The notes: generated by a model from the letters alone, not told the origin. Positions 1-56,999 are shown, counted from the first letter of the whole stretch. The stretch is DNA of 56,999 nucleotides, filler included, from Dirinaria sp. TL-2023a (GCA_051941275.1; 6 parts of 6 records of this genome joined end to end with filler, not necessarily neighbours in it); one strand, 5' to 3'. Translations and numbers: made by a program.

Positions 1-45
<45 letters not shown>

Positions 46-74
46 AATATCAAAACAAAACGCGTGCCCTCACA

Positions 75-367
75 TCACCTCACAACCTCCCTCAGAAACC
101 CCACCACGCGATCCAACCCCTTACTCTTCAACATCCCCAGATGTCCCCCCGCACTCTCTTCGCACCACACCACATCCAGCCCCTTCTCCAGAAGAACATC
201 ACGAGCCTGCCGACCCAGTTCGACATCAATCACTTCATCGTCTGCAGTATGCGCTAAAAAGAACCGTGTCGTTAGCGTCGTGGATCTTGGGTTTTCTTTT
301 GTTAAGATGGTCGGTGCATCTGTGTCTGCGAGGCCGAGTATGGTTCTGCAGTGTCTGGTGAGGGCGT
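75..367 (-). pseudogene. C-terminal exon of a phospholipase/carboxylesterase (acyl-protein thioesterase-like alpha/beta hydrolase); N-terminal part not found
   Basis: Manual translation gives ...TRFFLAHTADDEVIDVELGRQARDVLLEKGLDVVWCEESAGGHLGMLKSKGLDRVVGFLREVVR*, matching the Asp (HxxDDxV) and His (GGH) regions of the family. Possible acceptor CTAG at 368-371. No GxSxG exon recognised upstream. Not in the ORF track. Confidence 0.55.
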
Positions 368-892
368 CTAGTAAAAGCCCTCAGTATGATTCTTGCGCGG
401 TTCCGCGCTGCAGTAATAATAATAATAATAAGATTGCAATTGCTCTCACGAAGTACGCTTTGCTCTGGTAGATAGCATGTGAACTCTAAAGGATATCGGC
501 GAATTCGTGAAACAGAAGTGAAAAATTAGAAAGAAAAAAAAACGACGACACAACGTCAACGAGAACATTTTTATGAAAGTTTTTGCGAAGAGAGATTGAT
601 TATTTTTACACATACACCAAAAACCAAAAAGAAGAAAAAGATCAATGAAATGAAGATGGATGTGTCCACTGGTGAAGCGGCCCATCGTCAAATAGTGAAA
701 TCGTTATAGCAACGTGTAGAATCTAAGAAGGCTTCATGTCCTTGATGGCCGGTTTTTCTTTTCCGCCGTATCCTTCCGCTCTTTTGCTGCTTCATGCATC
801 ATAATGCATGTTGGCATACCCCTTACTGACCTAACGTAGTACTACTTCAGAGATTTAGATTAAAATTCTGCACAGCAGAGCAATGATAGCTC

Positions 893-1716
893 CTAGAGCA
901 ACACCACAAGGCCCGTGATCGCGACCAGCACACCCGAACCCAGCACCCAAGCTCCTCGCAAAGCCGTCGCGCCACCGGTGAAAGGCTGGACGCTTTGGGT
1001 TGGGGGCTTCGAGCCTCCAGCAGCCGCCGCCGTCTGGTTCACTATGGTCTGATTGATAATAGCGGTCGTGTTGCCGATGCCGCCGGCAGGATTGCACAGG
1101 TGGTAGGCCAGATAGCTGATCGCAGTGATATCTGCCTGGCTGCAGGTTGCCAACTCGCAGCGCCCCGTATTTATATTGAACGGCCCTTGACAGATACAGG
1201 CCCGGTTAGCAAGGCTGCCGCATCCACTTGAGGGGAGATTTTGGTTGATGCAGGCCTCGCCGCAGGAGGGGTAGCTTGCTGGGTTGGTCGGGTCTTTGGA
1301 GGCGACTGCTGCTGCAGCTGCGGCGGTCGAGGTGGCGATTGCGGCGGAGACGGAGGTCGGGTTAACTGGGCCGTTGGAGTACACCGAGGCGCACAACTGC
1401 GAGGCGAGTGTTTGGGTCTTGTCGTAGTCGGCGGGAGAGCAGCTAACTTCTTCGCAGGCGGCAGTGGCGGCTCGGTATGTTGGCCCGCACATGCAGGTTA
1501 GATTCGTGGGACCGCAGGCTATAGGCTGGCGTTTGTCAGGATTAGTAGGGAGTGACTGTGCCATTGGAAGATCGAGTCGATACTCACAGACAGTGAGATC
1601 TCGATATCGCATTCTTGGGCACACAACGGGTAGCTGCTAAGGAGGGCCGGATTGCCGAGGTTTTGGGCGGTGGTGAGGGGGAGGAAGACAGCAAGGATGG
1701 TGACGAGCGAACGCAT
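893..1716 (-). CDS. GPI-anchored cell-surface protein with two CFEM domains
   Basis: Exons 1716-1588 and 1525-893, intron 1587-1526 (GTGAGT...CTGAC...CAG), frame preserved. Signal peptide MRSLVTILAVFLPLTTA, two 8-Cys CFEM patterns, hydrophobic C-terminal GPI signal. Confidence 0.85.
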
Positions 1717-3243
1717 ATTGGAGTTGCTGACTCGGTCCTCTTTAAGAATCTGAATATTTGCAAACGTTCGAGCTGGTCAATACAAGAAAGAGCTTGTACT
1801 AGGGGGGAAAGAAACTAGCCGGTAGCAACAGGAAACATCTTGTTCTATATAGCTAAGCCGAGCTAATATGTCAAAACTTCGCAAAGAGCAGCTAGAGAAC
1901 GTCTAATGCAGGGGAGAGAGCAACAATGGGGAGCTTGAATATGCTAATGTACCTACTTTGCCTACATTAGATCTGGGGTAGACGATCGGTGCAAGGTATC
2001 GCAAGCGCTTATACGGACCTCCTCGTAAGCGCCGCACCAACGGCGATCGCCATGCATAGACTTTTGTAAATTGGCGAAAATGCCAGTTAGATGTATAGCT
2101 GCTTTGTGGATGGGGTGCGTTTCGATACCCCCTCACAACACATCGTATGTCTGAGCCTTACCTTTCAGCACTGGTGATCGGCTGGTAAAAGATTGTATAT
2201 CAGCAAGAAAGAAGCCTTTATCTTGTTCAGACTCAAGCAGCGAGAGAAAAAAAGAACTTCTTGATAAAAGACAGGAGATTCCTGCAAGATACGTTACTGA
2301 ATAGAACTCAGAAGAAATCCTGATAATTGGTGAATGTTCCAAGACACTGAGTAAAATGTTCAATGCTATGAAATAGTTTGAAAGTGCAGCGAAGGGAAAA
2401 GTAACATCATTCGAAGTGTCCAATGAGATCTCATATGTTTGCCGGTATCCTTTAAAAAAAGGATGCACATGGTGAGCTTGAGATGCATTAAGCCAATTTA
2501 AGGTGCATCTCTGAAGCTCCAGCTCAAGCCGAAGTTTGGGCCGCACCTGTAGGATGCGTGGAACAACGGGCGCTCCAGCGCCATCGCAGGTCTATTTGCT
2601 CGTAATCGAGTATTTCTGCCTGCCTTGAGACCTTGAAGTATGAGGTATGGTGCCGCAAGTTAATAATCTGCTTTGAAGTTGGTCGTATTCCTATGAAGTC
2701 TATAGATAAGGCGAAAAAAGACTTTCGAATTACGAATGGATTGACTGGGAGGGCGGATGGGTGATAGTTCGACAGAACCTTTTGCAGGTTCTAGCAGACG
2801 TCCGAATCATAGAGTATGCGGCTGACTGGGCAATCATAAATGATCGTCGCTCTCTAATGGCGCGTTATCAGTCACGAGCATTTGGCTGACGCTTCTGGAA
2901 ACTAGAGGCTCTGCAACAATATATACTAATAATGCCGGGATGCTCAACGGTCGGGCTCGGCGTAAGTAGACTTTCAGCAAGTGAACCTGTCGGACGGAGT
3001 AGCAGTTTGCGGGGAAGATCTCCGAGTCCTCAACCAAAGAGAGATGCATCTCACCGTCCTTCATGGAAGGACGCGTTGGTCGCGTCGCGTTTTAGCCTCA
3101 ATAGTATTTATATACATCCAAACAATTCTTCTCCAATGAACAAGACGCAACAAATTTTGAAATGGCGAAGAGTCTCAGCTCAAGGATATTGTCACCGCCT
3201 GAAGAAGCCCGCGGCCTGGAAGTAGCCATGTACGTCGACAACG

Positions 3244-4122
3244 ATGGCAAGAGAATGGCTTTCAAGGCTCACAAGAGTTATCTTAATCTTGAATGCGGCA
3301 CCATCTCTTTTGACCAAGCCCTTGGAATCACATCTCATGGAGCAGGATGTGGGAGACCCGAAAATGCATCGGACAATGCACCAGAATGATTGCCCTGCCT
3401 ATCCTTGGAGACGGCATCGACATGGGCCAAGGCCGATTGAGCGAATCCAGAAGCGAAGGGCTGAGGAGAATGCCCAGAAGGAACAGGCTCGGATACACAA
3501 GGTTCGAATGATGATGGAGCTGATCAGCAAGCAAGATGTCGAGGTCTCAATCGAATCTGTCCTCGATCCATTCAGGAATTGCGCCTGTGACCTCATGCTG
3601 CTTTATCAAGAGCGATTATCCCAAGGAGTAATCAGATTTGCCAAAGAATACGCTCCCAGGCGCCGCAAAATCAAGCTTAGTCAATTCCGAATGCTAGGCA
3701 AGCCCTGCGACGCACATGAGCTTCGTTGCGAGAAATGCCATCACGCATTAGTGGATGCTGATTGGCCTGAGTCGAGGGAGATGCGAGTGGAGGACATGAG
3801 CACGAGTCCGGAGATGCGCCGGGGCCATGGAGTGGTGAACATCGAGTCTCGTCGCAGCTTTACGTCGACAGAGCCCCTCAAACCTTCGAGACACTTCTCC
3901 ACTGATCTCTCTCCACGACCGACTTCTGCGGCTGAGTCAACGAAAGCCTGCAGGACATGCAAGACCTTGCCAAAATCTGCTGGGAAGCAAAAAGTACAGC
4001 ATGGCCGGGAAACGCTTGCTCACAACATCCTGAGGGCAGCGGGCGTCCACCCTTGGCTGCCCTCGGGGAATGCGCATCTAAGGGCTCTTGAAGATGCAGA
4101 GTGCCGCATGTCAGGTCTGTAA
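3244..4122 (+). CDS. Hypothetical fungal protein, 5' end uncertain
   Basis: 292-codon ORF with CxxC motifs and a C-terminal LAHNILRAAGVHPWLPSGNAHL segment; no family assigned. Confidence 0.45.
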   Translation: MAREWLSRLTRVILILNAAPSLLTKPLESHLMEQDVGDPKMHRTMHQNDCPAYPWRRHRHGPRPIERIQKRRAEENAQKEQARIHKVRMMMELISKQDVEVSIESVLDPFRNCACDLMLLYQERLSQGVIRFAKEYAPRRRKIKLSQFRMLGKPCDAHELRCEKCHHALVDADWPESREMRVEDMSTSPEMRRGHGVVNIESRRSFTSTEPLKPSRHFSTDLSPRPTSAAESTKACRTCKTLPKSAGKQKVQHGRETLAHNILRAAGVHPWLPSGNAHLRALEDAECRMSGL

Positions 4123-4306
4123 TCCCTACCCTGAAAACGAATGAGCCTGCAGAATGGACAAGGAGAAAATGGTCGCCAATCACCAGCTTCATGGGATGCT
4201 TAGCTCCGGTTTCCAAGAGCCTTCGCATGCAGGCGGAGAGTTAGGGTGAGCGAAACTTTTCTTCGTATAGACATGAAGATCTAATCTTTCCTCATTTTTC
4301 CCGAGC

Positions 4307-5841
4307 TTAATCATGATTGTGCTTTCCCAGCAAAGCATCCTTCGCCGAGAATTCATCATTGGTGACGAGCCCAGCAAGACTGTCGCCCATCTGCTGAGGC
4401 CTGTTCTCCGACTCAGCCTGCGCTTTCTTGTGCAACTGTTCCTCTGCCGCTGTGCCGCCTCCCAAAACAGCACTGCCAACCCCCATCTGGGTGATCATTT
4501 TATGTACTTCTCCTTCGTCAAGCGACTCGTCGCTCTCTTCGCTCTCTTGGCTTTGCTTCCGACTCTTCCATGGGGACAAGTGCAGAAGCTCCCCCGTATC
4601 CGGATCAAAGAAATTTCTTTTCTGCCCCTTCGGCTTGAGTTCAATTAAGCCACTGTGCTGTACCTCACCATCTGCACTATGCTCGTTGTTGACCAAGGTG
4701 GAGACTGAGCTACTAGCATCCGACGGATTCCAGGAGACCTTCCTTCTCATTTTGTCCTCTTTCTCATGAAACTTATTTTTCAGTCGTCGACGAACATCCC
4801 CTATAGTCTCTCCATCTGGAGGTTTAGATGTCGTAATGCTCATTGGACCAGTATAATAATTCCTCAGCTCACCATCGGCGTCAGTCTGGGTTATGGTAAC
4901 GGAGGGATTGGCTCTTGCTGCGCTCCCGGGCGTGAAAGATTCATTTCTTCTGGACTGATACCGCATGCGGGTCAGAAGCCGGAGAGGGCTGAGGATGACC
5001 CAAAGGATTACGAGGGTACCTATTACTAACAGGATGGAGTTCAGCCAGCAAAGTGGACTCCTAATAGAATGCTCATGTTCCCAGAGACGGCTGACACGAA
5101 ACAAATGCTTTATCTTGAGTGTTTTCAGGCGATGAGCCTTTTGGATGCTATTTAGGGCCATACTTATTCCGCGTTTGCTGTACGGCCGGTCTGGGGGTTT
5201 ATTTGAAAGAATACTGTCACATCTTGCTCCTCCAGTAATGTTGACCTCAATCGCGGATTAGCTCCAGTAACACAGCCGAAGCGTTCTGAGCTCACCTGTC
5301 TCAAAGATGCACAAGCCTGGTACAACGCCATGAGGTTTTCGAATTTATCCATTTTATAGCCGCGATAGGCATAAACGAAGAGGGCCACGAGGGCAACGGC
5401 CAATCCTGCCATCCCGATTGTGTTTTGGAGCCAAGTCCCTTGGGACAGGCGGGAAGTGATTGTGCCCCACCATGCTCTCTGTTCCTGAGGAGCGGAGTTC
5501 TGATCAGGCGTAACAACGGTTACAGCAGAACTTTGCGTGTTGGCCGCAGAGACAACTGCCCCCTCTGAACTGTCTGCAAAAGGATCTTGGCTATGAGCGG
5601 GAGGCGGTTCAGGAATGCTTGTGGGCGGCTGGGATGTACTTTGAGGCGAGCAGGGAAATGTTGATGCTGTATTGGGCGTTCTGGGTGGGGACATTGAGCT
5701 TGAACTCGACGGATTCGATACAGGATCAGACGAGCTAAGCGAAGACGAGGAGGAGGGTCGCAGTGTACTTCTTCTCATGGGCGTCAATTGAATTGGAGGT
5801 TCTGGCTGAGGGGATGTTGTTGTTGTGTTTGTAGAGGCCAT
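4307..5841 (-). CDS. Hypothetical membrane protein (Ser/Pro-rich N-terminus, two predicted TM segments)
   Basis: ORFs 5164-5841 and 4307-5161 join in frame via intron 5295-5246 (GTGAGC...GCTAAT...GAG): ...ACASLRQ|VNITGGARCDSILSNKPPDRPYSKRGISMALN... The GAG acceptor is less common. Confidence 0.65.
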
Positions 5842-7404
5842 GACTGCTTGGTGGTGGTCGCCGGTAGTCGCTTGACGCTATTTCGCGACTGATTCCTCGC
5901 AGAAACGGCAACAAGGCTGACGCATGAAACTTGAGATCCTTTGTGTCGGGCACAATCTTATAAGCAAGTGTCACAGCACACAGGAGACAGCAAAGACGTG
6001 GTTTATTATGAGATATTGCAAGCAAATTCGGGACTTGAAAGGAGGTGCGAAATACAGGATCTCTCTACATTTCGTAGTGGGGTCTGGCAAGTTTTGGCGC
6101 CGCCGAGCCAAACCTGCATGACATGTTGCGATGATCTCGCCCCACAGGAAGCGATGTCGCCTTGCTTCTTGCAGATATAGCGCACCCCATTATTGACTGA
6201 TAGGCCAATGTGCGGGCATTGCGTGTGGCTGTGCAGATCAGTGCAGGTGCATGTGGCCGTGCATTGCTAGACTGATTGGCGAAGGGCGATCTTCCCCTGG
6301 AGTCGAATCTTGTCGAATCTTCGGAGACGAGAGGCAATTCTTAACGGTCGGAGAGGGCCGCCATCCATGATACCCTACGGAGTCGACGTTCTCTTCCATT
6401 CGTGCAGGAACTTCGTATAGCCGTTCATGAAGCTTTGAGCAACCCAATGGTCATTACACGGCTTTTGGCCACTTGCAAGGGCGGTCTTGCAGCTATCGCA
6501 TTCGGAGCGGAGAAGATGTTACGGGAAAGTGTCGACGATCTTCGGGTGGTCCGTCTCGACTTGAAAGCCTGCGGCCGCACCCAGTTTTGAACGAATGTCC
6601 AATCATGATGATGCACAGAGGAGACGATTTTATTTTCTTTTTTTCCTTTGAAAGTCGCCACACTGGCAGTGGACTCCTCGAGGACGTTCCTTAATTGAGC
6701 TGTGAGGTGGGGGGTAACTTTCGAGTAGTCAATGGCTACGACCGAGATGCGATTCGATTCGAATGCCATGAAATCTCATTTTCTCGTCCGACAGGCGGAG
6801 GAATGAGTTGGGTTGTGCGGAGCTATGCTGATGCCAGCTGGGACAGTAACATTTCCTGGAGTAACAGTTCACGGTTTGATATGGATATCCGGAAGGTGTT
6901 GGTTGTTCATAGTTTATGAGTAAGAATCATCAATAATGATAATAGTTCTTTCACGTACTCTTATTAAGTGCATTAATATCTCCCTACCTTACTCCCTACC
7001 TTACTCCCAATACCCGGCAATGGCCGGCAAGAGACGGCTTGGGCGGGCCGTGGAATGACAACATCGAAGCTCCCATTGGCCGAGACACTACCTTAGTACT
7101 GACGCTCGGTAGCCGTGTTCAGGGTCCTTGACTGGATGACCTCATTATAGCTGACATTATCACGTGACCTGCCCCGCAGCGAGTTGCTGGTTCGAGCAAA
7201 GTCAGTCAAGTGGAAGAAGAATCGAAGGCGAAGGAGCTGCAGGCGAATATTATTTATTGCTTCGTCACTTCTTTTCCTCCGTCCTCCGATTTATCCCTTG
7301 AATTCTTCCTTCTTCCAAAAATCCAACTCTTCCATCGACTTCTCCATCACCTTTCATCCACCACCATCAACCAACGACCATTCAACTCCTCATCACCATC
7401 AACC

Positions 7405-9174
7405 ATGTCGACTCAAGCTGGCGAACCTGGCAACCCCAAGGGTGCCGGCCTGTTCAGAACCTACGAAGACGACCGTAACACCTCCTCCCAAGATACTCTC
7501 TACACCACCAGCAATGGCGTCCCCATGCCTCACCCCTACGAGACCCAGCGTGTCGGTACCAACGGACCTCTGCTCCTCCAAGACTTTCACCTGATTGATC
7601 TGCTCTCCCACTTCGACCGAGAGCGGATCCCCGAGCGGGTCGTCCACGCCAAAGGCAGTGGCGCTCACGGCACCTTCAAATGCACCAAGCCCCTCGACGA
7701 TCTCTGCCAAGCCGACATCTTCAGCAAAGCCGGCAAAGAATGCCCCGTCACAGTCCGCTTCTCGACCGTCGGTGGCGAATCCGGCTCCCATGACTGTGCC
7801 CGCGATCCTCGTGGTTTCAGCGTCAAGTTCCGGACCGAAGAGGGCAACTGGGACATGGTCGCCAACAACACGCCCGTCTTCTTCCTCCGAGACCCCGCCA
7901 AGTTCCCTCACTTCATCCACACCCAGAAGCGTGATCCCGCCACCCACCTCAGCGGGTCCGATGACTCGACCATGTTCTGGGACTACCTCTCCCAGAATCC
8001 CGAATCCATCCATCAAGTCATGATCCTCATGGGCGACCGCGGGATCCCGGACGGCTACCGTTTCATGCACGGATATTCTGGCCATACCCTCAAGCTGGTC
8101 AACAAGAATGGCGATTGGGTATATGCTCAGATGCACATGAAATCGAACCAGGGAACCAAATTCATCACCCAAGAAGACTCCGCCAATTACTCCCCTGACC
8201 ACTCCCAGAAGGACCTCTTCGAAGCCATTGAGCGGAAGGAATACCCGAGCTGGACCTGCAGCTTCCAGACAATGACGGCCAAGGAAGCCGAAGACCTGTG
8301 GGAGAAGCAGAAGATCAACGTCTTTGACCTGACGCACATCTGGCCTCATAAGCAGTTCCCACTACGCGAAGTCGGGGTCTTTGAGCTGAACGAGAATGCG
8401 CGGAACTACTTCGCCGAAGTCGAGCAGGTAGCTTTCAACCCCGCGCACATGATCCCGGGCATCGAACCTTCGGCGGACCCAGTCCTGCAATCCCGCCTCT
8501 TCTCCTACCCTGACGCCCATCGTCACCGCGTCGGTGTCAATTATCAGCAGCTGCCGGTCAACAGCACCCGTGCTGCTCACCGCGTGGCCAACTTCCAGCG
8601 TGACGGCAACATGGCCTTCTACAACCAAGGGTCACGTCCCAACTACCTGTCCTCCATTGAGCCGATCTCCTTCCGCAACCGGAGCGTCGACCTGGACAAA
8701 GTGCATGGCGAATTCACCGGTAATGCCGTCACCTTCCTGTCCGAGATCCGGCCCGAAGACTTCAACGCCCCGCGCGCGCTGTGGGAGAAAGTATGGGACG
8801 AAGGCGCCAAGCAGCGCTTCGTCAACAACGTCTCCGGCCACATGAAGACATGCCGCTACCCGGAGATCATCAAGCGCGAGATCGCCATCTTCCGCGAAGT
8901 GTCACCGGACATGGCGGCGCGCGTGGAGAAAGCGACGGGCATCAAGGGCTACGACGGCATCAAGCACCTGCGCTTCAACGGCACGCACAACGGCATGGCG
9001 GCCGAGGACAAGTACAAGCTGGCCAACGGGATGAGCGGGAAAGTGGGGCTCAGCGCGCAGCCGAACAACGGCGCGCCGCAGAAGGGCACGCACCCGAAGG
9101 AGAGCACCCCGAACGGCGCGGGGACGGGCGGCTCGAGGGTAAATGGCGTCAGCAACGGGGTGAACGGTCATTAG
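7405..9174 (+). CDS. cat: Monofunctional small-subunit heme catalase, intronless
   Basis: Active-site motif FDRERIPERVVHAKGSGA, RFSTVGGESGS, heme-ligand motif RLFSYPDAH. First ATG at 7405 in AACCATG context. No C-terminal SKL-type PTS1. Confidence 0.97.
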   Translation: MSTQAGEPGNPKGAGLFRTYEDDRNTSSQDTLYTTSNGVPMPHPYETQRVGTNGPLLLQDFHLIDLLSHFDRERIPERVVHAKGSGAHGTFKCTKPLDDLCQADIFSKAGKECPVTVRFSTVGGESGSHDCARDPRGFSVKFRTEEGNWDMVANNTPVFFLRDPAKFPHFIHTQKRDPATHLSGSDDSTMFWDYLSQNPESIHQVMILMGDRGIPDGYRFMHGYSGHTLKLVNKNGDWVYAQMHMKSNQGTKFITQEDSANYSPDHSQKDLFEAIERKEYPSWTCSFQTMTAKEAEDLWEKQKINVFDLTHIWPHKQFPLREVGVFELNENARNYFAEVEQVAFNPAHMIPGIEPSADPVLQSRLFSYPDAHRHRVGVNYQQLPVNSTRAAHRVANFQRDGNMAFYNQGSRPNYLSSIEPISFRNRSVDLDKVHGEFTGNAVTFLSEIRPEDFNAPRALWEKVWDEGAKQRFVNNVSGHMKTCRYPEIIKREIAIFREVSPDMAARVEKATGIKGYDGIKHLRFNGTHNGMAAEDKYKLANGMSGKVGLSAQPNNGAPQKGTHPKESTPNGAGTGGSRVNGVSNGVNGH

Positions 9175-9430
9175 GTTGACTTTTGTCGGTGCTACAGGTG
9201 AGAACGGCCAAGGCGGGCGCGAGGAGGGAGGAGTTTTTCATGAAGTTATGAAACTTCTCCAATGGAGGGACAAAAGACATGATGACATGGCTGATGAGCT
9301 TTGAACTCAGGGGGGGTGGGGAATCAGATTGTAAATAACGGTTAGCGGTAGCGTGGTAGTAGCAAAATCTCTGCTTTCTTTTCCATTATTCTCTTCTCGA
9401 ACCTTTTTTTTTTTTTTTTTTTTTTTTTTT

Positions 9431-9530
9431 NNNNNNNNNNNNNNNNNNNNNNNNNNNNNNNNNNNNNNNNNNNNTTAATTAATTAANNNNNNNNNNNNNN
9501 NNNNNNNNNNNNNNNNNNNNNNNNNNNNNN
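9431..9530. other. Artificial contig spacer (N run + TTAATTAATTAA + N run)
   Basis: 100 nt; the core has stops in all six frames. Confidence 0.98.
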
Positions 9531-9752
9531 CGACCACACTGTTATCGGCTTCTGTGTAACTATGAAAGGTCAATGGCTTTGACAATTGGTCATCGAAGGG
9601 TACCTATTGACGTACGAGGTTTCAATGTCACCACGCAGCAGTACACCCACGGTCATCTCAACTACATCATGAACGCCTGTCTTCGGGTCTTTGTGGACCT
9701 TGTAGACGCGAATGTTGTCCTTGCCATACTGCGCAGCAGATAATTGAGGCAT
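9531..9752 (-). CDS. uaZ: Urate oxidase (uricase), 5' part only, truncated by contig end
   Basis: MPQLSAAQYGKDNIRVYKVHKDPKTGVHDVVEMTVGVLLRGDIETS|YTEADNSVV with intron 9615-9560; YGKDN and YTxADNSxV are uricase N-terminal signatures. Confidence 0.95.
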
Positions 9753-9958
9753 AATGTGGGAAGGAAATGAGTATTCTTTGTGAATGAAGCAGATACTGCC
9801 TGCGAGGATCACAAATAAGAAAGGAGGCAAGGACAGGAGGACCTTGCTGTACAATGAGCTGAAGGTATGGTCAAAGAGAAAGATTTGGGGGAAGTCGGGA
9901 TCAAGATATAGATGTCTGACTCCATCGAAGTGGGGAGTTCAGAGCGCTGGTGCCTTCG

Positions 9959-9972
9959 TCGGCGCTCTCCGA
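9959..9972. promoter_or_regulatory. UaY-type Zn2Cys6 binding site TCGG-N6-CCGA
   Basis: TCGG CGCTCT CCGA, about 207 bp upstream of the uricase ATG; GATA motifs at about 10051-10061. Confidence 0.8.
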
Positions 9973-12348
9973 TTCAAAGATCTTCGACTTGCTGCCAGAG
10001 TCGGAGTCCCAATCACATGGTCGAGTGAAGGCGATTGGCTGCGCAAGATCGATAAGATATCTCGTTATTATGCCCGCTTTCAACTATATGACGAGATTGT
10101 ACCTGAAAAGTAACTCTGCGGTAGTGAGATTCGGTAGAGATCTTTCTCAATAGTGGCTTTGCTCAGGACGTAATCGTACGTCCCCCCACCATAAGACAGG
10201 CAGGGATCCCCACCACGACAGGAAGTTGCTAATACTCTCTTGGTGTGGGACCTATGGTTACCATGGATAATCATGGTACGAGTACCCAGGTGTATGCATG
10301 GAGTTGGCGCTTCATGCTACTGAGGTACGATTGGCTGCCTTTCTACTGTGCCCTCTGACATGAGCGTCAGATATGCGGCTTAAATCATGATGGATGTTGC
10401 TTTTGGCCACACTTCTGCCCGCAATCCGGTCCTGACTCTGGAGGGTTTTTACCCTCCTTTAAACCCTTAAGCTCGCCACCGCTGATGGCTTCTTGAACAC
10501 CACCGACAAAATTGCCCAAGCGTACACGGGCCAGTTTTTCGCGAGTGCACAACATTGAGAACAATGATACCTTGATACTCGATGTACTGTTAGGAAGGCG
10601 AGCAACGAAGAGAATTGGAACAGACTTCAACGTTCTTACGGTGTCACGATATCACGGTATCAATCTAGGCAACTTGCCTGGGGCATTGCCCACAATCAGA
10701 TCTCGAGTGTGTCCTTGTCGTTCCTGGAATTCGTATGATCACAATAATGTGGATTATGGAAGACCGGCCTGAGTACTCAGTTACAATTCCCTCGTGGCCG
10801 GCATCAACGCATCTAACGCGTCTTTTCCCTCAAAGAGTTGCTGTAGCCATCTCTAAGCCCTCTCCAGCTACTCTAGTCTTCACTTCGTCCCTGCTCCATA
10901 GCCACCATTGTCCTCTGAGTTCTATAAGCCGATCACCACTCTCGCTTTTGATATACAGCTTTCGGAGACGCGGCGCCTTCACACCTGCAATCTGCAGACA
11001 TCCTCGCATCCCTGTGGCATTTACCCGACGGGACTCTATAATCTGCTAAGAGTTTGGATGTATGCGAGCTGATGGCTTTGGTAGCTTAAGACTGAGCCGC
11101 AAGGAGATGGATGCGGTGCCCTATAGGACAGATGGGACGTCAGAGAAGAAGGCGTGCAGGGTACTGCTAAAGACTGAGAAGTAAGTTTCCCTGGGCGCCT
11201 TAGAGATTACGATTCAGTTGGCTTCTAAGTAGTAGATCGGGTGTAGAAAGTTTGGGCATACGGATTGCAAGCTCTGTACCTGGCCCCTGTTAATCTCAAT
11301 CACCATCGCATTGACGTATTTTAAACGCTTGTTCCTTGCTGCTGCAATTCTCGCGTCTTCTACTTATATTTGCAGGAGTCATCTTGTTAAGGAGGAATCT
11401 GCGCTGTCTTAGCGAAAGCATGGGATCGAATTCCTAGGTCTGCTATTGAATCCGTCCAAGTGCATGGAAAATCGATAAAATCAATGATGTTCACTGACGC
11501 GTAATGGCTGTAGAGGTACTCGTGGACTTGTGATATGCGAACCGAAGAAATCATTCCATGAGTTAGTATTAGTTCATCTCAGAGTTTCGAAGCATCCCAG
11601 GGACATGCAGGCTTCGATCAGAAAGCATTCCTGGGTCGTCAAGTAGGCGACATTCGATCTGATCGGATCCCTAAATCTGCTATGCGGGTGGAATACAAAT
11701 GTTGGTTTGAAAAAGTTGGTCTTCGAAAAGGCGCCTTACACGGTAGGCTCAATAGCAATCGCTTGTGAACAAGAAATGAGACGTCCTCGCGTTCAAAATG
11801 CTCGCAAAGAACCTATCTGTAAGATATATTCGAGCAGCAATTGCAGATTGGGAGGGAAAAGAGTAATGAAATGTCTGCTATCTAAGGTAGACACTACTGT
11901 ACTTCGTACTCGTACTCTCCTACTAGTTCATGGCCAAGGTTCCCGCTAACGGCAATCGAGACCAGGGTCCAAATCAACGCTTCTTCCCCGTACTGGTACT
12001 CTCACCACTGCGATGATTTGCTTCATCAATTGTCCGTGAGTCAAACTTGCTCATGATTACGCGAAGCAAGCAATTGAATCCAATTTCTTGTACTCTCCTA
12101 CTGACATGACACCAACTGCTCAGGTGCACGTACGGTATATCCAAGTTCCTAATCACAGCCCGCGCCCACTACTCCACCCCCTTCAAGTATCGGTACCTAT
12201 ATATCTCTAGACCTGGCTGGGTACGCGCGCTGCCTGTAATCTCAGCAGGGACGGCTCTGGGTTGACCTAGGAGCTGTACACCAATGGATGTTCCTAATGA
12301 AGCAAAGACTATCACGGACACTGCTCGCCCAGTGCCGAGCAAAAAGCA

Positions 12349-15300
12349 ATGACGCCCCCAAATGTTATCGGCTCCTCGGCCACGCCAACTCAGAACAACT
12401 TAACCAAACATGCTCGTTCGATGTCGAACCAGAGTGTGGGGGAAGCGTACGGTAGTGGCAATGTACTACAGCCGCCGTCAAGAGACGTGAGAGATGGACG
12501 TTCCATGTCAAACGCGAATGTCCCGTGGGGTCCACGAGGAGCTTCTTTGGCTGCTTCAGGTCAGCCTCCAGGTAGCTTCAGCTCCGATCTTAAGACGTTG
12601 ACTTTGCCGCGAATGGGAACGCCACGAGCCGAGCTAGGAGCGTTTATCAGTGGGGATTATACGCAAGGCAACATGGCAACGACCACTGAACAGCGGCAAA
12701 CCGAGCTCCGGGATAAGATCACCAAGGAGACGAAGATCAAGGTTGGCTCTGAAAACTTGCTGGAGGCTTTGATTTCCAAAAATGCGAAGCAGACAAAAGA
12801 TCAGAGGCAGAGGGTAGAGACGGAACTCAGTTCCTCCAACTATAAAATCGCCGAGCTCAAGTCCCAATTGAACGCCGAGATCGAAAAAGCCAATCGCCCT
12901 AGCTCTCCAACCAGAGCTCGAATCTCTAGCTTATTTCAGGGAAGCCCATTGAAATCTCCATCGAGAGATGAGCTTAGTGTTCAAGAAGGCCCTGAAAAAG
13001 CTGCACCCGAATCGGAGTCGCCCTCATACGTACTTTCTGAAATACTGCAAGCACTGGAAGTTGATGGCATGCAAGCTGATTACTATGTCGAGCGAGCCAA
13101 CAATCTTGTAGATCTGTTCAAGCGGTACCCATCACTGAAATACGATTTGGCCTGGGCAATTTTTGGGGACCGAGTTCAGACTATGCTGCTCAGTGAGAAC
13201 AGGGATGTGATTGCGGCTGGCTATCGCGTCACAAGACAAGTCATTGCAGACCGCGCTTCTCTTCAAACCATTCGAGGCCTCCACATCGACAGTCTTATTA
13301 TGTTGTCCTTGGTCAAGGATGATAAAGCAAGCATCGAACGCGAACAAGCACTCAAATTGGTGCGCGCCTTTTTGGATGTGAAAAACGGCGTCCAAGAGTT
13401 ATCTAATGCAGTCTTGAGGACTGTAGTTTCCGTTGCCGAGCATCATGAAGATCGACTTAGGAACATGGCACTATTGACAATGGCTGAGGTATTAGTCAGA
13501 GATCCTAAGAAGGCACTTACAGCTGGTAGCATGTCGCCACTTGCGGACGCCCTTGCAGGAGGAACCTATAATGGATCTGAGAGCTTAGCTATAGCCTTTC
13601 TACACCTAGCCGATAGTCCTCGAGACAGGGTTATGCTAAGATCGGGCCAAGAGCTCGCAGCAGCTTTCACTTCGTTTACTGATCCTCTCGCTGTCTATGG
13701 GAATGAAGAGCGACTCAAGTCCAGCGCCAGACTCATTTCTACAGTTCTCAAAACTTGGCCGGGAGTCTTTACCCTTTCTGGTAGCAACTTTTCGGCATTC
13801 CAATCGCTACTTTCTTCTTTATCCTATCCAGCACCAGTGGCCCGTGAGATTCTTCTCGATCTCTTATTCGATGTCTTGTGCATCAAGCCTCCATCATGGA
13901 CCTCATCCTTCTTGGCAGGCAGACGATTGACCACCTATGGCCGCGTTGCAAAGCTTACCACCGACACGCCATCGCAGAACCAAAAATTGGATCCCGAGGA
14001 TGAAAATAACGAAGTGAGCTTGGTCGATCATTTTACCACGCTGCTGCTGGCGATTTTCGTACATTGCGGAGTGACACATGTAATGTTCTCTTGATCTAGT
14101 ATATCGCCAACATGCTAACATTCTCTTCAGGCTTTATCCGACCTTATTGAGGACGAAATCGACCTCTCACTAAGGCGCAAGGCAACTCTTCTACTAAGTG
14201 AGATATTAAAGCTTGCGAACCATTCGCTTCCGGGTACAATGAGCGCAAGTTTGCAGGTCATGCCTGCTTTGCTGCAACCTGACGTAGGTGACGATAGTGA
14301 AAACGCTCCTCCAACTACGGGAATGATCTATCAGATTGATAGTGTAAACCGAACGTTGAACAGATCGGGGCCTAATGCGAAGCCACACTTAGCAAGTAAC
14401 AACAGATACCGCGAGTCTTACGAAACTGTTGGAAAGAACGAAGCAGCAAGGCCGAAATTGAACGTTGACATGGATGATCTTCAGTTTCGATCATTGGTCT
14501 TGGAGACCCAAGTGCTAAGCTCAAGCAATTACCTCAAATGGAAGTGGGACTTGATCATGGATATCGTGGAGGGCCCTTTGCTCAACCCCAAACGTCTGGA
14601 TGATGCTGTCAAAGCCACCAAGTTCTTGAAGCGCCTCACCGCGTTCTATCGACCGTTCAAGCACCGGTTCGCAGATGTTAGGAATACCAAGCCCAACCAA
14701 CGCTATGTAAGGGGAGGATGCGCGTTACTCAAGACATTGCTCCAGACATCTGAGGGCATCTCCTACTTGGCCGAGAGCAAGTTGCTGAGGCAGTTAGGAG
14801 AGTGCATCGCCCAACTGGACCCCCTGAGCGGACTTATATCGGAGATGCCTATATTTTCACCATATCGCGTGTCCGAAACCCTCAGTGGTGGCTATTTCGC
14901 ACTTCTTGGGGTACTCAGTGGCAATCCACAGGGTCTCCAGATGATCGAACGCTGGAGAATGATCAACATGTTCTATCACATCATGGATCTTGAAGGTAGG
15001 GATGATCTAGTCCAAGCACTGCTTGGCAATATGGACTTTACATTAGACAGCCATCTTCGAGTCATGCTGTCCAAAGCTCTTACAGCATGTCCCAAGGGTA
15101 TCCGCATCTATGCTACAAGACTTCTGCGCAAATATGTTACGACTGTGGCAGCGAGTGAGGGGACTCAGAATAGCGGCTCCCTTCGCTCTCAGTGGGCAAT
15201 ACGACTTCTAGTAACACAGCTTTATGATCCAGAAGTGCAAGTCTGCGAGACTGCCGTCCAGATCCTCGAAGAAGCTTGCAATCGAAGATCTCATCTAGAG

Positions 15301-16431
15301 TACGTCGTACAATGTCGCCCGGCCCTTGATCATCTCGGTGAGATCGGAGCGCCACTACTGCTACGGTTTCTATCCACGTCTCTCGGTTACCAATACCTTG
15401 ATGGGCTTGACTATATAGGGCAAGAGATGGACGACTGGTTCCTGGGTCGTAACGCAACCTATGTAACCTTGGTCGAAGCTTCACTGTCTCGCGCTCTCTT
15501 CCCACAGATACAGCGGCCTAGATCAGGCATCGACGAGCCAATGAAGACTCACGAGTATGGAATTGTGCCTCCGCACTTCTACCGGGAGCTGACCAGGACG
15601 GTCGAAGGTTGCAGGCTTCTTAGCTCGTCCGGACATTTCGATGAATTTGTCGCAACAATCCAGAACTCATGGTCGGAGGCTGAGGACCTCGAGGTTATGC
15701 TTAAAGTCAAAGGATGCTTGTGGGCCGTGGGGAATATTGGCTCAATGGAGCTCGGTGCTCCTTTTCTCGAGGAGACAAATGTGGTGGAAGTCATAGTGAA
15801 GATAGCCACCAGCTCAGAGGTCATGACAATGAGAGGTACGGCCTTTTTTGTGCTGGGCCTAATATCCCGTAGTCTGCATGGCATGGAGATCTTGGCTGAG
15901 TATGGCTGGCATTCCGCGACTGACGCTACTGGTCGCTCCCTTGGCTTCTGTTTACCACCGGATCTTAAGACTCTCCTCTCAGTGAGTATCCACATATACA
16001 TCAATCGTGCTCGCTAACACACTGCGCAGCTTGGTATTCGCCCAGCTGCAGCTCGAGCCCGATCAAAGCGGCCTCTTAAAAGCACATCAAAGACGACACC
16101 TCTTGATGAGGATCCTTTGCATAGCCGCATACTAAGTCTGGCTGTGGATTTGGGAAACACCGTGTTGGCCAAGAAGGCAGCAGGTGACCTCTATAGGTAG
16201 GAATTCAGGTCTCCGCTCATGGGAAATGGCTGACAGTGGTGCAGCATCAAAAACAAATCACCCGAGCAATTCAGCTCCGTTGAGTTATTCCGTAAGGTAA
16301 CGAAAGTCCTCGAGACACATGCATTCCGGCTTCAGGTGCGGCGTTTTATTCTTGATCTGTTTGACAAAAGTGTGATGACCAACGTTGTACTTGATGACGA
16401 AGACGATGATGGCGAGCCTGGAGAAAGATGA
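12349..16431 (+). CDS. ste20: TORC2 subunit Rictor (Ste20/Avo3)
   Basis: Exons 12349-14079, 14131-15981, 16030-16196, 16245-16431 with canonical introns. HR1-like segment (KIKVGSENLLEAL), EREQALKLVRAF, SFLAGRRLTTYGR, KGCLWAVGNIGS, RGTAFFVLGLIS. Confidence 0.95.
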
Positions 16432-17059
16432 GAAGTGTGGGTGGCGACCAGTGTACATGGCGTTTTGGCAGGCTCGTGCATTGCGCGGTGGCTATGAACA
16501 CCGCACATTCCTGGTATTGAGCATAGCGTCGGCGTTCAGTACAAGATCCTGGCGAGATTGGATCGAACGAGCTCCATGTAGTGATATAGTTGGTATGCAA
16601 TGAACATAGTAGGCAGCAATTGATTGATACGCAATGTATGTATAATAGTTTGCCTGATAGTTTTCTATATGGCGGAAAGAAACAATGAAACAGTCAATCT
16701 GAATGCAAGAAGTGAACACAATAGACAGGCTTTGATGTTCATGCAGTGGCAGGAATGGGTGCTGATATTCCTTTGACCGGTTACCGGTTGGCACACACAA
16801 TCGAGACACTCTAAATAGAGGACTGAAGTATCGTACGGGACTTTTTCGGGTACGACAAGATTACTAATCTGCCTTCCCTCAAGGGGAAGCAATCGATAAG
16901 GAAACACAGTATTGCGATCCCATTTCCACTTCCTGCATTGCCCAACCGTTCAACGCTCCATCTCAGGTTCTGCGCTTCTTCGCCATCGGAAAAGATTCAT
17001 GGCGATGTACCTGATCGCTTCAAGAATCCCGGCAACGAACGAATGGGTCGAGAGTCCCA

Positions 17060-18613
17060 ATGTTTCACTCAGACTGCGATGAGTGCCGACCAGGGCGAGG
17101 AATCTCCAATCCCACGTCAACTCTCATCTCTACGCTTCCATTCCTCGCTACTTTCCTCCTCATATCGATCGTAGTGCTTCAGAAGCTCTTCCCTTTGCTT
17201 TCCGGAGAGACTAATCTGAGAAGCCGGAGCTACACCGGAAAGAATGGCTCCTCGATCAACGCCCTACCTCCCATCAAACGCCTATCTGCCCTAACATTCT
17301 CGACCACCATTGCGCTCGCTGCAGTGCTTGCGGAACTCATACTCTGCGAGATATCGAACAGCATCGATCCTGCTGCCCGAAGACTGGCCCTGCGACTGAC
17401 CGTGTTCCTTCTTCTCTTCGAACTCGTAGTCGCCATTCCATCTCTTGAGATCCAAACAATCATATCCGCAGCCGGCTACCAATACACTGGCAATAACAAG
17501 GGTGTACTACGTCTGGCATGGGTCCTCCAGATTCTTGTTTTTGGGGTCTGGCTCACCACCTTCTGGTGGAGCGGCTCCAGAATGCTAGGCAAGCCGTCAA
17601 CATCCATAACGCAACAATCCCTCAGCGAGGCCTCCCTCGAGCGAGTCGGCGTCATCGGCATCTCCCTCATGGCGCTCCTCTCTGGCTTTGCAGCAGTCAG
17701 CTCGCCTTGGCAAAACTTCTTCACACGATGCCGACTGGTTACTGAAGCAGACGTGGCGCGCAAAGAAGCAGGTCTCGCCGCTACGAACGACACGCTGACA
17801 GCCAAACTCAGCCGCCTACGAGCCCTGGAGCGCAAACTCGTCGACCGGCCTTCGGAGTCATATTTCCAGAAAGCGCTCGGTACCCTGCGGCCCAACGCAG
17901 ACACAGCCGAGCTCAAGACGCTGGAGCTGGAAGTGAAAGGCTTAGAGACAATGGCGCTCTCGCTCTCGTCCTCGCACTCCCTCCTCCAAAGCCGCTTCAC
18001 GCAACAGCAGCGCTCCCATACCGCTTCAGGCCGTCTGTACCTAGCCGCCTCATACGCCTTCTCCATCTTCTGCCTCTACCGCATCCTCGCCGTCGCCCTG
18101 AGCGCTACAAGGCGACACCTGCCTTCCCCCTTCTCCACGCCCGCCTCCTCAGACCCCGTGACCAATCTCCTGGCCCTGGTCGCGAAACACTACGACCCGA
18201 CGCTCTCGACACCCTCCTACGCGCGGCAGATCTCGCTCCTGCTCTCCTTCCTCATCCTCGCCGCGTCCTTCTCCTCTGTCCTCCAGACCCTCTCCCTCTT
18301 CTCCCGCTTCCTGCCCAACCTGCTCAAAACCATCCAAGCCAACCTGGCCTTGGTCGTCGCCCAGCTCTGCGCCACGTACGTGATCGCCGCGGCGCTCATG
18401 CTGAGGGGCATGATTCCCGGGGAGGTGATCGGCGAAGGGGTCAAGGGGCTCGGTGGGGGCGAACTGGGCTGGGTGGATGGATGGTTCGAGGGCTGGTTCC
18501 TGGGCGGCGTCGCGGTGACGGTGGTCGGGGTTTGGGTGGGGAAGAAACTGGGACGAGGCGAGGATGATTGGTGGGATGAGGCGGATGATGTAGAAAGTGG
18601 GAAAAGGTCTTAG
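17060..18613 (+). CDS. GPR89/GPHR Golgi pH regulator family (ABA GPCR-like) membrane protein
   Basis: Intronless 517 aa, multiple TM segments, family motif LERVGVIGISLMALLSGFAAVSSPW, central coiled coil. Confidence 0.88.
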   Translation: MFHSDCDECRPGRGISNPTSTLISTLPFLATFLLISIVVLQKLFPLLSGETNLRSRSYTGKNGSSINALPPIKRLSALTFSTTIALAAVLAELILCEISNSIDPAARRLALRLTVFLLLFELVVAIPSLEIQTIISAAGYQYTGNNKGVLRLAWVLQILVFGVWLTTFWWSGSRMLGKPSTSITQQSLSEASLERVGVIGISLMALLSGFAAVSSPWQNFFTRCRLVTEADVARKEAGLAATNDTLTAKLSRLRALERKLVDRPSESYFQKALGTLRPNADTAELKTLELEVKGLETMALSLSSSHSLLQSRFTQQQRSHTASGRLYLAASYAFSIFCLYRILAVALSATRRHLPSPFSTPASSDPVTNLLALVAKHYDPTLSTPSYARQISLLLSFLILAASFSSVLQTLSLFSRFLPNLLKTIQANLALVVAQLCATYVIAAALMLRGMIPGEVIGEGVKGLGGGELGWVDGWFEGWFLGGVAVTVVGVWVGKKLGRGEDDWWDEADDVESGKRS

Positions 18614-18955
18614 TAGAGAGGGAAAGCTTACGTTCTAAGATATTTTAAGATGTGTGTACGATTAAACCACGAGCGAGATCTAAGGTCAGGTCAGATTAGG
18701 TATTAGATAAAGCATTTGCATCTATCTATATAGCTCCAGAAGCTAGCTGCCTCTTACTTTACCCCAATTTGTTTTCCATCCCATCCCATTCCATCATCTT
18801 CACCTAAATAAGTTACTTAATATATACATTTTGTAAGAATACCAACCAGGGCATACTCGTCCGAGTTTATCACTCCAATAACTCATTCTGAAATTTCATC
18901 TCTCTCTCTTTCTATATTCCTAGGTATCCAACTTTTCCCCCTAATCTCACCTCAC

Positions 18956-19055
18956 NNNNNNNNNNNNNNNNNNNNNNNNNNNNNNNNNNNNNNNNNNNNT
19001 TAATTAATTAANNNNNNNNNNNNNNNNNNNNNNNNNNNNNNNNNNNNNNNNNNNN
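18956..19055. other. Artificial contig spacer
   Basis: N run with TTAATTAATTAA core. Confidence 0.98.
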
Positions 19056-20427
19056 GTGGAACGAGAGGCTCTGCCTCTGCGTTCAGATGTCCTAGGTGTT
19101 TCCGTTGGTGTGGACTGTCGGCCCCAAGGATCCCAGGCGGGTTAGGCTTTACGCCGTACCTCCAGGGATCCCAGGTGGGCTCAGCTTCAGGACCGCAATT
19201 CTCTGTTATCCCAGGCGGGCTCGCGCCCCCAGGGATTTCAGAGTTTTGTTGTCGTCCTCGTTGCCGAGCCCCCAGGGATCTCTGGTGGTCGGTGTCTTGC
19301 TGCACCTTCCCTGGATCTTTGGATCGATAGTCCTATCTCCGGTTCCCTAGACTCTGTTCGCATTGGTATCCTTGTTCATCATGGCTTTCGGGTTACTAGC
19401 TTTAGATTTCTGTGCTTTTTCTGTGCTTTTTCTTTGCTCGCTTGCGAGCTGTTTTGTTTTGGCGTTTGGGTTTTGTGTTTAGATAGCTCTAAGTGAATTT
19501 CACTTTTTTATTTTCCGAAATGCGCATTTACTAGGCTCGCTCTTCTGCTGCTGTTGAAGATGGTGATCTGAGCCTGGAAAGTTGCAATAGATACATGGAG
19601 CGTATCTGAAATCCCCTAGCTCTCTCTTTCAAAAGACGGACATCAATGTATTATTTGGTCCAGCGGTGTACTCCAACCTTTTCTTCCACTCTCCTCTGCT
19701 ATTTCATTACTTTTCGCATTCCGCTCTGCTTCCCCTGTACTATTCACTTCTCTTCTGGCAAACGTCTGCAAATCTAATATCAACCATCCCCCGGATAAGT
19801 AAGTATCATTCATCGCCTTTCTTCCCAATCTAAAAAGCAATGAACACCAACGTTGAATGTAAGGCAGAAATCTCACCACCACTAACAAAATGCCAAGGAT
19901 AATTTGACGAAAGGGGTTAGACTACATACTAGTCAGCAGACCTCGGGTATTTCCTGCCCACAAAAGTTCTTCCTTCCGAACCACAAGTCTGCAGTGCAAT
20001 CTTGCTCAAGACCGCCTCGACGCAAAGCCTATGTAGCCGGGGCACCCTTTTAAGCAAGCACATGAAAGCCCAACCTCTTGCCCAGAACGAAAGTCTAAAG
20101 TCACTTCAATGATGCCTTCGTCCCTTGACCTTTTCGAAAGACTCTAACGTGAACAACATCTCGTACATTTACTTGACTTTTTATTCAAATTTGATGACTG
20201 CAGTCTTGAACTGCTCTAATTGCTCTTCTGTACCTTTGCAGCGAATGTGAAGTTACATCTTCTCATGCTCACCGATCACAAATACTCGTACCCTGCTCAA
20301 TGTTTAATTTGGGTTCTGAATCTCTTGATGGAGTGCGTTCTCAAACAACTGTTGGATGCACTCTTGCAGCGTTTTCGATGTCATCAATGCAAAATCGACA
20401 CGAGTATGTCCGAGAGGTAATTGAGAC

Positions 20428-22812
20428 TTAGTCACAGCGCCTCAGAATGAAGAGGACGCCTTGACCATGAATCGGCTTGCCCCGGCAGTCTTTCCCATTA
20501 ACATTGTCTTTGTGCTCCCCCCTGACACTGCGGTCGTTGAGAGCCCACCAATCTTGCTGACTGGGTCCGGTCTTAGCCATAGCGATGTAGTGTTCATCGC
20601 TAGTTCCGGGACCAATGTGTTCAACAATGCCACACAGCTCGTACTTGCCACCGGAGACTGCTCCACTCTCTGGTGCCCACCCGCTGAAGCTCCGCGGGTT
20701 GATCTGTGGCAGGATGGGTAGCTGGTTCTTGGTCCCATCCGCATTGGTGCGGCTCACAGTAAAGGCCAGGAACGGAGACAAATCGCCGAGTCCCAACTTT
20801 GACGTCACGCCGCCGTACCGTCTGCACCTTGTGCACGGCATTTCAGGTCGGGCCTTCTCTTGTGTGTAATGGTCCACGCAGCTCCAGAGGGTTTCACAGG
20901 TCTTGTCCTCCTGTCTTTTGTCCTTGGAGGCTTTCTCGGATCCCTGGCCTGCCTGCTTGTGTTTTTCATCTTGGACATGCGGGAGGCTCAAGTGGAGTGC
21001 TGAGAGAAACCTCGACGTGCTGGAACCATTGTACCTCACATGGGCACACCGAGAACATCTCACCTAAAACACTGTCAGCATCAAATATGATTTAAGTCGT
21101 GTATATCAGTGTAATATACCGTCTCCACAATCTGTCCGCCAAAGAGCCGGTTCAGATCGGTCGGATCTGCGAAAGAGCCTTGCTTCCGACGTTGCTCCAA
21201 ATCTAGCTGGTGAAGAAGCTCCTGGAAAAACTCGACCGGGTCCACTGCGCTCTCGCCGTCGAATCTGCGCCCTTGGGGCAGCTTCTTGGCTTTCTTAGCG
21301 AAGAGATTGAGGAACAAGACTGGGTTGATTGGATCTTTGAGCCCAGTCGAGTTCTCCATCTGTTCCAACAGATCTCCAAGGTCGGAACTTATGGAGCTAT
21401 TCAAGAGTCAGTAAAGGCCTGTTGAGTGCTCCGCAGAGACTTACATGTCCTTCACCTCGTCCAGTTCCCTCACTATTCCGCGAAGGACCTTCCTACCCTC
21501 CAGACCCCCGCGCCTAGCACCCGATCCCTCGATGAAGTAAGGTGGATACTTTTTTTCATCGGCGCGAGCTGCATCGTCGGCCATTGCCTTGTAGTAGGTC
21601 GCGAAAGCCTCGCAGGTACCCAAGCACTGGATTACGGCATTCGCGTAACAATTCTTCTCGTAATTCAAGAAGCCGCGAGGTTTGGCCGTAGTAGGCTTTT
21701 CACACTTGGGCTTTTTGGCTGCAGTGGCCCGAGCTTCCTTGGTTCCCCGTTTACCAGATGCCCTAGACGTCTCATTGCCCTGTGTCCTTGCCTTTTTTGG
21801 GCTGGAGTGCTGATCATTCTCGCACTTTCTCTTTTGCCCAGGGGCAGGAGCAGGGGCAGGAGCAGGGGCAGGGACAGCAGCAGCAGGTGCCGAATGCTGA
21901 GCACGAGCAGGAGACGTGGTCACGACTTTCCTCACGGTCCGTACCTATAGAAACCAGGTCAGCCAATTTTCCTAGCCAGTCAAAATAATGTCCAGGTTGC
22001 CTTTGATTACTTACCGCAGGCTTTATCCCACGCGCGCTCTTGCCAAAACCAAGTACAGAATCCAGTCGCGGTCCTCTGTAGGTCCGCACCGACGATGTTT
22101 TCTCGGAGGCATCGGGTGATGTGGAGCTCCCTGCAGCGGCCGACTGCTTCTGTCCAGATGTCTCTTGCTTTGCTGTTACGCTCGCCTGCTCTCCTGATTT
22201 CTCTTGAGCAGACTTGTCTGTTGGCATATGAGCAGCAACAGCGCCTCTCGGTACGGATGCACCGGTGGCAGTATCTCTTGGCGGGAAAGCAGAGCCGCCG
22301 TTACGATCGTCAACCTTAGCGACTTTTGTTAGAATGCTACGTCAAAAATGTCTTATGACAGTTATACCTTTTGCCTTTTATTGGAGAGGGACACGACTGC
22401 GGCTATCTCCATCTCGTCACGACTGCGCTTCGTCTGCGAGCGCTCCGTACTGCAGACCTTAGCGTTGACAGCAGTGGTAGGTCTCGTTGACAGAGGCTCC
22501 CTCAATGCTTTCCTTTGCTGTGTCACAATATTAATATCATATGTTAAAAAAATAAATGAATCAAAGCACCTTCTTATTCTGCTGCATTGTCTCTTCGTTG
22601 TCCATATAATCAGCTTTTCTCTTGTGGGTTGGAGAAGCTGGTGGCGGTGTTGGGTCGTATGGCGGGATCTATTGGCAGAACATCAGAAGGCGCAGTATGG
22701 ATGGGTTTATATACCATATGCTTACGTAACGCGGATGAACGGTACCGTTCTCTCGATCTTGTTGAAGCTTGCGCACATGCTCCAAAGCCCTCTGTGCCTC
22801 GGCAGATCTCAT
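20428..22812 (-). CDS. Divergent ubiquitin-specific protease (peptidase C19/USP) with long low-complexity N-terminus
   Basis: Seven exons: 22812-22726, 22668-22570, 22517-22368, 22314-22015, 21944-21445, 21396-21120, 21063-20428, all GT-AG and in frame. Cys box GFLNYEKNCYANAVIQCL, DPVEFF, two CxxC, His box YELCGIVEHIG...EHYIAMAK...WWALND. Confidence 0.8.
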
Positions 22813-24789
22813 GATGACCGGTTGTGATGGTGAGTCACCGATTTTGTTGGGACGACGGTTCAGGGATGAAGATGGTTGTGATGGATGTGTGTAAAGTTTA
22901 TGATATGAGTGATGGCAGTAGCTGATGGATAGCAACTACTTGCGGTCAGCTTTGGTAGTGATGGACACGGGAGAGAAACTGACCGGGTTCAGAGAAGATG
23001 TGGGTTCATATAGGCAATGCTTGAGCAAGTGTTGCTCTCGCAATATGCGTGATATAATAACGGGTTAAAGAAAGCGTGTTGCGTTAGTGTTCTCGAGGTG
23101 TTTAGGAGTTGTCAACACAGTTGGATGTTGCTCGCTCAGCGCCAATTCAGAAAGCCAGCCAACATTGTGGCATTCTTGAGGTGTTTTGAGCACACTTATT
23201 GTGGGTGTTTTTCGCTGCACGCCACAATAGGAACTTGTCCAAACACCTGAGAACAATCGGCGCAAGGGTATCCACAAGCCATTCCATGACAGTATTTAGT
23301 ATATTCTGATCGGGACTCGGGTGTCTTGAGTCACAGCTTCTCTTTGTCCTCATATCTAGGACTTTTCAATCCCAGTTGTATCTTTGATGAGTTTAAGATG
23401 CTTGTGACTCGCCCTGAGGGATTTATATAGGGGACTCTAGTCCTTTACAGTGTAGTGAATGCGATCTATCTAACACGAGGTAAGAGTGAAGCACAATCCC
23501 TCGTGTCAAAGTGTGTACTTTGACTAATGTTCTCGCAGTATATATTCCGGCTGATCGAACGGCGTTCATCAGAATACTGCCATGATCATCCGTAGTGGCT
23601 GAGTTAGACTGTGATGTCGGGAATCCATAATGAAGTGGCTGGAAACACTTTTTACTGTGAAGATCAGAGCTTGTGCTCAAGGTTGTTCCTTATAGCGAAT
23701 CTTGCTGGCATAAGAAAAGTTGAAACAAAGTATTCTCGCCAAAGTTCACTGGTCGCTAATGAGAGAGAAATCGGAGTAGAATTTCCTCAGTCGATCCAGT
23801 TGCTATTAATGCTGAATTAAAGACTAACGCCATTCTTCGAGTCTAGGCTAGAGTCTATAGCAATAAAATCCAGCCTTGGGAAGCTTGACGCTTTGCGCAA
23901 GTACTTAGTTGAGCTTCTTTATGGATACAGCAATTTACACTACTAAACAAATATAGCAAGCAGAGAAAGGTACATTGACTGGTTATTCGGCCAGCTTGCG
24001 TCCTCGAGAACTCCCTAGTACTTTTTATCAAGACGTATCGAGATTTTAGGAGCACTATCCAGCATAGTCCTGCTCTTGTCTCCAGATGCCGACTACACAG
24101 CTAAGATTAATCGAAAGAGATATCCCTGGAAAGCGCCACGTCTCGACAAATACTAGTGTTGGAATGCAGATACCGCTCGGTGCGGATATCTCGGCTCATT
24201 CAACGAAATGTTTGCTGTACTGTTAGGTAGCCGCAATGCCGTTTGAGATCAACAAAGTGATCGATGGAAGGGCTGAATCTTCACAAAAAACGAGAAGGAG
24301 GAGAAAGAATTCAGAAAGAGAAATAGAAAAAAGGAAAAGAAGAATGAAAGAAAGAGAAGAAAAGAAACAAGGCTGCCGGAAAGTGTGAATCCTTCGAGTA
24401 GACGTCTACCACCCCCGAAGTCCTTTGTGCAGTGAGTAGTAAGCTACAATCAATATTATCGCAAATGATTTTGGAGCGCGAAGCCCCTCCCCAATCTTTG
24501 CGGGAGCTTAGAGCGGCCTGTGGGCAGCGATAGGATGATTTACCGCTACACTCATGCACGTCTTGTTTCATGTGGAGCACTCTCACCTTTAACTTCTCCA
24601 CGGCGACTGCCTCCGAGCGGCAAGGATTCGCATTGCCACAAAAGCTAGGATGGGCGCATTTAGCATCACAACATGTAAGGCGTACTGTGGAGCTGGTCCT
24701 CATTCCTTCTCTCCAAACTTTTACTCTGGCCAGCGTCTCCCATGCATTTAAAGTCTGAGCGTCAGTGTTATAGCTTGCACATTGTGAAA

Positions 24790-25795
24790 ATGGCTTTGAA
24801 GTTGTATTCCGTCATTGCCGTCTTCTACCTCTCATTATTTGTGTTAGCGACTAAAGCAGTAGATCCGAATGCTCATTGCTACGCTGGTAACGGTACGATA
24901 GTCCCCGATCGACCATGCGATACGTCAAGAGACGTCAGCTTCTGCTGCGGTGTAGGCTGGTCTTGCCTTTCCAATGGCCTTTGCCAGTTCAAGCATAGTA
25001 CCTCTTTCGCTGAGGGTACTTGCACCGACACATCATTCCCGGCAAATGCGTGTTTGGGACTGTGCCTAGCTAGTACGTTGACTGTAATCCCATTTCCCTG
25101 AGGAAATACGCGACATACTGATAAACTATGGTGTAACAGGTGGAAACGAGGATCAAACCCTTGTACATGATTGTGGTGGCTCTGGCGATGGGGATACCAA
25201 TAGCTGGTGCTGCGCTGGAGAGCAAGGTACTACCGGGCAGGGTCAAGATTGCTGTTCGACCAATGCCACAACAACGTTGCCCTCTTTTCCCTACTCAACA
25301 GTCACCGTGATCACAGCAGCGTCCACTTCGTCGGTCAAACCACTGTCATTGCTCAATACCGTGTCGCCGGCAAGTGAGCGCAAATCATCTTCTGCTCTGC
25401 GGTCCACGATCCCAATTACACATAAGAGTGTCAGCTCGAGTCGGAATTCGAGTCCAACTTCAAGTGCAAACGTGCCGACTAGCACAACGCAGACGTCCAA
25501 CTCCGTTGACTCTTCAACCCACGATGTCTCGCATAATGTGGCGATTGGCGCAGGTATCGGTGTACCTCTTGGCGCAATTCTCTCCATAGGCCTCATAGTC
25601 TTGTTATATCGGATGAAAAGAATAAAGAAGCAAATGACCGAGTTACAGAGTCATTTGATCAAAGCCGAGGGAAGCGCAAGTGAGCAAGAGGATGGAGAGA
25701 ATCCTCCCCAGATGCAGTATGAATTGGAAACAGGTATAGACCGTGGTGAGCTCGCAGCTGGATACACGAGGCATGAAATGCCGGGCAGAATGTGA
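24790..25795 (+). CDS. Mid2/Wsc-like single-pass cell-surface protein (signal peptide, Cys-rich domain, Ser/Thr stalk, TM)
   Basis: Exons 24790-25072 and 25140-25795. CYAGNG...CCGVGWSCLSNGLC...GTCTD and TM AIGAGIGVPLGAILSIGLIVLLY. Confidence 0.8.
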
Positions 25796-26828
25796 GCGAC
25801 ACTAGGTTCGTCAGACTCAAGTCCTCAAATATATGTTTCCATTCTTTCACAAGACTAGTAAATTCTGTCCCGCAACTTGCCCTGTATGAAGATGTGCACA
25901 CACGTCACTGGTATCTAGTCTTCCGCTGAGATATGTTTGCAGTACGTAACGTCCTAACACATGACAGGCTCAAGAAATTGTAGCTCTGCATACGAGTCAT
26001 GCCAAAGAGAAGGGAAAAAAACCTCATATTTGTTCTAGCTGCTGCATCATTGCAGAACAAGGAATTTTGGTGTCTACTAGACTGAATTCTCGGCAATAGC
26101 CAGCCATGGCCCGGAGGATTCGCCAAAGCGGCAATGAACGAATAATTTGTGTCATATTACCGCCTGACTTATGCGAGCCGTGTTTTGTGTTTGTAGCAGT
26201 ACCATCGACCTTCGACTATTGAGTACAGCCTCTTGCCATTGGCTAGCCTTCCACATCGCTCCTGAGCAAGCGGATCTTGCAGATTCAAAATCGTCTTCCC
26301 ACATCGCGCCCTGTATGAACCTTCCTTAGATATAAACGCTCAACTATGTTTGCTGATTTCGAGGGCCTTTTTGAGAGAGGAACGAACGGAATTGAGTCGC
26401 ATATGGTTTTCGCGGTTGATGAAAACTTGAAGCTCTTCAAACAATGCTTTAAAGGTGTCAGATCTTCTGGAATGTTCATGTAGGAAGCCTTGTCATCATG
26501 GTACCTGGTACGATACGAACAATTATATATCTAGATCATGATTAGCTCAGCTCACAGAGCGTAGCTTGTCAACATCCTGTTCTGATAATCACACTTCCGA
26601 ACCTACCAACTGAATTCCAGTCATTTATTCAAATGTTAAAGTGCAGAACCATGCAAAGCGTCCAGTGGAGCAAGTAAGAGCATTAATTCGAGTAATGAGA
26701 CGTACATGTCTGGTCAGATTGAAAATAAAAGGTAGAAACAGGGACGTGGAAGGGGTCGCGGTTGATTTGCGGACGAATACCGCCCAAACATCCGTATTTC
26801 CCTCACAATATATATTTAATAGGGCGCG

Positions 26829-27034
26829 GTTGAATCTTGCCCACCTTGGCCGAGTGGGAGGTTAGCTTCGAAGAGAACCGTTCCCTGGCCCCCCGGTAAT
26901 CGACGGAGCTAACCCTAAGGGAGTGAGACGGCGAGGAAACGGCTAGACTGATCACCTAGCTGGATCCGAGTCCTTATCCTTTTTGCCTTGGTTCGATTCG
27001 GGCCGAGGTCAACTTTTTTTTTTTTTTTTTTTTT
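26829..27034 (+). ncRNA. Candidate RNA polymerase III-transcribed structured RNA of unknown family
   Basis: AT-rich TATA-like box 26807-26820, A box TGGCCGAGTGG 26847-26857, B box GGTTCGATTC 26990-26999, T5 at 26980-26984, T21 at 27014-27034, several helices. Not a tRNA cloverleaf. Confidence 0.5.
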
Positions 27035-28475
27035 GGCGTTTTTCAAAATAGGGGAGGGGTAAGATGTTTTACACTTTGGACTATTATTGGTTCTAGATGT
27101 TTTTGACATGCAGAACGAGTCCGATGTTGCATGTATGGTGTGGCTGGATCGTTGTACAGAAAAACTGTACTCCACCCCTATCTGACTTCTATTTGCTCAC
27201 ATTCTCAACAAATTATCTACTCCCGTCCCAGTTGCCTCTGAGCTTAACACTAACTAACTCCTCTACGTCGAACCCGCCTTCCTGATTTATCTACACCACG
27301 TCAAACATGGTCAAACTCCCCCCTGATCCCAGAATGCGTCAAATGTCCGATTTCCATCATGCGCGTGTTGAACACAGTTCGAACTACTGACTTCTTCCAG
27401 CACAGGCCTTCCTGGGTATCGCGATCGACAGCCAGATAGATGGTTACGCATACATTATTTTCTACTGCTGACGGCTAGAAGCCACCGAGTGTGAAAAGCC
27501 GGCTATCTCAAGCTTCCAATCACGTTATATAAATCCTCGTCACGCCCACGATCCATCCGCTTCCTCCTTCGCTAACAATTATTGCCGGTATACAGACCGC
27601 TCAGCATTGCCGAAATCGAAAACACAATTTTATTGATTGATATTTACCTACGGTAATTCGAGCTATCAGGACTGATATAATTGATCTCCTTCGTCCGAAA
27701 AGATAGTTCTGTGGAGGTAAATAAATGCATGTACTCAAGACATGGCAGCCCAGTCCTCTTCTTTGCTATCGAATTTCTAACTAATTCTCAAACTGAAGCG
27801 CCTGTCATGTTTCTTCAAGTTCCACCTCTTTCTGTTCAAAAGCTCAGGAGAGCCTCATAAAATGCTTCACGCAAGGAGCTCCTTCCCCTCGTTTACCCTC
27901 GATCAAAACCCTCTGACTGATTGTACAGTCTACGGTACGACATACTCAAATCAGAGTCGTTCGGATGGCAATTCCGTTTGTACAAAATCTGAACATTGTA
28001 TAAAGTTCCCAATCCTTCTGTTCCAGAATATATATACCCATTGTTACCCTCTACTGGCCACTCCATATTTATCTGTCGGACAGAAAAAATCAACAAATAC
28101 AGCAATAATCATTCACCAAAAGAGGCGCCCTCTTTTGGTGCAATGTGCAAGATATTTGCTGTCTTACATTATCGCACCTCGAACTCCTTTCCCTTTGCGA
28201 CTCCATCTTTAGGAATGTGATGTTCTGTATCCTTAATTAATCCTCCGACACCGAAGAATGCTAATTATTATTTCCTAATTGTTAGTAAGGATCTAGGGGT
28301 ACTGGCCTCAGGCACACCGCCTCTCAGGGGTATTGCGCTAAACCTGATCGGGGTGTTTAGCCGCTCCCGCCTACGCAATGTATGCATTGAAAACCTTCTG
28401 TTTGCTAGTAGCAATTTCGGCACTTATTTGAAGCAAAGAAAGAGTCCTTATTTGTTGTTGACTACCTGGCTTAAG

Positions 28476-28575
28476 NNNNNNNNNNNNNNNNNNNNNNNNN
28501 NNNNNNNNNNNNNNNNNNNTTAATTAATTAANNNNNNNNNNNNNNNNNNNNNNNNNNNNNNNNNNNNNNNNNNNN
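28476..28575. other. Artificial contig spacer
   Basis: N run with TTAATTAATTAA core. Confidence 0.98.
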
Positions 28576-29159
28576 GCGTGTCACTCCTCTTCTTGTTCTG
28601 ATATAATCTATCGAGTGTCCGAGACCACCCAAAAAAAAAAAAAAAAAAAAAAAAAGTTGTTCATAGCCGCAATAGTAGAGCGAATATAGCGTACGGGGAT
28701 CCTGTCTTCTCTCCTCTTCACCTGAACCTGAAATAATTATCAATCGCTATGAGGAGGATTTAAACAAATTTCAAGGAAGGGAGGTTTTTTTGGCAGGTAC
28801 CCCGTTTTTCGAAATCGACATGAAATGCCATACATCAGCCATGGCCGTGGGATATCACATATACTTTCAAGTCAAGTATCTTATCTCGATTACACTCCCC
28901 GTCCCAAATTTCAAGGTTTGATGGTCCTTCACTCTCTTCTTCTTCTCTGCGTAGTGAATAGCAGCGAGCATCATGATAGTGCTTGCTACGATCATCGGAT
29001 TCAAGATCGTTCGTAGTCAATGTGAGTCTTGGGACCTATGTGTTGGATGCCTGCGTTTACTTGACTTCTGCGCGCTTGAAGAGACGGATTCTGTTAATAA
29101 GCGCTATGGATTTGCTTCGATCTGAGCAATGAAAATCGTGCATACGGGCTCCATGCCTG

Positions 29160-29300
29160 GAAACTGATGGGATGGTTCTGATCAGCGACTGGCGGATTGC
29201 AGGCAGGGAGATTCCGATGAGTGTAATGATGAACTCGGTCTGCGACGGGATCTAGAAGGTTCTGCCATAATGCTGGAACTGCGGTGGTATAAGGAGGCTC
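29160..29300 (-). pseudogene. Decayed fragment resembling the last TM helix of PTH11-like membrane proteins
   Basis: Translation HYGRTF*IPSQTEFIITLIGISLPAIRQSL resembles W..xE....I..SLP.LR.L; in-frame TAG at 29252-29254. Confidence 0.35.
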
Positions 29301-32273
29301 GGCTCGTAGCGAAGCCCTACTTAACGGGTTTTAAGGCTCGATAATGTCTCGTGAGGTAGGACCGGGTCAGATGAGGGTAGTTTGTGACTTACATACCGGG
29401 CTGACGTGAGTATAGCGACGCATCTGGATGACGAATGCAGTCAGTTTATACGCGGCGACAACACTTGCACTCCTAAAGTCAGATTCCCAGAAACCGCTGA
29501 AAGGACGGAGGATCATCACTTACGCCGCTCCGGGCATGAACAAGGACGCGACATTCGCACGCTTCCTCACAAGCTATTGAAGTTTCCAGACAGGGTACAG
29601 TGGGAGAACAAATAGAATGACATCGAATGTCATGCTGGTGCTGAATAGCGCAACTTGGGTATAGTAGTGGTGTCAGTCGTGGAAATACTGCTGTCTCTCA
29701 AGGGGATGCCATGCATTGTACAATAGCTTACAAATGAAGAATCGATAAGATAAAGAAGACGATGAAATTGACGACTTGTAGAGCTAAGAGGAGCTCTATT
29801 GCGTACTTGATGCGCGATTGAGGGGTTGAAAAAATGCGCTAGCAAAAGACAAAGTAAGGGTAAACGGACTGACAAGGTAAAAGCTGGGTAGAGCCAGGTA
29901 GATCAGAAGATGCTCCACGGAGTCGTGAGTTTTCTTCTACTCTGAGATTCAGATGATAAACTCTCGTTCCGGATGAAGGCCGAACAGATCTTGAACTAGA
30001 TGGAGTACTCCCCCAATTTTATTTCCCAGAGTGGTTTGTCGACTCCAGCGCGAAGATCCACCTACGCAGCCATGGCAGTTCAGTCAATATGAAATGCCTT
30101 CAGTCAACGTTACAAAAGAAGGGTGAGCCTAAGCTTATCCATGGCTAACCAGTGCTGGGATGACTGCGTAATCATCAGCACTCAATGCGCGGGCGGAGAC
30201 TCGCACTCCAAAACGCCATAAGACACACAGAGTGACTAATAACAATCTCAAGAACGATGCATCATGCTGCGATTGAGGAAACCTTATGAGTGTTGTTGAC
30301 CTCCGTAGGAGGCGGGAGAAGAATTTGCTGGAATGAATCCATAATTGTTTCCAACTGGAGCAATCAGCAATGCTACGAGAGAATATGTTATGGGGTCCAC
30401 TTTTGGGGATAGTAATTTCGGCAGAAGCGGATAGTCGATCAGGTGTAGACTTCTCAAGAGTTATCACTGATGTTCATGATGACGAGCAAAAACGTCCGCT
30501 TGCAGTCTGACACATGCGCACAGTGGTCAAACCAGCCTCGCTCCTATCTTTGCTGCATGTCTGCACCTCTTGACCGATCAACGCATTTAATTGACTCTAG
30601 CAAGAAACCTGCCACAGCCGTACAGAACCACGTCGACAGTGAAGCGACGTCCGAGAGGAGATGAAGGTCCGAGAAAATCCCACAGCTTGAGTTCTCTTCT
30701 GTAGACCGCTGCCCATAAGCAAGCTACATCGACCATGACTTTGAAGCATCAACCTTCCCCCCCCCCTATTCAAGACATGCGAAGCTAGTCATAAGACGAG
30801 CATACGCTCTCGCTTGTGCTACGAAACCTACTCAGAACAAATTCAAAAGCACGAGACGATGCAGCTGTCTAACGTCGTGTTCTTTTCGTGTCATATTCAG
30901 AGACACGGAGAGAAAAGAAATATTCGAATTCAGCAGAGTATAGCAATGAAGACAGCTATCTTCCTCATCAGATCAATCGCTCAAGCACGGAAATGTGCAG
31001 TAGATCCACCCCTTAATCCACTGATGCGTAATCAGAGAAATTCTTTGTTTCGAAGAGCTATGACTGCAGTTGCCAACGAGAATCAAGGTAAGATATCTTA
31101 CTATGATGTTCGAAGGTTTTAAGTTAGTATCTTAAAAATTCTTTCTTCCTCTACATGCGAAATTATCACTACTTATTGTCGTCTATCAATGTCTTCTTCC
31201 TCAACTCGATGCTTCAGAATTAGAAATGCAAAGTATGTTCTTTTTCTAGCGGTTTTTAACACTTCACGATTTCTCGATTTGACAGTGGCACTTTCATGGT
31301 GAGTCAGTCCATCGTTACCTCGTGCAATCGTTCTTTGCTCGAACTTCGTTCTTTCGCGAGAGACGAATGAGATATATTCAATCCTGAGACAGCAAAAGGC
31401 CGGAGGATAATGATGGGTGAAAACGAATTAGAGAAAAATGTTACCTGTTGACTGCGCATGTAGGGATGAAAAATTTTTGAGACGTCAAGATTTCGCAATA
31501 CCCATTTAACGCACAAATAGCAAATTCATTTAAGCTGCGCAGCTCGACACTCGCGCTTGACAGATATTGTGATACCTGATCGACACATGAGAATCTTTCC
31601 AGTTTGAATGAGGGTGTGAGGAATTTACGACGATGCGCATGGACCTGTACTGGGACTGGGGCCGAGAATCCTTTGCTCACTGCTGGCGCTTGAGTCCAGG
31701 AATCGCGAATCCATCAATGGACAGTAAACGTCCATATTTTACTCTACCTTAGTCTCTTCCGATCAAGTAGCGAGCGCCCCGGCTCCGCACCGGAAACTAA
31801 CTGGGTGACCGCCCTCAACAGGGGGGTTCTAACAGGCATCCGGTACCCGTGGGGTGCTTATCGTTCATTGGGTCAGCAGTTGTCTCGGGTAACGCTAATC
31901 GTGCTAGCTATGATTTGGCAGGTCAAGGCTGTCCAGTAAGGTAGTGAGAAAAGGTAAGGCAGAAAGGCAGCTTTCCAAATCCGGATAGTGCTTACCACCG
32001 GGCATGTCATTTAAGATCCTTTCGATGCACAAGGTAAAGTATACTCATAGTACTGTGCGCTGTGACACCAGAACCGAGCAAATTTTTGGCCAGTCGGTTG
32101 CCGCCGTCGCCATATCTTCTAGCCATGTCTTGGGAAGGAGCCCGCTCTTCTGCATGACCCGAGGGGGATCCGAACTGTCTGATACCAGCGCTACGTAATG
32201 ACTTGTAATCGTATCTGAACCTATTCGCAGCCTGCGAGTCTGGTTCAAGCCCTCGATCATTTCGCATGGCGGA

Positions 32274-33350
32274 TCACGGATTTTGCGTGTAGCGCCTGGA
32301 CATATATTCCACAAGCAATCCTCCAGTAAGAGAGCCTCCAGCATACCAAAATCCTTTACTGAACCACCACCAACAACTCCATGTATCCTTCAAATCGACT
32401 TCCGCAATCATGAGACCAAGTGAGATTGCTGTACCGCCGACAGCAATCAAATGATATGGTACGGTCAGCCCGCTCAGTCTGCCACAAGCGACCAACAGCC
32501 CAAGCATTAAGGCAAGGAGCTACCAAAGCAGAGGCTTGGTCTAGTCCTAGTACAGGACTGCCAAACTCTTAATGCCAGCTTTGATATCGTCATTGACATC
32601 CTGGTGTGCGTAGACTGTGTCATAAATCATCGTCCATAAAATGCTCGCCAGGAAAAGGCACAATGTCGAAAGCTCTGCGTGAAAGTTTTTGCCCGACCCC
32701 ATGATCCCAAAGGTAAAGGGTTTTAATCCCATGACCAAAGAGCCAATGATGATGCCCCAAGCAAGACAAAAGCCAAGGACCAATTGCGGGCAGTTTATAT
32801 GTCTTTTCGCCCAAGGGTAGTAGATCCACCCTATTATACTCGGTAAAGCATAGAGCGTGCTTTGCAGAAAGGTAAATGGTAGAAACGGTAGGAAAAGTCC
32901 AGCGCCAAGGGCTTGGGTTAAAGTGAACACAAGTGCGGCCTATGATGATACTGCACCGCGAGGGATCGGGCGATGGCGAGTACGCTCCACGAGTTTGTCC
33001 AAGGGCGCATCGATCAAATCGTCCCATATATGGATGGCGTTTGAGACAAAGAAGCTTCCGCCGAGCATGGTCACGCTCTTCTGGAGCGTGTGATATGGCG
33101 GGGATTGCTGGAGAACAGCGGCATGCAGAACACCAAAGAGGTGGGGGAAGTAGATGAGGAAAAGACCCGCGGGCGGGTTCAACCGTGCCAATTGCACATA
33201 TGGCAGCCATGAATCCGGAAGGACTGCTATCCAGCCCGAGTTCACGTTGCCGCCGTACTGTTGGGCGACCGAGCAATCCTCGGAAGACATTTGTGACGGA
33301 GTGGAAGGCGAGCCATGCTTTCGGGAGTTGCGTTCGAGGGAAGTCATCAT
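32274..33350 (-). pseudogene. UbiA-family aromatic polyprenyltransferase (secondary-metabolism type) with four in-frame TAG stops
   Basis: LPDSWLPYVQLARL, WDDLIDAPLDKLVERTRHRPIPRGAVS, YDTVYAHQDVNDDIKAGIKSLAVL. Single frame, with TAG at 32940-32942, 32547-32549, 32541-32543 and 32520-32522. Confidence 0.85.
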
Positions 33351-34138
33351 GAACGGAAAGCTAAGGAGTTTTCCTTCGATAGAAGGGACGCTGCGCAGTG
33401 ACTGTACGTGAAAAACGCAATGGGGATTTTGCAATGAACAAGAATGGCCCATGAGAGAGCATGAGCGGGGTTAAGGTATGTATAGGGGACACTAAATTCC
33501 AATTCTTCTGCTTGCAAATCCAAGTACGCAGCCTGTGTGGTAGTAATACCAACTGTACTTTACGTTACTCACATTGTCCAACACCACAGCGAATGGAACT
33601 TTGACCGAGCTTCGAGGAATTGGGCGAACTGCCGATCATACCTCGCACACTTCTCATGTAAGCGAGCGGTTGAGCCTGGCTGAGCGGATGCTGGATGGGC
33701 TGTAGGAATGTGTGGGCTCGGAGCTGAACTTGCACACTTGCTACCCAATCGTATGCCAAGCTTGCTTTGGGCCTAATAATACAAGAGAAGAGTACCTACC
33801 TAGAGGTACGGTACCTTACTACCTACCTTAGGTACCTTAAGGTACCTGTAAAATGCTTTACTTACATGTACAGTACATCTGGATGCAGCAGCAAGTGGAA
33901 CCGAACCTACCGTACCGTACCTTAAGGAAGATGAACCCTCCAAGGCCCCGGACTTGTCTGCATTACCTTACCTGTATAGCATCTGAAGGTTCAGTCCCTA
34001 CTGAGTACTGTACCGACCTTACTGTACTCGTACCTTACCTTCACCGGAATGTTGCGTAAGGGATTACCTTAGGGCCTCCTTAGCCATCACTCGTCCTCTA
34101 CCTTACCTAAAAATTGGGTAAGGCATCCTTGGTCAGCA

Positions 34139-36153
34139 ATGCTCCTATTCTTTTTATTATTCTTCTTTTTATCGTGCTGCTTCCTGCAAGTTACACCCAC
34201 CTCTGCTACTGCACCTTAAGCTCATGACCACAACTTCCACCAACGGCACACCATGAATAGCCATATTACTGCCTTTATTGAGTCGCTCAATCTACCCTCC
34301 CCACAGGTGCAGGATCTAAGCAGCAAGCTCGGTGGTGATGCAAATCTTGAAGCTTTTCTCACCGGCAAGGACCATGACACACCTGCCTTGATAAAATTGG
34401 CATGTCTATCGGCAGAGGTCTGCCTAGGAGCTGACTCCGTCCAGACAGCACCAGTAAATGAAACTGAGGTTGATAGAAATTGGTCTGTACCCCTCCTGCC
34501 AGCACGAACGCACAAGCCAATACTTTGAGAAAGGTCTGAAGCCTGCTGGCAAGATCCGTCATGTGCTGTGCTTCCGTCAACGGCACAGGATGTCTCCAAG
34601 ACGCTCAAAATCGTCAAGTTTTTCCATGTCAAATTCGCCGTCCGTAGTGGCGGCCATTCTCCAAATCCTGGCTGGTCTAGTATCCAGAGCCCAGGCCTCC
34701 TTATCAACCTGCGCAAGCTCAACCAGATGGACGTTAGCTCTGATCACAAGATTGCAAGTCTGGGGCCAGGCGGTCGCTGGGGAGATGTGTTTGCGGCCTT
34801 AGATCCCTACGGTGTAAGCGTGATTGGAGGCCGGATCCCGCATGTTGGAGTCGGAGGCCTCATACTTGGAGGTTTGTAACACCCTCTCCCCCCTTCTTTT
34901 CCACTCTTCTGCCTTGAGCACGGCTTGTGAACGTAAACTGGAACTATTTTAGGGGGATTCTTCCATTTCTCTGGACAGTATGGCCTTGCTGCGGACAACG
35001 TGCAGAACTTTGAGGTAGTGCAGCATCAGATGGCCTGTTTCGAGACAGTCTAATTGCTTTGACAGATTGTTCTCTCAGACGGGACCATCACGAATGCGAA
35101 TGATCATGAGAACACCGATCTCTTCTGGGCTTTGAAAGGCGGTGGATCAAATTTCGGTAAGAGACTTTGTCCAAACCAATCGCGACGGATTTTCCAATTT
35201 AAACGCCCCGGCAGGTATCGTGACTCGATTCGACCTATACACTATCCCAGTACAAGGTATCTGGTATCAGGTAGGAATATACACTACTGATCAAGTCCCT
35301 GCAATTCTGGATGCCTTTGCCGAATGGCAAGAGAAGGGCGGCGCTTCGGACGTCAGGTCAACCGTAGCTCTCATCATCGGACTAGAGACTACCACTCTAG
35401 GATTGATCTACTCAGAGCATACCGACAAGCCCGCAGCCTTTGCTCCTTTCTACGATATTCCCCCTGCAACTATCGCGGTACCACCAACAAACGGTACAGT
35501 CTTGAGTATCACTCAGATACTCGGCTCAACATTCTCAAACGCGCCTATGCGGTACGATTTGTTGTCCTACTTTCCCAACAAAAGAGGAGTGCTGATAAGT
35601 CTAAAGCCATGACTATCGTGGCGCAGCCTCCAAGATCGACGCACAACTGTACAAAGACGTCCACACATTCTGGAGAGAGCAAGCGGTTGCGGTCCACGAA
35701 AGCACCGGAGCGAACATGAGCTTCGTTCTCCAGCCGGTGCCGGCAAACCTGGTGGATCAAGGCGTCGCAAAAGGCGGCAACCCCCTGGGACTGCCCAGAT
35801 TAAATCACCAATGTAGGCTCATTTTTCCAACAGTCCATGTGGCTCTTCTCTGTTGCGCTGACCACATATAAAATCCAGGGTGGACGACTCTCGTAGACTG
35901 GCAAGATGCCAAAGACGACGCGACCGTAAGGGCAGCTCCGATTGCGGTCTCTGAGAAATGGCGTGAACTTGGCGAGCAGCGCGGCTTGAACGTTCCGTTC
36001 TTGTTCATGAACGACGGGTCGAGGGATCAGAACCCTCTTTTGCACTATGGCGCGGACAACCTGGCTAAGCTGAAAACTGTGTCGCGGAAATATGATCCAT
36101 CTCAGGTGTTTCAAACTTTGCAGAATGATGGCTTCCTACTAGCGAAGGCGTGA
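34139..36153 (+). CDS. FAD-linked oxidoreductase (FAD_binding_4/BBE-like) with a premature TAA after the signal peptide; frame open from ATG 34253
   Basis: FAVRSGGHS (covalent FAD His), [39 protein letters not shown]. Six introns (34483-34533, 34872-34952, 35015-35065, 35157-35215 and two later). In-frame signal peptide [23 protein letters not shown] from 34139, TAA at 34217-34219. Confidence 0.85.
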
Positions 36154-36616
36154 GGACAGGATGTATTCATTGCTAGCCATTTTCGAGTCTTCTCGACGAA
36201 CAGTAGCTTAAGATTAAGAGAATTGATAAAACTAGACATGATTTCCAGAGGTTATAATTGTTCAGGGTTGATCTAAGGTCACGTGCGGACAGTTCTGTTA
36301 GCGTCCTGCATTGTATTGCAATTGGACTCGTAAAGATTCACGGACTTTTTTGCAATGAAACGGCTCATTCGATCGAAGTCTCCGCCAGCTGTGTTGTCTG
36401 GACAGAGGTTGAGATGAAGGCGCACTGCTTCTGGCTTTCGCGCCGGCGCCTTCAAAGGAACAGTCACGTATCCAATCACAGCGGCCAACGGACCATGGCG
36501 GTGAAGTTTCAGACCACCTGGCCCATATGAAACCTGTTGATCATATATGAATACCAAAAGTACACCATGTAACCTACAGAAAAAGATCATGGTCGTACCA
36601 ATTGATTTCATTCAAC

Positions 36617-37993
36617 ATGTCCAGCATACCCAATAACTATGGCGGGGTTCAAGAGAGCCCCAGACACCACCTTCGCAAACCTACAAAGACATTCTCGAGG
36701 ACATCGCGACACAAACCTAGGAGGTCGGTCTTGTTGTCAAGCGAGCTTCGATAACGGATGGAGTAAGCTAATTGACAGAATAGATGGCCACTGGCGTTAC
36801 GCTTCATCAAAGGCGCCATCCACCGGGAAATCGTCGTTCCCGTCGTTCTGCACGGCCTCTTTGCCGCCCTGATCGTCTTCCTCGACGAGCATCATGCCGG
36901 GAATCTGGGGCTGCCCGCTAGCATCGTACGTTCTCGCATTCCCTAAGGCCACTATACCGATTGCTCGAACATATGTAGCTAACATCATTTCGAACAGATC
37001 CCCTCCCTTTCCATAGTCGTCGGTCTGATGCTGGTATATCCCACTCTTCCCTCCTCTCAACCCCATCCCAACCATCTATCTAACCATTACCTTCTCCTCT
37101 TTCAGGTCTTCCGAAACCAAACATCCTACAACCGTTTCTGGGACGGCCGGAACTACCTCACGATTATCATAACCTCAGTGCGCAACCTGACCCGCTCCTT
37201 CCTCGCTTGCAGCCACCCCACCTCCCTTCCCTCCCCTCCCGATCCGAACTCAACAACAACGCTCCTCGCAGACTCAAAAAAAACAGCGGCAACAACGCTC
37301 TCCGCCCGCGCGGACACGGAGCGCGCAATCAGAATCCTCATCGCCATCCTGTACGCCGTGAAAAACCACCTCCGCGCCGACTGGGGCGCGACGATAATCC
37401 CCGGGAGGGCGATCTCGGCGTCCACAGGCACCGCAACCTTATTGCCTGAGTACAGCGATCTGCTGCCGCAGGGGTTAATGAGTTTGGATGATCGCGGGCT
37501 GGGGCTACCGCTTCAACTCACGTTTCTGGTGGAGATGTATATCCGGCGCGGCTTCGAGCGGGGATGGTTCCACGGGCCGCAGGCGAGTATGATGCAAGCG
37601 CAGTTGAACACTTTGGTCGATGCGTTTGGAAGGATGGAGACGATTCGGCTGACGAGTGTACCTGTTGCTCATCTGTACGTTTCCTCCCTCATCCCTCCCC
37701 TTTCCAAAAAGTAAAACAGAAGCCAATACAATGTCCCAGAATCCACCAAAAACAAGTGCTGGCCGCTTTCGGCATGGTTCTCCCCTTCGCCCTGGTGTCG
37801 CAGATGGCATGGTGGGCCGTTCCCATCGTGGTGCTGGTCACGTTCACGCTGTACGGCATCGACGGCATCGCGAGCCAGCTGGAGGATCCGTTTGGGTTTG
37901 ATCGGAACGATATCAAGATGGATTCCATCGTCGAGGATATCCGGGATGAGATTGCGGTGATGGTGGAAGAGTGGAAGAGGGTTGGGGATAAAG
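36617..37993 (+). CDS. Bestrophin/UPF0187 (YneE-like) anion channel, 3' end cut by contig end
   Basis: Spliced reading KPRR|WPLALRFIKGAIH...IPSLSIVVGLML|VFRNQTSYNRFWDGR...QLEDPFGFDRNDI; four introns. Confidence 0.87.
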
Positions 37994-38093
37994 NNNNNNN
38001 NNNNNNNNNNNNNNNNNNNNNNNNNNNNNNNNNNNNNTTAATTAATTAANNNNNNNNNNNNNNNNNNNNNNNNNNNNNNNNNNNNNNNNNNNN
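37994..38093. other. Artificial contig spacer
   Basis: N run with TTAATTAATTAA core. Confidence 0.98.
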
Positions 38094-38395
38094 GAGGGGG
38101 GAATGATAGATAGAGTCAGTGGCTAATGAGGAATCTTTGCTTAGAGCGTGCGTGATAAAAACTCAATAGATAGCGATGATGACTGGCCGCATAGATAGAT
38201 AGATTGGTGAAATCATTCCATCCACAATCTCGACCCATATCCTCCTCATTTACCTCCAATCTCGCCCACTAGCAAGACCTAATCATGTACTCACTCACTC
38301 GTAACATGATCGATGTTCCAACTATGATTGACTACCTTGGCCCGTGGCTCAGGGTATATAAAAATTTCGCATGCATGCCAGGTCTCGAATCTCGC

Positions 38396-39910
38396 TCAAA
38401 ACACCACTTTCTTCCCCTGAAACGCAACGGCGTTACCGCTGCCCGCTTTCTCCTTGGCCCTTTTCTTCGCTTCCCACGAGGGATGCAGCGGACCTTCTTT
38501 CCATGCACCTCCCTTTCTCTCGCCACCAAGAGGATCGCTGTTCGCGCCGCTGCTTACGGTCCCCCGCTTGGCTCCACTATCTCTCCCCATCCCTCTCCTC
38601 GCGCCTCTACCACCTTGTCCCATTTTCCCTCGGGCGTCGCTACTAGCCCCCCTTCTGGCATCCCATCCCGCGTTCCGGTCCTGCGGCTGTCTTTCCCTCG
38701 TCTGCTGCTGCTGCTGCTGCTGCTGGATGTGTTTAGCCCGGCTGCCGAATTTCTTCTCCCAGATGGCCCGCCGCTCTTGCTGGCCGCGCCGGTTCTTGCG
38801 CGGCTTGAGAGCTGGCGTCTCTTCGTCCTCCGGGGCCGAGTCCGAGCCAGACCAGTACCCCCCGATGAGGGAAGGTAGGAAGGTTGTTTGTTTGGTGGGG
38901 GCTTTGGGAAGCGAGGGGGTTTTGGCGGGCTTGGACACGGGATGAAATGCTGCCTGGGGAGGTGATTGCGAGCGTGAGGAGGATGAAGGGGAGAGGGATT
39001 GAGATGGGATATACGTAGGAATGGTATCGTGCACTTTCTGCGGCCAGTTGTCGTGGGAAGGTGTGTGAGATCGGGCAACCTTGACTCCGCCTTCGTCGGC
39101 AGAGTCACTCTCGTCTTCAGATTCGGCCAGCCGTGATCTGTAAGCGTCGTAGTTGATACTTTCGTCGTCGCTCTCAATCGGCTCCTGTTCACCTGGTTCA
39201 CCCGAGAAATTGGCTTGATTGCCTTGCGCCTGGTTGTTTGGATACTCAGTCTGGACTGCTTTCTGAGTCTCTGAAAGGTCGTTGGGCGGCTTTTGGCTGC
39301 TCGAAAGAGACTTGCCCTTGAAATCGGCTACTCTCAGCCTCTTCTTCTTCCGTGGCCGTTCATCGGAAGGAACCCCGAGTTCCTTGTACACATTTGCTAG
39401 CAGATCGGCCATCACTGCTTTGACCGGATTCGCGTTCATGAGTCGCGCAGTAACATTGGCACTTGCTACATCTTGATACTCGAAAGGCTGGGCTAATTTT
39501 TTAGCAACGTACGTGGGAAACGCAGGATGGGTCGATATTGGCTTCGATTTCATCAGCGATTTGTAGAGGTGGGTCTCCGAGATCGACAGGAGGTCAAGCT
39601 CCTTCATATGACCTATCAGCAGTGATCCGTCGTCTCCACAGGTTTACTTACCGACCTTCAGAGCCCTGACCTCCTCTGCCAAACGTGCTGTTTCCGACGC
39701 CGCATTTTGCGCTTTTGCGGTCTTCTGCCTCCTCCCCAATTTCTGACGTTCGAAACCTCGGCTGACTTTCATGGCCCGACATAGCGCCTTTTTGCCGTTG
39801 TCGATGATCGCATCTATTCCGCCACCTCGGCGTTGGATGGCAGTCGCGTTCGAAGCGCTGAGGGGGAGGTCATCCTGGTCTGAAAATTGCTCGAGCTTTC
39901 GTTTTGGCAT
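38396..39910 (-). CDS. BUD22: Bud22/SRFBP1-family ribosome biogenesis protein
   Basis: GFERQKLGRRQK, RKNRRGQQERRAIWEKKFG, LHPSWEAKK, FQGKKVVF. One intron at about 39655-39602. CAG/polyQ tract at about 38703-38724. Confidence 0.9.
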
Positions 39911-40172
39911 CGCTTATGGTATGAGCTTCAGTTACGTAAGAAGCTGGCGGACACTTTGGTGGTTTTCCTCAGCACGCGCCGATGATTCATTGACACATTC
40001 GAATTACAGAATATGTAAGGTCAGGTAAGAGCAATAGCAATGTCTGCGGTACCACTTCAGTACCACTTTAGTATGTCGGGCATCCAAGGTTTGAGCTAGT
40101 CGTAAGGCATGCCAAGCCTTGGACTTTTACAAAAAAATAATTAATTTGTGATTAGGCGCTTCAACTAAAGTA

Positions 40173-40263
40173 GCGGTCTTAGCTCAGTTGGGAGAGCGTC
40201 AGACTGAAGTTTAAAATCAGTCATCAAATCTGAAGGTCGTGTGTTCGATCCACACAGACCGCA
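40173..40263 (+). tRNA. tRNA-Phe(GAA) with 18-nt intron (40210-40227)
   Basis: Acceptor stem GCGGTCT/AGACCGC, D arm AGCTCAGTTGGGAGAGC, anticodon arm TCAGA-CTGAAG^A-TCTGA, T arm GTGTGTTCGATCCACAC, T5 terminator 40267-40271. Confidence 0.97.
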
Positions 40264-41126
40264 CGCTTTTTGGCTTCATACGTATACGTGCTGCGATAGT
40301 TAAGGTAAGTATTACTGGTTTGTGCCCAATCAATTACGTATTTCAAATGGATGATTGAACTATGCTCCAGCCGACTTTGCTGAAGAAAGAAAATCAGAGA
40401 CATTGAATGTCCTAGCAAAAACAGGTGCATAGCTCGTGGCCCGCTAATTAGCGCACTGATTGTGTCCTTCTCCTAATGATACTGATTGAGATTTCCCAAT
40501 TTGTCTATTCAGCAACGCTTCTGCATGAGTGAGCCAGTCCACTGTCATTTCGTAGATGCAGTTTGCCATACTTAATCACGCAGAAAAAGGTCACTGGGTG
40601 CTGGTTCGCTTGACCAGAGCTGGAAAGAGCAATAAATCAACCGCAAGGGACAATTGTTTGCTCGTTTCGAGGAACAGCAGCGATGCGGCATTTTCAGGAT
40701 TAGATTTAATGGGTAACTCGCTTTAGAGATTGGCCATTGTAGAGAATCGAGAATGATTGAAGGAGCCAAAGGGGTAAGTACATAATGCCACCTCTTGATT
40801 TCCAGAGAAGGTCCGAATCCAGGCTTGTGGACCCTGTACCCTATCTGCCTATCTCCAAAACCCATTTCAAGAGCTTAATGCGTTACTACAACTACTCTTT
40901 TATAATATACATCGTTGAAAATATTTCTACTTACCACGCTTTCGCGGCTTCGTAAGAAGCGAGCTGGTGCACTTATGAGCCGAGAAACTCACAAGGGCCA
41001 TGAGGGTGCTCATCAGTAATAAATGTGTATCAGATGCGATGTATCCACTCAGTGCGCCCCGCCAAGTCCGCTTCTCTGCGGTGACGGATCAGGCGTCACA
41101 GGGTGGTTGAGGTCACGAATTTAATC

Positions 41127-43081
41127 TCACTTCGGCCTTCGAAGCGGGTGCGCCTCGGTGTTGAAGACATAGTCATCGAGGCTCACGAGACTTGGCTCGC
41201 TGAAGATAAGGTAGAAGTATTTCAGCGTTTCGGCGAGCCAAAAGGACTCCATCTTGTCTTTCTGATTGGCGGCGAGGTTCTCTAGATTGGGGGCTACCGT
41301 GACGTCCTCAATGGCGGCATTGGCGATCTCTGTACGAGTGAGACGCGCGATACCCTCAAACATGGCCCAAGCAGCATCCTGATACGTTCGGTCGCCTGTG
41401 ATACGATAGTGAACGAAGACCGACTCGATGGCTTCAGGGCTAGAATTCAGAGGTCAGAGTTCATAAGCTTGCAGATGTACGAATAGGAAACCTACCGCAA
41501 GCCATATTCTTTGCTTGGAAAGCCTAAAATACCTGGGAGATCTTTGCGCTGTGTTTCTGCTTTCCATTTTTCTTCGTCCCAGGTGCAGTTTCCCGTCTTG
41601 GGGCAAGCGGCTAAGACGGTCATTTCGGGCATGATATTTGTGGGCATGCGCTTGTAATTCCAGACACAAGCGTCGACCAACTGGCGGCCTGTAACCATGT
41701 CTTCCGGGTTGTTAAAGATCTTGGCGCCAATTTCCACCATGCCTCCAACAAAGCATGTCAGGTGATGGAAGAGATGACCGAGAGATATTTCACCATTCTT
41801 CCCAACCTTGGCGTCGCTGGCGATTAAGAGATCGCTGTTGTCAGGCGTCATAGGACGCCAGAAGAGGTGCTTTTTCATGGTATCGAGGGCTTTTTCATAC
41901 ATTCTTTGATACTGGGTTACGGCATTCGGGTCTCCAAGAAGTAGGTATTCCTAGCAATCGTTAGCAGGAGCTTTCTAGTCTTACAGTATGTGAACGGGAA
42001 TCTCACTTTGGGAAGATACTCATAGGTCGAGTCCGCCCTGGCGCCAGCACCAAAAGAGGCTTCTTCGAATTTGAGCTCGGCGGCGTTTACTTGAATAGGC
42101 CATAAGCCTGGCATCTTAGTGTTTTTCTGGGCCTTTTCGAGCTCATCAGTAATACGGGCGATTGCATCGTAGTACTTGGGATCTCCCGTCAACTGCGATA
42201 ACCGGGTAAATTCGAGGGACATGGAGCCAAGGCTGGCAAGCGATGTTTGTGTACCAGCCTGCATCTGCTTTCCAGCAACGGCACTAGTCACAAGTCTCAG
42301 CATTCTGTCTTCGGTAATCTTAGAACGTAACCTACTCCTTCCATTTCCAAGGATGTTGGGGCATCCGAGTTGGAGTATCAAGCGCTGCGTATAGCATATC
42401 CCCAAATTCGTGAGCCTTTGTTAACAGGACGGGATATCGGCCTCCGGAGACGTCGTAAGCTGCCAAAAGACCAGCTAGGTACCTGATAGTCGTCTCGAAG
42501 ACACTCAAATTCTCTCCGTTCGATCTCGAAAAGTCTTTTTGACTGATAGCTTGTACAGCCTCCTCAAACTCCTCGTGGAGGTCCATAATCCACAAGGTAT
42601 CTAGCGCATCAACTAGGGTGGCTGCCCATCCACCAAACTGGTTCTCCGATCCTCCAGTCTTGGGGAGTACAGCATCCTGAAGCCAAGCATGCTCCTTGTA
42701 GCCTTGCCACGCATGCTTGAAGCAATCTTTTACAGCTTGTTGTCTTTCTTTTCTCTTCCTTCTATCCCCCGGCCATTCCCATCGGGACGCATGCTGGATC
42801 TTGGGAACGTGCGCTGGTCGTCCGGTGGGCAGTGGTCGAATGTTCTTCACGGGGTTGTGCTGATGGAACTCGGCCCACCGATAGGCAGATTCTGGTGGAG
42901 GTTGCTTAACGTAAGGTGGCGCTTTTGGAGGTACAAGTGGCCATGAGAAACTGCGCAGAAGCAAGAGGACGAATGCGGTGACCAAGCAAAAAGTCAACCA
43001 TTTTCTTTTGAAAAGTGCAAGACAGAAACGAGTTCTGGTACGGAGATCACCGTTCTGCCACGCGTGAGAAAGATATGCCAT
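41127..43081 (-). CDS. GH47 class I alpha-1,2-mannosidase (type II membrane)
   Basis: N-terminal TM, FGGWAATLVDALDTLWIM, SVFETTIRYLAGL, ADSTYEYLPK, LRPEAIES, DKMESFWLAETLKY, NTEAHP; three introns. Confidence 0.93.
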
Positions 43082-45513
43082 TATCAAATGAGAGCATGAA
43101 CATGTTGCCAGGAAAAGGTATTAATATTCCAAGAATTGAGATCCCATTAACTATAAGCTGACAACATAGTGGGATTATTGCTCCTACACAGCCTAGAGCC
43201 GTAGGCCTAAGCAGGCCGCAGCTGAGGCACGGGCTTTAGCTGCATACTGCAGGGGTAGCGGGAGCACCAGTGGTGGTGTTGGTTCCTCGGTTCACTCCTT
43301 CCAAGGAAGAAAAGCCGGTCTGAGACGCTGACAACGCGGAATCTCGTCACGGATGTACCTGACTTCAGGTACTGTACCCTTCAAGCCATGTGGACACTCG
43401 GGGCGACTAACTATGTGTGGAAATTTACTTGTCAAGAGAAGGATGCTGATTGCTGGCTCTAACAGCGATAGCGATCGGGCAAGGGTCTGTCTAAGGTACC
43501 TGATAGAGTAAGATACATGCCCGAGATACCTTACCCGTAGGTACGAGTTACCGAGATAACTTACCTAATCATCCTTAGTCGCAGTAGCTGCGGGACGTCG
43601 GGCGGCACCGAAATCTTCCGTTTTATCGCCTCGTTACCGCCTGAACCCCCTACTTTGGTGACACCTTTCTCCTTGACAGATTTCGAAAGCAAATCAGGAC
43701 CACGCAAAACCTCTCCACTATCGATTTGGCATTCGTGGCATGCAACAGGACGACATATGGCTGGAATCAAGCTTACTCAGATAAGAAATATTCGCGCTGG
43801 TAGTGGCTCCAAGAGGGTAACCACGGCTAATACCATCGGATACTCCAGCAGGAATGGGTTTTGATAAAGCTTGACTGGTCTATCGACGCAATAAATCATG
43901 TTCGTAATGACTCTTGCGCTGGCTTTACTCGGCTTGCGCAGTTAGTAGTGTCTCTATTGGTCTTTGGACAGGTGTACGCCGTCGTGAGGTGCTCAGAGAT
44001 GCCTGCTTCCCACCAGACGATGTACTAGATGACGTTCAGCATGAACGATTCAGGGCGCAAAGGCCTGTGGGGCCTCGATTCCAATTGAAACTCTTGTTGA
44101 GAAACGCAGGAATGTTATCATTGTCTACGCGATGAACAACTTGCCTTTGCTCGCAGACTATAGTCGCTCTCTTGGTGCAATTCGCCGTGGCAACATAGCT
44201 GCTCGCAGCGTCAAATGGCTGCAGTGCATTGATCTATCTGAGGAAGAGTCGCCGATCCAGCGGCAGAAACGTAATTAAGTGTACTTTAGACAAAACCCAG
44301 GCGGGAACTTCGACTGGTCAAGTACTCCAGCAACTCAGGAGTTGCCTTTATAGGACGCCATCACGAGTCTTCGAGGTATATCGTCGCAATCTGGGAAAGA
44401 CCGTGGCCTTCTCCAAATCTATGTGCTCAGACAAGATCGTTTTTGTCAAGGTATACTTTGTTTTTTCCTTTATTTCTCTGTTGAAATATACGAGTTAATA
44501 CAAGTGTCGATAATGGTCGTTGTTAGCATCAACCTAGATCAATCCCTAATGAAAGCCACGGGGCAAAGACCCAGGCGCGGAAGTGATGGAGGTGGGTCCT
44601 GCCAGGACGCCAAGCGGGGAAGTGCTCTGTTGTCAAAGCAGTAGACGAAGCCTAACTGTACCCAACCTACGGATTGCGAAGCTGGTTGAAATTCTTGCGG
44701 CAAAATGATATAGATGTGGCACCGAGTAGGATACAAGCCGAGCTCATAGCTGGTTGATTCTGGTGAGTGGCTTTCCTCGCCAACGTGAGATGAGGCTATA
44801 TATTTGCCCTGCTGCAAAGTCACTGGACCCTCACAGCTTCAATCCGACAATATTCCGTGCCAACGGAAATTTCGATTACCTATTATCGGATGAAACGGGC
44901 CAGAGAAGGTTGATTTTCAGAGTACTACGAAAGGACCTCACGTCGAGGCTGTTATTGCACGGCAGAAGGTGAAGCGAATTTTCCGTGATCCCTTTGATCG
45001 CAGCGTATGACTGCGAAGACAGGTGAGCATGAAGGATTGAGTTATTGCAGGGTGAAAAGTACTCGATTAGCCTGCGCACGAATTCCTAGCCTATTTACCA
45101 TGTGAACTTCATCTTCCTACACCAGAAGATCAAAGAGGAAGGAGAACCCACCAGCGCTGAGTTTTCCGATTTCGACACAACACAATGGATGAGAATCTCT
45201 GCGTTCGGAATTAGCTGTCCCTCCTGGGTTGGATGCAGGGCGATTCTAAATGGACGCCTCGCAGATTCACAGTACCAATCTCCTCGACACACTGATTTGG
45301 TAAGATTCTTTACTTGCCAAATTGACATCATGGATTTGTCGACGAAACCCAGAGACATATGCACCTGTACATGATTTTTCGACAGAGTGCGGAGATTATG
45401 CACCTCGGCAGGGGTTATGCACAAAATCCGGGGCAAGATGCAACTCCACATGATGCATGAACCGACAACGCTAGTCCCACAGCAAATGGAAGGACAGATA
45501 TGTAATCGATCGA

Positions 45514-45520
45514 TTAGTAA
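45514..45520. promoter_or_regulatory. Yap1/AP-1 response element TTAGTAA upstream of the GST gene
   Basis: Exact TTA(C/G)TAA match about 275 bp upstream of ATG 45795; overlaps palindrome TAATCGATCGATTA (45503-45516). Confidence 0.45.
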
Positions 45521-45794
45521 GTCGAAGCTCATTGCATGCTTGGTATGAGGAACTACTGTATTCATGATAGAAAACAATCATCCACTCTGAACCAAGTGGG
45601 GGGCATGCATTATCCTCGGGAATTAATAATCTTTCATTAATTAATCCTTTCGTTTTCATCTATAACATGATTGATAATTGTGGGCCTTTCCATTTCGACG
45701 TTATTACTACTTTTACTACTTAATCGCTCCTCCAACCCCTACGGCTCATACTACAAACCAATTACCACGTTGAAAGCACAGAAAGTCAAAGACA

Positions 45795-46523
45795 ATGCCA
45801 TCGCAGCTTCAGCCGATCAGACTCTGGGGTCATATTGGCCCAAATCCGCCCAAAGTCAGTATCATCCTCGAGGAACTCGGTCTCCCCTACGAAATAACCC
45901 CCATGGAGACCTCTGAGGTCAAGAATCCCGAATACGTCGCCATCAACCCCAACGGTCGGGTACCAGCCATCCATGACCCGAACACCGGCATCACACTGTG
46001 GGAGTCGGGCGCGATTCTGGAGTACCTGATCGAGGTCTACGACAAGAAGCATCAATTAAGTTTTGCGCCGGGAACCCTGGAGTCCTATCATGCGAAACAG
46101 TGGCTCTTCTTCGCCTCTACTGGACAAGGACCCTACTATGGACAGGGGGTGTGGTTCAAGAAATACCACTCGGAGAAAGTGCCCAGTGCCGTTGAGCGCT
46201 ATGCCAAAGAAGTGAACCGTGTCACAGGGGTTCTCAATGGGCATTTGGCTCAGCAGAAGCAGAGTCACGGCGCTAGCGGTGATGGACCATGGCTCGTGGG
46301 CGACAAGTGCTCGTACGCCGATATTGCCTTCATCCCGTGGCAGATGCTGATCGAGTTGGCACTCACGAAGGAGGAGTACAATGTGGATGACTTCCCATAT
46401 GTGAAGGAATGGCTCGGCAAGATGACAGAGCGTACGGCGGTGAAAACTGCTTTTGTGGAGAAATCTTTGGCAACCGTGAAACAGTCAGTTGGCGATTTTC
46501 CGGACGTTGCAGACAGCAAATAA
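45795..46523 (+). CDS. Glutathione S-transferase, Ure2/GstA-like
   Basis: GPNPPKV, INPNGRVPAIHDPNTGITLWESGAILEYL, WLVGDKCSYADIAF; intronless. Confidence 0.95.
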   Translation: MPSQLQPIRLWGHIGPNPPKVSIILEELGLPYEITPMETSEVKNPEYVAINPNGRVPAIHDPNTGITLWESGAILEYLIEVYDKKHQLSFAPGTLESYHAKQWLFFASTGQGPYYGQGVWFKKYHSEKVPSAVERYAKEVNRVTGVLNGHLAQQKQSHGASGDGPWLVGDKCSYADIAFIPWQMLIELALTKEEYNVDDFPYVKEWLGKMTERTAVKTAFVEKSLATVKQSVGDFPDVADSK

Positions 46524-47497
46524 AGGTCTACGTGATATCTATCTGATTCGTCTGTAGCACTCTACTGTTACTGGGCAAGCAGAACAAGGGTCTCCTATTT
46601 AATTCGAAGACTGACACATTATACTTGTTCATAAGAATGCATGCGAAATACTATACCGAACACGATATTGAACCGGCACGATTGCTCCTATATACCCATT
46701 AAATGGTCCCTTCGAGCCGGGCTTAAGAGGTGCATTGCAAAGATTTGTATGCAATGCCATGTAGTCTATTTCTTTCAAAACAATCATCCATACCTCTTAG
46801 GTGAATTAATGTGCACAAAACTGATTGACTGGAAGAAATACGGCTTAAGGCGCAATCAGGCCTGGCATGCAGATACATGTTTTTCCTTAGCTAATGCAAG
46901 ACCCCATGTCGAAATTGAAATGCGGCGAAGAATGGGTGTGAAGAGCGAGGGTTTTTTTTTTTTCTTTCTTTTTTTTGTTGTTGCTGAATGTGCTAGTGCT
47001 GGCCGGTGTCAACGACAAAAATAAGGAAAGGAAAGGGAAGGAATGTAGATATTAAATTACATTCTCGAGCGATTCTCTGCATTCTCTACGATGGTTAAGG
47101 TGCATCGATGCGCTATCGTAACAAAAACTCATGAGTTAATGACTGAATTCGAGATATCTCGGTCTTAGGTAGAGACGAGAACGAAGCAAATCACAAAAAA
47201 ATTTCTCGCTGCTCCATTCCTCCCGCAGTACATCCTCAATTGTCCTCCCCTGAACCAACAGCTATTTTTTAAAATCCCTTTCTTTGTGCCTTTCTGTGAT
47301 CTTAGATCCAGCAATCAGGTCAGGTCAGGCCAGGAAGATAATTTCTGAAGAGAAGTAAAAAAACACGGAGTATGCAAAGATAAGGAATGATGCTATTACC
47401 TACATCTATCCCATATATATATATATATATTCCAGCAAAAGAGAAACTTCCAATCAATCCACCTCCCCATTCTTTGTTATATCAGCCACTATAATAT

Positions 47498-47597
47498 NNN
47501 NNNNNNNNNNNNNNNNNNNNNNNNNNNNNNNNNNNNNNNNNTTAATTAATTAANNNNNNNNNNNNNNNNNNNNNNNNNNNNNNNNNNNNNNNNNNNN
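47498..47597. other. Artificial contig spacer
   Basis: N run with TTAATTAATTAA core. Confidence 0.98.
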
Positions 47598-48149
47598 GGC
47601 GGGGCCTCATATTCAAGGCTGATGTAGGTACCAACTCAGAAATTTCGCCAGGCAGTAAGGCCGGAATATACCCACCTTAATATCGGGTTCTCCTAAAGGT
47701 ACCTTCCCCAAATCCGCCAACCTGATTCACTTCCAAATAGTCCCGTTACAGGATACACATACATACCATCATCATGAAAGAGGGGGGGCAACAATCTGAT
47801 ATGTCATATGCTGATCATAGAAGTTTAGGTTCATAAAGTATTAATTGGAATAATGTTGGAAGATGATTTGGGTTTGTGGGTTGCGATTTCTGGGGAATGG
47901 GGGTTGGGTAGCCTCGTGATACCTTAGAGAGGAAGAAGGGAGGTTTTGGGGAGTTTTTTGTGTTGAGATATTGGAGTGGGTGAGTTGTTATTGTCGTTGG
48001 ATTTTATTAATTATGAGAGGAGAGCGGGTACTCGTACGACGGGAGGGTGGGATTAGGATGGATACTGTATGGAAGCTGTTTGGAGGTGGAGTGGCTGGGA
48101 GCGATGCGTTGGCGTGGAATTATTGATTGCTACCTTAATACTACCCAAG

Positions 48150-49138
48150 TCATCCTACCCTTCTCCCCCAAATTTCATGCACAACGGTTTCTGCCGGTTC
48201 AGTTTCTGCCTCTGCAGGTTCTTCGAATGCATCGTTTCCCCACTTGTTTGCCAATTTGCCCTTCTTTGACCACTGGTCATATCTTTGACCGAACGACCAA
48301 GCAGGGAACGCATGATCTTCGACATGGGCTTTCCTTGTAAATGGCCACTCGACCATGACCTCCGTATCTGGCAAGCTTTCTCGCACATTGGGCAAGAACA
48401 AATCTTTGGCGAATTCCGTAGGGAGATTTTCTTTCCTGTCAATCCAGGGGCGAATTGCTTCTGTTCGCTGGAATTTTCTCATCTGCTCCCGAAAATAATC
48501 CCGAAATGGTCCTCTAGGCCCACTATGATCGTAAATGTACTCGCTGACGTCAAGGAAAGATCCGAGCGGTAGCGGTGTAAGCATTTGCATCTTTTGAACC
48601 GCCAATTCTTGCAGACCGGGAAGAGCATAGTAGTCGGCCATGCAGTATATATCTGCTTCGCGTCGCATCTGAGTCGCTCTGACGTCCTTATCATCTGATC
48701 TAGACCCGGAGAATTCACTCCTTTTCATAGGCCAATAGTCGCCTCGATACATATACTCCAGCACTGATGCGAAGATCTCAGGGTCGGAATCCTTGAGACT
48801 TATGATTTTGCTGTGCCCTTCTTCGAAGCCGCCGCTACACTGTGCGCTGAGGACCTTTGAGCGCGAAAGCGTATCACAATGGGCAGTGAAGACCTCCTCT
48901 GCGGGCCCCACAATGATTTTGTAGATTTGGGATTGGAACTCGCTTTGGAGACGAGTGGATCAGCGAGAGCCTTTCGGTCTGGAGGCCAATGTGGGACGGC
49001 CAGTCCTTCTTACCGATGTCGCGGATTTTCCAAGGCCAAACTCAAATCATTTGCAGCTGTTGTGCTTTTGGAAGATGCTGGACCTTGCGGCTCGGCAGAA
49101 TCTCGACCAGGCGATTGAGACTTGCCGAGGGGTTCCAT
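48150..49138 (-). CDS. BTB/POZ domain protein
   Basis: Exon 1 49138-49014, intron 49013-48943, then YKIIVGPAEEVFTAH...ISLKDSDPEIFASVLEYMYRGDY...IYCMADYYALPGLQELA. Confidence 0.85.
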
Positions 49139-50251
49139 CTTTCGAATGATTATTTCACCATGCTCATGAGAAAATGATATGGCGAAGGTTATAGAGAGTG
49201 TAAGAAGGTTGCAGTGTGAGACACTGACAGCTCAGCATTGTGGGGTTACACGACGCAGGGTGCTTCAGGTGGAAATGTGCCGAGCCAAGAGCGAATGATA
49301 GAGGTCAGAAAGTGGAAACGGGACAAGGAAAATATTATTCCGACCTAATACTCGAGATGGAGTATGACAAATAGAAGGAATCGAAATCGTCATGAAACGT
49401 GCCATTTGGTGGCTTCCAAGCTTTGCTGGGGATACACGAGATTCATTCAATCCATTACAGAGTTCCACCATAAGCTTGCGTAATTGGCTTCCTGTTTGCA
49501 TCACCCCCTTCAGATCATATATCTTGGCTTCGAAGATGCATACACCAGATGAGATTCCGTATGTGGCATCTGTAGCAGTCAATTGATCTCCTCATCCGAG
49601 GAGCATGGCGTAGGGTGGCTCTTCAGTTCTCTGCGAATTGCGCTTGCGATCGATGAGTACCTCCGCCATCGGCGAAGCTAACAACAAGCCTCAATTGATC
49701 AATCATACTTCATCCAATCTTTCCTATGAGACCGATCGCGAAGCCAGCACCATTTTCCCCTAAATGCATACATTCGAAGGTAACCCTCCCTTCTTACGAC
49801 GTCCTAGGCCAGCTATTCGCTTCATCTTTCCCATGAATGGAGGCAATCGACTGTGTGTGCCTCGTAGTGCGGCATGTACAGCAGCTGCGGTATTCAGCAC
49901 TTCAGCTTTCATCGTGGCTGAGCGAATGATTGGAAACATCGAAACTCTGAAACATCAAAGCATTTTCTCTTACTACGGCACTAGTGCAGATCGGTGGCAA
50001 ATTAAGCTCCGCCTCCGCTCGGATGAATAATAATGAACTAAGGTAGTAAGAAATAATGTAAGTACGGAGTACAGTAAGAGCCTGGAATCTGCCTGAGGCT
50101 GAATAAAATAATCGCTCACATCATCGCCTCCTTTTCCTTTATCAATTGGTCAATCCTTGAAATATCGCCCTCCAATTCTCCTCCCCCTCCTCCGCATACT
50201 CTACCCTCTGCATCCTTTCCGTCGTTGATCAGCAACTGTGGGCCTACAGTC

Positions 50252-51539
50252 ATGCCGGGTCGAACCTTACCTACAATACTCTCCAGTGATGTCGCATCAA
50301 GAACCACTGCAGCGTCCTGTTATGTCACTCGCGGTACGAAAGTTTACGATGTCACACCCTTCCTTGAAGACCATCCCGGCGGAGGTGATTTGATTCTGGA
50401 ATACGCCGGCAAAGACGTTTCCCAAATCATGGATGACGAGCTAGCACACAGCCATTCTGACTCCGCATATGAAACGCTCGACAAGTACTTGATAGGCTTT
50501 GTTGCTACCGATCCTGTTTTGAAGACTGTCATGAAAAGCCAGCAGCCTAGCAATATTGTTCCTCTACCTCCGAATGAAACTGGGATGCAAGAGCTTGAAG
50601 AGAACGGGTGCGCGGAGGAAGTTTCGCCGAAACTTGTGTACGCAGCTACCGGCATGTCTTGCGAAGCGGATCTGTCAATACCAACAGATCACAGAAAGGA
50701 CTATCGTACACACAATTTCTTGGATCTGGACAAGCCATTGTTAAAGCAAGTATGGTACGGAGGGTTCAGCAGAGAATTCTATCTGGAACAGGTTCATCGG
50801 CCACGGCACTACAAACATGGGGGTTCGGCGCCTCTTTTTGGCAACTGTCTAGAGTATTTGACCAAAACCCCATGGTACGTAGTACCAATGATCTGGTTGC
50901 CCTGCGTTGCCTACGGCACTTTCCTCGCATACCGCCAACTACCATTGTCCCAAACTGTCGCGTACTGGTTGACAGGATTGGCATTATGGACGCTGGTGGA
51001 ATATACCTTACACAGAGGATTGTTCCATGTGGATAAGTACGTCCATTGCTCGGTCAAATACCATCCGTTTGCTGACACCGAAAATCAGATATCTTCCAGA
51101 CAACCGCGTGGGAATTACGGCACACTTCCTCCTTCATGGTATCCACCATTACATGCCTATGGACAGACTGCGACTAGTCATGCCACCGACGTTGTTTATC
51201 GTACTCGCAACACCGTTCTACAGGCTTGCGCATTTCGTCTTCTACTGGGATTGGTACGTCGCAATAGCAGTATTCTGTGGTGGCATCTTCGGCTATATTT
51301 GCTACGACGTAACGCACTACTCTCTACACCACAAGAAGTAAGCCGCTACAGGTCATAAGAATGTCAGTCTTGCTCACAATGCATCCAGGCTACCTTCGTA
51401 CTACCAAATCCTGAGACGATACCACATGGATCACCACTACAAGGACTACGAGAATGGGTTTGGCGTGACAAGTCGTTTCTGGGATCGTGTATTTGGCACG
51501 GAACTTGGCCCCCCACCAAAAGCAGCCAAAGCAGCATGA
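50252..51539 (+). CDS. SCS7: Sphingolipid fatty acid alpha-hydroxylase with cytochrome b5 domain
   Basis: VYDVTPFLEDHPGG (b5), His boxes HRGLFH, HGIHH, HYSLHH, HMDHH; introns 51037-51089 and 51338-51388. Confidence 0.95.
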
Positions 51540-52070
51540 TGGTACTATTACGTTTCGATGTTGCATTTTACCGGCGCTGCATTGGCGAATTGCCGGCGTA
51601 AAGTTCCCTCGATGGATTACGGATCATTTGGGTGGAGACATGTCCAATGGGCGGGTGTTGCTTGATGCTGAAGAGCACAATTGTTCTCGTAGTGGCCTTA
51701 TCCTTACTTTATCTGTTAATAAAAAGTTGTTCGAGGTGAATTACAGATTATCAAGATGTCACGTGCAAAAGCTTTTGCTCAAATGGTACTAGCGGGCACA
51801 GTAAATTAGGCATTTAACTACCTACGGAGCGTTTTCACACAAAAGAAACAACCTATCTTCCTCACTTCGGTTCTGGTTGGTAAATCCAGAACATCCGTTA
51901 ATTCAAGAGATGATTCACAGCTCCTGCCCATCATCTCTTCTGGAACACGAATCTTAAAGGGTTTGCCTGATATTACTCCCACCCAGACCAGTCTGACCAG
52001 CTCCAAGTGAAAATTCTCCATCCTTACCGTGGACCAGCCTATAAGTCCCTTCTTCACGACTTATCCCGAG

Positions 52071-54024
52071 ATGTCAGGCCTTGACGTCGAAGCGCTTTTA
52101 GATTCCACGGCCAACGCTGCCTCTTCCGATGCCAAAGACTCTCGCTCGGCAGATCGTGACAGCCGACATCGAGGCGACCGAGGAGATCGTCGAGACCGAG
52201 ATCGCGATCGTCGACGAGATGGCAGCCGAGACCGTGACCGAGATAGAAGACGGCGAGACAGAAGTCGCGATCGGACTCGTGGATACAAAGATGCTGATGG
52301 AGACGAAGTAATGAAGAGCCCGCGAAACGAGCGCGGCAGCGGTCCGGATAGCTATCGCTCGAGACGTAGGAGCCGTAGCAGGGACAGCGACAGACGCCAC
52401 TCACGTCGTCACAGGGATTCCATAGACCCAGATGATGCATTTCGTGCTTCAGGCGGAGACTACTATCGCGGCAACGGTCGCCCTCGCACACGATCGAGAT
52501 CCCCTATTGATGACAGGCATTACAGACCTTCCGGTCGAGAGCGACGCGATGACGACGAGCGCGTTAGGGACCGTAGCCCACGACGCGATCGTAACGGTGG
52601 CCGTAAGAGGACTCCCAGCCCCAAGCCTGTCAAAGCCAAATCACCGACACCTCAGCCGACCGAGGATGAGCGTGACAGGAGGACTGTCTTTGTGCAACAG
52701 CTTGCCGCTCGATTGAGGACAAAAGAGTTGATCGCATTTTTTGAAAAAGTCGGTCCAGTTAAAGAGGCACAGATTGTGAAGGACAGGGTCAGTGGGAGGT
52801 CCAAAGGGTAAGCACTCACCACCGGTGTGTATGTTCTCTTGGCTGACCAGTATCAGAGTCGGCTATGTCGAATTTAAGCAGGAAGAATCTGTTCCACAGG
52901 CTATTCAACTTACTGGCCAGAAGCTTTTAGGGATTCCCATCATCGCCCAACTCACCGAAGCCGAGAAGAATCGCCAAGCCCGCAATCCAGAGGCTTCCAG
53001 CAGCAATCCAAACCAGGTCCCTTTTCATAGGCTCTATGTGGGCAATATCCATTTCAGCATTACTGAAAGCGACTTGCAGAACGTGTTCGAGCCTTTCGGC
53101 GAACTTGAATTTGTGCAACTACAGAAGGAGGAACAAGGACGTAGTCGAGGCTATGGATTCGTCCAGTAAGTGGCTTCTGCTTCCACGTTCTTGTGTTTAC
53201 TGACCTTCGGGATTCAGATTCCGTGACCCAAATCAGGCTCGAGAAGCGCTTGAGAAGATGAATGGGTTTGATCTCGCTGGGCGCCCGATTAGGGTGGGCC
53301 TCGGTAACGATAAGTTCACCCCTGAATCTACCGCGAACCTACTGCAGCGGTTCCAAGGACAAGAGCACCAACGCAACTACCAGGGATCTGCTTTCTCTGG
53401 CCATGGTGGCCGTGGCTCCCAAGCTGGTGGTGGGGGTGGCGCATTCGACCGCGCAGGCGGGCGTGACAATGAGAAGGGAGGCGGAGGAGCCAGCGCTCTC
53501 GACGATACTGATGTCGCTGGGGTGAACTTCAACAACTACAGCAGAGATGCTCTGATGAGAAAGCTTGCGAGGACCGACGAACCTGCTGCTGACACTGGCG
53601 CTAACGAGCAACGTAAGGTTGCTAGGCCCAAGACCGAGAACAAGCCGTTGCCCGTTACGGTCAACCAAGCTAGCCGATGTGTGAAGCTTGAGAACATGTT
53701 CAATCCCCTCGAGTAAGCCACTCAAGATTCCTCTCCCTTAAACCACGTGCTAATTCATACACCAGGGAAGAAGGCGAATCTTGGGTCAAAGAACTCGAGG
53801 ACGACGTTCGAGCTGAGTGCAACGAGAAATATGGACGAGTAGTTCACATTTCTGTAGACCCCAACACCCAAGGCGACATCTATCTCAAATTCGACCGAGT
53901 CCAAGGTGGCGAGAATGCCATCAAGGGCCTCAATGGCAGGTTCTTTGGCGGACGGCAAATCAGCGCTCAGCCTGTCGTTGATGCTGTTTACAGTTCCCTC
54001 TTCTCACGGACCTCTGCGCTATAG
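52071..54024 (+). CDS. pad-1: RBM39/CAPER-type splicing factor (Pad-1/Rsd1)
   Basis: RD/RS-rich N-terminus, RRM1 (RTVFVQQL...RSKGVGYVEF), RRM2 (RLYVGNIH...RGYGFVQF), C-terminal UHM-like RRM (LNGRFFGGR); introns 52808-52857, 53167-53217, 53713-53765. Confidence 0.93.
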
Positions 54025-54649
54025 TCTGGGATCACTGCCACTTCAAGATCTCCATATTTGGCAAATCTTTCTACTCTGCTAACTCGGTGGTTGAGGCCAG
54101 GATACATTGCTCTGTTAACCTCGCTTCACAGTACCACTTTCCTGCACAGCTACACGAGCTCAAGCAGATATGGCCTACGGTGTCATGGTACTTCTCCATC
54201 CCGGCATTGCACTGTTTGCTGAAGCGGGTGCGGCAAGCTGACATTGATCATCAGTGTAAGCTGCAATGGCAAGCAAATTACTCTCATGCATGCGAGACAG
54301 CATAGATAGATAGTAAGGTAGGATGTTTGCTGTGACCTCACATTCTAATAATTCTTCCAAGTCCTTCCGTGGGCCAATAATTCTACAGTGAGTGGTGCTC
54401 TTTGCAGATATCCATGCAAATCATATGTACCCCTCGAACCTGCATTGCCGATGGAGTCATCTCTTGATCGTATTGCTGCAGCATCAGATTTTGACGATGT
54501 TTGAGCCTTCCATCATCACCACAAGAGCAAACCAGTCCCTGTCTGGCTCATTCCCTAGAGAGTTGAGATGTTACATCTCGCGTTGAATTCCGTAGTTCGA
54601 CCAATGTTCCCATCAAATTCCTCCTGACCACTAATGTTTGTAGACCATT

Positions 54650-55200
54650 CCTTTGCTATGATGACAGGTGTATTCTCCTCTGCCGTTCGGGAAATGCCCA
54701 TTCACTTCCACAGTGCCTCCAGATTAGATCAAGCTAATATAAAGAGCCCCGTTCCCTTGGCGATGTTTAGCACCTTCACCGGCATTCTCATGTACCTTCT
54801 ACATCAAGCTTCCTCCCATCTTCTTGAACATCTTCAACTCACCTTATCACACAGTGTTCTAAACAGCCATGGATGCAGTCGGACCGTCTTGGCATCAATC
54901 ACAGCAGGCGTCACATACTTCCTGCAGCTTCACCAGCTCACGATGAAGCATGTGATGCAATACTATATATCCTGTTCCTGCGTGTTCACACATTTAGCTG
55001 CAGGACATAGTAACGTTGTCCCTAATTTAAACTCACATGTTGGTAAGTCCTCCACCTTTCCTATACCTTCATACCTGTCCAGCTTCTGGAGCTTTTCAAT
55101 CAGTTCAGCTTTCTTCGCACCTTTTCTCTTTGTTGCTACTCTTTGTGCCTCTTGCATACTGCTGCTCTCTGCCTCCACATAATTGCCATCCTTTGCAGAG
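54650..55200 (-). pseudogene. Probable decayed gene with SAP-like and F-box-like N-terminal motifs
   Basis: KGAKKAELIEKLQKLD followed by EDLPT ... RNRIY in shifted frames, with many stops downstream. Confidence 0.3.
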
Positions 55201-55444
55201 GAGCTTCCCAGTCACTTCAAATCCTTTCTCACCGTTGCTATCTACTTTTACTCTTCGCACCTCGTGCTCACTTCTGCTTTCCGCCTCTGACCTGCTTCCC
55301 TCTGCATCGTAACTTTCCAGTTACCGCCTTTTCCCCAGGCAATTACTTCATTACAATAATCAGTAAGATATCTTCGTCACCTTATTAGAATAAACACTTC
55401 ACCTCTCCTTCAAAGCTAACGCTTGGCATTCTAGTCATCACAAC

Positions 55445-56098
55445 ATGCATCGCTCACAATTTGGAAGCAATATGAGGAGCGGCATGCAGCCACAGGTAAG
55501 TCTTGATCATCTGACTATCATTCGTGCTGTATCGCTAAAAGTTTTCAGAGGGCTGGCAACCAACCGAATGAGGCCTACGTCTCAGAGAACCAGCGCCTCC
55601 GGTAAGTTCATGGAATCTTATCAGTTTCCAATTCTGATACTTTTTCTCTAATTCAATTATAGTGTCCAGCGAGACGCGGCTCGAAGGACAGTCCTGGAGC
55701 GGGACGCAGAATTGGGCTCCACGAAAGCTGAGGTGGAGCGATTAAGGACGCAGGTGACGGACCTGCAGCAACTGGTAGAACGGCAGAAGCGGACCATCAA
55801 GGTCCAAAGCGACAAGATCAGAGCGCCGGCCGAGACGAATTTCTGTCGGCCCCAAGCTGGGGACCCATCCCCTCCTAAGTCGCTCAGTCATGGTACCTGT
55901 CAGCGACGATCAGCGAGCGGCTACCAGCCCTCCCTGTCTCGGGCCAATTCTAATCTGCTAACAACTCCGCCTCGCCAGACCGGCTCTGCGTTCGGGAATA
56001 ACGCTCCACAAGCGGCCTACAGTAATCCTTCCTCGACGCCGTGGGATTCAACTCCAATGTCAAGACGTAATTCTGTTCAACCTGCCACCTCCACCCCA

Positions 56099-56131
<33 letters not shown>

Positions 56132-56987
56132 CCTCTCCTCCTCCCTGCTCCGGTGCTACCTGCCCCAACAGCCGGCGCCCTCGCTGTCCTAGACGAATCC
56201 TCAGAAAGCATTGTCTCATGGGCGAACGAATTCACAAATTTCTTCTCTCTCACCGAATCCTGGGCGCGGAACTACTGCAACGTGCCAGACGCCGCCCTCG
56301 ACACCCTCATTCCCAATCAAACCATCCGTCTCCTAAAAGATTACTCCACGCCCGCTCTCGCCACCCCACTCCTCAGCTCTTCTTCAACGCGCTACTTCCT
56401 CGTCTCCTCCCTCATGAACCGGTGGGTCACATCGGACATCTTCAGGTTCCACATCCTCCGCGGCTTCTCCGCAACCTACGACACCAAATTCCGCGAAATG
56501 CGCAACCGCCTCGATCTAGAAATGGACATCCCTGCGCCGCGCGCTCTCCCAAGCAATCGCAGACGACGTCCGGGATCTGCGCTCCGAGCCCCGCTTCCAA
56601 AGCTGGGTGGCCTCCGTCTCCGAAGACCGCCTCCGCCGCTTCTGGCACGCGCTGCGGCCGTTCCTGGCTTCCAGCGCCGTGCAGGCGGAGGCGTATGCCG
56701 AGCTGGCGGCGCTGGTTGCGGAGGCGCTTCGAATCGGGGTTCTGATGGTCGCCGAACCGAACCATTACCGGTTCGAGTACCCGACTGCCATGCCGGCCAC
56801 GTGGTTCAATGCGCAGTGCATGGTCAATCGCGATCCGGGGGTTAAGGAGGATCCAGCGACGATCCAGAGACGGGGCAGGAAGTTGAGGTTGGCGGTTACT
56901 CCCGTGGTGACGTTGACGGGGTTTATGGAGGAAGGGGTTACGCCGCGCAAGATAGCTTATGCGGGCGTGTTGTTGGAGGCGAGGTAG
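55445..56987 (+). CDS. Hypothetical protein (coiled coil, polyQ, helical C-domain) with an apparent frameshift at about 56537
   Basis: Two 5' introns join MHRSQFGSNMRSGMQPQ|RAGNQPNEAYVSENQRL|RVQRDAARR to ORF 55712. Protein-like sequence continues in the 56607-56987 frame (RALSQAIADDVRDLRSEPRFQSWVASV). CAG tract at about 56101-56128. Confidence 0.65.
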
Positions 56988-56999
56988 TTGGGAGGGAGG

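Follow-up and report, generated by a model that had tools for sequence, protein, structure and literature searches.

A candidate Pol III RNA unit with a predicted two-arm fold and two dispersed relatives in a fungal genome

What kind of gene, if any, is marked by a short intergenic unit that carries Pol III signals around a folding middle and, inside it, a 10-mer resembling a telomerase template? The unit lies on the plus strand of the window, the whole stretch of 56,999 nucleotides that was analysed, and a preliminary description had read it as a Pol III-type structured RNA of no recognised family, with a speculative link to telomerase. We found that the TATA-like box, the A box, the 10-mer, the internal T5, the B box, the T21 run and all the helix arms named there are present at the positions given for them. 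The unit itself is called copy 1 below, and two relatives elsewhere in the genome copies 2 and 3.

The TATA-like box AATATATATTTAAT occupies 26807-26820 and, together with AATAGGG, forms a stretch common to copies 1 and 2 in alignment (26807..26824), which by its position would be the TFIIIB site. Further upstream, the element TATTTCCCTC (26795..26804) has the same sequence in copy 2 and can still be recognised in copy 3; it is probably a promoter element. The A box TGGCCGAGTGG (26847-26857) lies within a 5' hairpin, and the B box GGTTCGATTC (26990-26999) follows 143 nt past it. The T21 run at 27014-27034 is the putative terminator, while the internal T5 (26980-26984) is a candidate weak terminator; a stop there would shorten the RNA and leave the B box downstream of its end. 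By analogy with other Pol III genes, the RNA would start at a purine between 26828 and 26834, and the predicted product of about 180-186 nt (26828..27013) corresponds to the fold and the RNA-library contig described below. Frames resembling a small membrane-protein gene (24679-25795; Pfam below cut-off) lie about 1 kb upstream of the unit, and frames of 80-100 codons that cross it appear to have no gene-like signs.

Taken singly, the motifs are weak: the A-box pattern had 2 matches against 0.74 expected, the B-box pattern 1 against 0.51, and the 10-mer 1 against 0.10, which 10 of 100 shuffles equalled. A relaxed pattern of A box, B box and T-run, built on general consensus sequences, matched the unit and the genuine tRNA at 40173 and nothing else. 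Since this joint pattern was present in just 2 of 200 shuffled windows (mean 0.01 match), the layout is taken to be above chance.

Searched at the DNA level, the assembly (27.7 Mb in 3105 contigs) returned four places, which represent three copies, counting the unit itself. Copy 2 is split between two contig ends, on C2255 and C2029; given an overlap of exactly 57 nt, these are counted as one copy. Its two parts match copy 1 at 87 of 97 and at 119 of 133 aligned positions (about 90%). An RNase H-like relic of a reverse transcriptase lies about 730 nt upstream of it (PF17919, E 3.4e-5, below cut-off). Copy 3, on C382, shares 118 of 173 letters with copy 1 (about 68%). A reverse search of the assembly with copy 3, the exact core pattern and the 5' hairpin pattern brought up no further copies; with up to three mismatches, the hairpin pattern had exactly 3 matches there and its control pattern 0. 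Three copies are a lower bound, given the fragmented assembly, the break in copy 2 and the possibility that very distant copies escaped the searches. Another 12 one-mismatch matches to the core pattern in the same genome were rejected because none matched model R1, and the overall totals of the control and real patterns were equal (16 each).

All three copies end in T-runs. The B box is identical in copy 2 and lost in copy 3, and the A box reads TGGCCAGGTGG in copy 2, off consensus, the hairpin nonetheless being kept. From their sequences, copies 1 and 2 look intact and copy 3 appears diverged. Similarity sets in about 40-45 nt before the inferred start and stops with the T-run. Over the first 70 nt upstream, copies 1 and 2 can be aligned (none of 1000 shuffles did as well), as can copies 2 and 3 (1 of 1000 did as well), and copies 1 and 3 have no direct alignment (399 of 1000). 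Neither a second block of 70 nt farther upstream nor the first 70 nt downstream aligned in any of six copy comparisons. Provided that transcription begins at the site expected from Pol III geometry, the copies have untranscribed promoter DNA in common, which argues for duplication at the DNA level with the promoter retained, and not for copying via RNA.

The predicted fold of 26825-27020 has an energy of -77.9 kcal/mol (z -2.99; 1 of 200 shuffles equally good) and reproduces the helices of the preliminary description. Folding alone is not unique to the unit, since 2 of 31 background 180-nt windows of the same contig fold more strongly. In the model, the RNA opens with a 5' hairpin (26840..26858) that has an invariant UGGCC loop and holds the A box, with 6, 7 and 7 of its 7 pairs present in copies 1, 2 and 3. 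Arm B (26860..26914; z -4.2) is composed of an 11-bp basal helix, two 2x2 purine loops and a variable top, and its 21-nt arms are 76% complementary around a 13-nt loop; the basal helix retains 11, 10 and 9 of 11 pairs in copies 1, 2 and 3. Arm C (26917..26982) is an interrupted helix with two more 2x2 purine loops, a 7-bp top stem and a 9-nt loop (z -3.4 for 26916-26983), all of it kept in copy 2 and part of it in copy 3. The four purine loops of the two arms are candidate tandem G.A pairs in this model. The 3' strand of arm B, the hinge and arm C constitute the conserved core (26898..26983), as defined from copies 1 and 2.

Some of the elements proposed earlier hold for copy 1 and less well for its relatives. 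The terminal hairpin at 26986-27008 is present in copy 1, whereas the other copies keep 6 and 8 of its 10 pairs; the GTTGA/TCAAC pairing is peculiar to copy 1; and the T5 run is T4 in copy 2 and interrupted in copy 3. RNAalifold on the three copies gave an alternative middle fold with two both-sided changes, and with three sequences the two predicted folds cannot be told apart. An exhaustive helix listing contained many short chance helices that also bear both-sided changes.

The substitution pattern is uneven along the unit. Between copies 1 and 2, the core has 2 changes in 86 nt as compared to 19 in 88 nt elsewhere (Fisher p 9e-5), and in arm B the 5' strand and top vary and the 3' strand does not. 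A near-identical core might also have arisen through gene conversion or because the duplication is recent. Copy 2 keeps 44 of 47 modelled pairs, where scattering its 10 changes at random with an unchanged transition rate would leave 40.2 (p 0.008), a count that favours the structure of copy 1, from which the model was derived. Changes in copy 2 fall on 10 of 92 paired and only 2 of 45 unpaired positions, and its 3' part of 135 nt folds with a z of -0.27. Copy 3 carries 24 changes in the core, keeps 36 of the 47 pairs (p 0.25) with no pair-preserving signal, and folds like its shuffles (z 0.2). In the column-shuffle control, the three copies gave no sign of covariation: 175 of 500 shuffles scored as high, and a single pair had changes on both sides. 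At positions identical between copies 1 and 2, copy 3 has C-to-T changes at 13 of 34 C and G-to-A changes at 3 of 39 G (p 0.004); with both directions counted, C/T and G/A changes amount to 16 of 56 and 7 of 67 (p 0.02). This excess on the sense strand fits either tolerance of G.U wobble in a sense RNA or hypermutation of one strand. Hypermutation specific to CpC was rejected, as 4 of 14 CC, 5 of 9 CG and 0 of 12 GG were changed.

A trace of the unit is present in an RNA library. RNA-Seq run X1, a lichen metagenome among the 22 runs listed, contained 15% of the sampled words, and over 26000-27800 (1801 bases) it gave one 160-nt contig (depth 2.5), which covers 26855-27002 and spans T5 and the B box; no other contig lay on the flanks within that interval. 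The contig has 5 differences from the unit, with 12 letters unplaced, and the difference at 26890 falls in the variable top of arm B. It hints weakly either at transcription or at a related strain in which the unit is conserved, X1 having been selected for containing this stretch, DNA in the library being possible and the strand not being given by the contig. Run X21, from the same sample, had zero cover on the unit, which decides nothing. The share was 0.04 for 19 of the 22 runs; of the two that were aligned, X2 gave nothing and X5 gave 36 letters away from the unit. The telomerase RNA match described below suggests that the organism is an ascomycete, and a lichen-type fungus is indicated by this one run, since a lichen-metagenome RNA library holds the unit.

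We consider it quite probable that the unit belongs to a Pol III gene family that is transcribed at all. The earlier wording of a poorly known Pol III RNA has gained two paralogues, a shared upstream promoter, pair-preserving changes in copy 2 and an X1 contig confined to the unit. Our main reading, with a rough probability of 0.45, is that this small Pol III gene family, with three dispersed copies, makes an RNA of about 180 nt that acts as a whole molecule bound to protein. By analogy with general Pol III biology, TFIIIC would bind the A and B boxes and TFIIIB the TATA box, and Pol III would start near 26828-26834, read through T5 and stop at T21, with La capping the U tail of the RNA. The RNA would then display the 5' hairpin and the two long arms, whose four 2x2 purine loops, with the hinge, may form a protein-binding surface; such a role is suggested because loops appear more conserved than stems across the whole core. 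Its function would presumably be that of an RNP serving as scaffold or decoy, in the manner of vault or VA RNAs, and not that of a template or guide. As a first guess and nothing firmer, the partner might be a double-stranded-RNA-binding protein of the RNA-silencing machinery. The copies would have multiplied at the DNA level together with their promoter.

Among the alternatives, the one that survives best, itself rather unlikely, is that the unit is a low-copy SINE-like or tRNA-promoter-derived selfish element or its relic, transcribed by Pol III without a host function, with copy 3 in decay. The copies are dispersed and end in T-runs, copy 3 has neither a B box nor a significant fold, and the relic near copy 2 (PF17919) would be in keeping with such an origin. 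Low-copy tRNA-related SINE-like units of 140-493 bp are described in Aspergillus fumigatus (PMC5063351), and collapsed extra copies are possible because copy 2 is broken at two contig ends. However, there are three copies, and they have presumably untranscribed upstream DNA in common. No target-site duplication is found at a consistent position around them, only chance-sized repeats of 6-7 nt, and the best of these in copy 1 (AATAGGG) belongs to the shared promoter. The B box is located at the far 3' end and not in a tRNA-like head, the full unit is unlike the one tRNA tested (p 0.40-0.60), and the changes in copy 2 preserve pairs. The SINE-like part of the preliminary description thus holds for the internal A and B boxes, one test for a tRNA-derived SINE, which are both present in copy 1 (off consensus at the A box of copy 2, without the B box in copy 3), while many copies, target-site duplications and a poly(A) tail are lacking.

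It is unlikely that the unit is a Pol III precursor of microRNA-like RNAs, comparable to milR-1 to milR-4 of Neurospora, in which a Dicer/Argonaute-linked cut would release a 19-25-nt guide from arm B, with its conserved 3' strand. Its size, TATA box and T-run fit pri-milR-1 (about 170 nt, TATA-dependent), and putative A and B boxes were drawn for milR loci (PMC3547838). A short intergenic unit with TATA element, hairpin and T-run, as in a Pol III pri-milRNA gene, is present, and arm B offers two 21-nt arms of 76% complementarity around a 13-nt loop, with a variable 5' strand and top. On the other hand, the conserved block runs on through the hinge and all of arm C and so exceeds one guide, and the X1 contig may represent a near full-length RNA. 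A whole-molecule RNA is favoured over a guide because conservation lies in the loops of both arms, beyond a 21-25-nt product.

It is very unlikely that the motifs came together by chance in intergenic DNA, or that they mark a site where TFIIIC binds and no stable RNA is made: each motif alone is weak and the evidence for transcription is one contig, but the joint layout appears in 2 of 200 shuffles and the three copies have sharp common boundaries.

The preliminary description had also set the unit apart from tRNA, U6, SRP RNA and RNase P/MRP, and the results of ARAGORN, Rfam and shuffled alignments agree. Rfam gave zero match for the unit at gathering score and nothing at cut-off on copies 2 and 3; up to E 10, 4 matches fell on the unit, all far under their cut-offs. 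ARAGORN and RF00005 find 40173-40264 alone and no cloverleaf in the unit. A likeness to U6 seen by eye was rejected over 12 alignments with the genome's own U6 on C2711 (p 0.11-0.95). RF00009 and RF00030 have no match on the unit, both genes are located elsewhere in the genome, and the best of 24 RNase P/MRP alignments (p 0.037) is not significant given the number of tries. With motifs taken from general consensus sequences, C/D snoRNA and Sm snRNA were rejected for want of a box C and an Sm site in the unit, and H/ACA snoRNA as well, because AGAGAA, an H-box pattern in all three copies, sits inside arm B with no 3' ACA. Protein partners of other families were searched for too: PF05731 (Ro60/TROVE, partner of Y RNA) had 0 matches in this incomplete, intron-split genome, its control matching in 2 of 14 genomes, and PF01505 (major vault protein) had 0 matches with a control that matched in none.

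The genes for U6, RNase P, MRP and telomerase RNA were all located in the assembly, whereas Fungi_SRP and Metazoa_SRP had zero match there (26 of 182 candidates scored, control without match, 3105 contigs). A divergent SRP RNA is worth testing, since no SRP RNA was found and non-canonical SRP RNAs of Basidiomycota escaped the models (PMC4605306). That the unit is a highly divergent, shrunken SRP RNA replacing the one not found is nevertheless highly improbable. The absence of an SRP match in the assembly may reflect its 3105 contigs, the 26 of 182 candidates scored and a silent control, and SRP models match neither the unit at E 10 nor the other copies at E 5. The UGUNR motif, universal in fungal Alu domains according to PMC4605306, is absent from all copies, and the same paper has S-domain changes occurring "not at all within Ascomycota". 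The predicted fold is without a helix-8-type tetraloop hairpin or a symmetric A-C loop, and about 180 nt compare with about 280 nt. The extreme case, in which the unit would take the place of the missing SRP RNA altogether, is more improbable again.

The proposed telomerase link concerned the telomere-template-like 10-mer CTAACCCTAA (26909-26918). Its predicted unpaired probability is <=0.03 at 26909-26914, 0.7 at 26915-26916, 0.26 at 26917 and 0.08 at 26918, so that 8 of 10 positions are predicted to be mostly paired, and telomerase templates are single-stranded (PMC3603654). Copies 1 and 2 both have the 10-mer, whereas copy 3 has CTAATCCATA in its place. Telomerase models gave zero match on the unit up to E 10, with no pseudoknot or CR4/5 match. 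On contig C696, RF02462 matches 8223-8380 at 47.4 bits (cut-off 30) and 8822-8867 at 26.1 bits, and TAACCCTAA lies upstream of both at 7050 on the same strand; template, pseudoknot region and three-way junction come in order over a span of about 1.8 kb. Judged by these matches, C696 carries the canonical ascomycete telomerase RNA gene, and its arrangement agrees with the elements of the Aspergillus oryzae telomerase RNA of 1.9-2.4 kb (PMC3603654, PMC4993307). The link is refuted because a canonical telomerase RNA is found elsewhere and the 10-mer is not conserved, the combination that had been named beforehand. The exact 10-mer has a chance of about 9e-5 per unit of the same composition, a post hoc figure, and about 55 chance copies are expected genome-wide; that copies 1 and 2 both contain it is a curious coincidence. 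As DNA, it presumably also fits a putative site for a Tbf1-type factor. That the unit makes a short additional telomerase RNA by way of Pol III, or an RNA that binds telomeres through CUAACCCUAA, is extremely improbable, for the rarity of the 10-mer and its retention in two copies are outweighed by the C696 gene, the changed and mostly paired 10-mer, its expected frequency in the genome and a unit that matches no telomerase model.

Apart from the X1 contig, one metagenome scan and one viral scan found no relatives outside this genome. The 18-letter core pattern picked out 24 loci in metagenomes and 1 viral locus; similarity went no further than the pattern in any of them (best nhmmer E 0.029, best score against model R1 14.2 bits), and all are taken as chance. 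Open-access literature searches, aimed at families and not at the sequence, found no description of such a unit. Pol III genes are poorly documented as a set in filamentous and lichen-forming fungi (the open-access searches returned one off-topic paper or none, with most subscription journals outside their scope), and a structured RNA present in three copies, whose promoter is conserved and which has left a trace in an RNA library, is a candidate new small-RNA family. The broader proposal of an undescribed Pol III RNA class of lichen-type ascomycetes, characterised by the UGGCC hairpin, arms with G.A loops, assembly into an RNP, paralogous sets and conservation beyond the species, is doubtful. 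Our analysis also removes the false lead of a short fungal telomerase RNA and pinpoints the real telomerase RNA gene.

Several known systems resemble the unit in part. Vault and VA RNA genes have an upstream TATA box and an internal A box, to which vault RNA genes add a B box near the 3' end. Like them, the unit has its TATA box upstream, its A box near the 5' end, a structured middle and few paralogues, and it has the terminal B box of vault RNA in particular; unlike vault RNAs, it has no Rfam match, is longer and has an unconserved closing stem. It has a 1.5-repeat TTAGGG-complementary stretch in common with ascomycete telomerase RNA (RF02462), but is about one tenth of the length, has no pseudoknot or CR4/5 match, and holds that stretch paired and unconserved. 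As in AfuSINE2 of A. fumigatus, copy number is low, Pol III boxes are present and the sizes overlap; AfuSINE2 has target-site duplications and a tRNA-related head (PMC5063351), whereas the unit has a terminal B box, shared upstream DNA and no evident duplication. The portions of the Li and Breaker screen consulted describe nothing resembling the unit (PMC5640933). "Intergenic structure 2" (Gao, Jones, Rivas 2021; PMC8216456) is likewise a stand-alone structured RNA candidate of Pezizomycotina with no assigned function, reported at an average of 144 nt, mostly in single copy, from 223 sequences in 207 genomes; the comparison, which bears on novelty, is by description only. The milR-1 to milR-4 genes of Neurospora crassa, also from a filamentous ascomycete, are equally intergenic, about 170-190 nt long and equipped with a TATA-like box, a T-run and hairpin arms (PMC3547838). 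In the account given there, milR-1 has no A or B box, while the unit has both, and the unit is further set apart from the milR genes, by description and not by sequence comparison, through conservation that extends over both arms and the hinge.

In every copy of the unit, a putative RNA polymerase III gene of about 180 nt at window 26800-27040, the 5' hairpin (window 26840-26858 in copy 1) carries the self-complementary motif GGCC in its loop, within 26847-26851 in copy 1. Arm B (window 26860-26914) has a second GGCC in its top loop (within 26886-26890 in copy 1), which is shared by copies 1 and 2 and is not kept in copy 3. The presence of the motif in both loops would allow a loop-loop contact between the 5' hairpin and arm B. 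On contig C2255, copy 2 is preceded at a distance of about 730 nt by a reverse-transcriptase RNase H-like relic (L003:588-800; PF17919, E 3.4e-5, below the cut-off).

An intron-containing tRNA gene at window 40173-40264, judged Phe-like from its sequence, provided the positive control for the relaxed A box, B box and T-run promoter pattern. Protein-coding genes on the minus strand include a ubiquitin carboxyl-terminal hydrolase gene, seen as three frames (window 20428-21944; Pfam UCH), with an Ala-Pro repeat close to its start, and a UbiA-type prenyltransferase gene (window 32547-33470, assigned on 32547-32939).

Hairpins also occur elsewhere in the window. A long, GC-rich and very stable hairpin with repeated CCCAGG words is located close to a contig end at 19145-19300, where the fold of 19080-19300 reaches -112.8 kcal/mol (z -6.5); it had no match in Rfam at E 1. 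A perfect 12-bp hairpin with a 3-nt loop (arms CACCAAAAGAGG and CCTCTTTTGGTG) is intergenic at 28114-28140.

The canonical telomerase RNA gene of Dirinaria sp. TL-2023a is on contig C696, at approximately 7030-8870 (L025), with TAACCCTAA at 7050, the pseudoknot region at 8223-8380 and the three-way junction at 8822-8867. The same assembly (GCA_051941275.1) did yield U6, RNase P and MRP as well as telomerase RNA, while fungal and metazoan models of SRP RNA found no match in it; this may reflect either an assembly gap or a divergent gene. Near the 5' ends of both the RNase MRP match (L026 on C32) and the RNase P match (L027 on C35) we found CTCACATACAGA, and no T-run was present within 60 nt after either match. 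The RNase MRP and RNase P genes here may not be polymerase III genes of the budding-yeast type.
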